Shown here: positions 1 to 64,000 of the stretch, in pieces
Layout of the letters: each line of letters opens with the position of its first letter
Position numbering within the stretch: position 1 is the first letter of the stretch
DNA from: Candidatus Latescibacterota bacterium
GTDB taxonomy: Bacteria > Latescibacterota > UBA2968 > UBA8231
DNA: 64,000 nt
Assembly (NCBI GenBank): GCA_965261395.1
Contig: OZ253462.1
Coordinates: 544,001-608,000, forward strand
Direction of reading: 5' to 3'
Notes under the pieces: model-generated
Told to the model about the DNA's origin: nothing
Databases searched by the model: none
Seen by the model: the letters and a program-made list of their open reading frames with translations, nothing else
Program-made: the position numbers and the translations under genes

Positions 1-85
1 CAACCAAGACAGCCCAATATCCTGTTGGTCATCGTCGGTCTCATTGCCTTTTAGTCATCTACTCCGAACCAGCAGGGAGGGAGTT

Positions 86-2239
86 ATGGCAGGCATAGTG
101 TTGCTGTGTTTTTGCAACGTCTTGCTCGGTGCTGTGCCCGTGCTGGGAGGAACGGAATACCGCTTAGGCGGGATTGATGGTAATTCTTGGCAGGCCATCC
201 TAGCCGGGGAAAGCGCCTACCAAGCCTTTGCTGCTGATGGCCAAGTTGAGCGCCAAGTATCGGTAGGGGTTTCGCCCTTTGGGGCGGGGGCCGATACCTT
301 GATCGACTTTTCTGGTACCTCGATCCAACCTCGGCTCATTGACCCCGGCGTCAATATCGCCCGGGCCGATGTCGACGCCGGCCGGACCACCATCCCCTTG
401 CCGTATATCCCCGGCTCCAGAGTCCTCAACAACAATGGTTGCTGGTCCTGGGGCAATTTTCAACCTTCGATCAAGCTAATGCTGGACGGTGATCCGACCA
501 CGGCCGCCTTCCGCACCTTTGTCCAAAAGGTCGGGTCGCCACCGGGCGTGGGCTATACTTGGCGCTCGTCGGTGGTATTCGATTTTGGTGCTGGTGTGCC
601 CATCAACCGCATTCGCTTCTATCCCCGCCTGAGCCGGAGGGAAGACCGCCCGTTAATCGAGAGCATGGAGGTGCCCACGCCGGAGGCGGAGACCTTTGGC
701 GAAGACAGCTTCTTGGCCAACTTCCTCGCTTGGTATGAGATCCGCTCTGGTGATAACTCCATCGTCTTTGGCAATGACCCCTGTAGCGGCGACGGCTATA
801 GCGGCGCCGGCAGCCGCAACGGCAGTGTAGCGACGAGCAAACGGCGCACGGTCTTGGGCGACTTGCGGTGGGTGCGGAGCGGCGATCCACTGCTGACGGT
901 GCTGGAATCCACCCACGAAAACCTCGACCCCGTCGTCGACCTGCGCTTTCCCACCCAGTCGACCCGCTGGCTCACCCTGCGCGCCTTCCCCCTGCGCGAC
1001 TATGAAATCGCCGAATTCGAAATCTACGGCGACGGCTATGTCCACGAGACCACCTACCTCACCCCCATCCTCGACTTCGGCCAAGCCGTCACCTGGGGCA
1101 AAATACGCTGGGAAGGCGAAGTGCCCGACGGCACCCGCATCGAAATTCGCACCCGCACCGGCCACACCCCTGATCCGCAATTCTACTTCGCGCCCAATAT
1201 CAACGACGACCTCGTATCCATCACCCGCGTCCAATACGACAAGATCGACAAAGCCGCTCAACTGCTGCCCGTCTACGATGCCGACCACTGGAGCTTCTGG
1301 TCGTCGCCCTACGAGTTTGCCGCCGGTCAACGCAATCCCAATCAGCCGGCCAATGCTTGGCACGACGGGATCCTGCTGTTGTCGCCTGGTCCCAGCCGCT
1401 ACATCCAAATCGCCATCAAGCTCTTCGCCAACTTCAATGTGGCACCCCGCCTCGACCAACTCACCTTGCAGTTGAGCGAAACCCTGTCGGCGCAAGCGCT
1501 CGTCGGCGAGATCTGGCCTATCGAAGTCTCCTCTTTTGAACCGACCCCCTTTACCTATGTGGTCTTGCCCACCCTCAGAGACGACAACGCCGGCTTTGAC
1601 CGCTTGGAAATCCTCACCCACGTCCGGGCACACGCCGTGCGCTCGGTGCGCATCGATGGCCAGCCGGTGGACTTAGATCAGTTCGTCCCGCAATTACTCG
1701 ACGATCGCCTCATCGTGTCCTTCCCGCCGCTGACGGGCACCGCTGACAACTTCAAGCAAGTCGAGGTCGACTTCGACGTGCCGGTGCTGCGCTTTGGCAC
1801 CGAGTTCAGCGGCTGGGTCTTCAGCAGCACCGATCCCGATCAGATCCGGCAGCGCATCGATCCGGGCAACGCCACCTTCCGCTTTGCCGGCGACTTGCTG
1901 GCCGTCAACACGCCGGTGGGGGGCGACTTGCTGGTGGATGTGCAGGTGCCCGAGGTGTTCACTCCCAACGGCGACGGGATCAACGAGACCTTGCCTATCA
2001 CCTACAAGCTGCGCGAGGTCACCGCCGACCGACCGATACAGGTGCGCATCTACGACTTGGCCGGTCGGCTGGTGGCACACCTGCCCGTGTTCAAGGCTCG
2101 CAGCGGGGCCTTCATCCAGGAGTGGGATGGCCGCAACGGGCAAGACGCCTTGGTGCAGCCTGGCACCTATATCTACGAATTGACCCTCGACTCCGAAGAG
2201 CAATACACCCAACGCGGCGTCTTTGCCGTCGCCTATTGA
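86..2239 (+). CDS. Secreted protein with C-terminal FlgD-Ig / T9SS type-B-like sorting domain (paralog 1)
   Basis: ATG at 86 after GGAGGGAG RBS, matching the start of paralog 2; signal peptide; C-terminal VFTPNGDGIN...IYDLAGRLV...WDGRN...PGTYIY motif. Confidence 0.75.
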   Translation: MAGIVLLCFCNVLLGAVPVLGGTEYRLGGIDGNSWQAILAGESAYQAFAADGQVERQVSVGVSPFGAGADTLIDFSGTSIQPRLIDPGVNIARADVDAGRTTIPLPYIPGSRVLNNNGCWSWGNFQPSIKLMLDGDPTTAAFRTFVQKVGSPPGVGYTWRSSVVFDFGAGVPINRIRFYPRLSRREDRPLIESMEVPTPEAETFGEDSFLANFLAWYEIRSGDNSIVFGNDPCSGDGYSGAGSRNGSVATSKRRTVLGDLRWVRSGDPLLTVLESTHENLDPVVDLRFPTQSTRWLTLRAFPLRDYEIAEFEIYGDGYVHETTYLTPILDFGQAVTWGKIRWEGEVPDGTRIEIRTRTGHTPDPQFYFAPNINDDLVSITRVQYDKIDKAAQLLPVYDADHWSFWSSPYEFAAGQRNPNQPANAWHDGILLLSPGPSRYIQIAIKLFANFNVAPRLDQLTLQLSETLSAQALVGEIWPIEVSSFEPTPFTYVVLPTLRDDNAGFDRLEILTHVRAHAVRSVRIDGQPVDLDQFVPQLLDDRLIVSFPPLTGTADNFKQVEVDFDVPVLRFGTEFSGWVFSSTDPDQIRQRIDPGNATFRFAGDLLAVNTPVGGDLLVDVQVPEVFTPNGDGINETLPITYKLREVTADRPIQVRIYDLAGRLVAHLPVFKARSGAFIQEWDGRNGQDALVQPGTYIYELTLDSEEQYTQRGVFAVAY

Positions 2240-2351
2240 AATCAGCAGCATGGAAGAAATTTTGTTTCTTAACGATTAGCTTGGCTTTATACTTAATCTT
2301 CGCAACCTTTGGACTGCACGCTTGTATTGGTGACGCAGCAAGGAGGGAATT

Positions 2352-4517
2352 ATGGCAGGCATAGTGTTGCTGTGTTTTTGCAGCGTCTTGCTGGGTGCTG
2401 CGCCTGTGTCGGGAGGGACGGAATACCGCTTAGGGGGGGCCGATGGCAATCCCTGGCAGGCCATCCTGGCCGGGGAAAGTGCCTACCATATCTTTGCTGC
2501 CGACGGCCAAGTCGAGCGCCAAGTATCGGTGGGGCTCTCGCCCTTCGGCGCGGGGGCCGATACCCTGATCGACTTTTCCGGCACCTCGATTCAGCCTCGG
2601 CTCATTGACCCCGGCGTCAATATCGCCCGGGCCGATGTCGAAGCCGGGAAGACCACCATTCCCCTGCCCTATATCCCTGGCTCCAGGGTCCTCAGTACGG
2701 ATCACTGTATTTTCTGGGGCAATTTTCAACCTTCGATCAAGCTAATGCTGGATGGCGATCCGACCACGGCCACTTTCCGCACCTTTGTCCAGCGGGTCGG
2801 CTCGCCACCGGGGGTGGGCTATACCTGGACCAATTCCGTAGTATTCGATTTTGGTGCTGGTGTGCCGATCAACCGCATCCGCTTCTTCCCCCGCCTGAGC
2901 CGGAGGGAGGATCACCCGTTGATCGAGACTATGGACGTGCCTACGCCGGAGGTGGAAACCTTTGGCGAAGATAGCTTCCTCGACAACTTCCTCGCTTGGT
3001 ACGAGATCCGTACCGGCGGTAACTCGATCGTCTTTGCCCCGGACCCCTGCAGCGGCAGCGGCAGCCTCACCTGCAGCGAGTGTAGAGCGGGGGCTTCCGG
3101 CAGTGTGGCGACGAGCAAACGGCGCACGGTCTTAGGCGACTTGCGGTGGGTGCGCAATAGCGACCCACTGCTGACGGTGCTGGAATCCACCCGCGAAAAC
3201 CTCAACCCCATCGTCGATCTGCGCTTTCCCACTCGCTCGACCCGCTGGCTCACGCTGCGAACCTTCCCTTTGCGCGACTATGAAATCGCCGAATTCGAAA
3301 TCTATGGCGAGGGCTACGTCCACGAGACCACCTACCTCACCCCTATCCTCGACTTCGGCCAAGCCGTCACCTGGGGCAAAATCCGCTGGGAAGGCGAAGT
3401 GCCCGATGGCACCCGCATCGAAATTCGCACCCGCACCGGCCACACCCCTGATCCACTGCTCTATTTCGCGCCCAATATCAACGACGAACTCATACCCATC
3501 ACCCGCGCTCAATACGACAGGATCGACCGAGCCGCTCAACTGCTGCCTATCTACGATGCCGACCACTGGAGCTTCTGGTCGCCGCCCTACGAGTTTGCCG
3601 CCGGACAGCGCAACCCCAACCAATCCGCCAGCGACTGGCAGGACGGAATGCTGCTGCTGTCGCCGGGGCCCAGCCGCTACATCCAACTCGCCATTAAACT
3701 CTTTGCCGACTTCCATGTGGCACCCCACCTCGACCAACTCACCTTGCAGTTGAGCGAGACCCTGTCGGCGCAAGCGCTCGTCGGCGAGATCTGGCCTATC
3801 GAGGTCTCCTCCTTTGAGCCCACTCCCTTTACGTATGTGGTCTTGCCCACCCTCAGCGACGACAACGCCGGCTTTGACCGCTTGGAAATCCTCACCCACG
3901 TCCGGGCACATGCCGTGCGCTCGGTGCGCATCGATGGCCAGCCGGTGGACCTAGACCAGTTCGTCCCCCATCTGCTCGACGATCGCCTCATCGTGTCCTT
4001 CCCGCCGCTGACGGGCACCGCTGACAACTTCAAGCAAGTCGAGGTCGACTTCGACGTGCCGGTGCTGCGCTTTGGCACCGAGTTCAGCGGCTGGGTCTTC
4101 AGCAGCACCGATCCCGACCAGATCCGGCAGCGCATCGATCCGGGCAACGCCACCTTCCGCTTTGCCGGCGACTTGCTGGCCGTCAACACACCGGTGGGCG
4201 GTGATCTGCTGGTGGATGTGCAGGTGCCCGAGGTGTTCACCCCTAATGGCGACGGGATCAACGAGACCTTGCCTATCACCTACAAGCTGCGCGAGGTCAC
4301 CGCCGACCGACCGATACAGGTGCGCATCTACGACTTGGCCGGCCGGCTGGTGGCGCACCTGCCCGTGTTCAAGGCACGCAGCGGGGCCTTCATCCAGGAG
4401 TGGGATGGCCGCAACGGGCAAGACGCCTTGGTGCAGCCTGGCACCTATATCTACGAATTGACCCTCGACTCCGAAGAGCAATACACCCAACGCGGCGTCT
4501 TTGCCGTCGCCTATTGA
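2352..4517 (+). CDS. Secreted protein with C-terminal FlgD-Ig-like domain (paralog 2, tandem duplicate)
   Basis: 721 aa; AGGAGG RBS; collinear with 86-2239, C-terminal ~170 aa read as identical. Confidence 0.75.
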   Translation: MAGIVLLCFCSVLLGAAPVSGGTEYRLGGADGNPWQAILAGESAYHIFAADGQVERQVSVGLSPFGAGADTLIDFSGTSIQPRLIDPGVNIARADVEAGKTTIPLPYIPGSRVLSTDHCIFWGNFQPSIKLMLDGDPTTATFRTFVQRVGSPPGVGYTWTNSVVFDFGAGVPINRIRFFPRLSRREDHPLIETMDVPTPEVETFGEDSFLDNFLAWYEIRTGGNSIVFAPDPCSGSGSLTCSECRAGASGSVATSKRRTVLGDLRWVRNSDPLLTVLESTRENLNPIVDLRFPTRSTRWLTLRTFPLRDYEIAEFEIYGEGYVHETTYLTPILDFGQAVTWGKIRWEGEVPDGTRIEIRTRTGHTPDPLLYFAPNINDELIPITRAQYDRIDRAAQLLPIYDADHWSFWSPPYEFAAGQRNPNQSASDWQDGMLLLSPGPSRYIQLAIKLFADFHVAPHLDQLTLQLSETLSAQALVGEIWPIEVSSFEPTPFTYVVLPTLSDDNAGFDRLEILTHVRAHAVRSVRIDGQPVDLDQFVPHLLDDRLIVSFPPLTGTADNFKQVEVDFDVPVLRFGTEFSGWVFSSTDPDQIRQRIDPGNATFRFAGDLLAVNTPVGGDLLVDVQVPEVFTPNGDGINETLPITYKLREVTADRPIQVRIYDLAGRLVAHLPVFKARSGAFIQEWDGRNGQDALVQPGTYIYELTLDSEEQYTQRGVFAVAY

Positions 4518-4527
4518 AATCAGCAGC

Positions 4528-4688
4528 ATGGTGCTAGTGGTTTATAAGCTGAAATTAGCGATGGACCTGCCCGAAGGAGAGCGGTCCATCCTAAGCTGAA
4601 GGGGTAGCCCGCGCCTTTAGGCGTGAAAACCTCAGCGTAGAAACTACCTAGACCACGGTCAATTAACTAGCACCATTGGCTAGTTAAT
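4528..4688. mobile_element. MITE-like or structured insertion
   Basis: 11-bp inverted repeat ATGGTGCTAGT (4528-4538)/ACTAGCACCAT (4666-4676); internal hairpins; absent from the homologous spacer after paralog 1. Confidence 0.45.
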
Positions 4689-4715
4689 CTTCGTAACCCT
4701 TGGCTGCAAATTATC

Positions 4716-4756
4716 TTGACAACTTTATCCCTTTAGTATTTAATTGTGACAACTTT
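4716..4756 (+). promoter_or_regulatory. Sigma70-type promoter with direct-repeat operator candidate
   Basis: TTGACA (4716-4721), 17 bp, TTTAAT (4739-4744); TGACAACTTT at 4717 and 4747. Confidence 0.55.
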
Positions 4757-4891
4757 CCACAATTTTCCAGTGGTCCTTTGAAACAGAAAGGAGAAAATTA
4801 GGACAAGGATCGGGCTTGAATGGAGTTTGATAGGGATCCATTCTATCTCCCTGTCTCATCAAGAATCGTCCTACCTCTAACTGAAAGGCTC

Positions 4892-5806
4892 ATGCAAAAG
4901 ATGAAAAGAAAGATAGCCATATTGTGGTGCAGCATTTTTCTCGTCTTTGGGACCATTTCGATGGCAAGCGCACATTTGCCGCCAGGCGAGTTGTTTTTTG
5001 CTGCACAGTTTCCCGATAACCTAGTTCCTACGATAGATGGGGAACACAGTGATTGGGACATACTACCCGATTCGCCGTACTCGATCTTCAACGATCGACT
5101 TTTCGATCCCGCCCAGTTCCAGCAGGCGGCTCGTGGTGAAGTCGATATATCCGATGCCAATATCCGGCACCGGTTTGGCTGGAATGAGAATTCCAATATG
5201 ATTTTCCTTGCCAGCCAAATTTTCGACAATATCCACAATATCGACCGCTCCTTTGGGGATTGTCACTGCCTCGATGACAACTGGGAAATAGAAATCAACC
5301 CAGATCATTCTGCCAGTGAAGAGCAGAACCTCGAAGGGAATCCCGTCAACAACATCAGTTACAAGTGGGTCGTACCACCACTAGATGGGGTTTATCAGTC
5401 GATTGAGCCCATCGGCGATCTAGCTTGGTTGTCGGATGATACCGAATTCGTCGACATGAGCTGGTCTTTCACCGGTGAACAATTCGGCGAATCGACTTAT
5501 TTCTACGAGATCCGTCTCATTCCGATCGATGCCCTTCCTCGGGAAGGTGCTACCCCGGACAATTCGTCTATCCACGACCTGGAAGAGGAAGAAATCATCC
5601 ATATGTCTGTAACCATGGGTGATATCGACGTCGAACAGGCAAACCATGCCTACAATGGCTTCTGGTCTTTGTCGCCGGAGAGCTGCTGTAAGGGCGTTAA
5701 CGACTTCGTAATGGCACCTGTCGAGCCCGCACTAGAAGATCTGTCTGCTGCTACTGCTGTTGAACAGACTAGTTGGGGGCATATCAAGGCCGGTTTCGAC
5801 CGCTAA
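4892..5806 (+). CDS. Secreted acidic protein (CBM9/DOMON-like) with C-terminal ATAVE..SWGxIK motif
   Basis: Signal peptide (KRKIAILWCSIFLV..ASA), 'PTIDGEHSDW' motif, acidic composition; start 4892 or 4901. Confidence 0.6.
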   Translation: MQKMKRKIAILWCSIFLVFGTISMASAHLPPGELFFAAQFPDNLVPTIDGEHSDWDILPDSPYSIFNDRLFDPAQFQQAARGEVDISDANIRHRFGWNENSNMIFLASQIFDNIHNIDRSFGDCHCLDDNWEIEINPDHSASEEQNLEGNPVNNISYKWVVPPLDGVYQSIEPIGDLAWLSDDTEFVDMSWSFTGEQFGESTYFYEIRLIPIDALPREGATPDNSSIHDLEEEEIIHMSVTMGDIDVEQANHAYNGFWSLSPESCCKGVNDFVMAPVEPALEDLSAATAVEQTSWGHIKAGFDR

Positions 5807-5860
5807 GAGTCTCGGTTTAGCCGTTACAAAGTCTCCTGGGCAGGCTGCCCGGGTTTCACT

Positions 5861-5908
5861 AAGCTCCTGTTTCGCGCCATTTACGGGTGGGAAACAGGAG
5901 CTTTTTTA
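5861..5908 (+). terminator. Rho-independent terminator
   Basis: AAGCTCCTGTTTC / GAAACAGGAGCTT stem followed by a T run. Confidence 0.75.
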
Positions 5909-5962
5909 TGCGTCAACCCACCCACGCTATCTATTGTCTATAATTGATTCACTCTTGGCGTA

Positions 5963-8020
5963 ATGCTCCAAACTATCATTCATTCCACCAGAGTTCAGGT
6001 TTTATCCATTTTCTTGTTGGCTTTGGTATTGCGTCTATTCTATCTAGCTGCCATACGCGACGCCCCCTATTTCCACACTCTTGTCATAGACGCCTTTGAA
6101 TACGATCACTTGGCCACCCAAATCCTGCAGGGCAACTGGCTCCTTGACCTAGCAGAGGGCATGTACGTGCATGGCCCCCTCTACCCGTACCTACTCGCCC
6201 TGCTCAAAGGAATCGGCTTCGACCATTTGGGCATTCTCCTGTTCCAAGCCGTGCTGGGCGCGCTTATCTGCGTCCTGCTCTATCGCGTGGCCAGCCACCT
6301 TTTTCCCCATCCCATCCCCTTGGTCGCCGGTCTGCTGGCGGCCGGGTACTGGCCCTTCGTCTTTTACAACGGCCAACTCCTAGCCACTACCCTAGTCATT
6401 CTCGTCGAATTGGGCTTGGCCGTCCTGCTCCTGCACTATGTGCCCAATTTGACCTACCGTAGCGCGGTCGGGGCCGGAATTCTGCTGGGCCTGTTGATCA
6501 TGGGACGCAGCAACACCCTGCTGCTGCTGCCCTTGCTCTTGGGGTGGATTTACCAGAGCGCCCGTGGCCTTCCCAAACACCGGGGCACCTTGGTCCTAAC
6601 CTTTTCCCTGACCTTCTGCCTTGTTCTTTTCCCCTTTTTCCTGCGCAACTATCTGGTCCAAGGAACGCCCATACCCTTCCAAGGCGGCTTCAGCTTCTAT
6701 TTGGGCACCAACCCCGAAGCCGACGGCACCCCTTACGTGCGCCAAGGAGCCCATTTTCAACGTCTCGAACTCATGCCTCTCCAACAAGGATTTGACACGC
6801 CAGCGGCAAAAGGGGCCTTTTACACCGCCGAAGGCCTGCGGTTTATTTACCGCGATCCTCTGGCCTATCTCCATCTGATCTATCGCAAATTTCGGCTCTT
6901 CTGGAACGCTTTTGAAATCCCAGTAAGTGCAGACCTGCGCTACTACGAGACCCACTTTCCACACTACCGACTTTTTTTGCTCAACTTTGGCCTAGTGGTG
7001 CCCTTTGCCCTAGTCGGCATACTGTGGCATTGGCGCTGGACCTCCGCCTATATCCTGCCGCTCCTCTTCGTTCTAGCCTACCTATCCACCGGGCTCTTAT
7101 TCTCGGTATGTGCTCGCTACCGTTTGCCCGCCCTGCCCTTTTTACTGGTCTTTGCCGCTGCCGGAGTTTGGCGCTTGAAAGAGCTGCTGACCACCCGGGC
7201 CGCTCCACGCCTTGGCGTTTTTCTGCTGCTTCTGGTAGCTGCCTTCGCCCTAGTGCATACGGGGGTGGATTCCCGGCAAGTGGACCATTTGCGCTCCCCT
7301 TGGCTGTTGGGCCATACTCAATTGCGCAACCAGCACTACCACCAAGCCGTACAGACCTATACGCACGGCCTAGAGCAATTTCCCGACGACTCCGACCTCT
7401 ACAACAGCTTGGGCGTGGCCTACCAGTACCTGGGCAAATCCGACGAAGCCGAAGCGGCCTTCTTGCGAGCAGTAGAGCTAGTCCCAGATCACGCCAAACC
7501 CTGGCTCAATTTGGGCAAACTCTACCTGAGTCAACGACGTTTGGAGCAAGCGCAGCACGCCTTGGAGCAAAGCCTAAAACACGACCCCCGGCCAGCCAAT
7601 GCCCACCCGGCGTACCACAACCTGGGCTATGTCTTCTTGTTCCAAAAAGACTTTCAACAATCTCGCCAGGCCTTTGAACGGGCGCTGCACAGCAGAGAGA
7701 GTGCCCAGACCTATTACGGTCTCTCCCATGCCTTTGCCAATCTGAATCTGGCAGACGAACAAGTCCACGCCCTAGAACAAGCCGTCCAGATCAAACCCGA
7801 CTTTGTCCCTGCTCATCGGAACTTGGGCGCACTTTATATGCAACAGAGGTCCTACGAGGCAGCGGAAAGGTCCCTGCTCCAAGTCATCAAATACGATGCC
7901 CAATCGATCACGGCCCATCGCAATTTAGGTGTCCTCTACGAGAAAATGGGGCGAACGGAACAGGCCCGCCTAGCTCGTGCCCGGGCAGATCAACTACAGC
8001 GCTCGGGTGCGGCCTATTAA
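5963..8020 (+). CDS. Membrane glycosyltransferase (PMT/ArnT-like) fused to TPR repeats
   Basis: Multi-TM N-terminus with 'DAFEYD', 'GPLYPYLLA', 'RYRLP'; C-terminal TPRs (YNSLGVAY, WLNLGKLY, HRNLGVLY). Confidence 0.8.
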   Translation: MLQTIIHSTRVQVLSIFLLALVLRLFYLAAIRDAPYFHTLVIDAFEYDHLATQILQGNWLLDLAEGMYVHGPLYPYLLALLKGIGFDHLGILLFQAVLGALICVLLYRVASHLFPHPIPLVAGLLAAGYWPFVFYNGQLLATTLVILVELGLAVLLLHYVPNLTYRSAVGAGILLGLLIMGRSNTLLLLPLLLGWIYQSARGLPKHRGTLVLTFSLTFCLVLFPFFLRNYLVQGTPIPFQGGFSFYLGTNPEADGTPYVRQGAHFQRLELMPLQQGFDTPAAKGAFYTAEGLRFIYRDPLAYLHLIYRKFRLFWNAFEIPVSADLRYYETHFPHYRLFLLNFGLVVPFALVGILWHWRWTSAYILPLLFVLAYLSTGLLFSVCARYRLPALPFLLVFAAAGVWRLKELLTTRAAPRLGVFLLLLVAAFALVHTGVDSRQVDHLRSPWLLGHTQLRNQHYHQAVQTYTHGLEQFPDDSDLYNSLGVAYQYLGKSDEAEAAFLRAVELVPDHAKPWLNLGKLYLSQRRLEQAQHALEQSLKHDPRPANAHPAYHNLGYVFLFQKDFQQSRQAFERALHSRESAQTYYGLSHAFANLNLADEQVHALEQAVQIKPDFVPAHRNLGALYMQQRSYEAAERSLLQVIKYDAQSITAHRNLGVLYEKMGRTEQARLARARADQLQRSGAAY

Positions 8021-8041
8021 CTTGGCTTGGCAACGCCTATT

Positions 8042-9343
8042 TCAGAAGCGGAGGGTAAAACGGGTCGGCTCGTCTGGAGGGCTTTCGAGGGAAAAGGCAA
8101 AACCATGCCGGCTCAAAATCTCCTGCACCAACGTCAGGCCGAGGCCGCGCCGGTTTTCCTTGGTGCTGAAAAACGGCGTAAACAGGCTCTCGGCCACTTC
8201 CGGGTCGATCCCCGTTCCCGTATCCTCGACCACGGCAAAAGGCCGGTCTTGGAGCTTTCCTAGGCGAATGGTTATCCTGCCGTTTTCGCCAATGGCCTCT
8301 ACGGCATTTTTCAGGATATTGACAAACACCTGCTCCATCTGGTTTTCGTCCATGGGAATGCGTTTCAGGTCCGTCTGAATATCCCAGTCCCACTCGATGT
8401 TGCGGCGCTCGCACTCGGCGCGCATTAGCAAGGCGATGTCGCGCAAAAGGTCCTCCAAATCTACAGGCTGCAAGTGCGGTGCCGGCAGTTTGACCACCTC
8501 GGCAAAGCTGCGCATGAAGGCGCTGAGATGGTCGATGCGATCGATGGCCACTTGCAGGGCGTTCTCAAAATCGCCGCGGTCGGCCTCCCGCAATTGTCCC
8601 TTGTAGTTGAGGCAGGAGTGCAGCAGGGAATTGACCGCCCCCGTTGAATTGTTCACCTCGTGCGCAAGCAGGCGGATGACCTTCTCGTAGGCCGCCTTTT
8701 CCGACAGGCGCAACTCCTCGGTCAATTCCTCCATGAGGATAAAGCTGCGCGGGAATCCCCGGTCCAAAAACTGCGCCTTGTGGCAGCGCACCCGCTGCCC
8801 TTGCAGCGGCAGCACCTGCGACTCGCCGACGGCCAAATCGTGTAGGGCGTGGGCGAATGCCGTTCCCAGCTCGTCCAATGGCCGGCTGAGCAACGCGCTT
8901 TCGGCCAGCCCCAACAAGCGGCTAGCACTGGGATTGACTAGAGCGATTTTGTCGTCAAAGTCGAGGGTGATAATGCCCGACGGTGAGGCCGTCAGGATCT
9001 TGTCCATGAAGTAGTGCTGTTCCTGCAGCCGCGTGCGCTCTTCGCGCAATTGGTCGATCATGCGGTTGTACACGCGCACAAGCTGATCCATTTCCGGCTG
9101 GCCCACTTCGACGAACTTGCTGGTGAAATCGCGCTCGCCGATCAGTTCGGCACCCGTGCGGATCAGATCGAGCGGCACCCAAAAATGCTGGATCAAGCGC
9201 AGGCCGATCGCAAAAGACAGGATGAAGAATGCTTCAACCCCCAATAGCCAGGGCTTTTCTTCTCTCAATAGGTATCCAGCAAGCCCCGCGAAGACGAGGT
9301 GGATACCGATCAGGTAGAGGATGAGTTTGGAGCGCAGGCTCAA
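8042..9343 (-). CDS. PAS-domain sensor histidine kinase (NtrY-like)
   Basis: Two TM helices, PAS, H-box 'LAHEVNN', N-box 'NILKNAVEA', 'DTGTGI', 'FTPFFSTK', 'GLGL'. Confidence 0.92.
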   Translation of the reverse strand: MSLRSKLILYLIGIHLVFAGLAGYLLREEKPWLLGVEAFFILSFAIGLRLIQHFWVPLDLIRTGAELIGERDFTSKFVEVGQPEMDQLVRVYNRMIDQLREERTRLQEQHYFMDKILTASPSGIITLDFDDKIALVNPSASRLLGLAESALLSRPLDELGTAFAHALHDLAVGESQVLPLQGQRVRCHKAQFLDRGFPRSFILMEELTEELRLSEKAAYEKVIRLLAHEVNNSTGAVNSLLHSCLNYKGQLREADRGDFENALQVAIDRIDHLSAFMRSFAEVVKLPAPHLQPVDLEDLLRDIALLMRAECERRNIEWDWDIQTDLKRIPMDENQMEQVFVNILKNAVEAIGENGRITIRLGKLQDRPFAVVEDTGTGIDPEVAESLFTPFFSTKENRRGLGLTLVQEILSRHGFAFSLESPPDEPTRFTLRF

Positions 9344-10710
9344 GGGTCGATTCCGTATTTCTCAAAACGGCGGTACAGCGCCGCCCGACTCAAGCCCAAC
9401 GCCTGGGCCACTCGGCTGATGTTGCCTTTATAGCGCTCCATGCACTGGACGATCATCGACCGTTCCAACTCGTCGAGGGTCATGGTGCCCGGCGCTGGCA
9501 GGTCGCTCGATCCGCTCTGGCCTTCCTCGGGCTGCATCGATAGGGCCGCGGAGAAATCGTCGGTCCCCAAGACGCGGCTGGGACTCATCAACGCGGTCCG
9601 TTCGACCAGTTGCTTCAACTGGCGGATGTTGCCCGGCCACGGCAGGGTTTGCAGCCAGCTCTGGGCCGCGGCGTCGATCTCCAAGTCGCGGCGGTAGGCT
9701 TGGGCTGCGCCCAGTGCAAAATGGCGTGCTAGCTGCGGGATGTCCTCCGGCCGTTGGCGCAGGGGCGGCAGGTGCAGGACGATGAGGTTGAGGCGATAGA
9801 GCAAATCCTCGCGGAAAGCCCCCGACTCGACCAACTCCAGCAGGTTCTGGTTAGTCGCCGAAATCACCCGCACATCCACTGAACGGGTCTTGCTCGACCC
9901 CAGCACTTCATAGGTCCGGTCCTGCAAAACGCGCAGCAGCTTGACTTGGCAGCTCGGGGCCAAGTCGCCGATTTCGTCGAGGAAGATGGTGCCGCCATCG
10001 GACAACGCAAAGCGACCGGTGCGATCCTGTCGGGCGTCGGTGAAGGCCCCCTTCACGTGCCCGAACATCTCGCTGTCGAATAGGGTCGAGGAAATGCCGC
10101 CGAGATTGACTTTGACAAAGAGCTGATCGCGCCGATTGCTGTTGCGGAAGAGGGCCTGGGCGACTTCGTCTTTGCCGGTGCCGCTCTCGCCGGTGATCAG
10201 CACCGAGGCGTCGGTGGGCGCGACGCGGCTGACGACTTCGAGCACCTTGAGCAGTTGGGGGTCGGCACCGATGATGTTGGCGAAATCGCCTTGGCGGTCC
10301 AGTTCCTCGCGCGTGATGGTGCGCTCGGTGGCTGGCGTTGCCGCGGCCAAGCCCAGCGCCGTTTTCACGGCCTGGAGGATCTGTTTGTTGGTCCAGGGTT
10401 TGGTGACAAAATCCGCGGCACCGGCCTTGATGCCCTGCACGGCCAGTTCAATGGACCCCCAAGCCGTCATCAAAATGACCGGCACACTAGCCCACCGCTG
10501 CTTGATCTCCCGCAACAATTCCATGCCCTCCTCGCCGCTGGTCTGGCGCGAGAAGTTCATATCCTGCAAGACCAGTTCGCACCCGCCGCGCTCCAGCCAT
10601 TCGAGGGCTTCCGCCGGAGACGCAGCGGTCGCGGTCTGGTAGCCGGCCTGCTTGAGCAGCAGGGACAGCGACGTGGTCACGGAAATATCGTCATCTACGA
10701 CTAGGATCAT
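9340..10710 (-). CDS. Sigma54-dependent response regulator (NtrC family)
   Basis: Receiver domain, Walker A GESGTGKD, GAFTDA loop, WPGNIRQL, C-terminal Fis HTH. Confidence 0.95.
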   Translation of the reverse strand: MILVVDDDISVTTSLSLLLKQAGYQTATAASPAEALEWLERGGCELVLQDMNFSRQTSGEEGMELLREIKQRWASVPVILMTAWGSIELAVQGIKAGAADFVTKPWTNKQILQAVKTALGLAAATPATERTITREELDRQGDFANIIGADPQLLKVLEVVSRVAPTDASVLITGESGTGKDEVAQALFRNSNRRDQLFVKVNLGGISSTLFDSEMFGHVKGAFTDARQDRTGRFALSDGGTIFLDEIGDLAPSCQVKLLRVLQDRTYEVLGSSKTRSVDVRVISATNQNLLELVESGAFREDLLYRLNLIVLHLPPLRQRPEDIPQLARHFALGAAQAYRRDLEIDAAAQSWLQTLPWPGNIRQLKQLVERTALMSPSRVLGTDDFSAALSMQPEEGQSGSSDLPAPGTMTLDELERSMIVQCMERYKGNISRVAQALGLSRAALYRRFEKYGIDP

Positions 10711-10731
10711 CGCCCAGTCCTCATTCGCGGC

Positions 10732-11883
10732 CTATCGGCGGAATTCGGGTTGAGTTCCCAACTGTACTGTCTTCTCCATTTGGACACCATTGCGCACTAG
10801 CCCGAACGCAACCTCAGTGCCGGGTTTCATACGGCGCAGTAGGAAGTTTAGTTGGGATGGGGAAATTATGGGTTTATCTGCCAGAGTGAGCAAAATGTCG
10901 CCCTGTTCAAAGCCGGCCTCTTGCGCGGGACTACCGTCCTCGACTCGGTGGACCGCCTCGTCCTCGGTCAACTGTACGCCGAGCCAACCCATCTCATCCG
11001 GGGATAGATAACGCATCCCATTCCCACTCAAATCCAGCAGGCGGAAAGTACCGGCTTGCTCGTCGTGAGCCACCCTGAAGGTCATTGTAACCTGATTATC
11101 CCGGTAGAAATCGCTGGTAGCCTGTTTTGCCCACTCCTGCCCGTCGAAATACTGGACGAACAACTCTGGCCATTCGCCCGCACTCATATTTCTGAAGGCC
11201 AAGCGGTGAGTGGCCCTTTCCTTCGAAGGAGCGGACTCCTGGGGCGTCAGGTAGTTAGAATAATAGTCCCGCGAGTACACTTTAACCTCGAAGTCGTCGA
11301 ACAACTCTGTGAACCACTGTAACTCTTTGTGGGTTGAATCCGGGCCAAGTTCAAGTTCGGGGGGATAGCGCCCGTCCACCATATTTCTGCCTATGAGTTC
11401 GAGCTGATCGAGCAGGGCCTGTTCGGTCGCCTTATTCCTGTCGTGCTCGGCCGAGCGCTCGGCCACGACGATGGTCCCCTCGATGACATTATTGGTCTCG
11501 TCCGTCTCGGGCAGATTGTCTTCCTTGTCCAAAACCCACCGGTACGTGTACGTCCCCGGTTCAGTCGGCTTGAAGTGATAGTAGCCTTCGGCTATTGAGT
11601 AGGTACTAGTCCTGCCCGGCGGCAAACCTGCCGTACCGTGATCGAAGCTGACGCGCTCGCCGTCAACGTACAAATCGACTCGATAGGTGCGGGGAGGAAT
11701 GGCGTCGGGGCCTTGATTGGCCACGTGTGTGACGAATACGACTCCATCTCCGACCACCACTTCCTCGGGTATATGGACGAGTTCGACGGCTACCAAATCG
11801 TAATTGCCCTCAGGTGCTTCTTGGAGTGACGCGGCATACGCAAACGGCGCAAACAGAAAAACTGCTAACACGAGATAACGCAT
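10732..11883 (-). CDS. Secreted CARDB + PDZ domain protein
   Basis: Signal peptide from MRYLVLAV; CARDB-like 'VANQG...ETDETNN'; PDZ 'WLGVQL...VEDGSPAQEAGFEQGDIL'. Confidence 0.7.
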   Translation of the reverse strand: MRYLVLAVFLFAPFAYAASLQEAPEGNYDLVAVELVHIPEEVVVGDGVVFVTHVANQGPDAIPPRTYRVDLYVDGERVSFDHGTAGLPPGRTSTYSIAEGYYHFKPTEPGTYTYRWVLDKEDNLPETDETNNVIEGTIVVAERSAEHDRNKATEQALLDQLELIGRNMVDGRYPPELELGPDSTHKELQWFTELFDDFEVKVYSRDYYSNYLTPQESAPSKERATHRLAFRNMSAGEWPELFVQYFDGQEWAKQATSDFYRDNQVTMTFRVAHDEQAGTFRLLDLSGNGMRYLSPDEMGWLGVQLTEDEAVHRVEDGSPAQEAGFEQGDILLTLADKPIISPSQLNFLLRRMKPGTEVAFGLVRNGVQMEKTVQLGTQPEFRR

Positions 11884-12004
11884 GGTTGATTCCTTCCTCA
11901 TTCGTGGTAAAGGGCCTCGGCCAACCCAAGCGTCTGATGAAATTCGTCCGAAACATCGTCAGCAGCAACATGTTGTCCGGCAACGGCAACGGGTTACATC
12001 CTCC

Positions 12005-14455
12005 TTACTCTACAGTAACTGCTCCCCCAAAATCAAAACGCACCAAACTCAACCCCGCGCTCCAGCCGGGCCGGTCCAAGCGCCGGGTGAAATCGAGGCG
12101 CAGCAGATGGTACAGCATGAGCGAGACCCCTACCTCATGGTGGAAACCCTCCTCGTAGCGCGGGTCGTATCCTAGGGCGGCCCGCCGCTCTGAATCAATC
12201 CACGTCCGCCCTGAAGCCCCATGCACCACCAGCCCCGCGCCCCGCATGGCCCAACCCCACAGCCCCAATAGCTCAAAGGGCGTGGTCTTGAAGTTGTGCT
12301 CCCAATACAGAGCCGCGTAATGTTGCCCTTCATGGGGATGACCGCGAACCGTGCGGAAGGTTCCAAACGGCGAGAAAAAGCCCATGCTGGCCTCCAAGGA
12401 TCCAAAGCGCTGCACTGGCACATCGCCGATCGAGTACCCCGCCACCAGCCGCACATCGAGCGCGTTGGGCGTGAAGCGGCGCTTGAGGAAGGTCTTGAAA
12501 TGGCCGTCCAAGGCTAGGCGCAAGCGGGTGAAGGAAAAGTCGCTGCCCAACCCAGCACCGCTGTGCTCCACCCCCACTTCGACCCGCCGATTGGCCGTCA
12601 TTCCAAAAGGCTGGTACGGCCCGCCCCATTCGAGACCCGCCTCTACTGAGCGCAGCCGACCTTCCTCAATAGCCGGATTGGGCCGCGGCCTCCAGTTCCG
12701 ATTCAACAGGCTGAAAGCGGTCGTTTCCCGTAGAGAAGAATGCGCCTCGTAGTTAAAGCCCACTTGCAAGCCGACCTGGCTCGGTAGGGAAAGATGGACC
12801 CGCGCTCGCAGCCTTTCGTTCCAGTAATAATCGAAATAGTCATCTAGGCCCAGCAGGAACTGGCCGCTGTTGAGCAAAAGGGGATAGCTGTCTGAAGGAA
12901 TGCGCGGCACCGGCCCTCTCCCGTACTCCAGAACCACCCTACCCGCTGTCCGCTGCCAGCCGACCCGGCCCCGGTAAGACCAGCGTTCCAGACCAATGTT
13001 GTACCCGGTACTACCGCCGGCCTCCAGTCCGCCGAACAAACTCCGGTTCCCCTCCAGCCCCAGATGCGCCCCACCCACCCGGTCGTATCTCAAAGCAGGC
13101 TTCAGTCCGATCTGTCCTAACCAGCGCGACGACTCCGCCTGCTCCTCCGTCTCTTCCTTTACCTGCTCCGTCTCTCCCTTGACCTGCACTGCTTCCTCCT
13201 CCACCAAAAAACGGGCGAGAAAGCCCGTCGGCTGAAAGGCCTGTTCGAACTGCATGGTGCTGTCGATGGTGGCATAAGCCGCTTGTTCCCGCGCTGACAG
13301 GGGCACCTTGTCGGCCAGCCGGACAAAGGAACTGTCCTGGGCCACGGCCAGCGAATCGACCCGCAGCACTTCCTCGCTGGCGTAGAGCGAGTCGGGCATA
13401 TCGACATTGACTTGGTAATCGCTCAGCCGCGTCACCACATTGTATTTGATCGCGGGAAAGTGCAGCCCCACCATGCTGATTTTTATTTCCATAGAGGCTC
13501 GGTAATCGACCGGCAGCCACACCCCTCCGGCAAAGCCGCGGAACTGTTGTTGGTAGGCGAAATCCATGTGCTCAATCAGGGGCAGGGGAATGGCCGAGGC
13601 GGTGGTCGCCCGGCTGGGTGCCAGCTCTACTTCGAGCAAGGCGAAATCCTCGTCCAATACTGCGACACGGCCGGCAAAAGCGGCTTGCAATTTATTTTTT
13701 GGCTCAACCGAAATGTCGAATACCACCTTATCATCTAAATAGCGTTGGCCGATCAAGCGGAAGTGGTAGTGCTTGAGGGCATCGGGATGGGTCGGCCCGA
13801 TCAGCGTATGGCTGATAAAGGGGATATCGTCGTCGTAGAAATTCGTAAACCCCTCCAAGGCCGAGGTGTATGCTTCGTGAGAATCCAAATTTTGGGTCAC
13901 ACGCCTCGACTTGACCACTTCGCGCAGCCCCTGCTCCCGTTCCCAGTAAATCTCCGAGGCCAATTCGCCGATCCTGACGATGCCTTCCTCGTTTTCCAAA
14001 ACCCGCCGGGTATAAGCCTGTGCCTGATAGCTGGCTAAGCTGGGCCGCCACGCTTGTTTGCGGCGGATGACTTGGCGCATGATACCCTCGGCTGAGGTTT
14101 CGGCAGTCACCACGATGGGATCGAACAGAAAGGGCACTGGCGTCAAGGCGAAATCGACCCGTTCCGCAGGGGTCGTCAACGCGCGGTCTTGGGAGACGTA
14201 GCCGATATAACTCACTTTCAATGTCGCCGGTAGCTGCTGCACCTTGAGCGAGTACTCGCCCTCGTCATTAGCTATAGTCCCGCGATAGGTGCCGGCTAGC
14301 TGTACCGTAGCCGCTGGCAGGGGCTGCCCGGTGACCGCGTCGATGACGGTGCCGCGCACCAACCACGGCTGGGCATGGACTGCGGGAACGGTCCATAAGG
14401 CAGCCAAGATGGCCATCGTCAAAAGCAAATTCGCGTTAATCTTTTTGCAGTCCAT
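12005..14455 (-). CDS. CarboxypepD_reg-like + DUF5686-type outer-membrane protein
   Basis: 'VRGTVIDAVTGQPLPAATV...GTIANDEGEY...VSYIGY'; beta-strand-rich C-terminus. Confidence 0.75.
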   Translation of the reverse strand: MDCKKINANLLLTMAILAALWTVPAVHAQPWLVRGTVIDAVTGQPLPAATVQLAGTYRGTIANDEGEYSLKVQQLPATLKVSYIGYVSQDRALTTPAERVDFALTPVPFLFDPIVVTAETSAEGIMRQVIRRKQAWRPSLASYQAQAYTRRVLENEEGIVRIGELASEIYWEREQGLREVVKSRRVTQNLDSHEAYTSALEGFTNFYDDDIPFISHTLIGPTHPDALKHYHFRLIGQRYLDDKVVFDISVEPKNKLQAAFAGRVAVLDEDFALLEVELAPSRATTASAIPLPLIEHMDFAYQQQFRGFAGGVWLPVDYRASMEIKISMVGLHFPAIKYNVVTRLSDYQVNVDMPDSLYASEEVLRVDSLAVAQDSSFVRLADKVPLSAREQAAYATIDSTMQFEQAFQPTGFLARFLVEEEAVQVKGETEQVKEETEEQAESSRWLGQIGLKPALRYDRVGGAHLGLEGNRSLFGGLEAGGSTGYNIGLERWSYRGRVGWQRTAGRVVLEYGRGPVPRIPSDSYPLLLNSGQFLLGLDDYFDYYWNERLRARVHLSLPSQVGLQVGFNYEAHSSLRETTAFSLLNRNWRPRPNPAIEEGRLRSVEAGLEWGGPYQPFGMTANRRVEVGVEHSGAGLGSDFSFTRLRLALDGHFKTFLKRRFTPNALDVRLVAGYSIGDVPVQRFGSLEASMGFFSPFGTFRTVRGHPHEGQHYAALYWEHNFKTTPFELLGLWGWAMRGAGLVVHGASGRTWIDSERRAALGYDPRYEEGFHHEVGVSLMLYHLLRLDFTRRLDRPGWSAGLSLVRFDFGGAVTVE

Positions 14456-14539
14456 AATATCCTAACTCATTCGTGGTGCAGCGCCTCTAAGCAGAACCAT
14501 CTTCAAAACTAGTAGTTCCGGTGAATGCTTGTAGAAAGC

Positions 14540-15763
14540 TCAAAGTTCGCTCAACAGCGAGCCGATAACCGTATCGATTTGGTCAACGGTATCAGAACTG
14601 AGACCCGTGATATCCAAGACTACCTTGCCTTCACCGCTGACAATTACATGACGCGGATAAGCCGTGCCGAAAGTGTGCTCGACCTCGTCATTCGCCACGG
14701 CGATGTCATAGATGAACGGATGCTTCTCCAGAAACGGCGGCAACTCCGCCATTTCGTTGTCGGCGATGGCGAGGAATTCGATGTCGCGGTCTGCGTACTT
14801 CTCAACCAATTCGTTGAGCTCGGGCATCTCCGCGATGCAGGGCGAACAGGCGGTGTGCCACCAGTTGATGACCACGGGCTTGCCGCGCAGCGCCGTCAGG
14901 TCGATAGCACTGCTGTCGAGCCGAGTAACGGTGACGTTGGGCATCTCAAAGCCCATGGCGAGGGCTATTGTTTGATCGCTGCGCTCGATTACTAGCCGAT
15001 CCCCCGTCGCCGATACATCAGCCAATTTGTAAACTCGATCGTTGATTAAGAAAGGGTTGATTACCTCGAAAACCTCATCCTCCAGCACCTCGGTTTGGCC
15101 GTATAGACTGGTCAGGAATACGCCGTCTCCATCGCGGTCAATCAGGAGATCATGTGAAGTCCTCCCCAATGAGTCAGCGAGTGGGGAGTAGGTGGCGAAA
15201 TTCGGAGACCTCACTGAGGCTATGGCATAGCGCTGGCCGCCAATGTCGGCCTCGCCCAACCGTAGTTCGAGATTGCGGTGCAGCACGAAATTCCGTTCGC
15301 GACTGATAAAAAGTTCGATCTTGAATTCAGATGCTTGGCCGGGCGGGGGCACGATCAGTTCGGCTCGCAGGGCATCATCAGCCGGAACGCCGTCAAAAGA
15401 ACCTGTTGTCAACTGGAGTCGCTGCGGTTGTGCGGTGGGATCGGCAGCGGCGAAGGCGATATCCTGTCCGTCGCTATCCAGTCCCACTATGACAATCGGC
15501 TCAGTCGGCGAATCGAGGAACGACAAGCGGGCGTGCAGGGGTGCATCAATATCTAGCCCGGCAACCGATTGGATCTCGGGCAATCCTTCCGTCATCCGCG
15601 AGATAGCCAAGCCACCCGGTATATACGTCTGGAAGAGATGCTTTACAGAATCCTTGTGCACGGATTCCATGGTCACCGTGATACTCTCCGCACCGGCCAT
15701 TCCACAACTGAACGCCGTGGCGACGGAGGCGATTATAGTGATGGCAGATTTGATTGCTTTCAT
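14540..15763 (-). CDS. Exported TlpA-family disulfide reductase with long N-terminal domain (copy 2)
   Basis: Start MKAIKS; 'LRGKPVVINWWHTACSPCIAEMPEL' CxxC motif. Confidence 0.85.
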   Translation of the reverse strand: MKAIKSAITIIASVATAFSCGMAGAESITVTMESVHKDSVKHLFQTYIPGGLAISRMTEGLPEIQSVAGLDIDAPLHARLSFLDSPTEPIVIVGLDSDGQDIAFAAADPTAQPQRLQLTTGSFDGVPADDALRAELIVPPPGQASEFKIELFISRERNFVLHRNLELRLGEADIGGQRYAIASVRSPNFATYSPLADSLGRTSHDLLIDRDGDGVFLTSLYGQTEVLEDEVFEVINPFLINDRVYKLADVSATGDRLVIERSDQTIALAMGFEMPNVTVTRLDSSAIDLTALRGKPVVINWWHTACSPCIAEMPELNELVEKYADRDIEFLAIADNEMAELPPFLEKHPFIYDIAVANDEVEHTFGTAYPRHVIVSGEGKVVLDITGLSSDTVDQIDTVIGSLLSEL

Positions 15764-15807
15764 GGCATTTTCCTCTTGGATATGTGGAGTGCGTAGCAAT
15801 GGCAAGC

Positions 15808-17028
15808 TCAAAGCTCACTTAACAGCGAGCCGATAACCGCGTCGATCTGGTCAACGGTATTAGAACTGAGACCAAGGACGTCATAGGCGACTTTACCTTC
15901 GCCATCGAGGATTACATGACGAGGAAAGGCATAGCCGAAAATCTGCACTGCCTCGTCTTTCCCCAAGGCGATGTCATAAGAGAACGGATGCTTCTTCAGA
16001 AACGGCGTCAAATCCACCATTTCATTGTGGGCGATAGCGAGGAACTCAACGTCGCGGTCCGCGTATTTCTCGACCAGTTCGTTGAGTTCGGGAATCTCCC
16101 TGATGCAGGGGCCGCAGAAGGTTTGCCACCAGTTGATGACCACGGGCTTGCCGCGCAGCGCCGTCAGGTCGATAGTGCTGCTGTCGAGCCGAGTAACGGC
16201 GACATTCGGCATCTTGAAGCCCACGGCGAGGGCGACCGTTTGCTCACTGCGCTCAATCACCAGTTGATCCCCCGTCGCCGACACATAGGTCAGTTTGTAT
16301 GCCTGACCGTCGATCAAGAAGGGCTTGGTTCCCTCGAAAACTTCATTCACCTGCGTGTTGGACTGAGAGTCCGTTCGGGTCAGGAATACCCCGTCCCTGT
16401 CGAGGTCAATCATAAGTTGATAGAACGTGATCCCCACCGAGTCGGCGGGTATAGAGTAGGTGCCGAAACGCGGATCTCTAACTAGGGCTATGGCATAGCG
16501 TTGGCCGCCAATGTCGGCCTCGCCCAGCCGCAGCTCGAGGTTGCGGTGCAGCACGGAATTATGTTCGCGGCTGAGCACGAGTTCAAGCGTAAACTCAGGT
16601 GCTTGACCAGCCGGGGGCACGGTTAGCTCGGATTGTAGGGCCTCACTTTTAATGAATTTGGAAAAACCCTCCGTGAGCTGGAGTCGCTGCGGCTCCGCGG
16701 TCGAATCGGCCACGACGAAGGCAATGTCCTGTCCGTCGTTATCCAATCCCAGTACAACAGTCGGCTCAGCCGGCGAATCGAGGAACGACAAGCGGGCGTG
16801 CAGGGGCTCATTGATTTCCAGCCCGGCAACCGATTGAATCTCGGGCAGTCCTTCCGTCAACTGCGGGCCGACCGGAAACCGCACCAGCATAGGCTGGAAA
16901 AGATGCTCTACGGAATCCTCGCGCACGGATTCCATTTTCACCGTGATACTCTCCGCGTCAGCCACTCCATAAATGAACGCAGTGGCGACGAGGGCGATGA
17001 GGGCGATGGCAGATTTGATCGAATTCAT
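15808..17028 (-). CDS. Exported TlpA-family disulfide reductase (copy 1)
   Basis: 'LRGKPVVINWWQTFCGPCIREIPEL'; collinear paralog of 14540-15763; AGGAGG RBS. Confidence 0.85.
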   Translation of the reverse strand: MNSIKSAIALIALVATAFIYGVADAESITVKMESVREDSVEHLFQPMLVRFPVGPQLTEGLPEIQSVAGLEINEPLHARLSFLDSPAEPTVVLGLDNDGQDIAFVVADSTAEPQRLQLTEGFSKFIKSEALQSELTVPPAGQAPEFTLELVLSREHNSVLHRNLELRLGEADIGGQRYAIALVRDPRFGTYSIPADSVGITFYQLMIDLDRDGVFLTRTDSQSNTQVNEVFEGTKPFLIDGQAYKLTYVSATGDQLVIERSEQTVALAVGFKMPNVAVTRLDSSTIDLTALRGKPVVINWWQTFCGPCIREIPELNELVEKYADRDVEFLAIAHNEMVDLTPFLKKHPFSYDIALGKDEAVQIFGYAFPRHVILDGEGKVAYDVLGLSSNTVDQIDAVIGSLLSEL

Positions 17029-17093
17029 GGTATCCTCCTATGGGGTGTGTGAAGTACGTTTGGGTTTATTTTTTCGGACAGCCACATTCCGAC

Positions 17094-18272
17094 TCATTCG
17101 TGGTGCAGCGCCTCGACCGGCCGTATCCGGCAGGCCAGCCGCCCTGGGTACAGGCTGCATACAATCACGAGGCCGTAAATTATCAGCGCCGCAAAGGCCA
17201 GACTGAGTGCGTAGGTCCCGCTGGTATAATCGAGTAGTTCTAGCAGTGGGAATTGTAAGACGAGCAGCAAGCCAGCGATTACGCCGATGCTGGCAACCAC
17301 CAGTATCTCGCCCGTCAACTGCGCGTAGATACTGGCTGCCGACCCGCCCAAGGCCCTTCTCAGACCGATCTCCTCGATTCTCAGCGTCGTCCGCTGCCAC
17401 AGCACGCCGCTCAACGACAGCGCCACCATACCCATCACCAACACCGAGACGACCCCGGCGGCAAATAGGGCGGTCAGGGCCAACTTGAACGACGAGGCGC
17501 GATCTTCCTCCAAGGTCGTAATATCTACTATGTACCACGGGACCATGGCCTTGAGCCGCTTGAAAATTTGCTCTTGGGCCGCCAACGGGGTGTCGGGACG
17601 CACTTTGACCAAAAAACGGATATGATGAGAGTCATCGTCTTCCAAGCGATCTAATATGAAGAAATCATCTTCGGAAAATTCCCCTCTGCGGCGATAGGCG
17701 GAGACCACTCCTACGACCCGCCCGTCACCGTCATCCCCCCCCCACTCTTCGACCTGCTGGCCGATGGGATCTTCACGGCCAAAAAGTGCCTCGCTGAGCG
17801 GCTGGGTTATCACGAGCGGCTCCCAGTCTAGGGCCGCGTCCTCCTCGCTGAACCACCGCCCGCTAACCAAGTTGAGATCGAACACCTCGTGGAACTCATC
17901 CGAAACATTACCAAGCCCAACCATCTTTTCTTCTTTGGAAAAGGCACCGTACCGAGTGTTGCTATAGGGAATTGCTCCGCTGTTCGCCACGGCTACCGAC
18001 TCGACCCAGTCGAATTCCTCTAGGGCCTGATAGATATGTCTGCGGCTGGGCGCTTTCGTCTCGCTAGGCGCTGGTCGCGTCCGATCCTCCCTGAATTCCA
18101 CAACCCATCTATTTTCGTAGGAAAATCCGAGAGGCTGCCGGTAACTGTTGGCCTTGTCCACGGCGAGGGAGGCCGTGATAAAGACGATTAAAAAAGAAAT
18201 GAAGATCTGGAAGGCGGTTAACGTGTTCGCCCTTTTGCGATTCCAGACTAGCTTGCAGAGATGGCGTATCAT
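17094..18272 (-). CDS. ABC transporter permease (MacB/FtsX family)
   Basis: Start MIRHL with ATGA overlap; 'EIGLRRALGG'; ends EALHHE. Confidence 0.92.
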   Translation of the reverse strand: MIRHLCKLVWNRKRANTLTAFQIFISFLIVFITASLAVDKANSYRQPLGFSYENRWVVEFREDRTRPAPSETKAPSRRHIYQALEEFDWVESVAVANSGAIPYSNTRYGAFSKEEKMVGLGNVSDEFHEVFDLNLVSGRWFSEEDAALDWEPLVITQPLSEALFGREDPIGQQVEEWGGDDGDGRVVGVVSAYRRRGEFSEDDFFILDRLEDDDSHHIRFLVKVRPDTPLAAQEQIFKRLKAMVPWYIVDITTLEEDRASSFKLALTALFAAGVVSVLVMGMVALSLSGVLWQRTTLRIEEIGLRRALGGSAASIYAQLTGEILVVASIGVIAGLLLVLQFPLLELLDYTSGTYALSLAFAALIIYGLVIVCSLYPGRLACRIRPVEALHHE

Positions 18273-19528
18273 TGCTTCCTCCTTCTGAGAGCTTCTACGA
18301 TATGCAGGCGCGACATTCTCCAAGCCGGATAGATGCCGGAAAGCAGACCGAAGACTAGGGTTATCACCAAGCCGTAGAAAAAGATGCGATGGTTCAGGTG
18401 GAATTCGGCATATTGCACAATGTCGCTGGCACTGAGTGCTTGTAGGACGAGAAAAGTAAGCACCAGCCCTAAAGCACCGCCCAAGAGCGTGAGAATCACG
18501 TTCTCCACCATGAATTGCCCCACTAAGGTGCGCGAAGAGCCGCCGAATGCCTTGCGTACCCCGATCTCAGAAGCGCGCTCCAAGATGCGAGTGCTGTTGA
18601 TATTGACCAAGCTGACCACCGGCAGGAGCATGAAGAGCAACCCCAGACCGCCAATCATCAAGAACATCGCATCGGTAGTCCCGGCGTCGAAGTCCCTGAA
18701 CACGAGCATCATACGCGCAGCCTCTTCTAACAGCGTCGCAGGGCCGCCGATGAGGCGATTGGTCTGATCGGGATTGGGATATTCGACCCGGGTGAGCACA
18801 TCGGCGAATTCCTCTTTGATAAGCGGTACTTCGGCCGCATTGCGCGCCAAGATCAGCGCCTGAGAGTTGCCGAATATCGAATCATAATGCAGGTACTCGT
18901 CCGTTTCGCGGGTGCTGACGGGCACCCAGAGATCGGCAAAGGACACGATGCGGAAGGCCGGCACGTTGGGCACGACCCCTACCACGCGAAAAGGGCGTCC
19001 TTTGACTTCGATGTACTGCCCCACGGCCTGCTCTCCCCCGAAAAACACCCGGCGCGTCTCCTCATTGATCACGGCCACCCGTTGGGCTTCCTCTACTTCC
19101 TTTGTGGTATAGGGACGCCCTTCAAGGAAATCGAATTCGAGTATCTCCCAGAACACTCCGTCCGTGTACTTGAGGTCGGATTCGATCTTCACGCCCTTGC
19201 GATACGTAACTTCCGGGGACCAGAAGTCTGTGGAAATGGACACCTTTTCCGCATGATCCAGCGAGGACACATACCGTTCCAAAAAGGCGTAGCTAGGTGC
19301 CCGGATATACATGCCTCTGTCATCCGTGTTTTTTCCTGTGAGCATCTTCAGAACGAGCGTGCGATCCGACCGCGTCTCCGGCGGGAAGGAGCCAAAGACG
19401 TGGTCGAACAAGGCCGTCGCCACCATCATTACCATGAGCGTGAAGCTGATGGTAACGAGGCTGATGCAGGTAAAGACCTTGCGCCTCAGCAGAACCTTGA
19501 GGGCCATTTTGATATAGTTCTTTAGCAT
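18269..19528 (-). CDS. ABC transporter permease (MacB/FtsX family)
   Basis: 'MLKNYIKMALKVLLRRK', 'EIGVRKAFGG', 'YPAWRMSRL'. Confidence 0.92.
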   Translation of the reverse strand: MLKNYIKMALKVLLRRKVFTCISLVTISFTLMVMMVATALFDHVFGSFPPETRSDRTLVLKMLTGKNTDDRGMYIRAPSYAFLERYVSSLDHAEKVSISTDFWSPEVTYRKGVKIESDLKYTDGVFWEILEFDFLEGRPYTTKEVEEAQRVAVINEETRRVFFGGEQAVGQYIEVKGRPFRVVGVVPNVPAFRIVSFADLWVPVSTRETDEYLHYDSIFGNSQALILARNAAEVPLIKEEFADVLTRVEYPNPDQTNRLIGGPATLLEEAARMMLVFRDFDAGTTDAMFLMIGGLGLLFMLLPVVSLVNINSTRILERASEIGVRKAFGGSSRTLVGQFMVENVILTLLGGALGLVLTFLVLQALSASDIVQYAEFHLNHRIFFYGLVITLVFGLLSGIYPAWRMSRLHIVEALRRRKQ

Positions 19529-19541
19529 TTTCCTCCTCCTT

Positions 19542-20207
<666 letters not shown>

Positions 20208-20218
20208 GGCAGTCTCCT

Positions 20219-21487
20219 TTATTTTATCTGGACTTCGTCCAAGTGCAGGTAGTCTTTCACATCCGAGATGATTACCTCGTCGCCTTCGATTAATCCCTCC
20301 TCCACCTCGTAGTACTCGAAATTGGCAATGCCGATGCGCACCTCGGTCTTCACTGCGGTTTGGCCGCGCACCACAAAAACCTCGTGCAGGCCCGCCCGCC
20401 CGCTGATGAACGGCCCCCGCTTGAGGCGCAGGGCGCGGTCCTTGCGCGCGGTGACGATATAGGCGTCCACCCGCTGGTTGGGCCGCAGCAGCGCGTGCGC
20501 TGAATCCTCTAGCTCGACCGCAAGCTGGATGATCCCACCTTCGACCGTAGGCAGGATGCGGGCGATGTGGCCCTTTACGTATTCTTCCTCATTAATGCGC
20601 AGGCGCACCCACAGCCCGGTCTGGAGCCGGCGGGCGTGAATGTCGGAAACAGTGACATCGACGCGGAATGAGCTGAGGTCGGCGATGCGGGCGATTTCCT
20701 GGCCTTGGCTGATGGAAGCGCCGACTTCCGGCGCAATCGCGGTGAGCACGCCATCTCTATCGGCGCGGATGTGGGCGCGCTCCAAGCGACGGCGGGCCTC
20801 CTCGACCTCGCGTTCGAGGATATTCATTTCCAATTGCAGGGCTTCCAACTGCGCCTGAGTGGATTCGACGAGGTTGCGGCGGTCTGCTTCGAGTTGCTGC
20901 AATTCAATCTCAGCGCGCTGTTCTTGCAGGTGCGCTTGGCTCAACTCTTCCTCGGAAACCGCGCCAAAACCCTGTAACTCGCGGAGCTGCGCGGTGCGGG
21001 TCTTAAAACGCTGAAATTCCAAGTCTTTCAACCGCCAGCGCGTGTCTAGGTCGCTCAGCTTTTTGCGTTCGTCCAATTCGAGTTGGGTGCGGCGATTCTG
21101 CTTGAGGGCCAGTTCTTCGGCCCGTTTCTCGACATCGAGCCGCGCTGCGTTCAAGTCCAGTTCGACGATGGGCTGTCCCTGCTGCAACATGGCTCCCGGC
21201 TTTTGCAGGATGCGCACTAGCCGCGTATTGACGGGGCTAAAGATGATCTGCTCGAACTGGGGTACCACCGTGCCCGAAGCGGTAATCGTCTCTTCCACCG
21301 CGCCCCATTGCACCTGCGCGGTGCGAATGCGGTCGGGGTCCAGCGCCGGCCTGATCCAACTGGGCAACCAAACAGAGAGCCAGAGGAGCGCAGCCACTCC
21401 CACCACCGAATAGGCAATGCGTTTGCCGCGCTGCCGTCTCAGGAAGGTCGGATCTACTGGGCGATCCATTGTATTCATGGGTTTCAT
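20219..21487 (-). CDS. Efflux periplasmic adaptor (HlyD/MacA-like)
   Basis: N-terminal TM, 'TITASGTVVP', long coiled coil, 'GLIEGDEVIISD'. Confidence 0.9.
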   Translation of the reverse strand: MKPMNTMDRPVDPTFLRRQRGKRIAYSVVGVAALLWLSVWLPSWIRPALDPDRIRTAQVQWGAVEETITASGTVVPQFEQIIFSPVNTRLVRILQKPGAMLQQGQPIVELDLNAARLDVEKRAEELALKQNRRTQLELDERKKLSDLDTRWRLKDLEFQRFKTRTAQLRELQGFGAVSEEELSQAHLQEQRAEIELQQLEADRRNLVESTQAQLEALQLEMNILEREVEEARRRLERAHIRADRDGVLTAIAPEVGASISQGQEIARIADLSSFRVDVTVSDIHARRLQTGLWVRLRINEEEYVKGHIARILPTVEGGIIQLAVELEDSAHALLRPNQRVDAYIVTARKDRALRLKRGPFISGRAGLHEVFVVRGQTAVKTEVRIGIANFEYYEVEEGLIEGDEVIISDVKDYLHLDEVQIK

Positions 21488-21510
21488 ACCTCCGCTTGTC
21501 CATTACCTAC

Positions 21511-21525
21511 GCAAGTTCCGTGCCA
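21511..21525 (-). promoter_or_regulatory. Sigma54 -24/-12 promoter
   Basis: Minus strand reads TGGCACGGAACTTGC (TGGCAC-N5-TTGC), just upstream of the adaptor gene. Confidence 0.9.
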
Positions 21526-21579
21526 ACGCGACAAATGGTTGTTTTTACTCAAGTTATATTTTTAGAGACAAAGCATTTT

Positions 21580-21616
21580 CGTCCGCTTTTGAACACTCAC
21601 TGTTCATTTTCGGACA
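21580..21616. promoter_or_regulatory. Candidate upstream activator sites for the NtrC-family regulator
   Basis: CGTCCG-N4-TGAACA (21580-21595) and inverted TGTTCA-N4-CGGACA (21601-21616), separated from the promoter by an AT-rich tract. Confidence 0.55.
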
Positions 21617-21644
21617 GTCGTCCGGAATGGGGAGGGCGTAAAAA

Positions 21645-21670
21645 AGGGCACCCACAAGGGGTGCCCCTAC
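21645..21670 (-). repeat. GTAG-type REP palindrome, possibly also the terminator of the PhyH gene
   Basis: Minus strand GTAGGGGCACCCCTTGTGGGTGCCCT followed by a T run. Confidence 0.65.
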
Positions 21671-21702
21671 AGACACAATGAGAAACGAAATCGGTGCGGA
21701 AC

Positions 21703-22506
21703 CTATTCGGACCGGGCGACCCAATGGCGGAACAAGGGCTGGACCGGGGCGGGCAGCTCGGCGAAAACACCGGCGGGCAGCGACGGCACGGCGTTTTCCT
21801 TAATGCCGGTTTCTTCGGACAAGCGTCGGCGCTCGTCGGAACCGGGGCGCAAGACCTCGACATTGAGCCACCAGGGAGCGTAGCGCACAACTACAGAGGT
21901 GCGTGGTTGGTGCGAGCGGTTGGGCGCGGTCGCGTGCCACAGGCGGCTGTCGAGCACGAGCACGCTGCCGGCTGGACCGCAGGCGTTTACTTCCGTGGGA
22001 TAAGGGGCCAGCGGATCGACGCCATTGTCGCCGGTGGGGTTGTTCGGGGACCGGTGGCTGCCGGGGACTAGCAGGGTGCCGCCGTTTTCCTCGGTAAAAG
22101 GGGCCAGCATCCACAAGGTGGTCAAGTGGACCGTCGCATCGGGATACGGCGCGGGGATATGGCCGGCGTTGTTCTGGTTGAAGGGCCAGTCGGCGTGCCA
22201 GCCGCCGCGCTCGTTGCCCGGGTGGTTGATCGTGCCGGTGGTGAAGGATATGCGCGGATGCGGCCCCAGCATTGCGCCGACCAAGGCGAGGAGATTTTCA
22301 TCCGCGAGAAAAGGCGCAAAGGACTGGTCGAAGTTGATCATGCCCGGCAAATGGCCAATGCCGGGTGGAGCTACGGGATTGCGGTGCGCTGCAACCGTGG
22401 CCTCGACGCTGCGGCGCACGCGCTCAATCTGGTCGGCTGGGATGACGCCTTCGACCACGCACCAGCCGTCTAGTTTTAGGTGCAGAAGTAGTCGTTCTAA
22501 TTGCAT
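21703..22506 (-). CDS. Phytanoyl-CoA dioxygenase (PhyH) family 2OG-Fe(II) oxygenase
   Basis: 'WHADW', 'NGGTLLVPGSH', 'RLWHA'. Confidence 0.9.
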   Translation of the reverse strand: MQLERLLLHLKLDGWCVVEGVIPADQIERVRRSVEATVAAHRNPVAPPGIGHLPGMINFDQSFAPFLADENLLALVGAMLGPHPRISFTTGTINHPGNERGGWHADWPFNQNNAGHIPAPYPDATVHLTTLWMLAPFTEENGGTLLVPGSHRSPNNPTGDNGVDPLAPYPTEVNACGPAGSVLVLDSRLWHATAPNRSHQPRTSVVVRYAPWWLNVEVLRPGSDERRRLSEETGIKENAVPSLPAGVFAELPAPVQPLFRHWVARSE

Positions 22507-22650
22507 AGCTCACTCCCTGTCATCGGCTATATATAATAGAATAGACTTTTGTCGGGGGCGAGCGGCAAGAGAGTAGCTTGACAGTGAAGGGGTGGTCGTG
22601 GAGTTTGGAGCCGGTGTAGAGCGCATGTCAATTTTTTTGGGGACTGGCGG

Positions 22651-23514
22651 ATGAGTATGGAAGGGGCACCGCCCCTCTGGTTAGTGCTGCCGCTGCTGAT
22701 GGAATTCGGCTTTGGGCAGGTGTTCAAATGGGCCACGCAACAGCGTTGCTACGCCCCGACCGTGGTATCGACCAACTATTGGGTCCTATCTTCCATTCTG
22801 CTGCTCTATCTGGGATTCACCGGACAATTGCACATACCGGCCGCAGCAATAAAGGTCGGCGCAATCACCGGCGCGGTCTTCATCAGCTCCATGCTGTTGA
22901 TGACGCGCTTGTTGCGGACCTTTCGCGTGGCCTCGGTGTTGACCGCTTTCCGGTTGGCCATTGTCGTGCCGGTGGGGCTGGGCGTACTGCTGTGGGATGA
23001 GCCGTTGGGCGGCCTCCAGCTATTGGGATTGGGCTTGGCGTTAGTGGCCGTTTTGTTGATGTCGCGGCACGCTGGGCACCATACCAATGTTCCGCGCTGG
23101 ATCGCCACGGCGCTGCTGATCTTGGTTTTCGGTATCCAGGGGATGAGCACTTCCTGTCTGCGCTGGGTGCATTACGCCGGCTTGGACGATGCGTATTTAC
23201 AAGTGCTCATGGTCATCGGCTTTACCGCTGGGACCATTGGGGCCACTGTGTTGTTGTGGGAGGCGCGGCAGCGCATTCGGCGCTTCGATCTGGCGGTGGG
23301 GGCTGGCATCGGAGTGTACAATCTGCTCGCCTTAATGGCCGTGCTGATCTCGCTCAAGCACGTGCCGGGCACGGTATTTTTCCCATTGGTGGGCTGCGGC
23401 GTCGTCATTTTGGACAATGTGACGGCACCGCTGTTGTGGAAAGAGCCGCTCAGTCGGGCGGCCGTTTTGGGCGTGGGCGTGGGCGTGCTGGCGGTAATTT
23501 TGGTAGTTCAATAA
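22651..23514 (+). CDS. DMT/EamA-family transporter
   Basis: About 10 TM helices in two repeats ending 'LWDEPL' and 'LWKEPL'. Confidence 0.8.
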   Translation: MSMEGAPPLWLVLPLLMEFGFGQVFKWATQQRCYAPTVVSTNYWVLSSILLLYLGFTGQLHIPAAAIKVGAITGAVFISSMLLMTRLLRTFRVASVLTAFRLAIVVPVGLGVLLWDEPLGGLQLLGLGLALVAVLLMSRHAGHHTNVPRWIATALLILVFGIQGMSTSCLRWVHYAGLDDAYLQVLMVIGFTAGTIGATVLLWEARQRIRRFDLAVGAGIGVYNLLALMAVLISLKHVPGTVFFPLVGCGVVILDNVTAPLLWKEPLSRAAVLGVGVGVLAVILVVQ

Positions 23515-23539
23515 AACTAAGCGACGAGGAGTGTGAATT

Positions 23540-24679
23540 ATGAGTAAGCGCTACAAAGCCGGAGTCATCGGGCGCACGGGTGCCGGCGACTATGGCCACG
23601 GGCTGGAAACCGTTTACCGGGACTTGGAGCAAGTGGATTTAGTCGCTGTGGCCGACCCCGATCCCGAGGGCCGCGCCGCAGCCGGCGAGCGCACGGGTGC
23701 CCAGCGGCTCTACGCCGATTACCGCCAGATGCTCGCCGACGAGGACTTGGACATAGTCAGCGTCTGTCCGCGGATGCCCGACTGCCACGCCGACATGGTC
23801 ATCGCCTGTGCCGAGGCCGGGGTGCGCGGCGTGTTTATCGAGAAGCCGCTGACGCCCTCTCTGCGCGAAGCCGACGCTCTGTTGGCGGCCTGTCAGGAGC
23901 ACGGCGTCAAGACCGCGGTGGCGCACCGGCGCGCCAATCCCTACGAGCAGTACGGCAAAAAGCTGGTTGACGAGGGCGTTATCGGCCAGCTACAAGTGCT
24001 GCGCAGCCACGGCAAGTCCGACCACCGGGCTGGGTCTCAGGATCTGATGGTCTTGGGCACGCACATGATGGACAGCATGCGCTACTTTGCTGGGGCCGAG
24101 GTGGCTTGGGCCCACGGGCACGTCACGCAGGATGGGCGCGAGGTGACGTTGGCCGATGTGCGGGAAGGGGACGAGCGCATCGGCTTGATCGCCGGCAACG
24201 GGGTGGCGGCGTACTACGTTTTTGCGAACGGAGTGACCGCGCATTTTGAATCGCAACCGGGCTATCCAAAAGGGCACAACAGCCGTTGGTTCGGTTTTGA
24301 GGCACACGGCAGTGAGGGCATCATCGCCCTGCGCAATTCGCCCAACGGCGAGATGTACATCTATCGCCAAGGCTTGTGGATCCCCGGCGAGGAAAACGGC
24401 ACTTGGGAACGGGTGTTGTTGGACGAGTGGGAACAATACTCGGCGGGCGAGCGCACGCACCAGAGCAATTTGATCATTGTGCGCGAATTGATCCAAGCCA
24501 TTGAGGAGGATCGCCCGGTGCGGGCCTGTTCCAGCGGCGAGGACGGGCGAGCGGCGCTGGAAATGATCATGGCGGTACACGAGTCGCAGCGCTTGGGCAC
24601 GCGGGTGTCTCTGCCTTTGGCGAATCGGGAGAATCCTTATGAGATATGGCGGCGGCAGGATGGAGAGAAGGCGACATAG
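23540..24679 (+). CDS. Gfo/Idh/MocA oxidoreductase
   Basis: 'VAVADPD', 'LYADYRQML', 'FIEKPL', 'GTHMMD'. Confidence 0.9.
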   Translation: MSKRYKAGVIGRTGAGDYGHGLETVYRDLEQVDLVAVADPDPEGRAAAGERTGAQRLYADYRQMLADEDLDIVSVCPRMPDCHADMVIACAEAGVRGVFIEKPLTPSLREADALLAACQEHGVKTAVAHRRANPYEQYGKKLVDEGVIGQLQVLRSHGKSDHRAGSQDLMVLGTHMMDSMRYFAGAEVAWAHGHVTQDGREVTLADVREGDERIGLIAGNGVAAYYVFANGVTAHFESQPGYPKGHNSRWFGFEAHGSEGIIALRNSPNGEMYIYRQGLWIPGEENGTWERVLLDEWEQYSAGERTHQSNLIIVRELIQAIEEDRPVRACSSGEDGRAALEMIMAVHESQRLGTRVSLPLANRENPYEIWRRQDGEKAT

Positions 24680-24928
24680 GCGTTTGTCGCTTGCCAGAGA
24701 AATGTACATTAGGTGTGTTGACTCTCGGAAGGACCGTGCTATCTCAAGTTATTGCAAGGAGTTACGTAGAATATCCCAACCTCGCGGTATTGGTTGCGAC
24801 TGTTTACGCGGATACGTACCTTCGGGTCAGATGGGGATAATTACCCGAATCAATTGTTCGGGTACGAATAGTTAAGCGAACCTAGGTTATAATGACGGGT
24901 ATATAAGGCCTAATAAAGGAGCCAATAT

Positions 24929-26248
24929 ATGACTGCTGAAGTCCTGATTATGAATCGGAATGGAATCGCCCTAGCAGCAGATAGTGCAGCAACTATAACA
25001 GACGGAACAGAGTTTAAGAAAATCTATAACTCTGCTAATAAGCTATTTGCTTTATCAAAATGTCATCCCGTTGCTATCATGGTATATGGTAGTGCTTATA
25101 TTATGGGCATTCCTTGGGAGACTATTATAAAGGGATATCGACGTGAGTTGGGTGATACCAATTTTCCTACAGTAGCAGATTACGGTCAAAATTTCAGAAC
25201 ATATCTTCAAGAGAAAGCATGTGATCAAGAATCCTATTCTTCTTATGTACGCCAACAGTCAAAATTCTTAATATCTAACATCTTGTTAGAAGTAGATGAA
25301 AAGGTAAAAAATATAATCGAAGGAGAAGGTGACATTACAATAGATCAAATTCAAGAACTCCACAAAGAGGCTATTGATCGGAATTATAAAAATATTAAAT
25401 CCATACAACAGTCCGCAAAGATCGAGACATCTCAAGTCAAGTCATCTATTGATAAATATAGACAAGAAATTAAAGACCTCTATAATAGTTTAGCAGGTGC
25501 TCGTCCAATACTGCCACAACAAAAACGAAAGATTGTAGAGTCGGCTATCCTGTTTTCCATATTCCATCCAGGTCTTTCAAAAAGTGGAATTGTAATAGCT
25601 GGATTTGGAGAGGATGAGAAATTTCCTCATGCTATATCTTGGGAAATTACAAAAATAATTGATAGATTAGTAAGTTCCGAACAAACTTATGACCGAAAGA
25701 TAACTATTGACGTCAATGCTGTCTTACAAGCATTTGCAGAGAGAAACGAAGTCGATTCATTTATGAAAGGTTTAAGTACCAGATTTTCTAACTTCCTAAC
25801 AGATGATCTTGGTAATGTGTTTACGAGCGATTTTGGCAACAAGATCGCTACAGCTTTAGCAGAAGACGGTGAAGTGGATCCCCAAAAACTCGATAGCATA
25901 GGAAAAAAGATAACTACTGTTGGCCAAAATATATATGAGTCTATTTTAAATCAGATATTTGATATTTCTCTAAAGGAATTCTCTAACCCAGTTCTAGAAG
26001 CAGTCCGTTTCTTCACTCCAATTGAAATGGCTAACATGGCTGAGACACTTGTTGACTTAGAATCATTTCGAAATCAAGTGACTCTTCGTAGTGAAATAGT
26101 TGGGGGACCTATTGATGTTGCTGTTATTACTAAAGGCGACGGATTTATATGGATAAAACGAAAACACTATTTCCAACCTGAACTCAACCATCAGTTCTTC
26201 TACAACTACAATCAACGAAAGGCAAACGATGGAAACGAAGACGATTAA
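24929..26248 (+). CDS. Ntn-hydrolase / proteasome-beta-like protein with putative Thr1 nucleophile and large insertion
   Basis: 'MTAEVLIMNRNGIALAADSAAT', 'NKLF', C-terminal 'VGGPIDVAVIT'; AAAGGAG RBS; AT-rich. Confidence 0.65.
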   Translation: MTAEVLIMNRNGIALAADSAATITDGTEFKKIYNSANKLFALSKCHPVAIMVYGSAYIMGIPWETIIKGYRRELGDTNFPTVADYGQNFRTYLQEKACDQESYSSYVRQQSKFLISNILLEVDEKVKNIIEGEGDITIDQIQELHKEAIDRNYKNIKSIQQSAKIETSQVKSSIDKYRQEIKDLYNSLAGARPILPQQKRKIVESAILFSIFHPGLSKSGIVIAGFGEDEKFPHAISWEITKIIDRLVSSEQTYDRKITIDVNAVLQAFAERNEVDSFMKGLSTRFSNFLTDDLGNVFTSDFGNKIATALAEDGEVDPQKLDSIGKKITTVGQNIYESILNQIFDISLKEFSNPVLEAVRFFTPIEMANMAETLVDLESFRNQVTLRSEIVGGPIDVAVITKGDGFIWIKRKHYFQPELNHQFFYNYNQRKANDGNEDD

Positions 26249-26372
26249 AAATATGCAAGAATATTATGCGATGATACGCACAAAACCTCCTAAAAAAGGA
26301 GTTAATAAATACGCTGAAATAGGTAAGCAACTGGGATTAGTTGTTACAAAAGGGCCAAAGGAACTCAAGTAA
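26229..26372 (+). CDS. Small basic protein (47 aa), not in the ORF track
   Basis: METKTIKNMQEYYAMIRTKPPKKGVNKYAEIGKQLGLVVTKGPKELK; overlaps the upstream gene end; AAAGG upstream. Confidence 0.45.
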   Translation: METKTIKNMQEYYAMIRTKPPKKGVNKYAEIGKQLGLVVTKGPKELK

Positions 26373-26395
26373 AACCTACGCCTTACTTGAGTTCC
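26360..26395 (+). terminator. 13-bp perfect hairpin
   Basis: GGAACTCAAGTAA / TTACTTGAGTTCC with a 10-nt loop; no T tail. Confidence 0.45.
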
Positions 26396-26401
26396 AGATT
26401 C

Positions 26402-26445
26402 GCTTAACATCCCATTGACGCAGCGCTGCCATACGGCGGCTGGGG
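26402..26445 (+). other. Truncated attC-like site
   Basis: R'' GCTTAAC is the exact reverse complement of GTTAAGC at 24871-24877; residual hairpin GCTGCC/GGCGGC. Confidence 0.5.
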
Positions 26446-26450
26446 TCGAA

Positions 26451-27380
26451 GTGGACCTAAACATTGCAGTCCGGTCACTCATCACGATGGCGGCACCGGA
26501 GCGGAGCGACGAGATCGCAGAACTCTGGAGTCGGTACTCGCCATCATTTGATGAAGCTTCCGACAGCGGTAGATTCCACATGGAAGCAGGACCGTTTGGG
26601 CTCGTGCTCCTCACACCAAGATCAATGTGGATCTCTTGGCTGCTGACGCACGAGGCATGGGCTACATTGGACTGCTATAGTACGATGCTGGTGCTGCTGG
26701 ATCTCTCTAAGGAATCAGTCCGGGCGAGTTTTGGGGTTCGTCTTCGTGCACTTGTCGACCAAGTGGATGTGGAGAGGCAGGTTGATGACATTGCACAGAA
26801 GGTGGATGAACTCAGATCCGGAGTAGATCTGCGCGACTTTGAATGGTCAAGAACCGTACCAATCCCATCTATCGATCGGCCTAAGGAGACGTTGAGAGCA
26901 GCACAGCACGATCTCTCTTGCTTGTTGCTGGCCGTAATGTTTCTCCACGAGGTTCGCCATGTTATGGAGCGAGATGAGGCCGAAGAGCAGCTCTCCTCAA
27001 TTGAAAGGGAGCACCGCTGTGACGCATTTGCTCAGGATTTTCTCATGGAGCGCCTCAGTAGCTACGCTCAGCGTGAGGGCTATGACAAGAGTAAGGTCGC
27101 CTCAAAGAGAGCTATCGCACTAGGTATCTGGTGCTACGCTATTCACAGAATTGTGGGAGAACATGAGTCAGAGTCGCATCCGCCGCCAAGCGCCAGACTA
27201 CGGAGGATGTTGTCGGCGCTAGAACTTCCACCATATGATAAGTTCTGGATAGTCATGGCATCATTGCTCGTCAACCAACTACGAGCTTCGAATTATCTCC
27301 CTGCTAGTGTGAGTTCAACCTCACTGAGTGACCTTGTGTGTGAACTTCTTGAGATAGTTGAAGGCATTGAAGGTGGTTGA
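26451..27380 (+). CDS. Phage exclusion protein Lit-like metallopeptidase (peptidase U49)
   Basis: 'FLHEVRHV' HExxH, 'EHRCDAFA', 'SHPPPSARL'; start 26415 or 26451. Confidence 0.7.
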   Translation: MDLNIAVRSLITMAAPERSDEIAELWSRYSPSFDEASDSGRFHMEAGPFGLVLLTPRSMWISWLLTHEAWATLDCYSTMLVLLDLSKESVRASFGVRLRALVDQVDVERQVDDIAQKVDELRSGVDLRDFEWSRTVPIPSIDRPKETLRAAQHDLSCLLLAVMFLHEVRHVMERDEAEEQLSSIEREHRCDAFAQDFLMERLSSYAQREGYDKSKVASKRAIALGIWCYAIHRIVGEHESESHPPPSARLRRMLSALELPPYDKFWIVMASLLVNQLRASNYLPASVSSTSLSDLVCELLEIVEGIEGG

Positions 27381-27393
27381 ATGAGATGGCGTT

Positions 27394-27590
27394 GCCTAGC
27401 ATGTGATTGAGCCGACAGTGTTGACAGTTGTTCCGAAGCTTTGTGCTCGTTACCTCAACCACTGAGTGACTCAGCGTTGGTTCACCGTGTTGGCTTGGCG
27501 CATCTGAGCCGATAGTGACTCCGCCCGCAGGTTTCCACCCCGCATACGCGGGGTCGTATATGGGTAGCCGTTATACGCAAACAGTTAGGT
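27394..27590 (+). other. Degenerate or fused attC-like region
   Basis: GCCTAGCATGTGATTGAGCCGAC resembles an attC left arm; CCCCGC-ATAC-GCGGGG hairpin; GTTATAC (27570) and GTTAGGT (27584). Confidence 0.5.
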
Positions 27591-27647
27591 TCGTAGACTC
27601 ATAGACTATCTGTGCAGGTATTAGGCAGAGCTGTCAGGAGATGCCAA

Positions 27648-28073
27648 GTGAAAGATCAGCTAGATAGCGTAAGATGTTTTCATGAGGTGTTCCAGGGATA
27701 TATGGAGCGCACGCCCACTGCAATGGTGCCTGCGGAGATAAGCGAAGGGCGTACCCAGATGTTTTTGGAGGAGCTAGAAGAGTATCGAGCGGCCGTGAAT
27801 AACCACGACATCGTCGAGATCGCAGACGCCCTTACAGACATGCTTTACGTACTGCTGGGTACGTTCATCACGCATGGTTTGCAGGACATCGCCGAAGAGC
27901 TCTTTAATGAAGTCCACCGCAGCAACATGAGCAAGCTAGATGAGCAGGGTAAGCCAATATTCAGGAGGGACGGCAAAGTATTGAAGTCAGATCAGTTTTC
28001 AGAACCAGATTTGCGATCGATCATAGCGAAGATTGGTCCAGTTGAGTCAGAAGGCATGGAGGTCACGGGATGA
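27648..28073 (+). CDS. MazG-like all-alpha NTP pyrophosphohydrolase
   Basis: 'EELEEY...EIADALTDMLYV', 'EVHRSNMSKL', 'DGKVLKS'; AGGAG RBS. Confidence 0.85.
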   Translation: MKDQLDSVRCFHEVFQGYMERTPTAMVPAEISEGRTQMFLEELEEYRAAVNNHDIVEIADALTDMLYVLLGTFITHGLQDIAEELFNEVHRSNMSKLDEQGKPIFRRDGKVLKSDQFSEPDLRSIIAKIGPVESEGMEVTG

Positions 28074-28294
28074 ATGAACGAATCATAATCGATCCCTCGA
28101 TCCGTCATGGCAAGCCGGTGATTCGGGGGACCCGAGTGCCAGTGCACCGAATTATTGGGAGCCTCGCAGGAGGGGCAACCCCAGAAGAAGTCTGTGAGGA
28201 ATATGGCATTACCGACGCGGATATAGGGGCCGCTCTTGAGTACGCGGAGGAACTCGTGGAAGCAGAAGAAGCTCATCCCCTACCTGCGTCCTAA
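28070..28294 (+). CDS. DUF433 antitoxin
   Basis: 'RIIIDPSIRHGKPVIRGTRVPV...EEY..ITDADIGAALEYA'. Confidence 0.92.
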   Translation: MNERIIIDPSIRHGKPVIRGTRVPVHRIIGSLAGGATPEEVCEEYGITDADIGAALEYAEELVEAEEAHPLPAS

Positions 28295-28300
28295 GTCGGT

Positions 28301-28395
28301 TTGCAATTCATCATCGACGCTGATCTTCCTCGCACTGTAGCCGGTGTGATATGGCCTATAGTATTGAAATCGCGGTTTGAGGATTAGGCCCAATC
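28301..28395 (+). pseudogene. DUF5615 PIN-like toxin remnant
   Basis: TTG-start QFIIDADLPRTVA stops after 28 codons; out-of-frame 'LRIRP' resembles the family C-terminus. Confidence 0.65.
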
Positions 28396-28404
28396 GCACA
28401 TCTC

Positions 28405-28493
28405 GCAACAACCTGTTGCCGCTGCGCCGCGTTCGCGCCTTGGCCTTCGGCAACCCGCTACGCGGCTTCGCAAACCGGAATACGCTATGTGCC
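28405..28493 (+). other. Degenerate attC-like site
   Basis: Shares GCGCCTTGGCCTTCGGCAAC (28435-28454) exactly with 53679-53698; ends GCTATGTGCC. Confidence 0.6.
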
Positions 28494-28559
28494 ATGACCA
28501 CCGCTTTCTGCGATGAGACAGGCCGCTGCCAGTTCGCTTCTTCCGTACGACGACAGGGC

Positions 28560-28610
28560 GTGAGCCGGTTGGCACGATCCAGACTAACGATGCTCCGGGA
28601 GGCACGATGA
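28560..28610 (+). pseudogene. C-terminal remnant of a RelE/Gp49-like toxin
   Basis: 'LARSRLTMLREAR-stop' with ATGA overlap into the antitoxin. Confidence 0.45.
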
Positions 28611-28885
28611 AAAGACATGTCGGCAGCAGCTTTGATGAGTTCCTCACAGACGAGGGCCTTCTCAGTGAAGCAGAGGCAACGGCCGTCAAACGCGTTATTG
28701 CCTATCAGTTGAGTCAGTTCATGGCGGAAAACAAGCTGTCCAAATCGGCGATGGCCAAGCGCATGCAAACCAGTCGGTCAGCGCTGGATCGTCTGCTTGA
28801 CTCGTCCAATCCCTCCGTAACGCTACAGACCATGGACCGCGCTGCTCGGGCTCTGGGCAAAAAGCTCCGCATCGAGCTGAGCTGA
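28607..28885 (+). CDS. XRE/HigA-like HTH antitoxin
   Basis: 'HVGSSFDEFL..EG', 'MAKRMQTSRSALDRLLD', 'VTLQTMDRAARALG'. Confidence 0.88.
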   Translation: MKRHVGSSFDEFLTDEGLLSEAEATAVKRVIAYQLSQFMAENKLSKSAMAKRMQTSRSALDRLLDSSNPSVTLQTMDRAARALGKKLRIELS

Positions 28886-28928
28886 TTTCGCCTAGGGATC
28901 CGTCTTGTAGGCCATCGCATTTTTTCAC

Positions 28929-29018
28929 GGCACATAACACATCGGCGTTGCGCTTCGCCGCCTTTCAGGCACCTTGGCCTTTCGGGCAACGGCCACAAGG
29001 GCCGTTCGTGTATGGGCA
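28929..29018 (+). other. Degenerate attC-like site
   Basis: GGCACATAAC is complementary (9/10) to GCTATGTGCC at 28484; contains GCACCTTGGCCTTTCGGGCAAC. Confidence 0.6.
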
Positions 29019-29213
29019 AGGCGATATATGATATGGGAAAAGAAAATCAGAATCTATGCGGTATATCTCTAGAATACAGGGGATATGCCAATGGCCAACG
29101 GCGAAAGTTCAGGCTGTGCTTGACAGTGCGCATAACCTGCGCCGTTGGGAAGAAAAACAAAAGGTGGGCTTGCAGACCCGCAATCAGCCCATCACGGGAG
29201 AAATGATACCGAG

Positions 29214-30428
29214 ATGATTATCAAGCAGATCGAGACCATCCGAATCGAGTCGCAGCCGCAGATCATATGGGTACAGATTCACACTGACACGGGGATCATA
29301 GGACTGGGTGAGACCTTTTACGCGCCGCAGGTGGTGGATGCGGCCGTCCACGATTGGTTCGGTCCCCTGCTTATCGGACGCGAGCCAGGGGCCATCGAGC
29401 GTCACTGGGAGGCCATGTTCCGGTTATCGGATCATGCCGGGTACGGCGGCGCTGAGATGCGCGCAATCTCCGCCATAGACATGGCACTCTGGGATATCAA
29501 GGGTCAGGCCGTGGACCTCCCGATATACGAACTACTGGGCGGCGCCGTGCGGAAGAAGATCCCCGCTTACGTGAATGACTTGCCCTACGAGGGCGCGGGA
29601 GAGAAGGCCAAGTATTATCTCGATCAGGGGTTCACCGCGATGAAGGGTGGTCCCACGATTGTGCTTGCCCAGGCCACGGATGGTCAGTCGCTAACGCCGA
29701 AAGAACTCGATATGGCGCTGAAACCCATCCGAGATATTCGAGACGCAGTAGGCATGGATATGCAGATCGCCAACGACGGTCACGGCAAGTGGACGCTACC
29801 CGTTGCCATTCGCATCGCGCAGGCTATGGAGCCGTACGAGATCATGTGGCAGGAAGATCTGATGCCGCTGCTCAACCCGGATGCCCTAGCCCGGCTGCAG
29901 GCCGCCACGAAGACGCCAGTCTGCATATCCGAGCGGCTACTCACGCGCTGGCAACTCCGTCACTTCATCGAGAACGGTTCCGCTCGTATCGTTATGCCAG
30001 ACCTGATTTGGACCGGCGGCATCTCTGAGACCCACAAGCTCGCCATCCTAGCATCCGCGCATCAGGTTCCAATTGCACCCCACGACGCCACCGGCCCCGT
30101 AAACATATTTGCGTGTGCGCAGATCCTCATGAACGCCCCTAATGGCATGATCATGGAGCACGTGCCGTCGATGTATAAGGGTTGGTACAACGAGGTAGTG
30201 GACCCTAACGTGGATATTCACGACGGATTCCTCCACGCACCCGATAGACCGGGTATCGGCACTCGTCTCAAGGCCGGACTCCGCGACCGCTCGGACGTGA
30301 TTGTGCGCGTCAGCGACACTCCTGGCACAAGTGTAATCGATCACTACGGGCCAGCCGCCCAGCGGACGCCACAGAATCAGGCCCTTGTCGACGAGATGGA
30401 GATCGAGCGCGGGCCACAGCAAGCGTGA
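29214..30428 (+). CDS. Mandelate racemase / acid-sugar dehydratase (enolase superfamily)
   Basis: 'GIIGLGET', 'SAIDMALWDIKG', 'LLGG', 'APHD', 'PGIG'. Confidence 0.9.
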   Translation: MIIKQIETIRIESQPQIIWVQIHTDTGIIGLGETFYAPQVVDAAVHDWFGPLLIGREPGAIERHWEAMFRLSDHAGYGGAEMRAISAIDMALWDIKGQAVDLPIYELLGGAVRKKIPAYVNDLPYEGAGEKAKYYLDQGFTAMKGGPTIVLAQATDGQSLTPKELDMALKPIRDIRDAVGMDMQIANDGHGKWTLPVAIRIAQAMEPYEIMWQEDLMPLLNPDALARLQAATKTPVCISERLLTRWQLRHFIENGSARIVMPDLIWTGGISETHKLAILASAHQVPIAPHDATGPVNIFACAQILMNAPNGMIMEHVPSMYKGWYNEVVDPNVDIHDGFLHAPDRPGIGTRLKAGLRDRSDVIVRVSDTPGTSVIDHYGPAAQRTPQNQALVDEMEIERGPQQA

Positions 30429-30457
30429 AATCGGGACAGTGATCAGGAGGCACCAAG

Positions 30458-30943
30458 ATGGAGAATATCATCCTCTCGATGTGGATTTTCGCTGGGTCCC
30501 TGCAAATCGCTTTCCTAGTCGCTTTGATAGCGATCGCCCAGACTCTTCGACGATCATTTGCAATTCAGAGCCCGTATTGGATTGTTCTCTTTTTCTGTCT
30601 GAAATCCTTGGGGCAGTATGCTGATCCCTTCCTGATGGGACTGCTTACTGAGGAACTGATGGCGTTCACAGTGCCAAACGCGTCGTTCACCTTAGGTCAG
30701 CTATTTGCACTTCTCAGTTCTGCTCACCTGATATTCATACTGCTGGGTGCTTTCGGCCTCCTCGCCCTGGTCTTGGCGGACCTATCCCATTCTTTGCAGG
30801 GCGCAGACGACATACGCCCCTCACGTTGGTTTCAGTGTTTCGAGTTGGTTGGCCGTCACCGACTCGGATTCGGGTTGGCTACGGTGCTGCTGGCTGTCGC
30901 GCACCCTGCCCTTCTGGTGGGCCTTCTGTTGAGTAGCAATTGA
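30458..30943 (+). CDS. Hypothetical membrane protein
   Basis: AGGAGG RBS; about four hydrophobic segments. Confidence 0.55.
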   Translation: MENIILSMWIFAGSLQIAFLVALIAIAQTLRRSFAIQSPYWIVLFFCLKSLGQYADPFLMGLLTEELMAFTVPNASFTLGQLFALLSSAHLIFILLGAFGLLALVLADLSHSLQGADDIRPSRWFQCFELVGRHRLGFGLATVLLAVAHPALLVGLLLSSN

Positions 30944-31256
30944 GACTGGCAGACCGGACGAATCGAGGCCGACCACTGAGACCGACTGGCCGGTTTACCA
31001 TGGCACGGACGGAAATCAGACGGGTTATAGCCCGGATGCGGGGCCTGCCAAAGGCAAAATAGCATGGCGCGTAGCTAAGGGGAATTTCTGGTATGCCACT
31101 CCCGTGATCGAAAACGGTAAAGTGTATACTGCCGCGCCTGGGGGGGGGGTGAGGAGTGCCGGCCTTGTATGGCAACAGAGTCTTCTCCCATCATCGCAAC
31201 GGCTATTTCTTCGCTATAGAGTAAGTATCTTGTTGGGCATAGGAGGTTACCTCCGC

Positions 31257-32522
31257 TCAGCGGTAAAACTCCGCCAGTGGATAAATACGCAGCACCATCT
31301 CGCCCGGCTTCCTCGCCCTCCCTTTCCGTTCCCCCAGTGTCACCGCTTCCCGGGCGTCCTCGTCCGCTTCGACCCAGCTCCGGTGGTAGGTCAGGTACAC
31401 CTTATCGCCCGCAAACCACACATTGGGGTAGTCGAAGGTGGTGAAACCCTCCGGCAGCGTGCCCACTTCGGGCAGTCCGACCACCGGCGTAATCGGCTCC
31501 TGCGGCACCACCCGCTCCACGTCCTCCATACCGTCGCTCACCTCGATTGTCTTGAACCACTCCCAGCTCGCTCCACTATCCCTGGAAATCGCCGCCGACA
31601 GTCGCCCCCGCCGGTAGCCCCGTTTGATCTCATCCCGTGACACCTGGTTCCACACACACAGTAAGTCGCCCGTGCTCGGAATCCGCCGCAACCTCGGCGG
31701 CGAATACGAACTCGCCAGATCGTTCGGCAAAATCGGCGTCCAGGTCTGGCCGCCGTCTTCGCTGGCGCTCTGCACCAGCCGCCCCACCGTAGACCGTGCC
31801 AGCAGCATCACCCGCCCATCCGCGCATTCCGACACACTCGGTTCATCCACCGCCGTGATTCCTCCGCGCCCGTTGGGAATGCCCTCCGCGTCGAACCAGC
31901 CCATCAGTTGCCCCTGGCACTGCTGCCACGTCTGTCCCTCGTCGTCCGCATAACTCACCGCGGCGATATCCACCTCCGGATAGTGATAATGTCCGCTTAC
32001 CTGCAACCGCAGCCCCTTCCAAGTCCCGTAACTGCTCACCCGATCATATTCCAAACCCGGGTGCCGGTTGTTGCTGTGACAGATCCGGCTGGGCATCAGT
32101 AACCGCCCGCTCGACAGCTGAATCATCGCATCGTGGTACGGCCCGCCCAGCAGCTTCATCGGCCACGCACCCGCCCAGGTCTGGCCGCCGTCTTCAGACA
32201 CCGACAGATAAAAGGGATTCCAGTTGAACATCTCTGTCCCCCGTCCCGCCTCCTCCCTGCCCCGGTGCGCCAGCGCCAGCTTGCCCGACTGCAGCTTTAT
32301 ACATGACAGGTTGGACGGACTTCCCATCGCCTCGCAGTTCAGCGGCCGCGGCTCGCCCCAGGTCTGTCCGCCGTCGGTCGAGATATGGCAGCGACTCCCC
32401 ATAATCATCATCAAGGAGCCATCGTCTAAGACCACCATCCCATTGCCTGAACCGGTACCGATGCCGGTCTGCTCCACCACCCCTTCCGGCGCTGGCTTGC
32501 GAAAATCCGGTTTAGCCGCCAT
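31257..32522 (-). CDS. BNR/Asp-box sialidase-family protein
   Basis: Repeated S.DGGQTW Asp-boxes; start MAAKPDFRK. Confidence 0.85.
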   Translation of the reverse strand: MAAKPDFRKPAPEGVVEQTGIGTGSGNGMVVLDDGSLMMIMGSRCHISTDGGQTWGEPRPLNCEAMGSPSNLSCIKLQSGKLALAHRGREEAGRGTEMFNWNPFYLSVSEDGGQTWAGAWPMKLLGGPYHDAMIQLSSGRLLMPSRICHSNNRHPGLEYDRVSSYGTWKGLRLQVSGHYHYPEVDIAAVSYADDEGQTWQQCQGQLMGWFDAEGIPNGRGGITAVDEPSVSECADGRVMLLARSTVGRLVQSASEDGGQTWTPILPNDLASSYSPPRLRRIPSTGDLLCVWNQVSRDEIKRGYRRGRLSAAISRDSGASWEWFKTIEVSDGMEDVERVVPQEPITPVVGLPEVGTLPEGFTTFDYPNVWFAGDKVYLTYHRSWVEADEDAREAVTLGERKGRARKPGEMVLRIYPLAEFYR

Positions 32523-32803
32523 CCGTCCGATCCTCCCCCAAAAAAAATCGACCCAAGTAGCAAAATATCTTCCAGGGGAAGAGATAGGGAGTGGCCATGC
32601 CGAAGTCAAACGCAATTGGACGGAGCATCTCTCGTTGGAAGAGGGGCGGGCGCATCTCTGCTTGCAGGATCGCCCCACAATCATGTACTTTGACAACGTG
32701 AAACATCGTGGGAAACGCACACCTGCCGACGCAAACCGGCAAGAACATTATGTGCAAGGCTGTTTGATAATATCTCCCCGTCAAGTTCATCAGGAGACTT
32801 TCC

Positions 32804-33586
32804 ATGAGAATTCTTATCTTGGGCGATTTGGAGGGCACGGCCGGCATCGTAGATTTCAAAACTCAGACCTACGACGGGGGTCGCGACAACGAACAGGCCA
32901 AATATCTGGCCACTCTGGAGATCAACGCCCTCATAGACGGTGCTATAGAAGGAGGCGCCACAGATCCTATCGTGCTGGACGGACACGGCAGTGGTGGAAT
33001 CAATATCGAACATATCCACCGTGAAGCCCGGGTGATATTCGGCCGCCCCAGGGGCTCCGTGTGGGAGATGGGATTGACATTTGAGGCGCAGTTTTTGTAT
33101 GGCCATCACGCGATGGACAACACACCTAATGGTGTGCTGTGTCATAGCTGGAGCTCCCGCAGCATTGCCAACTGCTGGTTGAACGATGAACTGATCGGTG
33201 AAATTGGTTTCAACATGGCTCATGCCGGTGAGGTTGGCGTGCCCACGGTTTTCGTCAGCGGGGATCGGGCTGCTGTGGACGAGGCCCGACGTTACGTTCC
33301 TGCCATCGAAGGCGTTGTCGTGAAAGAGGGGCTCAGCCGCACGGGTGCTCTCACCCTCTCTCCCACTAAAGCTCGGGATTTGATCCGCGAGGGCGCTCGC
33401 AAGGCCATGGGGCGGATCGGGGAAATCGCACCTTATACAATCCCATCCCCGTATATTTTCGTGACCGAATATCAGTCCGCTGCTAGTGCCGAGGCCAAAG
33501 CTGCCCGTGAGGACGTTGAGCGAGTAGACACCCACACCATCAAAATAACCGGCGATACCATCGCTGAAATTGGTGGAAAAAGATGA
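32804..33586 (+). CDS. M55 family D-aminopeptidase (DppA-like)
   Basis: 'DLEG', 'DGHG', 'GVLCHSW', 'VSGD', 'VVVKEG'. Confidence 0.9.
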   Translation: MRILILGDLEGTAGIVDFKTQTYDGGRDNEQAKYLATLEINALIDGAIEGGATDPIVLDGHGSGGINIEHIHREARVIFGRPRGSVWEMGLTFEAQFLYGHHAMDNTPNGVLCHSWSSRSIANCWLNDELIGEIGFNMAHAGEVGVPTVFVSGDRAAVDEARRYVPAIEGVVVKEGLSRTGALTLSPTKARDLIREGARKAMGRIGEIAPYTIPSPYIFVTEYQSAASAEAKAAREDVERVDTHTIKITGDTIAEIGGKR

Positions 33587-33614
33587 CATGGACTAGGCGG
33601 GTTCTCCCGAGGAC

Positions 33615-33680
33615 ATGAAAGCCGTTCTCTTTGATCTGTATGAGACGCTGGTAACTGGATACAATCCAGCGAGGAATTGA
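33615..33680 (+). pseudogene. N-terminal stub of a HAD hydrolase
   Basis: MKAVLFDLYETLVTGYNPARN-stop with GAGGA RBS. Confidence 0.55.
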
Positions 33681-33681
33681 T

Positions 33682-35628
33682 TTGGCGGAACGACCGAATT
33701 TTGTCTGGATAAATACACACGATGTGAGTGCGAGGAATCTGGGGTGTTATGGCGATGATTATGCCACAACCCCTCATCTCGATACGCTGGCTGCAGAAGG
33801 CGTTCGCTACGCGAACGCTCTTGCCTGTGGGCCTATTTGTTCACCCGCGCGCACAAGTATTTTTACCGGAATGCATCAAACGACTGTGGGTACGCATCAT
33901 CATCGAAGTTTTGCCAGACGTCCTGATTTTGTGCAAATGTTGCCGCATTATCTGATGGCAGCAGGGTATAACTGTTCGGCGATTAATACTGATTTGAACA
34001 CGGACATTGATCCTGACGAATGGGCAGCGTATCAGAGCAATGATGCGCTTTTGCAACAAGCAGATGAGAAGCCTTTTTTTGCCGTCCATAGCTTCCGTGA
34101 GTCCCATGCCAGTGTATTTAAACTGACTCCAGAGCAAGCGCGAGCAGAGCGATCGAGCTTGTTAAAGGATGAAGAATTGCACGATCCTGACAATGCACCA
34201 CTTCCTGTTTTTATGCCTGATACACCGCTTGCGAGAGAACGCACCGCTCTTTTTTACGATGGCTTGATGCAGGTTGATCGTCACGTGGGCAAGGTGATAG
34301 AAAATTTGGTATCCGCGGGTGTGCTGGACAATACGATTGTTTTCTTTTGGTCTGATCATGGTACCGGTTTTCCGCGGGGCAAGACGCACGTTTATGAAGA
34401 TGGTTTGCGGGTGCCGTTGATTATTCGCTTTCCCGAGCAATATCAACATCTGGCACCAGGACTGCCAGGAACGGTGGTGGATGATCTGGTGATGACGATG
34501 GATATGGGTGCATCTGTTTTGAGCATGATGGATGTGCAAATTCCCAAACATTTTCAAGGACAGGCATTTCTGGGTAAGCAAAAAGAACCGTATCGCGAGT
34601 ATGTCTGTGGGGCGCGGGATCGCCTGGACAATTGCAATGAGATGATTCGCACGATTCGGCGTGAGCAATATCGCTACATTCGCAACTTTTTGCCTCATCG
34701 CCCCTATGCTTCGTTTTGGCCAGATGGCGGTTTCTTTGCGACGCCACCCGAACAAGGAACACCTGAGCATGATTTCTGGGATACGTCCTGTTTGCCCGGA
34801 GAGTTGAAAATGCACGATCCCGATGGGGTGTTTTTGATGCCGATTCCCGCGGCGTATTCTGCATATTTGATCTGGCAGGCAAAGAAGCCATTTGAAGAAC
34901 TGTATGATGTTGAGAATGACCCGGAAGAGATTGCCAATCTGGCTGATGATCCTGAATACAGTGATCTCAAAGATCAGATGCGAACGCAGTTGTTTGAGTG
35001 GATGATTGAGACGCGAGATCTGGGGCTGATCGATGAAACTGAGATGATCGTGCGTGCGACTGAGTATAGCGGTGTGAATTATGAAGTGGGCGCACATTGC
35101 GAAAACTATGCGCATATCCTGGAGACCGCAGATTTTCCTCGATTAGGTGAAGCTGGCAGAGCTGGATTAATTGACCGACTTGATGATCCCGATAGTGCTG
35201 TGCGTTATTGGGCGATTACGGGATTGACGTCGTATGAGGTGGAGGATACAGTTCTGCAAAAGATCGGTCCACTTGTTCAGGATGAATCGATCAGTGTGAG
35301 TCTTGCGGCGGCTGACTTGCTTTGCCAAAACGACCATACAGAAGGCGCGATGCCTGCATTGGAACGTGCGTTGCAAAGTGATCTGCTCTGGGCACGGTTT
35401 CGAGCGGGTGCAAATTTGTCTTTTTATAACCGAGAGCTCCTGGCGCAGATGAAGGCGTTGATCCCCGCTTTGCAAGCTGCGCTGGATAACCCGATTTGTT
35501 ATGGCCCTTTTGAATCCGATTGGGATGCGTTGATTCCGCCTGTTCAGACCATGTATCGCGCGCAAAAAAATACGATCGTTGGTGAGTGGGTTTTGCAACG
35601 CGTGATAAAGCGTATTGAACTGGCGTGA
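33682..35628 (+). CDS. Cys-type sulfatase with C-terminal HEAT-like repeats
   Basis: 'RPNFVWI', CSPAR formylglycine motif, 'SDHG', 'EELYD'. Confidence 0.92.
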   Translation: MAERPNFVWINTHDVSARNLGCYGDDYATTPHLDTLAAEGVRYANALACGPICSPARTSIFTGMHQTTVGTHHHRSFARRPDFVQMLPHYLMAAGYNCSAINTDLNTDIDPDEWAAYQSNDALLQQADEKPFFAVHSFRESHASVFKLTPEQARAERSSLLKDEELHDPDNAPLPVFMPDTPLARERTALFYDGLMQVDRHVGKVIENLVSAGVLDNTIVFFWSDHGTGFPRGKTHVYEDGLRVPLIIRFPEQYQHLAPGLPGTVVDDLVMTMDMGASVLSMMDVQIPKHFQGQAFLGKQKEPYREYVCGARDRLDNCNEMIRTIRREQYRYIRNFLPHRPYASFWPDGGFFATPPEQGTPEHDFWDTSCLPGELKMHDPDGVFLMPIPAAYSAYLIWQAKKPFEELYDVENDPEEIANLADDPEYSDLKDQMRTQLFEWMIETRDLGLIDETEMIVRATEYSGVNYEVGAHCENYAHILETADFPRLGEAGRAGLIDRLDDPDSAVRYWAITGLTSYEVEDTVLQKIGPLVQDESISVSLAAADLLCQNDHTEGAMPALERALQSDLLWARFRAGANLSFYNRELLAQMKALIPALQAALDNPICYGPFESDWDALIPPVQTMYRAQKNTIVGEWVLQRVIKRIELA

Positions 35629-35644
35629 TCAGAGGAAGGAGCTC

Positions 35645-36712
35645 ATGAGTCCGACGAAAGTCGCCGTGATCGGGTGCGGCCAGATCGCAACCACACAACA
35701 TCTGCCGGCCTACCGGGAGGCAGCAGATGCCGGGGTCTGCTCGCTCGTGGGCGTATGCGATCTGGAGCCCGAACGGGTGTCGCGGGCCGGAAAGCAGTTT
35801 GCAGTCGCCGGATTTCAGGACGCGGAAGAGATGCTCGAAAAGACCAGGCCCGATGTCGTGAGCATCGCCACGCTGCCCGCGAGTCATCGAAACCTCGCGG
35901 TGATGTGCCTGGAGGCGGGATGTCACGTCCTGTGCGAGAAGCCCGTGGCGATGGATGCGGGCGAGGCCCGGGACATGGTCCACGCCGCCGAAACGAACAA
36001 TCGACTGCTGAGCATCTGCTTCGAATACCGAACCTGGGACGAGTCCCGGTACCTGAGAGACCGAATCGCAGACGGCGTCCTCGGTCGCGTACACGCCGTT
36101 CGAACGTGGGGAGGGTGTGCCTACGGACTGCCGGAGAGAGCGCACCGGTCGCGTGGATCGAACGGCGGCGGCGTTCTCGCACACTGGACGATCCACAACC
36201 TCGACCTCGTGCTCTGGCTGCTTGGCAACCCCGACCCGCTGACCGCCAGCGCATTCTGCCATCAGCGGGCCTCCGCTTACCCGGCGGCGGCCGGACCCAT
36301 GCGAGACGACATCGATCCGGCGTCGCTCGATCCGGATTTCGAGGACTTCGGTGCCGGCTTCATTCGGCTGTCCGGCAACACCATCCTGACTGTGGAAGCG
36401 AATTTTCTTCAGGCACCCTCTGATAGACGCGAAGGCTGGGCCTTTCTCGGAGACCGGGGTGCCGCGTCCATCTCACCACTCAGAATCTGGACCGACGACG
36501 GACGATCGTGGCGTGAGGAGACCCCCGCCAGGGGCACGTTGAAGCCTTGCGACTACGATATGAGGCGGCTGATCAACGATTTCCTGCGTGCCGTCCGTCA
36601 GGGTGAGGTGTCTCCCGTTTCGGGCAGGGAGATCGTGCGAATTCAGCGGCTCATGGACGCGCTCTATGCCTCGGCGTCGTCCGGGCAAGAGGTCGCTGTG
36701 GCAGGAGCCTGA
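35645..36712 (+). CDS. Gfo/Idh/MocA oxidoreductase
   Basis: 'VIGCGQIA', 'HVLCEKPVA', 'GGGVL...IHNLD'. Confidence 0.9.
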   Translation: MSPTKVAVIGCGQIATTQHLPAYREAADAGVCSLVGVCDLEPERVSRAGKQFAVAGFQDAEEMLEKTRPDVVSIATLPASHRNLAVMCLEAGCHVLCEKPVAMDAGEARDMVHAAETNNRLLSICFEYRTWDESRYLRDRIADGVLGRVHAVRTWGGCAYGLPERAHRSRGSNGGGVLAHWTIHNLDLVLWLLGNPDPLTASAFCHQRASAYPAAAGPMRDDIDPASLDPDFEDFGAGFIRLSGNTILTVEANFLQAPSDRREGWAFLGDRGAASISPLRIWTDDGRSWREETPARGTLKPCDYDMRRLINDFLRAVRQGEVSPVSGREIVRIQRLMDALYASASSGQEVAVAGA

Positions 36713-36733
36713 GACATCGGGACAACACACACT

Positions 36734-37342
36734 ATGGGACTTGTCTACATTGAGTACATCAGCCGTCTGCCGGGCATCGATCTGGAGACGTTTCGCGCGC
36801 AGGCCGCACGGGGCCAGGAGGGATGGGAGAGCGGGTATGAGGACGAGTTGGTTCTGTCCGTCGGTCGCACGTGGCGATTGGGGCCCGACCCGGGCTACAT
36901 GACGGTCTGGCACACGCGGAACGCCGGCCTTGACAGGATCGACGCGTGGGACCGGATCTTTCGCAGCGGCGAGGCGGACGACCTAGAACAGCCGTTCTTT
37001 CAGGTCGCGCGGATCGACGTGGCCGGCTGCTACGATCCGCTGCTCGAACCAGTCCCGGCCCGCAACGGTACCTACTACGCCGAGTTTTTCGGTGTCCACG
37101 ACACCGCGGATACCGTCAGGAGCTTCTACAAGAGCCGTGCAAAACAGCATCCTGAGTTCACCCTCAATCTCCTCGTCCAGAGAATCGGGAAGCTGGCTCC
37201 CGAACCCGGCGGTCTGGCCGTCTGGACCATCCCCGACTTCGCAGCGCTGGATTCCGTGGCAACCGAACTGGACGGAGTCAACGCCCCGATTAGGCTTTCC
37301 GCCGCAGGGACCTATGCCGACTTCGGCAGGGAGATCCTGTGA
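36734..37342 (+). CDS. Hypothetical protein
   Basis: Open 202-aa frame co-oriented in the gene run; no family recognised. Confidence 0.6.
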   Translation: MGLVYIEYISRLPGIDLETFRAQAARGQEGWESGYEDELVLSVGRTWRLGPDPGYMTVWHTRNAGLDRIDAWDRIFRSGEADDLEQPFFQVARIDVAGCYDPLLEPVPARNGTYYAEFFGVHDTADTVRSFYKSRAKQHPEFTLNLLVQRIGKLAPEPGGLAVWTIPDFAALDSVATELDGVNAPIRLSAAGTYADFGREIL

Positions 37343-37374
37343 GGGGCGGCCAGGAAGGCTCTAGGAGATCAAAA

Positions 37375-38340
37375 ATGGTAGATCTGCAAGTTCGGCGCTT
37401 GGGGCGTACAGAGATGAAACCGAAGGCATTTGGATTGGGTGGCGGATATCTGGGCTTTCCCGAACTGACGTCGGAGGAGGAAGCCACGGCGATGATTCGG
37501 GAGGCCCTTGAGCGGGGCATCGATTTTATTGATACGGCTCCGCCATACGGCGATGGCGAGAGCGAGCGCCGCATCGGTTTGGCCTTGGCGGGTGGATGGC
37601 GAGAAAAAGTGTATCTCCAAACCAAGGTGGGTTCTCATCCGCGCTTTTTTCACGATTTTTCAAAAGAAGCGACATCGTGGAGTTTGGAAAACAGCTTCAA
37701 ACAGCTTCAGACGGACTATGTGGATTCCGTGTTGATTCACGGCCCGCGCTACGACATGGAACCCCTGTTGGCGCCGGAGGCTTGTTTGGATGTGTTGCTC
37801 GATTGGAAAGCGCAGGGACGCATCGGGCACCTTGGCATCGCTGTGCGACAGCATGAACTTCATTAGCGGGCGATTGAAACAGGCGCAATAGACATTGTGT
37901 TGTCATTTTTGGATTACACCTTGCTGGACCAGTCCCTCGCCAAAACGACCATTCCTCTGGCGCTGGAACGCGATATAGGAATCATTCTGGGCAGAGTATT
38001 GGTCGGCTCACTGCTGGCCGGTCCAGAACCCCAGCGCGTGCAAGAAGAGCTGTCCCTAGATCAAGACGGGAATCTCATACCGGCGGCCATCGGTGGGCCG
38101 GACGACCCCGCCGTGGTGCCGCGCGCACACCACATGTGGCGATGGTGCCAAGAACGGGGGTTGAACATCCGAGACCTGGCCATGCAGTTCGCGCTCAATG
38201 CGCCGGTTGAAGGCAATGGCATAGTCCTCGTCGGACCCGCCAACCGCAGGGAACTCGGCGAGGTATATGCCAGCGCCACGACAGAGGTACCCGAAACGGT
38301 GTGGCAGGACTTTGAGGCTGCGTTTGGGATAAGGATTTGA
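37375..38340 (+). pseudogene. Aldo/keto reductase with an in-frame amber stop
   Basis: 'IDTAPPYG', 'TKVG'; TAG at 37864-37866; same frame continues RAIETGAIDIVLSFLDY. Confidence 0.85.
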
Positions 38341-38406
38341 GGGTTCAATACCCTAGAGGCGCTATGCGGGGTTATAGAAACAAGAAATCGTAGAGGAGCA
38401 AAAGAT

Positions 38407-39186
38407 ATGAGACTGGAAGGCAGAGTGGCGCTGGTGGCGGGTGGTGCCGGTTCGATGGGCAGCGCGGTGGCGCAACTCTTCGCCGCAGAAGGTGCGGCCA
38501 TCTGTGTGGCCGATATGGATAAAGAGCGCGCCGACAAGGTGGCGGGTGAGATCGTCGGGCGCGGCGGGCGAGCGATCGCCACCGCATTGGACGTCTGCCA
38601 AGCCGGGCAGTGGGAGCAGGCGGTAGTGGCGGCAGAAGAGGCCTTCGGCCACCTCGATTTGATGGCCAATCTCTCGGGCAGCAACTACCGCGTCAGCTTT
38701 GACGAGCAGACCGAAGAGATGTGGCGGAATATCATCGACGTCAACCTAACCGCTTGTTTTATCGGTATCAAGGCGGTAGTGCCAGCCATGCGCCGAGCGG
38801 GGCGCGGGGTGATGTTGCACGTGGGGTCGCTGGGCTCGATTCGCCAGGGAGCGGGCAGCCCAGCTTATGGCGTCAGCAAGATCGGGTTGGTGGCCTTGAC
38901 GCGCAGCGCCGCCGCCTCGTATGCCCAAGACAATATCCGCTGCGTGCTGGTGTCGCCAGGCCACGTGGATACGAATTTTATTCGCAGCGATTCGGCACAC
39001 AGTCCCAATAGCTGGGAGACCAGTATCGAAAATCCCGCCAACTACGAGCGCCGCAGAGCGTCGACGCCGCTGGGGCGGCTGTGTTTGCCCGAGGATATTG
39101 CCAAGACCTTTCTTTTCGCCGCTTCGGATGAGGCGGCGATGATTACGGGGTCAATGATCACCGTGGATGGCGGCGCGGGAATTTGA
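38407..39186 (+). CDS. Short-chain dehydrogenase/reductase
   Basis: 'GGAGSMG', YGVSK catalytic motif, 'TVDGG'. Confidence 0.95.
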   Translation: MRLEGRVALVAGGAGSMGSAVAQLFAAEGAAICVADMDKERADKVAGEIVGRGGRAIATALDVCQAGQWEQAVVAAEEAFGHLDLMANLSGSNYRVSFDEQTEEMWRNIIDVNLTACFIGIKAVVPAMRRAGRGVMLHVGSLGSIRQGAGSPAYGVSKIGLVALTRSAAASYAQDNIRCVLVSPGHVDTNFIRSDSAHSPNSWETSIENPANYERRRASTPLGRLCLPEDIAKTFLFAASDEAAMITGSMITVDGGAGI

Positions 39187-39313
39187 GCGTATGGCGCGCT
39201 TGGCATTGCGCCATCAGATCGCGAACACCACCGATCATTGCTGAAGCCCAAACTGCTCTCTTGGCTAACGAGAGAACTTATTGATGTACTTTTTTTATTG
39301 GAATAACTGATTT

Positions 39314-40363
39314 ATGGTAACAGCTAAAAAAAAGATTCTCGTCGTTGGCACGGGTACAATAGGTGAATGTCATACGCGTTGTATACTTGCAACAAATCGC
39401 GCAGAAGTTTCAGTTTGTGAAACCAACGACAATCTGCGTAAAAAGATAGCAGATAATTATAAAATCAAAAATAGCTATGCCGATTTTACATTGGCCCTCG
39501 AAGCAGGACATGACGCTATTGTGATCGCAACGCCTGCGCACCTACATATTCCCATGGCGCAACAAGCAGCAGAGTCTGGTCTACATCTATTGATCGAAAA
39601 ACCATTATCTATAAGTCTAGATGGGATTGATCATCTCGATAGAACTATCAGGGAGCGGAAGCTCGTTGCTGGAGTCGCTTATGTCTTACGCCAAATCCCT
39701 GTACTTTCAGCAATGAAGGAAGCCCTCGACAGTGAACGCTTTGGACGACCCTTGCATATTACTGTTACCAGGGGCCAACACTTCCCCACCTACCGACCCA
39801 ATTACAGAGAAATTTATTACGCCAGTCATGCCATGGGAGGAGGCGCTATTCAGGATGGGCTAACACATCTTATCAATGCCGTAAGTTGGCTCGCTGGACC
39901 AGTCGAACGCCTAGTTGCCGACTGCGCGCATCAAGTTTTGGAAGGAGTTGAAGTAGAAGACACAGTCAACGTCTTAACCCGTCATGGCGACGCGCTCGCC
40001 TCCTTTAGCATGAATCAATATCAAGCCCCTGATGAAGGAGTGATCACCGTGGTCTGTGAACGCGGCACGTTGCGATCTGAAATTCATTGTAATCGCCTGC
40101 GCTGGATGATGGAACCTGGAACTGAGTGGCAGGAAGAGTCTTGGCCAGATTTTGCGCGCGAACATGCGTTTATATCCCAAGCGAACCTTTTTTTTGACGC
40201 CATCGACGGCAAGAGTGAAATGTCCTGTAACCTATCCGAAGCGCGTCATACCCTCGAGTGTAATCTTGCTATCCTAGAGGCATCTCGCAATCCTTCCAAT
40301 TGGAAAATATTATGCCCCCCAGACAAGAGGGCCAAAAGACACTCCACCGCTTATCAGGAATAG
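39314..40363 (+). CDS. Gfo/Idh/MocA oxidoreductase
   Basis: 'VGTGTIG', 'ATPAHLH', 'LIEKPL'; lower GC. Confidence 0.9.
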   Translation: MVTAKKKILVVGTGTIGECHTRCILATNRAEVSVCETNDNLRKKIADNYKIKNSYADFTLALEAGHDAIVIATPAHLHIPMAQQAAESGLHLLIEKPLSISLDGIDHLDRTIRERKLVAGVAYVLRQIPVLSAMKEALDSERFGRPLHITVTRGQHFPTYRPNYREIYYASHAMGGGAIQDGLTHLINAVSWLAGPVERLVADCAHQVLEGVEVEDTVNVLTRHGDALASFSMNQYQAPDEGVITVVCERGTLRSEIHCNRLRWMMEPGTEWQEESWPDFAREHAFISQANLFFDAIDGKSEMSCNLSEARHTLECNLAILEASRNPSNWKILCPPDKRAKRHSTAYQE

Positions 40364-40368
40364 AATAT

Positions 40369-41525
40369 ATGAAACCCCCTAGGATAACAAAGATTGAAAT
40401 AAAAAGGATTCAGTGGGAAATCAAAGACTGTGGACCTGGTACATATTCTTCATGGATGACCTATAACCCAGGTGTGAATCTGCCAATGGGTAAACTCATG
40501 ACCAGTATCTATACTGACCAAGGCGTCGTAGGATCCTATCCGATTAGCCATGATATTTCTCGTATTGCTAACTCTTTAATTAGGAAGTAATCCCCTTGCA
40601 AGGGAAGATATATGGCACAATTTTAATCAGTTTCACTTAGGTGGTTTACATGCATCTGTAGACATAATATTATGGGATATTCTAGGAAAAATGACTGATC
40701 TCTCCATATCTGATTTATTGGGAGGACATAGAAAAAAATTACCCGCTTATGCCAGTACTTATGAACGGAGGAGAAGAAGGATTAAAAGGAGGCTTATCCA
40801 CGCCAGAATCTTACGCTGACTTTGCTGAACAATGCTTAGAAATTGGTTATAAGGGTTTTAAGATCCATCCATTTCCTAGACCTAAAATTCAAGACCATAT
40901 TGACTTGATTCACGCTGTGGCCAATAGAGTGGGAGGAAAAATGGATCTAATGCTAGATTCATTTAACTATTATTCAACATTTGCGGATGCTTTAAAAGTT
41001 GGAAGAGCCTGCGATGAAGCAGGTTTTTATTGGATAGAAGATCCTTATTTTGTTGGCGGAGGTACTACTGAGAACGGGCACCAGAGATTAAAAGAGTTTC
41101 TAGCTACGCCACTTCTTCAAGGAGAAAAAGTTGCAGGAATCCCTGGAAAAATGAATATGCTGTTATCCGGATCAACAGATTTTGTCAGGGGTAATGTAAG
41201 TGGAGATGGAATCACAGGGACAAAGAAACTTGCGTCAGCTGCTGAAACAATAGGGGCAGATATTGAAATTCATGGCGTGGGCCCGGCTCAAAGACATGTG
41301 ATGTCTGCTATAGGCAACTCCAATTATTATGAAATGGTTTGGGTTCATCCTGATGTAGAATGTTTACAACTGACGTCTGAAATTTTTCTTGATGGATATC
41401 GGGATGGTCTTGAAGAAGTAGATTCAGATGGTATGGTAGATGTACCAGAGGGACCAGGGATGGGTGTTGAGTGGAATTGGGATGTTATAAATAAAATGAC
41501 GACAGAGACAAAAATTATCGACTAA
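40369..41525 (+). pseudogene. Mandelate racemase-family gene with two +1 frameshifts
   Basis: Removing one T near 40580 and one near 40759 restores IGSNPLAREDIW...WDILGK...LPAYASTMNG; AT-rich. Confidence 0.8.
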
Positions 41526-41634
41526 AAAGCTCAAATATAGAGGACAAGAGGGAGACAATCCACAGCGAGTCCGCGCCAAAAACAACCACACCGTTTGCCC
41601 CGACCCCCTAAAAGCCCCTTATAACTCCTATACA

Positions 41635-42690
41635 TCAATTCCACGCCGTGCGCAGCAAGCGGACCCAGTTGCCGTGCATGATGTCGGCAACGTCGGTCTG
41701 CGAGTAACCGCGGCGTTCGAGGATGGCGGGAATCTTCCGCAGGTCGGCGATGGTGTCGAGGTCGGAGGGGCACTGCTCCTTGCCGTAGCCGCCGTCCAGG
41801 TCGGTGCCCAGGGCGGCGTGGCGGGAGCTCCCGGTCAACTGGCAGACATGGTCGATGTGGTCCACCACAGTCTCCAGAGTGATGCCCGTGTTGTCCCTGG
41901 CGGCCGGGTCCCACAAGGGGGAGACCATCCAGATGTCCATGGCTGCGCCAATGACGCCTCCGCGCTGAGCCAGAGCTTTGATCTGTTGATCGTCGAGCTG
42001 GCGGTCGTGGTCGCACAGGGCCCGGCAGCAGTTGTGAGTGGCCAGCACGGGACCGGTGAAAATCTCCAGTGCTTCCCAGAATGCCTGCTCGGCCAAGTGG
42101 CTCACATCGAGGATTGCCCCGGCCGCCTCCAAGGCTTCGAGCATGGGACGGCCTCTGGCCGTCAGGCCGCCGGGAGCCTGAGTTCCGTGGGCGTAGGAGC
42201 TGACCCCGTAGTGACACAGACTCACGATCCGCAGGCCTTCATCCCACCACTCCGCCACCTGTTCGGGTGCCACAATGCCGTCCGCCCCTTCCATGCTGAG
42301 GACAAACCCCAGCGGGGTCGCCTGAGGATCGTCGTCCCACTCGGCCAGATGGGCGTCGAGTTCGGCCCGATCGCGTATCTGGCGCAAGACTCCCTTGGCC
42401 TCCATCAGGCGGTAGTAGGCTAGCTCGCCCTTGCACTTGGCGTAGGCAATGTCCTGAGTGCGCACCCCGGAGAAGCGCTTGCCCTGCGAAGCAAGTCGGC
42501 AGTGCACCGTGACGAAGAAGAGGCCGATCCCGCCGCGCCGCAGTTCGGCGAAATTCACCACGTTCAGGCCGCGGCCCTTCTGCCCCATTCCGGCTTCGGC
42601 CTCGCGTATTTTGGCGATGGGCTGGAGCAAGTCCCGGTCCCATCCGAGAGCGTTGTAGGCGATATCTAGGTGGGCATCGACGATCAGCAT
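41635..42690 (-). CDS. Membrane dipeptidase (M19)
   Basis: 'DAHLD', 'MEGAD', 'DVSH', 'DHIDH', 'GTDLDG'. Confidence 0.92.
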   Translation of the reverse strand: MLIVDAHLDIAYNALGWDRDLLQPIAKIREAEAGMGQKGRGLNVVNFAELRRGGIGLFFVTVHCRLASQGKRFSGVRTQDIAYAKCKGELAYYRLMEAKGVLRQIRDRAELDAHLAEWDDDPQATPLGFVLSMEGADGIVAPEQVAEWWDEGLRIVSLCHYGVSSYAHGTQAPGGLTARGRPMLEALEAAGAILDVSHLAEQAFWEALEIFTGPVLATHNCCRALCDHDRQLDDQQIKALAQRGGVIGAAMDIWMVSPLWDPAARDNTGITLETVVDHIDHVCQLTGSSRHAALGTDLDGGYGKEQCPSDLDTIADLRKIPAILERRGYSQTDVADIMHGNWVRLLRTAWN

Positions 42691-42703
42691 GGAGGTTCTC
42701 CCA

Positions 42704-42772
42704 TCAATATTTGAAATTGCGTTCTATGTCCCGGTTGACGGGAAACTGGCAAGTGGCAATTTTCAACTTCAC
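42704..42772 (-). pseudogene. N-terminal stub of a carbon-nitrogen hydrolase
   Basis: GTG-start KLKIATCQFPVNRDIERN with GAGGAG RBS; stops after 22 codons. Confidence 0.55.
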
Positions 42773-42948
42773 CGCATACTCCTCTCCATTGCGGGGGCGC
42801 GTCACCGTCTCCTGGCTCTGGAGAAAAGATAAATCAGGACGGCGACTGCGAACAAGTACAAAGCCTTCGCTTCGGTTCACTACTTGACTAACACCTCGAT
42901 ATTTTGAGGATTTAACCACGCCTAAAACCGAGGAAGTGAATCGGGTGT

Positions 42949-44088
42949 ATGAATAAAATCACCAGACGTGAGGTGCTGAAAGTTGCTGCTGGTGCGGTCT
43001 TTGTGGGATCTGGGATCTCCGCGAATTGTTCATCGGTAGTCGCACGAAGTGATGACGAAACCTCGAAGGATTCTATGCGTAAACTCATTAAACCACCGAA
43101 ACTTATTTCTGGCGACACAGTCGGTATCGTATCACCTGCGTCTGCATTTTTTCCGCTTAATGAGTCTGCTCTTCAGCGAGGCGTTGCATATTTAGAAAAG
43201 ACCGGATTGCACATTCAGATCGCACCCCATACACGTGATCAGCGGAAGCACTTGAATCCACCGGCACAACACCGTGCTGACGATTTAAATCAGATGTTCG
43301 CTGATCCAAATATTAAAGCCATTTTCTGTCTATCTGGCGGCGATGGAGCCAATGCGGTATTATCGCTGCTGGACTGGCATCAGGTTCAGGTGTCCCCGAA
43401 AATTGTGATGGGATATAGTGCGGTTACTGCTCTTTTGAACGGTCTATATGCAAAGGTGGGTTTAGTTACATTTCACGGTCCGATGATCCTCAACGGTTTC
43501 AGCGAATATCCGCAACCTTTTGCCTATACATGCCATCATGTTGAACGGATATTGTTCAACGCAGAGCCAGTGGGTAAACTTGAGCCACCGGCACAATGGA
43601 CGGATGCCTATCCAAGCGAAGATCAACCACGAACGATGAAAACAAATTCAGGTTGGCGTTGGTTGAGGGATGGAAACGCGAGCGGTCCATTGGTTGGCGG
43701 AAATTTAAGTGCGCTGTTGACTTTAGCAGGGACTCCATATTGGCCAGTGTCGCAAGACTCAATCTTGTGTCTTGAGGAGGTTAACTTTAGCGATAGTCAA
43801 CTACTACGCAACGTTGACAAGTCGCTCAACCAATGTCAACAAATAGGGGTGTTTGACCAGATTGCGGGCTTAGTTGTCGGTAAGATTAATGAACTCACTG
43901 AAGAAGAGAAAAAACTTTTTGAACTCTTAATCCTTGAATACACAACGGATCGGCAATTCCCGATCTTGTCAGGTGTTGATTTCGGTCATACCGCGCCTCG
44001 ATTAACGCTCCCTATCGGTATTCAAGCCTCTCTTGATTCAGGACGGGACTTATTTAGTTTAGATGAAGGTGCTGTTGTGTCCAGTTAA
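42949..44088 (+). CDS. S66 family peptidase (LD-carboxypeptidase/MccF-like) with Tat signal
   Basis: 'ITRREVLK', 'GDTVGIVSPA', 'GYS', 'GGNL', 'LEEV', 'DFGH'. Confidence 0.88.
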   Translation: MNKITRREVLKVAAGAVFVGSGISANCSSVVARSDDETSKDSMRKLIKPPKLISGDTVGIVSPASAFFPLNESALQRGVAYLEKTGLHIQIAPHTRDQRKHLNPPAQHRADDLNQMFADPNIKAIFCLSGGDGANAVLSLLDWHQVQVSPKIVMGYSAVTALLNGLYAKVGLVTFHGPMILNGFSEYPQPFAYTCHHVERILFNAEPVGKLEPPAQWTDAYPSEDQPRTMKTNSGWRWLRDGNASGPLVGGNLSALLTLAGTPYWPVSQDSILCLEEVNFSDSQLLRNVDKSLNQCQQIGVFDQIAGLVVGKINELTEEEKKLFELLILEYTTDRQFPILSGVDFGHTAPRLTLPIGIQASLDSGRDLFSLDEGAVVSS

Positions 44089-44329
44089 TTTGATGCGTCG
44101 CGCTTCGCTCCACATCGAAATTCTACCACTGGAGCTGAACACTGCCAATGACACTGGAGGTCGGAAGCGATGGCCCGTGCGATCATACAACCGGTGAGGG
44201 TCCACTCGATCTCTCAGCCCGATTACCTAGTCGAGATTGAAGCCGTAGCTTTCCTCCCATTCCTCGTAGAAGCCCAGTCGAGGTCGGAGTTCGCAAGTGC
44301 CCAGGCCGGTTAGAAGAAGTGGGAAAGAG

Positions 44330-44957
44330 CCCTTGAGACCCAGATCACGGCGAAGCTCAACGGTTTCTCTCCCCAATTGCGGAGGATGACACAAGCGAAG
44401 AGAAATGGCCGTTGCTCTTGTTCTTGCACGGAGCGGGCGAGCGTGGAGACGACCTTGAGCTAGTGAAGGGCCACGGTCCACCGAAAATGATAGCGCAGGG
44501 GAGGGACTTTCCTTTCGTGGTCATCTCGCCGCAGTGTCCAAAGGATGAGTGGTGGTCAATCGACGCGCTGCATGCTCTCCTAGACGAGATCGTTGAGACC
44601 TATCGCATCGATAAGGCCAGGATCTACGTGACCGGCTTGAGTATGGGGGGATATGGGACGTGGGGACTAGCATGTACCTATGCCGAGAAGTTCGCGGCAA
44701 TCGTTCCCATATGTGGTGGTGGGGATCCAGAAAAAGCGCCCCTAATGAAGGAGGTACCGACTTGGGTTTTCCACGGCGCGCAAGACGAGGCAGTGCCGTT
44801 GCAACAATCACAGGAGATGGTTGATGCTCTCAAGGCTGCAGGAGGCAATGTCCGCTTTACGGTGTACCCCGAAGGGGGCCACGTGGAGGCGTGGCAAAAT
44901 GCATACAGCGATCCTGACCTTTGGGAGTGGTTGGCAAAGCAGCGACGGGCCAAGTAA
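44330..44957 (+). pseudogene. Phospholipase/carboxylesterase-type alpha/beta hydrolase, 5'-disrupted
   Basis: 'KWPLLLFLHGAGERG', GLSMG nucleophile elbow; upstream 'LETQITAKLN' is in another frame. Confidence 0.7.
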
Positions 44958-44971
44958 CTTCGGCAGCCGAA

Positions 44972-46966
44972 TCAGGGCAATATGGCTTCTACTTTTACTT
45001 GGCCCTCGTCCCAAATCACCGTGCCCGCGCCCACTTCAGCTAGCTCGACTACATCGCCGGGCACCTCCAATCTTAACGAGGTCATCCCGATTCCGCTGTA
45101 GGCGGCAACATATCTTTTGCCCCCCGGGCAGGCGCAGAGCCATATCGGGCCCTTGTCGCAGGTGAGAGTGGCACCGCCGATGGAGACCTGTCCGGAAGCG
45201 CTCTGTCGGGCATAGGGCGACTCGTGCATGGGCCAGTTTAGGGAGCCGTCCTGGGTCCAACGCCGCTTTAGCGACCACTCATACAGATCAACTTCTATGC
45301 CGAGTACGCGGTCGTCGCGCGCGTACTCCACGCGGAGCGCGCGCGCGCCACCCGCGGTATAGGTGGCGGGCGGGGCCGCCTCGTCGACGAGCGCGCCGCT
45401 CGCTACCTCGGCGGCAAAATTGGCACCGCTGGCGTAGTCGGTGCGCTCGGCCAGTTCGGCGTAGAAACCGCAGCGGGGCTGGCCCTGGTAAAAGGAGCCG
45501 GGTTTGGCCATTTCCCAGAAAGTCTTGGCCGGTCCCGTATAGTTGTACATCTCCAGGGCCAGATGACCGTCCAGTTCGACCAAGCGGATGAGGGCACCGC
45601 CGCCCAGATCGGTCAGCTCGAGCGGCTGGACGGCCGTCCACAGGGCACCGCTGCCGACGACGACCACCTCGCCCTGGGGCACTGCCGCCGGCAGAAAATC
45701 TACTTTGTGCTGGCCGATCCAGATCTCATCGACCTGCTCGATCTCGGTCCACACGAGCACGGCTTTGGCGCTGGTACGCCGCGTCCAGGCGTCCAGGCCG
45801 CGCGGGGCGTAGAGGCCGATGGCGCGACCCCGCTCGTGCACGCCGTAGAAGTGGCCCTCTTCGGGAACGACCTGTCCGGGCGCGCGCGACGGCGTCGTCT
45901 GGAAGCTGAGCCACTGGTCGTCGAGTATATAACGCGAAAAGAGCACGCCGCAGCGCGCGCGATCCAAGAGCCGGTACTGCGCGTAAAATACGCTGGACTG
46001 CAGGGCGATAAAGATGACTTCCTGGGTCTTCAGTTCGCAGGAGGCCACGCCCAGACAGAAAGAGGGACTGTGATAGGTGCTCAGCGCCACGGGCTCTTCG
46101 CCGTGGGCCGTTTCGTCTATTTGCTGCGGCACGTTGGGGCGCTGCAGCAGGTCGCCGATCCAGGCGGGTAGCTGCCCGCCATCCAACCACGCGCGCACGT
46201 CATTGGCGTTAAAGGCGTCGGCGTTAAAGACGGCATGGCTATAGGCGCGGCTGAAGGGGCCGGCCCAGCAGCCGATGCCGGGGTGTACGTGTAACGCGGC
46301 GGAAAGGCCGAGGCGAGCGAGCATGGTGCGGGCGTGGATGCAGGTATGTTCGTCCTCTGTCAGTTCGGCCAGGCGGCTCAGCACGCGCACGGCGACAGAG
46401 GCGTAGTTGGGGCTATTGTACTCGGCAGGCAGGCCGTAGGTGTCCACGTGCGCCATCCAGCGCACCAGTTTTTCCCGGCCGCGCTGGCCGATGTTATCAT
46501 CGCCCAACAACTGGCCGCCGAGGCAGGAGTTGGCGATGTCCTTGAGGACGATGTTGGTATAGGCCAAGGCCACGTCGATGCGCGCGATTTCCTCCAGACC
46601 CAGCGCGACGGCGTGGCGCATAGCCGCGACCAAGTCCGGGGGCAGGGCATCTGATGTTTTGCACAGCACGGGAATGCAATAAAAGAGCACGAACTGCACG
46701 GCATTGAGATCTTCGACGACTTCGTCTTCCCGCTCCCAGCGAAAATTGCCGCGGTGCGGTTGGGTGTCCCGCACTTCCTGGCAGGCGAGCACGGCGCGAA
46801 AGATGAGGGCGGCTTCGGCGATGTCGGCGGGTGCGCCGCTGGCCATCAGCTCAGAGGCCAGTTGAGCCGAGGGTATGGTGGCGTGAAAGATGTGCCCGCG
46901 CACCTGATGGGTGACCATGTGTGCCTCGGCGTCGTAATTTTTGGGCAGGGCCGGCGGTGATGGCAA
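44972..46966 (-). CDS. Large hypothetical protein, possibly lyase/heparinase-like
   Basis: Long GC-rich frame; TTG start after GAGGA; 'EYNSPNY' motif. Confidence 0.65.
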   Translation of the reverse strand: MPSPPALPKNYDAEAHMVTHQVRGHIFHATIPSAQLASELMASGAPADIAEAALIFRAVLACQEVRDTQPHRGNFRWEREDEVVEDLNAVQFVLFYCIPVLCKTSDALPPDLVAAMRHAVALGLEEIARIDVALAYTNIVLKDIANSCLGGQLLGDDNIGQRGREKLVRWMAHVDTYGLPAEYNSPNYASVAVRVLSRLAELTEDEHTCIHARTMLARLGLSAALHVHPGIGCWAGPFSRAYSHAVFNADAFNANDVRAWLDGGQLPAWIGDLLQRPNVPQQIDETAHGEEPVALSTYHSPSFCLGVASCELKTQEVIFIALQSSVFYAQYRLLDRARCGVLFSRYILDDQWLSFQTTPSRAPGQVVPEEGHFYGVHERGRAIGLYAPRGLDAWTRRTSAKAVLVWTEIEQVDEIWIGQHKVDFLPAAVPQGEVVVVGSGALWTAVQPLELTDLGGGALIRLVELDGHLALEMYNYTGPAKTFWEMAKPGSFYQGQPRCGFYAELAERTDYASGANFAAEVASGALVDEAAPPATYTAGGARALRVEYARDDRVLGIEVDLYEWSLKRRWTQDGSLNWPMHESPYARQSASGQVSIGGATLTCDKGPIWLCACPGGKRYVAAYSGIGMTSLRLEVPGDVVELAEVGAGTVIWDEGQVKVEAILP

Positions 46967-47023
46967 GGTGGATTCCTCGGTTAAGTTGTGAGAAAAGTAG
47001 AATTTCAATAGGAGGAAGATAAA

Positions 47024-48409
47024 GTGAGTGTCAAAAAAAGTGATTTGCTGATCGGGGGCCAAATGTGTCCCCCAACATCTGGACGCTACTATCCCCTGTA
47101 TAGCCCCGTGGACGGCACATTAGTCGCCGAAGTCGCCGATGCCAGTCGGGCCGACGTGGATCGGGCCGCTGCTGCTGCGCGCGAAGCATTTTATGCAGAG
47201 TGGAAGTTCTGCGGCATTGAGTACAAGCGCGCTTTATTCGCCAAACTGAAAGAGGTGCTCTATGCCATGGCCGATGAACTGGCGGCAACCAAGGTCCAGC
47301 CCCAGGGAGCGGGCATCCCGCCGCTGGTAGAGCGCGTCATCGACTACTACGTGGGTAAACTAGACGACGGGGCGGGCGCGCTTATTGAGCACGGCGACCA
47401 AGGTACTAATTATGTATATAGGGAACCGCTGGGCGTCGTTGCGATCTTTGCCCCCTTCAACGGGCCGATGCTGGCCTCTCTTTTGTCGGCCGTGCCGGCA
47501 CTAATAGCCGGCAATACGGTCGTGCTTAAAGCGCCCGATCAGGAAGCACCCCAGGCGCTCAAGACTATGCAGGCATTTCACGAAGCCGGTTTCCCCGCCG
47601 GAGTGGTCAACGCGCTCAGCGGCAAGGGACCTGAGGTGGGGCAGGCTCTCGTCGCGCACCCAGCTACACGTCTGATCAGTTTTACCGGCAGCACGGCGAC
47701 GGGTAAAAAGATCATGGCCGCTGCCGCCGAAGATCTCAAGCGAGTGCAGCTAAATCTGGGCAACAAAACGGCGCAGATCGTCTTGCCCGACGCCGACCTC
47801 GAGGCGGCGGCGACCGCGACCGTGGGATCGGCCTTCCCCGGGCAGGCGTGCTCGGCAATAAGTCGGGTTTTGCTGCACGAATCGCTGCGCGACGAATTTA
47901 TCGCTCTACTAAAAGAAAAAACGCAGACCGCAGGGCCCAGCATGTTGATCGACCGGGCGGCGGTAGAGCGCGTGGAGCGCTACGTCGAGATGGGAAAAGC
48001 ACAGGGGTCGCTGCTGTTTGGTGGCGCACATCCGCCGGGAGACGAGTACGCGAAGGGTTGCTATTTTGAGCCCACGGCCTTTGCCTTTGCAGATCAGTCC
48101 GGTCCGGTCTGCCGCGACGAAATTTTCGGGCCGGTTGTATCCGTGCTGACGTTTGCTAGCGACGACGAGGCGCTGGCGTTGGCCAACGATACGGACTACG
48201 GACTGCTCGTTTCGCTCTGGACGCTAGATCCTGAGCGACAACGCTATTTTGTGCGGCGATTGGAAGTGGGGGTTGTGACCGTTAATAGTGCCAGTATGCT
48301 GAGCCATCGCACACCCTGGGGTGGTTTTAAGCAGAGTGGCATTGGCCGGCGCTACGGCGAGATGGGTCTGGAGCCTTTTTTTGAATACAAAACGGTGTGG
48401 ATCTCTTGA
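47024..48409 (+). CDS. Aldehyde dehydrogenase family protein
   Basis: 'PFN', 'FTGS', 'GQAC', 'EIFGPV', 'PWGGFKQSG'. Confidence 0.92.
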   Translation: MSVKKSDLLIGGQMCPPTSGRYYPLYSPVDGTLVAEVADASRADVDRAAAAAREAFYAEWKFCGIEYKRALFAKLKEVLYAMADELAATKVQPQGAGIPPLVERVIDYYVGKLDDGAGALIEHGDQGTNYVYREPLGVVAIFAPFNGPMLASLLSAVPALIAGNTVVLKAPDQEAPQALKTMQAFHEAGFPAGVVNALSGKGPEVGQALVAHPATRLISFTGSTATGKKIMAAAAEDLKRVQLNLGNKTAQIVLPDADLEAAATATVGSAFPGQACSAISRVLLHESLRDEFIALLKEKTQTAGPSMLIDRAAVERVERYVEMGKAQGSLLFGGAHPPGDEYAKGCYFEPTAFAFADQSGPVCRDEIFGPVVSVLTFASDDEALALANDTDYGLLVSLWTLDPERQRYFVRRLEVGVVTVNSASMLSHRTPWGGFKQSGIGRRYGEMGLEPFFEYKTVWIS

Positions 48410-48475
48410 AAGAGGCGAGTAGTGCAGAAGTTGCTGTGCTGTCAGGATCCTCTTGGGTCCCAAAACCCCACGTCC

Positions 48476-48560
48476 GCATAACGCGACCGTGCGTGGCTCG
48501 GTGCATTCGCACCTTCACGCAACTGCCTGCGGCAGTTCGCGCACAGCGGGAACGTTAGGC
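48476..48560 (+). other. attC-like recombination site (best preserved)
   Basis: GCATAAC ... GTTAGGC over 85 bp; GTGCGTG/CGCGCAC pairing; two internal hairpins; ATG 20 bp downstream. Confidence 0.8.
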
Positions 48561-48580
48561 GCAACGCGGTCAATTGAATC

Positions 48581-49063
48581 ATGTCAGTTACGTTGGTTGA
48601 GCACTATGATCCGACTTGGCCGTCATGGTTCGAAGAGTTGCGGCACCGTTTTGACTCAGTTTTGTCAGGAAGGTATTGCAGCATCGAGCATGTCGGTAGC
48701 ACATCTATCGCCGGAATGACCGCCAAGCCAATCATTGACGTTGACATTGTCATTGAGCGACAGGATTTTGAGCGCACGAAGGATCAGCTTGCAGAGATCG
48801 GATATTTCCACGAAGGTGATCTAGGTATTCCTGGCAGAGATGCCTTTGATCTGTCAGATAGTGAACTGAAGGAATCTTTGCCCGCCCACCATACGTACGT
48901 TTGTGACAAGTATGGTGAAGCCTTGAAGCGGCACCTTGTCTTCAGGGATTTCCTCAGACTAAGTCCCGAATATGCTCGTAGGCTCAGTAACCTGAAATGG
49001 CAACTGACAAATAAAAGACGATCCAATGACCTGTTTTCTTTTGCCGCTATGAAGAAGGTTTAG
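48581..49063 (+). CDS. GrpB family protein (3' end probably degraded)
   Basis: 'YDPTWP', 'IEHVGSTS', 'AKPIIDVD', 'FRDFLR'. Confidence 0.85.
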   Translation: MSVTLVEHYDPTWPSWFEELRHRFDSVLSGRYCSIEHVGSTSIAGMTAKPIIDVDIVIERQDFERTKDQLAEIGYFHEGDLGIPGRDAFDLSDSELKESLPAHHTYVCDKYGEALKRHLVFRDFLRLSPEYARRLSNLKWQLTNKRRSNDLFSFAAMKKV

Positions 49064-49131
49064 CCGTGGAGATCGTTCTGCGACAGGCCCTAATGGAAAG
49101 CTGATGGTCCTATGCATACTGAAGAGTTAGC

Positions 49132-49638
49132 ATGGCAAGGCAACCCCTACAAGTGATTGTGATACCGTTCAGGAAGAGTGCGAATGTCGGATACCAGTTT
49201 GCCGTCTTCCATCGGGCGGATGACTCTAGGTGGCAGTTTATTGCAGGTGGTGCCGAAGACGATGAGACGGCAGAGCAAACCGCACGGCGTGAGGCGGAAG
49301 AGGAGGCCGGCATTCCAAAGAGGGCACGTTTCTTGCGGCTGGATTCTCGTGCCTCCGTCCCCAAGACGGCATTCTCACCAACAGCACACTGGTCCAAGGA
49401 CATCTTTGTCGTGCCTGAATACTCATTTGCTGTTGATGCAAGTGGTCAAGAACTTGATTTGTCCCATGAACATGACAAGGTGAGCTGGTTGTCTTTTAAG
49501 GAAGCTACGAGACTGCTCACATGGGAAAGCAACCGAATCGCACTCTGGGAACTTAACGAACGTCTGAATACCGACCAGATTGACGAGCTTCGGGCTATGG
49601 ACGACGGGTCACGTCCACCCGGCCACGGCAACGTGTAA
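49132..49638 (+). CDS. Nudix hydrolase
   Basis: Nudix box GGAEDDETAEQTARREAEEEAG; 'LSHEH'. Confidence 0.9.
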   Translation: MARQPLQVIVIPFRKSANVGYQFAVFHRADDSRWQFIAGGAEDDETAEQTARREAEEEAGIPKRARFLRLDSRASVPKTAFSPTAHWSKDIFVVPEYSFAVDASGQELDLSHEHDKVSWLSFKEATRLLTWESNRIALWELNERLNTDQIDELRAMDDGSRPPGHGNV

Positions 49639-49689
49639 CGCGCCCGTGCGCGGCTCAGGTCATTCGGCCTTCGCCCAACTGCCTGCGGC
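49633..49689 (+). other. Left part of an attC-like site, truncated
   Basis: Aligns with 48476-48533 and breaks after AACTGCCTGCGGC. Confidence 0.75.
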
Positions 49690-49870
49690 CAAGCATCGGG
49701 GTCAGGGCTTCGGCCGTGGGCTCCTTGAGGCACGCCTCAAATGGGGATTTGAGCAGGGGGCGCGTCTGGCATACCTGCAAGTGATGGCGAACAACGAGCC
49801 GGCTCTGGCTCTGCAACGCAAGTATGGTTTTAGCGAGTCGTACCGGTATTGGTATCGAGTGCAGCCCTTC
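49690..49870 (+). pseudogene. C-terminal remnant of a GNAT acetyltransferase
   Basis: 'HRGQGFGR...AYLQVMANNEPA..L..KYGF...YRYWYR'. Confidence 0.75.
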
Positions 49871-49893
49871 TCTGATCTGGAGGACGGAAACTG

Positions 49894-50619
49894 TTGCGGT
49901 TTATGGTGGCGGTCGATGACCTTAAACTTGCCGGTGTCTGTCGTCAGCATGGATATGGGATCGAGATCCAGCCCTTTCTCGAACCGGGGATAGTGCCAGA
50001 ATTGCAAGGAGTTCTGGGCGATCTTCAGCCACGCTCACTGCACGGTCCTTTCGGCGATCTGTGTGCGGGAAGCTACGATCCCATGATCCGGGAAGTGACC
50101 AGACATCGGTTCGAACTGGCGTACCGCTTTGCCCATGAACTAGAGTGTCCCGACATCATCCTGCACCACGGATACATCCCAGGCACCAGCACACCACAGA
50201 ATTGGTTGTCTCGATGTGTTTCCTTCTGGCACGACTTCCTTGACGGCAAGGAAGCATCTGTCCGCTATCATGTTGAGAACATGCTCGAATGGGATGCCGT
50301 CCTGCTCGCTGAAGTGATCGACGCGATCAATGATCCGCGAGTCGACGTCTGTCTCGATATTGGGCACTGCCACTGCAATTCTCGCGATACTCCGATAGCG
50401 TGGATCGAGCAACTTGGCCCGAGAATCGGGTGGGTACACATGCACAACAATCACGGGGAGTCCGACGAGCACCTCGCTCTTGGTCAAGGAACTATCCCTA
50501 TTGGCGAGGTCTGCAGTGCACTTCTGGAGTATGCGCCAGCGGCTGTGTGGTGCCTGGAAGCTCTCGACGAGGGAATCCCGACCTCAATCGAATGGATACA
50601 AGCCAACGGGTTTGGGTAA
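49894..50619 (+). CDS. Sugar-phosphate isomerase/epimerase (AP endonuclease 2 TIM barrel)
   Basis: 'HGPF', 'VEN', 'CLDIGH', 'HMHNN', 'DEHL'. Confidence 0.85.
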   Translation: MRFMVAVDDLKLAGVCRQHGYGIEIQPFLEPGIVPELQGVLGDLQPRSLHGPFGDLCAGSYDPMIREVTRHRFELAYRFAHELECPDIILHHGYIPGTSTPQNWLSRCVSFWHDFLDGKEASVRYHVENMLEWDAVLLAEVIDAINDPRVDVCLDIGHCHCNSRDTPIAWIEQLGPRIGWVHMHNNHGESDEHLALGQGTIPIGEVCSALLEYAPAAVWCLEALDEGIPTSIEWIQANGFG

Positions 50620-50640
50620 ATCGTGGTCTCATATCCGGTA

Positions 50641-50724
50641 ACTACAACCCAACCGTGGGGACGCCGGTCCGTTTGGTTTCGCGATCCGGATGGGAACATC
50701 GTCAATTTTTATGCCAGCGTATAA
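50641..50724 (+). pseudogene. C-terminal remnant of a VOC/glyoxalase protein followed by an attC R''-like site
   Basis: TTTQPWGRRSVWFRDPDGNIVNFYASV-stop; stop lies inside GCGTATAAC (50717-50725). Confidence 0.75.
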
Positions 50725-51518
50725 CGGCGTATACGCGGCTTCGCGTTACAGGACATCGGCTGAACACACCTTCGCCCTGAGAACACTCGATGGCAAGTGG
50801 AGTCGAAATTCGGCAATACCGGGACTCAGATCGAGAAAATGAGGAGAGCCTAGCGTGACGGCACCAAACACCACTTCGGTAGCACGCGTATCCGTCCACG
50901 GTGGACACAGCAAAGAATTCGGCGATGCAAATGAGTCCTCGCTTGAGGAGGTCGTGCACGCCTACGTTGACAAGGGCTTCAAGTGGGTAGGCATTACCGA
51001 GCATATCCCACCAGCTTCAGCCGACTTCCTGTTTCCCTGGGAGATTGAAGAGGGCCAGACGTTGGAGTCGAGGATGGAACGGTTCACAGAATACTTCTCG
51101 GTCGCGCGCAGGCTCCAGAGGGACTACCGAGATTCCATTCGGATCTTAGTTGGATTCGAAACAGAGAGTTACACTGGCTACGTAGCGCACGTAAACACGC
51201 TGCGGCATCGATTTCAACCTGACTACATCGTTGGCTCGGTCCATCACGTGCGGGACATATGTATCGATGGTCCGTCAGAGTGGTATGCCCAAGCCGTAGA
51301 AGAGACCGGAGGAATCGGTGCGCTATTCTGTGAATACTTCGACCAACAATACGAGCTTGTAGAGGAACTAGAACCCGAAGTGGTCGGACACTTTGACCTC
51401 ATTCGAATGCACGACATGAACTATCGTCAGCGCTTAGAGATCCCCCAAATCAAGGAGAGAATCCGGAGGAACCTCGAGAAGATCAAGGACCTTGGGTCAA
51501 TTCTCGATTTCAATCTTA

Positions 51519-52448
51519 GAAGCCGTCTGAAAACTCTAATTTTCATTTGATTCGTTTAAGTAGCAAGTGGATCATGGCAATCTGGATCAAGGCTTCACTA
51601 TGGCGGGTCAAGACCTCATAATCTCTCGCATGTCGGCGAAAATTCATCAACCACGCCAAGGTGCGCTCGACGACCCACCGGCGTTTAACTAGGGTAAATC
51701 CGGAGCCTTGTTTGGCGACGACTTCCAAGTCTATTTTGTGCGTCTTTTTTTGGTTGGCCACCCACGTTCGGATGGCCTCGCCTTGGTAGCCGCCATCAAC
51801 CCACAGCTTGCGTAACCGAGCCACTCCGGCGGCCTTCAAGCGGGTCAACACCTGCTTCAAACCCTCTCGATCATCGACATCGGCGGCGGTGACCACCACC
51901 TGTCGAAGCAAACCCGACGTGTCCACCAACAAATGCCGTTTGCGGCCTTTGATCTTTTTACCGGCGTCATACCCGGTTGTTTTACCATGCGTTGCGGTCT
52001 TAATCGTCTGACTATCGACGCAGCCAGCCGACGGCATCGCCGCCCGGCCGCTCTGGCGGCGTTCCCGCTTGGTCAACCGATCCAACACCGGCGGCCAGAC
52101 CCCTTGCAGGCTCCAGCGACGAAAGTAATCATACCCCGTTTTCCACGGCCCAAAACAAGCAGGCAACAAAGCCCAAGGACACCCCGTCTTGTTCAAATAT
52201 AAAAGGCCGTTGACGATTTGGCGTCGATCCCGCGGCGGCCGACCCGGACCGTGAAGCCGCCAGCGCGGCGCGGGCAGCAACGGTTCGATCCGCTGCCATT
52301 GTCCATCGGTTAGATCGGTGGCATATTGCCTACGCGGCGTACTCATTATACAAGCCTTTCTGTTCAGATTTTGTGGTGAAACCTGAATATGGCTCGATGA
52401 GTACGCCCTTTCAAATTCGGCTACATCAGAGGGTTTTCAGACGGCTTC
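51519..52448 (-). mobile_element. IS5-family insertion sequence (~930 bp, IS1031-like)
   Basis: Terminal inverted repeats GAAGCCGTCTGAAAAC / GTTTTCAGACGGCTTC; flanks TTA and TCA (imperfect 3-bp duplication). Confidence 0.93.
51543..52346 (-). CDS. IS5-family DDE transposase
   Basis: 'YATDLTDGQW', 'VDSQ', 'KIKGRKRH', 'VDGGY', 'RWVVERT'. Confidence 0.95.
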   Translation of the reverse strand: MSTPRRQYATDLTDGQWQRIEPLLPAPRWRLHGPGRPPRDRRQIVNGLLYLNKTGCPWALLPACFGPWKTGYDYFRRWSLQGVWPPVLDRLTKRERRQSGRAAMPSAGCVDSQTIKTATHGKTTGYDAGKKIKGRKRHLLVDTSGLLRQVVVTAADVDDREGLKQVLTRLKAAGVARLRKLWVDGGYQGEAIRTWVANQKKTHKIDLEVVAKQGSGFTLVKRRWVVERTLAWLMNFRRHARDYEVLTRHSEALIQIAMIHLLLKRIK

Positions 52449-52674
52449 TCAGGGGATTCGAAAAGGGCGGATCTGAACCTTACGTATCCAAATCTATATT
52501 GGAAATGGCACTGGATCTCGGCGTCCCTTGCGTCCCGGGAGATGATTCACATGGGGTTGGGGGAGTTGGATTACATATCGAGAGAGGGATCGAAATACTA
52601 ACGCAGACTGGATTTAGCACTGATTGGCAACTCCCAGGGGCGGGCTACGGCACATCCTAGGAATTAATAAAAAA

Positions 52675-53196
52675 ATGGGCGATAAATTTCCTTTTCAAGT
52701 CGAGACAACGAGACCATCGACTGCAGAGCGCGAAGGACGAAAGTGGCCCATTCGGTTGCGTCGCAACAATTCAATGGAACCGGGCCGGACGTGGATTTTC
52801 ACGGATGGTGGTAGAGAGGGGAGGTTTGCAGCCGCGATTGTCCGTCCTGGCATTGAGGAGTACCGTACGGGCCGGCGAGAAATCAACTCCAACAGCGTCG
52901 TCGCCGAGCTCGACGGAGTCATTCTGGGTCTGGAAAACACCGTCTTGAGAGAAAGGATCACAATCGTATCCGACTATCTCTGGACAGCTCACTACATCAA
53001 CGGATGGAGGAAGGTGCATCACGCGTGTCTTCGTGAGGGGGTAATTCGCGCAAGAAGAATCGTCGAGGACCAAGAATTGAAGGATGTAGTATTTGTCCAT
53101 TATGGAGGAGAGAACGAAGAGGCTGAGTGCGAGTTTTCTAAATGGAATATGATTGCCCATGACCTATGTCAGGATCCGATCCGCTACGTCCGCTGA
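52675..53196 (+). CDS. RNase HI-like protein
   Basis: 'IFTDG', 'AELDG', 'IVSD', 'WN.IAHDL'. Confidence 0.7.
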   Translation: MGDKFPFQVETTRPSTAEREGRKWPIRLRRNNSMEPGRTWIFTDGGREGRFAAAIVRPGIEEYRTGRREINSNSVVAELDGVILGLENTVLRERITIVSDYLWTAHYINGWRKVHHACLREGVIRARRIVEDQELKDVVFVHYGGENEEAECEFSKWNMIAHDLCQDPIRYVR

Positions 53197-53656
53197 CGCC
53201 GAGATTGTAGTGCGGATTTACATCGATTCGTGGAACGCTGGATTTGGCGCACTGCTATCGCAAGCCGACAGAACTGTGGCGCCAGCCCTTGCTGAACGCT
53301 GGCGCCATGATCTTGCTCAGCCTGTCCCACATCGTTGGTGGGTAGCTGAGCGTACGGGTTCAATCGTAGGGTTCGTCGGCATTGGACCCAGCCGAGATCC
53401 GGTGGATGCACGCCTCGGCGAACTTGATACGATCGCTATCGATCCATCGTATTGGCGCACAGGTATTGGCGAGGCATTGATGTCTGTCGCTTTGCGTTAT
53501 CTGGTTGCGGACGGCTACGATGAGGCAATAGTGTGGACCGTAGAAGGTTACGAGCGCGGGATCGCTTTCTACGAGGCCACGGGGTGGTGCCGTGATGGTG
53601 GCGTCCGCGATGAAGGGCGACAAATCCGCTTCCGGCTCGACCTGTCTACCTTATAA
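53159..53656 (+). CDS. GNAT N-acetyltransferase
   Basis: 'IRSATSAD', 'WRTGIG', 'FYEATGW'. Confidence 0.9.
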   Translation: MTYVRIRSATSADAEIVVRIYIDSWNAGFGALLSQADRTVAPALAERWRHDLAQPVPHRWWVAERTGSIVGFVGIGPSRDPVDARLGELDTIAIDPSYWRTGIGEALMSVALRYLVADGYDEAIVWTVEGYERGIAFYEATGWCRDGGVRDEGRQIRFRLDLSTL

Positions 53657-53734
53657 CACGTTGTTGCGCTGCGCTGATGCGCCTTGGCCTTCGGCAACGC
53701 ACTTGCAGATTCGCAAACTGGCACAACGATCTCT
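53651..53734 (+). other. Degenerate attC-like site
   Basis: TTATAAC overlaps the GNAT stop; 20-bp identity with 28435-28454 plus shared TTCGCAAAC. Confidence 0.65.
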
Positions 53735-53737
53735 GAA

Positions 53738-54500
53738 ATGAAAAAAGAAGAATCCATCGACGCAGACTATCTGGCCCCAGCCAAATACGACCAATACTAC
53801 GGTGCGTATGCTACACTTCCAGATTGGTTTCTGGCTGAGCTCGCCTCCCGCGGAAGGGTCCTTGAACTGGCCTGTGGAACAGGCCGGATAGCGATCCCCT
53901 TGGCGGAGCACGGCATTGAGGTCACTGGGATCGACTCTTCGGAGCCGATGCTTAGCCTTGCTAGGTCAAAGGCCAACGGCAGACAGGTGAAGGTCGATTG
54001 GATCTGTGACGATATACGCCGCTTTGACACCGGTAGGCAATATGGGTCAATCTTACTACTACACAACGCTCTATGGCACCTGCACGACCTAGCGGATTTC
54101 GAGGAATGCATCCGCTGCGTGCAGCGTCATCTCGCTCCGGGTGGTTACTTCATTTTGGACGTCTTTGTCCCTGGGCTGGAGATCCTCAATCGCGACCCAA
54201 GCAGACGGTATCCATTCTCTCGATACACAGACGATGAAACTGGACAAGAGGTGCAAGTGACGCAGTCATATAGGTACGAAGCAGACACTTCAGATCGCGC
54301 GCATGGTGCACTACAGAGGAGATTCTGAGGAGATTGTTGGCGGTCTGAATCTCCGGATGTATTTCCCGCAGGAACTGGATGCCCTGCTAAAGTACAATGG
54401 GATAAGGATCAAGGAGAAGTTTGGAAACTGGGATCGAGACGCCTTTGGGCCGGACTCTAGACATCAGCTTTGCTTCTGCACCGCGACGGAGAACGGCTGA
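53738..54500 (+). pseudogene. Class I SAM methyltransferase with a +1 frameshift
   Basis: 'VLELACGTGR'; removing one T at 54289-54290 joins to 'QIARMV...LRMYFPQEL'. Confidence 0.82.
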
Positions 54501-54658
54501 GAAGCCAGTTCTATCGCGAAGATAAATCCCGAACTGCGGATTTTTTTAACGCGAGAATACATTCCAGAATTGTTCAGCCAATAAGCCTTTACTTGAAAGG
54601 TGATACTCTGCTGGCCAAATCTTTCACACCTCTTGAAAATTTTATACAAAGGCAAGAA

Positions 54659-55489
54659 ATGAGTGAATATAAGATCGTTGAAAAAACAGAAGTCCCCGCC
54701 ACAGTCGAATCATTACAGGCTGACTTCCGCGCGCTTGGCGTCAAACCGGGGATGGTCGTGTTGGTGCATTCGTCCTTGAGTGCGCTAGGGTGGGTGTGCG
54801 GAGGAGCTGTGGCGGTCATCGTTGCCCTGCAGGAAGTCTTGGGCTCGGCTGGAACGCTTGTGATGCCCGCCCACTCGCCCGACCTAACTGAACCGAGCAA
54901 GTGGGAAAGTCCGCCCGTCCCCAAGTCGTGGTGGCCGGTAATACGCGAAAACATGCCGGCCTACGATCCATTGCTTACCCCCACTCGTGCTATGGGCATT
55001 ATCGCGGAGACATTCCGCAAGCAAAGAGGCGTTCTCCGCGGTACACATCCGCAAGTCTCGTTTTGTGCATGTGGACCTCAAGCATCGCGCATCATCAATA
55101 ACCATTCATTGGCCTTTGGTATGGGCGAGCATTCGCCGCTTGCGAGAATTTACGATTTGCACGGCTTTGTCCTGCTGCTCGGTGTGGATCATGGAAATAA
55201 TACGTCCATGCACCTTGCGGAACATCGGGCGACCTTTCCAACCAAACGCGTCATCCAGCAGGGTGCACCGATCTCTACGTCGGGTTCGCGGAGATGGACC
55301 ACCTTTGAAGATGTTGACATCGACAGTTCAGATTTTGATCGCATCGGCGAAGACTTTCTGCGATCAGAGGCAGGCCATGCGGTCCGCCGTGGCCGGGTTG
55401 GTCTTGCAGATTGCCAGCTCATGCCACAACGAGACGTCGTGGACTTCACGGTCGGTTGGCTCGAAGAGAATAGAGCGAAACAAGCCTAG
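54659..55489 (+). CDS. AAC(3)-family N-acetyltransferase (YokD-like)
   Basis: 'VHSSLSALGWVCGG', 'GTLVMP', 'HPQVSF', 'NTSMHLAE'. Confidence 0.92.
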   Translation: MSEYKIVEKTEVPATVESLQADFRALGVKPGMVVLVHSSLSALGWVCGGAVAVIVALQEVLGSAGTLVMPAHSPDLTEPSKWESPPVPKSWWPVIRENMPAYDPLLTPTRAMGIIAETFRKQRGVLRGTHPQVSFCACGPQASRIINNHSLAFGMGEHSPLARIYDLHGFVLLLGVDHGNNTSMHLAEHRATFPTKRVIQQGAPISTSGSRRWTTFEDVDIDSSDFDRIGEDFLRSEAGHAVRRGRVGLADCQLMPQRDVVDFTVGWLEENRAKQA

Positions 55490-55560
55490 CTGTCCGGTCC
55501 CAGTATTGGGGCCGCATTGTTGTATCGATGATTAAGGCCAAGCGTCCCAGCGCGCTCTGA

Positions 55561-56217
55561 TTAGCGCGCCAGCAAGTCGGCAATCAAAGGAGCGGCCTGA
55601 TGCAGCGAGGGCAGGATTCTGTACGCTTGAGCCTTGGCTTGGGGCGAAGGTTTCTTGAGGTCGGGCACCATGAGCACGGTCATCCCCGCGGTGTGGGCCG
55701 ATTGGACTCCAGCTTCCGAATCCTCTAGGGCGATACAAGCAGCCGGGGGCAATCCCAATCGGCGGGCTGCCTCCAAGTAGAGATCAGGGGCTGGCTTGCC
55801 GCAGGCAACTTGGTCACTGGTGACAATGTGGGCAAAGCGGTCCGCCAAACCGCTCGCTTCCAAGGTCTCCGCAGCCTGCTTGGCGCTGGAAGAAGTGGCC
55901 ACTGCTCTAGGAACGGCCGGCGCCTCAAGCTGGTCGAGCAAGGGCAGCAGGCCGGGCTTGGTATCAATGCCGTGTTCTTCCACTTGCCGGTACCATTGGT
56001 CTGCCCCCAACTCGGTAAAGCGCTGCAAGGGAAAAGCGGGGCCAAAGTAGGCACCTACCTTTTTTAGGGCTTCCTTGGTGGGAGTGCCAATCAAGGTCAG
56101 ATAGAACTCGTCGTCCAGTGCGTAACCCAACGCCGCAGCGGCTCGTTGCCAAGCAGCCTGATACAAAGGCTCGGTGTCGAGCATGAGACCGTCCATGTCA
56201 AAGACGACGGCGCGCAG
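55561..56217 (-). CDS. HAD family phosphatase (start uncertain)
   Basis: 'AVVFDMDG', 'ATSS', 'GKPAPD', 'EDS'; motif I starts upstream of the first ATG. Confidence 0.85.
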   Translation of the reverse strand: MRAVVFDMDGLMLDTEPLYQAAWQRAAAALGYALDDEFYLTLIGTPTKEALKKVGAYFGPAFPLQRFTELGADQWYRQVEEHGIDTKPGLLPLLDQLEAPAVPRAVATSSSAKQAAETLEASGLADRFAHIVTSDQVACGKPAPDLYLEAARRLGLPPAACIALEDSEAGVQSAHTAGMTVLMVPDLKKPSPQAKAQAYRILPSLHQAAPLIADLLAR

Positions 56218-56251
56218 GGAAGTTGAGGTGGTGATAACTATACCGGCCCGC

Positions 56252-57706
56252 TTAGGAGTCCACGGCGACGGCCGTAGCTGTCTCTTGCGTTATGACCGCA
56301 CTGCGCACTAAGGCCAGCTTATTGGCCGCGTTGAAGGCCGCCACTTTGTAGCACTCGGCCAGCGTCGGATAGTTGAACACCGTGCGAATAAAGTAGTCTA
56401 GGCCGCCGCCCAGTCCCAACACCGCCTGCCCCACGTGAATCAGTTCGGTAGCACCCGTACCAATGCAATGCGCACCGAGCAGACGGCCGTCCTCGCGGTG
56501 GAAAATCAGCTTGACCATGCCCGAGTCGTCGCCGAGAATCTGCCCGCGCGAGATCTCCTTGTAGTGGGCGATGCCCGTTTCATACGGCACGCGCTCGCGG
56601 GTGAGTTCCGCCTCGGTCGCCCCCACCATGGAAATCTCTGGAATCGCGTAGATGCCTACGGGAAAGTGGCTGCCCATCGGCTGCGCCTCCACCCCGAACA
56701 TGTGGCACGCGGCCAAGCGGCCCTGCTCGCTGGAGGTAGCCGCCAGCGCGGGAAAGCCGATGACATCGCCCGCCGCGTAGATGTTGTCCACCCCTGTGCA
56801 GTGGTGCTCATCTACCTTCAGACGCCCCCGGTCATCCGCTTGCAAGCCCACGGCTTCGAGGTCGAGCGCGTCGGTAGCACCGGTGCGGCCGGCGGAAAAC
56901 AGCACCACATCGGCGACGATGTGCTTGCCCGACTCCAGTTCGATGAGGCCCTTGGGCTGGGGCACCTGGACCACTTCGATGTGCTCGACCGCTTCCCCGC
57001 AGCGAAAGGTCACATCGGCCTTGCGCATCTGGTGGATGAGTTCATCGACGATCTCGTGGTCGAGGAACTCAAGCGGGCGCGGACGGCGGTCAATGACCGT
57101 CACTTGGACTCCCAACGCTGCGAACATCGATGCATATTCAATACCGACGACCCCGGCACCGACCACGGCGATGTTGCGCGGCAAGCGCTCTAGGCCGAGG
57201 ACGTGGTCTGAGGTCATAATCGTCTGGCCGTCTGGCGACAGATCGGGCGGATTGCTGGTGCGTGAACCCACGGCGATAAGTACCTTGTCCACTGACAACT
57301 TGCGCCGGCCGTCGAAGGATTCGATCTGTAAGGTATGCTGATCGACAAACGAGGCGCGGCCCCGAATGACCTCGATGTCGTTGCGCGACAGATTCTCCTG
57401 GACGACGAAGATCTCGCGCTCGATGACGCGCTCGACGTGGCCGACCAGTTGCTGCATGGTCGGCCGCGCTCGGGGACGGAATTGCTCGTTGGCTTCCAAG
57501 CCAGGGCGCGAATAGGCACGCTGGACGGCTTCGCGGAAAGTCTTGGAGGGGATCGTGCCGGTCTCAATACAGACGCCGCCGACCATCTGCTGCTTTTCGA
57601 CCACGGCGACTTTTTTGCCTAACTTGGCTGCTTGAATGGCGGCACGCTGGCCAGCGGGGCCGCTGCCAATGCATACGAGGTCGTAAGTGTGGGAATTGTT
57701 GCTCAC
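56252..57706 (-). CDS. sthA: Soluble pyridine nucleotide transhydrogenase
   Basis: 'GGVCIETGTIPSKT', 'FNYPTLAECYKVAA'; GTG start after GGAGG. Confidence 0.92.
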   Translation of the reverse strand: MSNNSHTYDLVCIGSGPAGQRAAIQAAKLGKKVAVVEKQQMVGGVCIETGTIPSKTFREAVQRAYSRPGLEANEQFRPRARPTMQQLVGHVERVIEREIFVVQENLSRNDIEVIRGRASFVDQHTLQIESFDGRRKLSVDKVLIAVGSRTSNPPDLSPDGQTIMTSDHVLGLERLPRNIAVVGAGVVGIEYASMFAALGVQVTVIDRRPRPLEFLDHEIVDELIHQMRKADVTFRCGEAVEHIEVVQVPQPKGLIELESGKHIVADVVLFSAGRTGATDALDLEAVGLQADDRGRLKVDEHHCTGVDNIYAAGDVIGFPALAATSSEQGRLAACHMFGVEAQPMGSHFPVGIYAIPEISMVGATEAELTRERVPYETGIAHYKEISRGQILGDDSGMVKLIFHREDGRLLGAHCIGTGATELIHVGQAVLGLGGGLDYFIRTVFNYPTLAECYKVAAFNAANKLALVRSAVITQETATAVAVDS

Positions 57707-57835
57707 GGAGGACCTCCCGGGATGAGGAGCTTCGGGGCGAGAGCGTGAATGTACAGCATAAACATATAAATTGCAGGTGACAATCGAGTGTCGAGCAGCA
57801 GACCGTGGTTTCATTTTTGAAAGGGGAAAAGACCC

Positions 57836-58738
57836 ATGAGCAATCACATCGTCGTATCGAGCATTTCCTACGCCCCGATCAGCGGGACGGACCAAGAGGT
57901 GATGGAGCAAACCCACAAGGACCTAGAGGACTTGGTGGGCCGAGTTGCCCAAGCAACTAGGCCCGATCTGATCGTCCTGCCCGAGACCATCTGCCGAAAC
58001 TGCGACGAAGAAGTGCCAGAGGGGCCGACAACCCGACTGCTGGCCGACTTGGCCCGGCAGTATAGCTGCTATATTACCGTGCCGGTGCATCAGAAGGAGC
58101 GCAAGAGCGGGGCGGTTTTCAACGTCCTCGGGCTGCTCGACCGACAGGGGGAATTGGCCGGTGTCTACCGCAAGTACATCCCGGTGTACCCGGAGTTCGA
58201 CCACGGCACTCGTCCAGGGCCAGGCGCGGCCCTAATCCAAACCGACTTTGGGCCGGTGGGTGGGGTGATCTGTTTTGATCTAAACTTCGGCGAGTTGCGG
58301 GCCCAGTACAAAAAGCTCAAGCCGAAATTGCTGCTCTTCAGCTCCATGTATCACGGCGGGCTGGTGCAGAACTTTTGGGCTTTGGATGTGCAGGCCTTTT
58401 TCGTCGGCTCGGTGTACAAGGGAACGCCCTGCACCATTATCGATCCGCAGGGCACCACCCTAGCCCAGAGTAATAACTACCAAAGCTGGGCCACGGCGCG
58501 CATCAATCTAGACTACGAGGTAGTGCATCTCGACAAAAATCAGGCTAGGTTCGACGATATCCATCGTCAATATGGCGAGGCCGTGCGCATTGTCACGACC
58601 GGGCAAGTGGGTACTTCAGTGATCTACAGCGAGACGGCGGAGAGTACCGCAGCCGACATTGTCGATGAATTCGAGCTAGTACGACTGGACGAGTACTTCG
58701 ACTGGTCGAGGGAACTGCGGACAGAGCATCTGGCGTGA
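57836..58738 (+). CDS. Carbon-nitrogen hydrolase (nitrilase family)
   Basis: Catalytic triad in 'LPE', 'YRK', 'ICFD'. Confidence 0.9.
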   Translation: MSNHIVVSSISYAPISGTDQEVMEQTHKDLEDLVGRVAQATRPDLIVLPETICRNCDEEVPEGPTTRLLADLARQYSCYITVPVHQKERKSGAVFNVLGLLDRQGELAGVYRKYIPVYPEFDHGTRPGPGAALIQTDFGPVGGVICFDLNFGELRAQYKKLKPKLLLFSSMYHGGLVQNFWALDVQAFFVGSVYKGTPCTIIDPQGTTLAQSNNYQSWATARINLDYEVVHLDKNQARFDDIHRQYGEAVRIVTTGQVGTSVIYSETAESTAADIVDEFELVRLDEYFDWSRELRTEHLA

Positions 58739-58808
58739 GTGCAAGGAATTCTAGAATTTAGGCGTAGATCAATCGCAACGCTCAAATAGTTCACGGAGAT
58801 AGCCCCAA

Positions 58809-59849
58809 ATGGCAGCGAAACTCGCCAGCAGCATGAAGGTATTCCATCATAAGCCAGACATATCCCGTGCGCAGATCGATGCTCTTTTTGCGAAGCACGA
58901 CTTCAGCTTGTCGCGGTCGATCACCCACCTAGAAAGTAATTGCACAAACCAAGTTTTCATGGTCGAGACACACTCGCACGGAGACGTCGTATTGAAGATT
59001 CAGTTTCGGCGAGTCCGCGGCTGGAGTTTGAAAACGGAGTTCATCGTAACAAAGGCATTGCGAGGCGCGGCCGATGTTCCAGTATCTGAGTCTCTGGTCT
59101 ATGACGGTGATGAAGAACCACTGGGCTTTGAATGTCTTTTGATCCCACGCGAGCCGGGTGAGTCGGGGCTCAGTTACTACTTGGCCGCCTCTCGTGCACA
59201 GCGCTTGCAGTTGGGTTCGCTACTAGGACAAACGGTCGCCCATGTACACCGCCAACAATGCCCGGACGAACTGCAATCTCAGACGCAGAGAGACCTTACG
59301 TCATGGAGAGACCTTACGTCATGGGAAGAGACGACCCGGGAAGCACTTTTGGGTGAGGAGGAGTTGGCTTCTTCCGTAGCGGAAATTTTGCCGGAACTTT
59401 CAGAGAAGCTATTAGCTGCTATGGATCCATTGCCCAAAATCAAGGTACATGGCGGAAACGTCCTTCTATGGGGAGAAGCAGGACTGCACAACGTGCTCGT
59501 AGAGAACGGTAGCTCTCTGCGAATCTCCAACGTCCACGACTTCCAATCGGCTGGCTGGGGAACCGCAATCTACGATTTGCAGCTAGCTGAGGGTGAATAC
59601 ATAGCCAAGCCAAGTTCGGAGCACTTCGAGACCGGCTACATAGATGCTTTTCGATCTTCCTACAAGGCCGTCATTGGCCAGCCTCCTACCGAATTATCGG
59701 CTGTAGAGGAAAAGGTATTGTCAATTATTAAGAATCTCCGCCAAGTACGGTTCTTCTGGGACTGCGGCCGTCTTTTGCATCCCAAGACACCAGAATACGT
59801 GGGTGCGGCAATTGCAGATCTTGAGAGCCTACATGGATATACAGGCTAA
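58809..59849 (+). CDS. Aminoglycoside phosphotransferase-like kinase with atypical catalytic loop
   Basis: 'NQVF', 'VVLK', 'WGEAGLHNVLV', 'HDFQ'. Confidence 0.65.
   Translation: MAAKLASSMKVFHHKPDISRAQIDALFAKHDFSLSRSITHLESNCTNQVFMVETHSHGDVVLKIQFRRVRGWSLKTEFIVTKALRGAADVPVSESLVYDGDEEPLGFECLLIPREPGESGLSYYLAASRAQRLQLGSLLGQTVAHVHRQQCPDELQSQTQRDLTSWRDLTSWEETTREALLGEEELASSVAEILPELSEKLLAAMDPLPKIKVHGGNVLLWGEAGLHNVLVENGSSLRISNVHDFQSAGWGTAIYDLQLAEGEYIAKPSSEHFETGYIDAFRSSYKAVIGQPPTELSAVEEKVLSIIKNLRQVRFFWDCGRLLHPKTPEYVGAAIADLESLHGYTG
59289..59324 (+). repeat. In-frame 18-bp tandem duplication
   Basis: AGAGACCTTACGTCATGG twice (RDLTSW x2). Confidence 0.95.
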
Positions 59850-60573
59850 ATACGACGATCGCGATTGGTTTAAGACGCTCCATGGCAGCTTATGGCTTCG
59901 CCCGGATGAAGGCGGCGAGGACGAGGCTGATTCTCTGCGACGGATGTTACATATCAGAAACGGACAGCGCGTCCTAGATGCCCCTTGTGGCGCGGGTCGT
60001 GTCGCTTACCATCTGGCTAAGTACGGGGTAGAAGTAGTCGGTATCGACCTGCGATTGACTTTCATAAACCGGGCTAAACGAAGATTTAGCAGAGACGGGG
60101 TGCAAGCCGATCTTAGAAGCATGGATCTGCGTTCGATTGAGTTCGAAAACGAGTTCCACGCGATTTACAATTGGTTCAACAGCTTTGGATATTTCTCTGA
60201 CGGCGAGAATGCCGAGGTGGTGAGGCGATTTGCCCGTGCATTGCGTCCTGGTGGACGACTTCTGATCGATCACCTAAATCGCGAGCGAATACTGCGGAAC
60301 TTTCGTCCTGTGAGCGTCAATCATGGAGTGCTCTTTAGATCGAAGTGGGATTCTCGTGCAGAGCGTCTCATTGGGCAACGTGTGATTGGCGGGATCGCAG
60401 AAGACGAAAGCCGATCATCTCAACGCCTCTACACCCTGTCGCAAATGCGAAATCTGCTTGCCTCGGCAGGTCTCGATGTGGAGACCGTATATGGTTCGTT
60501 GAGTTGCGAGCCGTACCATCGAGGTAGCCATCAGATGATTATCGTCGCTCGTAAGCCATCGACGAAACGTTAG
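59833..60573 (+). CDS. Class I SAM methyltransferase
   Basis: 'VLDAPCGAGR', 'FNSFGYF', 'LRPGGRL'. Confidence 0.9.
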   Translation: MDIQAKYDDRDWFKTLHGSLWLRPDEGGEDEADSLRRMLHIRNGQRVLDAPCGAGRVAYHLAKYGVEVVGIDLRLTFINRAKRRFSRDGVQADLRSMDLRSIEFENEFHAIYNWFNSFGYFSDGENAEVVRRFARALRPGGRLLIDHLNRERILRNFRPVSVNHGVLFRSKWDSRAERLIGQRVIGGIAEDESRSSQRLYTLSQMRNLLASAGLDVETVYGSLSCEPYHRGSHQMIIVARKPSTKR

Positions 60574-60661
60574 ATACAATGGGAAATTACAAAATCAAAT
60601 CATCTGTTGAGAAATCTGAACCCACCGCCTCATTGTAGGCCATAGGCTGAGGATTGGACCT

Positions 60662-60700
60662 GTAAAAGGGCCGGCTTCCCCGCGAAGCCGGCCCTTTTAC
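60662..60700. terminator. Bidirectional Rho-independent terminator
   Basis: GTAAAAGGGCCGGCTTC / GAAGCCGGCCCTTTTAC between convergent genes. Confidence 0.85.
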
Positions 60701-60717
60701 TACCAACGCGGTGCTCC

Positions 60718-61254
60718 CTAAAAATCCACCTGTATCTTCGCCGTAAAGCGGTTAATGTGGATCATATCGTCGGCAAAGATAAAGTCGCGCTGGAAGCGCA
60801 AGCCCGCTCGCAAGCGGTCGCTGAGAATTACCTCGGCCCCAACTCCCGGAACGATTCCGAAACGCGTGTCGCCGATCTCGGGTGAGTACAGCTCAGCGTC
60901 GAGCGAAAAATAGTAGTTGAACGGCCGATTGACGTAGGCCGAGCGCACGCCGCCGGCATAGAGGTTGATGTTTTGATCCAATATGCGGGCGAATCCTAGC
61001 TGGAAGGCCAGCCATTCCTCGACCATATAGCCGACGTTAAGTCCCGAAATGAGGTCGGTCTCAGTGTCCGAGATTTCGCTCTCTATCATCGCCGCCCCAA
61101 AAAATCCCTCGGTGTAGAAGCGGCCGTACTGGGCCTTGTGATGGTAGCCGCCCTTGCCGTATTCGCTGCCTTCGGGGCCGTCGGTGCGCCCCGGCGTCGC
61201 AGCCTGCGCCCCAACGGCCAGCGCCAGCAGTGCGATCAGTGCAATGCGTCTCAT
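60718..61254 (-). CDS. Small outer-membrane beta-barrel protein
   Basis: Signal peptide, amphipathic strands, C-terminal Phe. Confidence 0.7.
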   Translation of the reverse strand: MRRIALIALLALAVGAQAATPGRTDGPEGSEYGKGGYHHKAQYGRFYTEGFFGAAMIESEISDTETDLISGLNVGYMVEEWLAFQLGFARILDQNINLYAGGVRSAYVNRPFNYYFSLDAELYSPEIGDTRFGIVPGVGAEVILSDRLRAGLRFQRDFIFADDMIHINRFTAKIQVDF

Positions 61255-61271
61255 GCTCCGTGCTCCTTTCC

Positions 61272-61868
61272 CTAGAAGCCGATGCTCTTTTTCTGGAAGT
61301 GCTTGGTGATTTCCTTCTGGTCGGTCCAGACGATCTCGGTGGTCGAGATGTCGGTCAGCTCAAAGGTCGCCTTGTAGTAAACGACCTTGTTTTTGCCCAC
61401 CTGCTGCAGGGTCGAGGTAATGACTCCGCCTAGCAAGAAGCGCGCGCCACGCTGGTTGCCCGGTCCCTGAGCCTCGTCCGGGCGCACGTAGCCCGACTCT
61501 TGGTACTCGTACTCCTGGGCGATCTCTCGCCGCGCGGCCTTGTCGAGGAACGTAAACTGCCCGCTCTGGATGAGCGCGGTCTTGACGTGGTCGTACAACG
61601 CCTGCATGTCGATGTGCTCGGTGGTCTTGTTGCGCGGCATCTCCAAGATGACAATCGGCTTGTCTGCCATCGCCCGAGCATCTGCCCAGCCCTCCATCGA
61701 GCCGATCATCTTCTTGGCGACTAGCTGCATGTCGTTCTGGTTCCACTTGTCGTCGAGCATCGAGATCTCTTCTGGATCTCCGTACTGGCCCTTGGTAAAG
61801 GCCCTCGGGCCGCCACAGGCCGCAAGCCCCAAGGCCAAGGCAATTGTCGCGAAAACGTAGCGTTTCAT
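61272..61868 (-). CDS. lpoB: Penicillin-binding protein activator LpoB-like lipoprotein
   Basis: Lipobox LAAC, 'NKTTEHID', 'IVWTDQKEITK'. Confidence 0.8.
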   Translation of the reverse strand: MKRYVFATIALALGLAACGGPRAFTKGQYGDPEEISMLDDKWNQNDMQLVAKKMIGSMEGWADARAMADKPIVILEMPRNKTTEHIDMQALYDHVKTALIQSGQFTFLDKAARREIAQEYEYQESGYVRPDEAQGPGNQRGARFLLGGVITSTLQQVGKNKVVYYKATFELTDISTTEIVWTDQKEITKHFQKKSIGF

Positions 61869-61882
61869 TGCATAAGCTCCTT

Positions 61883-62722
61883 TCAATCCCATTCGCACTG
61901 GAAATGTGTGCGCACTAAGTGCCAGCGGTTGGCCAACATCGCGTCCTGCCGGTAGAGCACCTGTAGGCTGCATTGGCGCTCCAGCGACGTGGCGGGGTAC
62001 TCGAACTCGAACTCCTGCACCCCGGCCCGGTCCGCCTCGGGAATATCGGCCGAAGTGTAGATGTCTGGTTTGGTCGAGGTAAATACTAGGGCTTTCTTGC
62101 GGCCGTAGGTCTTGAGCGGGACCTCGGAGGCAAAGGTCACGCGCCGCACCTTTTTGGGCAGCAGCAGATCGGTGTTGTCGACTAGCGCGTCGCGCTGCCA
62201 GCGGCCGGCGAGGATCGCCTGCAAGTTGCCGATAAAGACCCGCTCCTTGTCGCCGTCGGGCACAATTAAATAGAGATAGCCCTTGCGCGCCTGCGTCGAT
62301 ACCGCGGCCTTGCCGCCCAATCCCTCGAAGTCGAGGGCGATCGTCAGCCCGAACGAGCGGTTGGGCGGCAGCGCGTGGAGCGATACCGCCTCGATCACCT
62401 GCTCGGCGACACCAGCCCCCTTCAATTCCACCAACTTATCCACCGAGGCGTCGCAGACACAGCGCCGCTCTTCGAGCATCTTGACAATCGCAACGGTGCT
62501 GAACTTGTTCGCGCTCAGCTTGCGCACGTCGTCGAGACTCATCGGCAGTTGGTCCGAGCGCTCGTAGTAGCGCTTGGGTAGCTGGCCGCCGTCCCAATCG
62601 ACGATATTGATGATCGCCCCTTCCTCCAGCGGGTCCGTGACCCGCTCGGCAGCCGGCGTGCTCTGCTGCGCCGCGGCCGGCAGCGCCAACGCCAACGCGG
62701 CTATCCATAATTTGACGTACAT
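61883..62722 (-). CDS. Secreted hypothetical protein
   Basis: Signal peptide; 'LVELKGAGVAEQVIEA' helical motif; inside the operon. Confidence 0.7.
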   Translation of the reverse strand: MYVKLWIAALALALPAAAQQSTPAAERVTDPLEEGAIINIVDWDGGQLPKRYYERSDQLPMSLDDVRKLSANKFSTVAIVKMLEERRCVCDASVDKLVELKGAGVAEQVIEAVSLHALPPNRSFGLTIALDFEGLGGKAAVSTQARKGYLYLIVPDGDKERVFIGNLQAILAGRWQRDALVDNTDLLLPKKVRRVTFASEVPLKTYGRKKALVFTSTKPDIYTSADIPEADRAGVQEFEFEYPATSLERQCSLQVLYRQDAMLANRWHLVRTHFQCEWD

Positions 62723-62735
62723 AACTCTTTGCTCC

Positions 62736-64000
62736 TCAGCGAAAAGTGCGAAAGTTTAGGAAGACCTTTTCTCCATCCGCCACCGCCACCTCGGGTAGCG
62801 TCTCTACGGCTAGCACCTGACCTCGAGCGTCGATAAACTCCAAAGTCGGGGCGGCCGTACCCGGCGGCACGGACAGGCGTGCGATGTGGATGGTGCGCGG
62901 CAGCGATAGCCAGCTTCGGGTATCGGCCGCCTCAGTCGCCGCGCCTAAGAGGTTGACCAAGCCGCCGAGGGCTTGACCCACCCCCTCTTTGACCCAAGCG
63001 TTCTCGTCATCTTCATCGTCCTCATCGCCCTCGAACACCTTTTCTATGCCTTTAGACGCCAAATACTTGACCAAGTTGCGAGCGACGGCGCGCAGCAGGA
63101 TCGAGTCGAACTTCTCAGTAAAGGTCTGTTGGGCAATCGCCGCTAAGTCCTCGCCCACGGCTGCAGTCGCGCTCTGGTTGCCCGCCCGCAACCGCACCCC
63201 GGCCACTTGCGAGCGGACCTCTCGGTATTCGGGCAGTGCCACTTTGAGCCAGTAATCTACTCGTCGCCGCTGATAGGTGTGCGGATGGTGGTAGCGATGG
63301 ACGGCCCGCTCCGACACCGTCCACGTCTTAACGCCCTTTTCGCCTTTCATAATGGGCATATTGAATTCGACCTGATGCTTGCGCGGTATAAAGCCGCTCT
63401 CGACGAAAACTACGATCTCGCCACCGGACACCGGCTTGAGTTCCCCTGGCTCAAGCTGGTAGCGCTCCGTGTATTCCGCAACCTCGTCTTCGTAGCCCAA
63501 GCGCCCGGCCAACCGCGCCAGATCAACCAGCAAGATGTGCGGCACTTGTGAGCCGAAGGCCGCGTCGTACGCGCGATAGCCTTTTAAGGCATCCTTGTAG
63601 GAAATATACGCATCGTTCCACTCGCCCTCGGATTCAAAGAAGAGGCCGGTCATGTATTGCAAAAAGGCGTCGTTCTTATAGCTCAGCTCATATTCGGCTT
63701 GCTGGGCGTAGCCTTCGAGCTTCTGGTTGGCCTTGCGGCACTCCACTAGCGCGGCCTGCCGATCGCCCAGCCGAGCGTAGTTCATCGCTCGGTAGTAGTG
63801 AATCAGGGCCAACTCAAACTCCTCGCCGCGATAGGCGATGACTGCGTCGTTGGAGACCATAGCCGCGACGTGGCGCGAGACCGAGCGGGTATAGAGCTGA
63901 TCGCTCACTCGCTCGGCCTCTGCAAACTCCAAGTTGGACGCCTCGTATTGGCCCTGATAGTGCAAAATCAGCCCCTTTTCCAGGTGGTAGAGCAGCTTGT
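62736..64000 (-). CDS. TPR-like lipoprotein (COG3014-like), partial at window edge
   Basis: 'YRGEEFE', 'ADTRSWLSLP'; usual neighbour of lpoB. Confidence 0.78.
   Translation of the reverse strand, partial: KLLYHLEKGLILHYQGQYEASNLEFAEAERVSDQLYTRSVSRHVAAMVSNDAVIAYRGEEFELALIHYYRAMNYARLGDRQAALVECRKANQKLEGYAQQAEYELSYKNDAFLQYMTGLFFESEGEWNDAYISYKDALKGYRAYDAAFGSQVPHILLVDLARLAGRLGYEDEVAEYTERYQLEPGELKPVSGGEIVVFVESGFIPRKHQVEFNMPIMKGEKGVKTWTVSERAVHRYHHPHTYQRRRVDYWLKVALPEYREVRSQVAGVRLRAGNQSATAAVGEDLAAIAQQTFTEKFDSILLRAVARNLVKYLASKGIEKVFEGDEDDEDDENAWVKEGVGQALGGLVNLLGAATEAADTRSWLSLPRTIHIARLSVPPGTAAPTLEFIDARGQVLAVETLPEVAVADGEKVFLNFRTFR

Follow-up and report, generated by a model that had tools for sequence, protein, structure and literature searches.

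Proteasome-type enzymes are known as housekeeping degradation machines, and the 20S beta subunits, HslV, Anbu and BPH belong to peptidase family T1. A computational catalogue of proteasome relatives (Fuchs, Alva & Lupas 2021; PMC8665760) also described the 'proteasome homologs with multiple insertions' PMI-4 and PMI-3, with HDY66466.1 and OGZ26396.1 as published representatives and with long insertions after H1/H2 and between H3/H4, sites at which insertions were argued to be incompatible with ring assembly (section 3.3); PMI-4 is listed as widespread in bacteria, Euryarchaeota and phages (Table 1 of that paper). The parts of the catalogue devoted to these proteins report neither a function nor an informative genomic context (PMC8665760), and our literature searches found no paper on the enzyme family beyond it. 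Connectase, a monomeric proteasome homologue, is described as a sequence-specific ligase (PMC7980362; PMC8665760) that has no H1/H2 and carries an insertion between S3 and S4 (PMC8665760). What might a protein of the multiple-insertion kind be doing in a short AT-rich insert, followed directly by a gene for a small basic protein?

A protein of 439 residues that answers this description is encoded in the window, i.e. the whole 64-kb stretch of DNA analysed here (Table 1). An earlier note, made from the letters of the window, had read it as an Ntn hydrolase with an N-terminal threonine and a large insertion, and the predicted structure bears this out. The AlphaFold2 model, built on 36 sequences (pLDDT 83.6, pTM 0.77), was compared by VIA-align with 48,161 chains and aligned with 20S beta subunits at Z 16.6-17.0 (rmsd 2.8-3.6 over 177-187 residues), and with Anbu, BPH, HslV and connectase at Z 15.8, 12.9, 12.3 and 10.7, respectively; proteasome beta subunits were likewise the best matches in Foldseek (E 1.2e-4). 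Residue 2 of the model (Thr2) is superposed on residue 1, the catalytic Thr1, of mature beta subunits. The N-terminus reads [M/V/L]-T in 78 of 80 genome loci, the remaining two being cut by contig ends, and in the alignment of 36 sequences D18, K31 and K38 do not vary, while T2 shows at least 90% conservation. Cleavage of an initiator Met that precedes Thr is established and, because the protein carries no propeptide, would expose this Thr as the N-terminal nucleophile. We therefore predict an Ntn hydrolase of the proteasome-beta/HslV type whose mature form begins with Thr. The ORF begins MTAE...ALAADS as had been reported, whereas the stretch VGGPIDVAVIT, taken for its C-terminal end, proved to be residues 391-401.

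The kinship with proteasomes is visible only at the level of the predicted fold. The 439-aa protein has no match to Pfam PF00227 (Proteasome) at E <= 1, a search of PDB sequences with it returned nothing significant, and in a PDB search with the family profile the best relevant match, to archaeal beta subunits, had E 0.24. Alignment by hhalign with PrcB of the same genome, which already has a PrcB/PrcA proteasome, places T2, D18 and K38 opposite Thr1, Asp17 and Lys33, with a weak score (E 0.043), so that the sequence link alone is not significant. In a protein atlas all clusters at 0.98 were unnamed; one cluster with PF00227, at 0.89, is a lead only. With 20S beta, HslV, Anbu and BPH the protein shares the predicted alpha-beta-beta-alpha Ntn sandwich, Thr1 and the Asp/Lys pair at 17/33; it differs from them in some 230 extra residues forming two helical insertions, in the lack of a PF00227 match and of a propeptide, in that no AAA+ partner gene was seen, and in its sporadic, mobile distribution. 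In the model, the first insertion comprises helices 100-133, 138-162, 167-189 and 196-212, between the first helix pair and strand 219-225, and the second comprises helices 273-280, 284-312, 318-360 and 364-384, between strands 264-268 and 395-401. These are both of the insertion sites described for PMI-4/PMI-3 in section 3.3 of the catalogue, and the proteasome-like core with Thr1/Asp17/Lys33, the lack of a propeptide and, for PMI-4, the large family across many bacterial phyla, archaea and phages are also shared (PMC8665760). The protein thus matches PMI-4/PMI-3 by architecture and distribution, not by alignment, and its novelty is smaller than the earlier note supposed, the protein family having been catalogued in 2021 (PMC8665760). 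To the catalogue's account of these proteins the present analysis adds that a small, conserved partner gene lies downstream and that mobile elements carry the family.

The overlapping 47-aa ORF pointed out by the earlier note is indeed present, and its product is basic (10 Lys, 1 Arg, 5 Glu). A small ORF on the same strand follows the enzyme gene in most loci. An HMM trained on 45 such ORFs (match defined as E <= 1e-3) was run over the usable loci: it matched directly downstream in 57 of 77 from genomes and in 57 of 75 from metagenomes, none of the latter used in training, and had 0 matches among 9498 (genome) and 4070 (metagenome) ORFs elsewhere; a conserved downstream ORF, which the earlier note had proposed to look for, was thus found. 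In 44 of the 57 genome loci with an HMM match, the longest frame of the small ORF begins no later than the enzyme gene's stop codon ends, a count that is an upper bound, since longest frames may over-extend. In a Streptococcus satellite and a Providencia phage, too, the enzyme gene is followed by an annotated small CDS. The small ORF is a real, conserved partner gene. The window's own 47-aa protein is not matched by the HMM; it is 38% identical to the ORF found after the nearest homologue in metagenomes, and it has the Glu and Gly that are near-invariant in the partner alignment. It is probably a divergent subtype of the partner family, its presumed homology to the main type being supported by where it lies, by four closer relatives and by an alignment in which two columns are near-invariant. 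A PDB search with the small-protein profile returned nothing significant. Joint modelling of the enzyme and the 47-aa peptide, likewise proposed in the earlier note, gave a score of 0.56 against 0.00 for the best of three controls, with at least 44% of contacts in agreement between runs and a partner pLDDT of at least 53. In our benchmark 58 of 80 solved complexes and 2 of 110 mismatched pairs came up to the same mark, but at scores <= 0.60 only 7 of the 80 and both passing mismatches did so, and the prediction is therefore a weak pointer to binding between the two proteins.

Table 1. Features of the insert and its junctions (positions in the window)
Feature	Position	Strand	Remarks
Genus-specific ~140-bp repeat, one copy	24735..24873	+	Ends ...AGTTA; insert begins exactly at its 3' end
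Inverted repeat, left arm	24871..24883	+	Contains GTTAAGC, which fits GTTRRRY
TATAAT hexamer	24888..24893	+	35 nt upstream of the start codon of the 439-aa ORF; read from sequence
AAGGAG, putative ribosome-binding site	24916..24921	+	7 nt before ATG; read from sequence
Gene for 439-aa predicted Thr1 Ntn hydrolase	24929..26248	+	Proteasome-beta-like; two helical insertions; PMI-4/PMI-3-like
Gene for 47-aa basic partner	26229..26372	+	20-nt overlap with upstream gene; GAAAGG at 26217-26222
Perfect hairpin	26360..26395	+	Arms 26360-26372/26383-26395; spans stop codon of small ORF
Inverted repeat, right arm	26396..26408	+	Contains GCTTAAC; boundary of AT-rich and GC-rich DNA
Lit-like gene (peptidase U49-like, HExxH)	26415..27380	+	Part of ~2.7-kb insert, outside the conserved two-gene module
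Right junction of ~2.7-kb insert	27570..27590	+	G|TTATAC, GTTAGGT, then sequence common to relatives

Both genes lie in AT-rich DNA (24871-26408) with a GC content of 0.36 against 0.61 on the left flank. Stretch by stretch, GC is 0.33-0.39 over 24850-26349, 0.53-0.71 to the left and 0.49-0.58 to the right; by segment it is 0.361 for 24884-26395, 0.606 for 20000-24700 and 0.527 for the Lit-like gene next door. GTTAAGC and its reverse complement, at 24871-24877 and 26402-26408, were the ends proposed in the earlier note; they are where it placed them, and the inverted repeat is longer than claimed, with 12 of 13 bases complementary between its arms. The motif and its reverse complement occur in two copies in total in the window, where 5.6 are expected by chance. 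Because two further inverted repeats of comparable quality occur within the same 1.8 kb, the terminal one is notable only for the placement of its arms at the composition boundaries, a coincidence for which chance would, on a rough estimate, account a few times in a thousand. Terminal inverted repeats were rejected as a feature of the family at large: the best flank-to-flank repeat averages 10.8 nt over 73 loci against 10.2 nt in shuffled sequence, and repeats of at least 13 nt occur in 6 loci, a length that shuffles reach in 18.

The TATAAT hexamer and the 13-bp hairpin are present as described, the hairpin having 13 of 13 pairs, -20 kcal/mol and a z of -4.0 (0 of 200 shuffles fold equally well), with no T run downstream; an Rfam search over 24600-26500 returned no credible family. 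The description of the module as 'self-expressed' was not borne out, as a consensus promoter scan found no partner -35 box and no sigma-70-type pair at this hexamer, and no RNA data set holding it appears among the 24 runs listed. A scan for terminators found none on the + strand, and promoter and terminator counts were at the level of shuffled sequence.

The earlier note had taken 24871-26408 by itself for the cassette, whereas the unit whose presence varies among relatives and among metagenome contigs measures ~2.7 kb and includes the Lit-like gene. That gene was correctly recognised as a Lit-like peptidase: it matches NCBIfam PRK09672 at E 2.3e-32 (112 bits, below the 274-bit cut-off) and the PADLOC Lit model at E 1.8e-7. 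In a relative without the insert (G004), sequence matching query positions 2-1329 is followed, 3 bases on, by sequence matching 4033-4519, and among metagenome contigs there is a step in depth at 27567, one contig joining 24881 to 27607. The ~2.7-kb insert, module and Lit-like gene together, sits in a hypervariable locus, at a G|TTA junction beside the ~140-bp repeat. In the metagenomes this insert is a minority variant, with a depth of 2-19 against hundreds on the flanks. Neither the Ntn module alone nor the Lit-like gene alone was seen in 40 relatives and four metagenome runs, of which the metagenome contigs cannot show absence of single-gene variants. The ~140-bp repeat has 4-8 full or partial matches per genome in four of the five relatives searched and one in the fifth, and its copies in variable loci are often co-oriented and spaced 1.5-6 kb apart. 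Here the locus is chromosomal, with no phage around. In relatives it holds, among others, ThsB-TIR, HEC-01, UzuA and AbiEii-like genes, its content being mostly GNAT, HAD, NUDIX, MazG and glyoxalase genes and not defence genes.

Is this, then, an integron, as the earlier note proposed? A canonical gene cassette, inserted by IntI at a core site of the GTTRRRY type and equipped with an attC of its own, would account for GTTAAGC on the left edge and its complement GCTTAAC (fitting RYYYAAC) on the right edge of the AT-rich part, for G|TTA at both bounds of the ~2.7-kb insert, and for the co-oriented variable genes that a ~140-bp repeat separates in relatives. GNAT, glyoxalase and NUDIX families, all found there, are moreover typical cargo of chromosomal integrons. 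Yet in the 6.55-Mb genome none of five matches to the integron integrase model TIGR02249 is above cut-off and none lies near the window, the best, ~3 Mb away, scoring 82 bits against a cut-off of 265, and ahead of the first repeat stands, both in the window and in those loci of relatives that were examined, a conserved GFO/IDH/MocA oxidoreductase gene and no integrase gene. Nor does an attC follow GCTTAAC: GTTRRRY is absent from the + strand over 26409-27375 and next occurs at 27376. GTTAAGC lies at the left junction and G|TTATAC and GTTAGGT at the right; GTTRRRY is about as frequent in the window as chance predicts (102 found, 93 expected). In 72 other loci the inverted repeats round the module do not exceed those of shuffled controls. 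The ~140-bp repeat is no imperfect palindrome, has three GTTA and no TAAC on one strand, matches no Rfam family, and was rejected as an attC or structured RNA with a consensus fold of only -8.1 kcal/mol and one compensatory pair. The canonical form is largely refuted by these results and we consider it highly improbable. The locus does resemble integron arrays and CALINs in its variable co-oriented genes, conserved ~140-bp spacer repeat, G|TTA junctions and GNAT/glyoxalase/NUDIX cargo; it differs from them in the lack of IntI, in a repeat without an attC-like palindrome, and in units of 1.5-6 kb with several genes each. The genus may keep such units in integrase-less cassette arrays built on the ~140-bp repeat, with G|TTA junctions.

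Beyond this genus, the enzyme family is very large. Of 8000 scored candidates, 7561 belong to it at E <= 1e-3; it comprises 5005 representatives at 50% identity and ranges over many bacterial phyla, methanogens and other archaea, and the phage protein family phrog_5990 matches the 439-aa protein over its full length (E 1e-94). Its occurrence is patchy: none of 30 other genomes from the genus has the gene, against 3 of another 30 from the family and class. The gene has a lower GC content than both 3-kb flanks in 70 of 78 loci (mean difference -8 points) and turns up in 13 records of phages or satellites and in 10 of plasmids. A metagenome scan with the single 439-aa protein returned no relative, and one with an alignment of close relatives returned 80 loci, only two of them in the close subfamily. 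Fusions give no functional hint, since a single fused form (1017 aa, with TPR domains) was found among 6729 candidates. The genes immediately beside it in 80 genome loci have for the most part unrelated housekeeping roles; no family accounts for more than 3 of these 140 neighbours, and restriction-modification or Fic genes are few, so that the defence enrichment for which the earlier note wished homologues to be checked was not demonstrated. Its statement that no named system is recognisable does hold: no model of Pfam, NCBIfam or PADLOC matches the 439-aa or the 47-aa protein, and in PADLOC-DB 2.0.0 (2023) the count for both was 0 families at E <= 1.

How might these features fit together? 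We judge the chances to be about even that the segment is a horizontally acquired, self-contained two-gene module that serves as a mobile conflict module, probably between bacteria and phages. In its favour are the fold as predicted, the conservation of the catalytic residues and of the gene pair, a patchy distribution, carriage on mobile elements, the Lit-like gene next door and the ThsB-TIR, HEC-01, UzuA and AbiEii-like genes at this locus in relatives; a defence or toxin role for the pair is what we infer from them. The first gene is for an enzyme of ~435 aa. The second would be translated from a frame overlapping or abutting the stop codon of the first, and its product, a hydrophilic partner of ~50-60 aa, accompanies the enzyme across bacteria, archaea, phages and satellites. 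The enzyme would act as the effector, presumably a threonine protease, and the small protein might bind it as a restraint or adaptor in place of the missing propeptide or gate, the pair serving in phage defence by abortive infection or as an addiction module. Protease-based phage exclusion, for instance by Lit of e14, and toxin-antitoxin modules offer parallels as small mobile modules with a peptidase as presumed effector, found in prophages, satellites and variable islands, although Lit is a zinc HExxH enzyme and the 439-aa protein would be of the Thr Ntn class. The two adjacent, co-oriented and translationally coupled genes, overlapping by 20 nt, are a trait of type II toxin-antitoxin systems, most of which differ from the order toxin first, small partner second without DNA-binding domain. 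That the pair is in fact a widespread, autonomous immune or addiction module, and as such the first prokaryotic conflict system with a proteasome-family threonine peptidase as effector, is a tentative proposal that we think somewhat doubtful. The partner would then be made in step with the enzyme and would plug or gate its propeptide-less active site; infection or loss of the element would free the protease (or connectase-like transpeptidase), which would cut a specific essential or viral protein.

The same pair could instead serve the element that carries it, as an anti-defence protease directed against host immune proteins or as a regulator of the phage or satellite life cycle. The 13 phage or satellite records, the phage protein family phrog_5990, the position of the pair at the end of the element in the Streptococcus satellite and its position between Q/Dam and the lysis genes in the lambdoid Providencia phage would all suit such a role. 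Those phage positions, however, also house host-protective accessory genes, which prophages commonly carry there; moreover, phage genes are absent beside the pair in most of the 160 loci that were examined, and the copy studied here sits phage-free beside a Lit-like exclusion gene, so that we hold a service to the carrier to be unlikely. Less likely again is a specific peptide ligase, transpeptidase or processing enzyme after the manner of connectase, with the small protein as its substrate. Connectase (the MJ0548 family), too, is a divergent proteasome homologue, acts alone on a specific protein substrate and matches the model in fold (Z 10.7), and the catalogue's argument against ring assembly with these insertion sites (PMC8665760, section 3.3) would agree with such an enzyme, as would an Asp-Pro at one column in 10 of the 20 main-type partners of the partner alignment. 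This Asp-Pro is nevertheless absent from the window's partner and its closest relatives, H1/H2 are present in the 439-aa protein and absent from connectase, 20S beta and Anbu score far above connectase, and no sign of cleavage or ligation emerged from the analysis; connectase, besides, is confined to methanogens, and no small partner gene has been described for it.

A diverged housekeeping protease for quality control, similar to HslV or Anbu, would explain the proteasome-type fold and catalytic residues and would be at home among the many housekeeping neighbours. It sits badly with a gene that no other sampled member of the genus has, that is AT-richer than both flanks in 70 of 78 loci, travels on phages, satellites and plasmids and is a minority variant in metagenomes, in a genome already supplied with PrcB/PrcA; we regard it as very unlikely.

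The spread of a proteasome-like enzyme, in a family of thousands of clusters at 50% identity, through bacteria, archaea, phages, satellites and plasmids as a fixed pair with a ~60-residue protein points to a use of the proteasome fold quite different from housekeeping degradation. The conserved partner gene provides a handle for testing function where the 2021 catalogue found no genomic context to build on. Should the pair be a defence or addiction system, it would add a new catalytic class to such systems; should it be a specific ligase or processing enzyme, it may become a useful tool, as connectase did.

The 439-aa protein of the two-gene module has no match among Pfam, NCBIfam or PADLOC models, and matches phrog_5990, a phage protein family without assigned function, from end to end (E 1.1e-94). 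Its family is very large: 7561 of 8000 scored candidates reached E <= 1e-3, and clustering at 50% identity leaves 5005 representatives, 2002 of them scoring below 1e-30. The members listed are mostly 410-455 aa long, with alignments that start at residue 1 in nearly every case. A single longer relative was found, P0258 (1017 aa, with TPR repeats and named adenylate cyclase at its source), which may be either a rare fusion or an artefact of merged gene calls. Aligning 36 members revealed a near-invariant N-terminus and the invariant residues D18, S19, K31, K38, G220, D396 and G403-D404-G405. In the AlphaFold2 model (pLDDT 83.6, pTM 0.77) a predicted beta-sandwich core is broken by two helical blocks (approximately residues 100-212 and 273-384), and comparison with 48,161 chains matched it to 20S proteasome beta subunits (Z 16.6-17.0, rmsd 2.8-3.6 over 177-187 residues), Anbu (Z 15.8), BPH (Z 12.9) and HslV (Z 12.3), with the remaining Ntn hydrolases scoring lower than these proteasome-type matches; the catalytic threonine, residue 1 of mature subunit chains, falls on model residue 2. 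Foldseek was concordant (top hits all proteasome subunits, best E 1.2e-4). A profile comparison with the organism's own PrcB, located through PF00227, was weak (E 0.043) and pairs T2 with Thr1, D18 with Asp17 and K38 with Lys33; this PrcB-like beta subunit has a propeptide and lies with an alpha subunit in a bacterial 20S proteasome pair elsewhere in the source genome (G000:C1:3795454-3796980; L189 1408-2933). The earlier note's assignment to the Ntn hydrolases was right, by predicted structure and conserved residues, and the enzyme is predicted to be a Thr1 enzyme of the proteasome kind that lacks a propeptide and has its catalytic triad intact.

Such proteins have been catalogued before. Twenty-two new groups of proteasome homologues were described by Fuchs, Alva and Lupas in 2021 (PMC8665760), two of which, PMI-3 and PMI-4 ('proteasome homologs with multiple insertions'), carry long insertions at two sites (after H1/H2; between H3/H4). 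Of the two, PMI-4 is the abundant one, with 501 sequences when clustered at 90% identity, spread over many bacterial phyla, Euryarchaeota and phages, and the enzyme's architecture and distribution fit it, a likeness drawn from the description and not from alignment with representatives. The authors state that neither genomic context nor co-occurrence pointed them to a function for these homologues. A literature search retrieved no later work on their function and no experimental work on the enzyme family. The family is already catalogued. Neither the conserved partnership of the two genes nor the mobile setting described below appears in the consulted text of PMC8665760.

In most of 80 genome loci, drawn from many bacterial and archaeal phyla, a same-strand ORF of 45-90 aa begins at or near the stop codon of the enzyme gene. 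An HMM built from 45 such small downstream ORFs matched directly 3' of the enzyme gene at 57 of the 77 genome loci that could be used (E <= 1e-3) and nowhere among the remaining ORFs of a 9498-ORF set; in metagenome loci, which lie outside the training set, it was positive in 57 of 75 usable cases, with no match elsewhere among 4070 ORFs. Most HMM-negative loci still have a weakly scoring small ORF at the same position. Annotated small CDSs also follow the enzyme gene in Streptococcus satellite Javan103 and Providencia phage PSTRCR_117lys. The window's own 47-aa protein is among the misses, and it belongs to a divergent subtype that also accompanies the nearest relatives of the enzyme: its identity is 38% with the ORF following L107 (a locus whose enzyme homologue is 50% identical) and 27-30% with those following L108, L001 and L002, and in a joint alignment it has both near-invariant columns, Glu and Gly. 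Neither family models nor the PDB gave a match for the partner. Complex prediction for enzyme and partner scored 0.56 (best of three controls, 0.00; contact agreement between runs at least 44%, partner pLDDT at least 53). Among solved complexes 58 of 80 reached that mark, as did 2 of 110 mismatched pairs, but passes at <=0.60 comprise just 7 of those 80 complexes and both mismatches; binding is weakly suggested. The small downstream partner proposed from the 47-aa ORF is borne out as a real, conserved gene which, on what is observed and predicted, is obligate and translationally coupled.

Features of the module and its surroundings
Feature	Position (window, unless stated)	Remark
Adjacent long ORFs	2-2239; 2352-4517	745 and 721 aa
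Genus-specific repeat, ~140 bp	24735-24873	
Left inverted-repeat arm	24871-24883	GTTAAGC at 24871
TATAAT hexamer	24888	
AAGGAG	24916	
439-aa ORF	24929-26248	
47-aa basic ORF	26229-26372	20-nt overlap with 439-aa ORF
Hairpin over stop codon of 47-aa ORF		perfect 13 bp, -20 kcal/mol, z -4.0
Right inverted-repeat arm	26396-26408	GCTTAAC at 26402
Lit-like gene	26415-27380 (+)	
MazG/PRA-PH-like pyrophosphohydrolase gene overlapping a DUF433 gene, and HTH gene	27612-28294 and 28607-28885	Cro/C1-type HTH gene follows the pair
Repeat copies in variable locus L097	4904-5078; 9368-9477; 13486-13612; 19195-19321 (L097)	

All the sequence features of the earlier note (the AT-rich segment, the GTTAAGC/GCTTAAC pair, the TATAAT, both ORFs and the hairpin) were located. 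In 300-nt windows, GC is 0.33-0.39 inside 24871-26408 against 0.53-0.71 on its left and 0.49-0.58 on its right (0.361 for 24884-26395; 0.606 for 20000-24700). In a consensus scan the TATAAT was not part of a paired promoter, and no terminator was called on the + strand. GTTAAGC and GCTTAAC are the sole two copies of the word in the 64-kb window and the arms match at 12 of 13 bases; two further inverted repeats of comparable quality occur within the same 1.8 kb, and the terminal one is remarkable solely in that its arms fall on the composition boundaries. Repeat-bounded variable loci of the genus do look cassette-like, but the earlier reading as an integron cassette is, in its canonical form, very improbable, as the defining features fail. 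IntI was matched with 82 bits at best, where the cut-off is 265 bits, GCTTAAC has no attC after it (on the + strand GTTRRRY is next met at 27376), GTTRRRY occurs in the window at chance frequency, the ~140-bp repeat is not palindromic, folds weakly and matches no Rfam family, and flanking inverted repeats are not characteristic of the family at other loci. GTTRRRY words also recur at a ~2278-nt offset across the 745-aa and 721-aa ORFs, which appear to be tandem paralogues.

The ~140-bp repeat itself is present as one full copy and three fragments in the source genome, with 4-8 full or partial matches in four of five relatives searched and one in the fifth. Copies are 75-87% identical and often co-oriented, 1.5-6 kb apart with differing cargo, in variable loci (L097, and also L098, L099 and L101-L106); their conservation ends at ...AGTTA, where new DNA starts. 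No integrase lies near these loci, and the repeat may be a recombination site, a promoter or leader, or an element end. The 86 proteins in repeat loci include 7 GNAT, 6 MazG-like, 5 HAD, 5 NUDIX, 3 glyoxalase, 2 ThsB-TIR and 2 transposases, and one each of HEC-01, UzuA and an AbiEii-like ATPase.

Genes around the module are ordinary (upstream, ABC transporter, HlyD, PhyH, EamA and GFO/IDH/MocA; downstream, mandelate-racemase-like and BNR), and comparison with 40 relatives marks the region 3' of the GFO gene as hypervariable. In relative G004 the GFO gene and the ~140-bp element are followed directly by a MazG-like/DUF433 pair, and in G012 MazG comes 144 bp after the GFO gene, which places the insert of the source genome at ~24872-27571 (AG|TTAAGC left, CG|TTATAC right), comprising the module and the Lit-like gene. 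Metagenome contigs have a depth of 2-19 across 24905-27566 and of hundreds on both flanks, and one connects 24881 with 27607; a variant contig of ~93% identity covers 25884-27565, so module and Lit-like gene are linked in the variant as well. The Lit-like gene encodes an HExxH motif and matches NCBIfam 'phage exclusion protein Lit' (E 2.3e-32, score under the curated cut-off); its GC of 0.53 sets it apart from the module (0.36) and from the genome alike. In many genomes of the genus the MazG/DUF433 pair is conserved beside the variable site; in the window a Cro/C1-type HTH gene comes next.

What might such a pair do? Housekeeping proteolysis would sit comfortably with the many plain metabolic genes, alongside a few restriction-modification or Fic genes, that neighbour it in the 80 genome loci. 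The enzyme gene is single-copy and, within the genus, turned up in the source genome alone (0 of 30 others); it occurs in 3 of 30 further genomes of the wider family and class, once in two pieces, and since the source genome has its own 20S proteasome pair, the PMI-type homologue adds to it and does not replace it. We regard this reading as very improbable. (In a same-class genome the homologue, probably a decayed copy, is split at G057:C1:2301210-2302470, L193/L194, with query residues 1-230 in one frame and 263-432 in the other.) That the enzyme ligates or processes the partner as its substrate, in the manner of connectase, is improbable; connectase does match the model, at Z 10.7, below the proteasome-type hits.

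On what is observed and predicted, the two-gene unit moves on mobile DNA. In 70 of 78 loci the GC of the enzyme gene is below that of either 3-kb flank (by >3 points in 55; mean difference -8 points), and tblastn found homologues in 10 plasmid and 13 phage records (nine Streptococcus phages or satellites, two Stenotrophomonas, one Providencia and one Porphyromonas), the pair lying at the element end in a Streptococcus satellite and between the Q/Dam and lysis genes in the lambdoid Providencia phage. That it serves the mobile element itself, for example in anti-defence, is unlikely. Immediate neighbours are not conserved over the 80 genome loci (top Pfam family in at most 3 of 140 neighbours), and the pair is therefore autonomous; these neighbours do not demonstrate defence-island enrichment. 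The earlier interpretation survives in its Ntn enzyme and partner and falls in its integron, and there is about an even chance that the pair is a conflict module, defence and addiction taken jointly. In such a module the partner would bind the enzyme and restrain or direct it; once restraint is lifted, the enzyme would cut a specific cellular or viral protein, and the unit may be retained for protecting its carrier, through abortive infection or exclusion, or for stabilising it through addiction.
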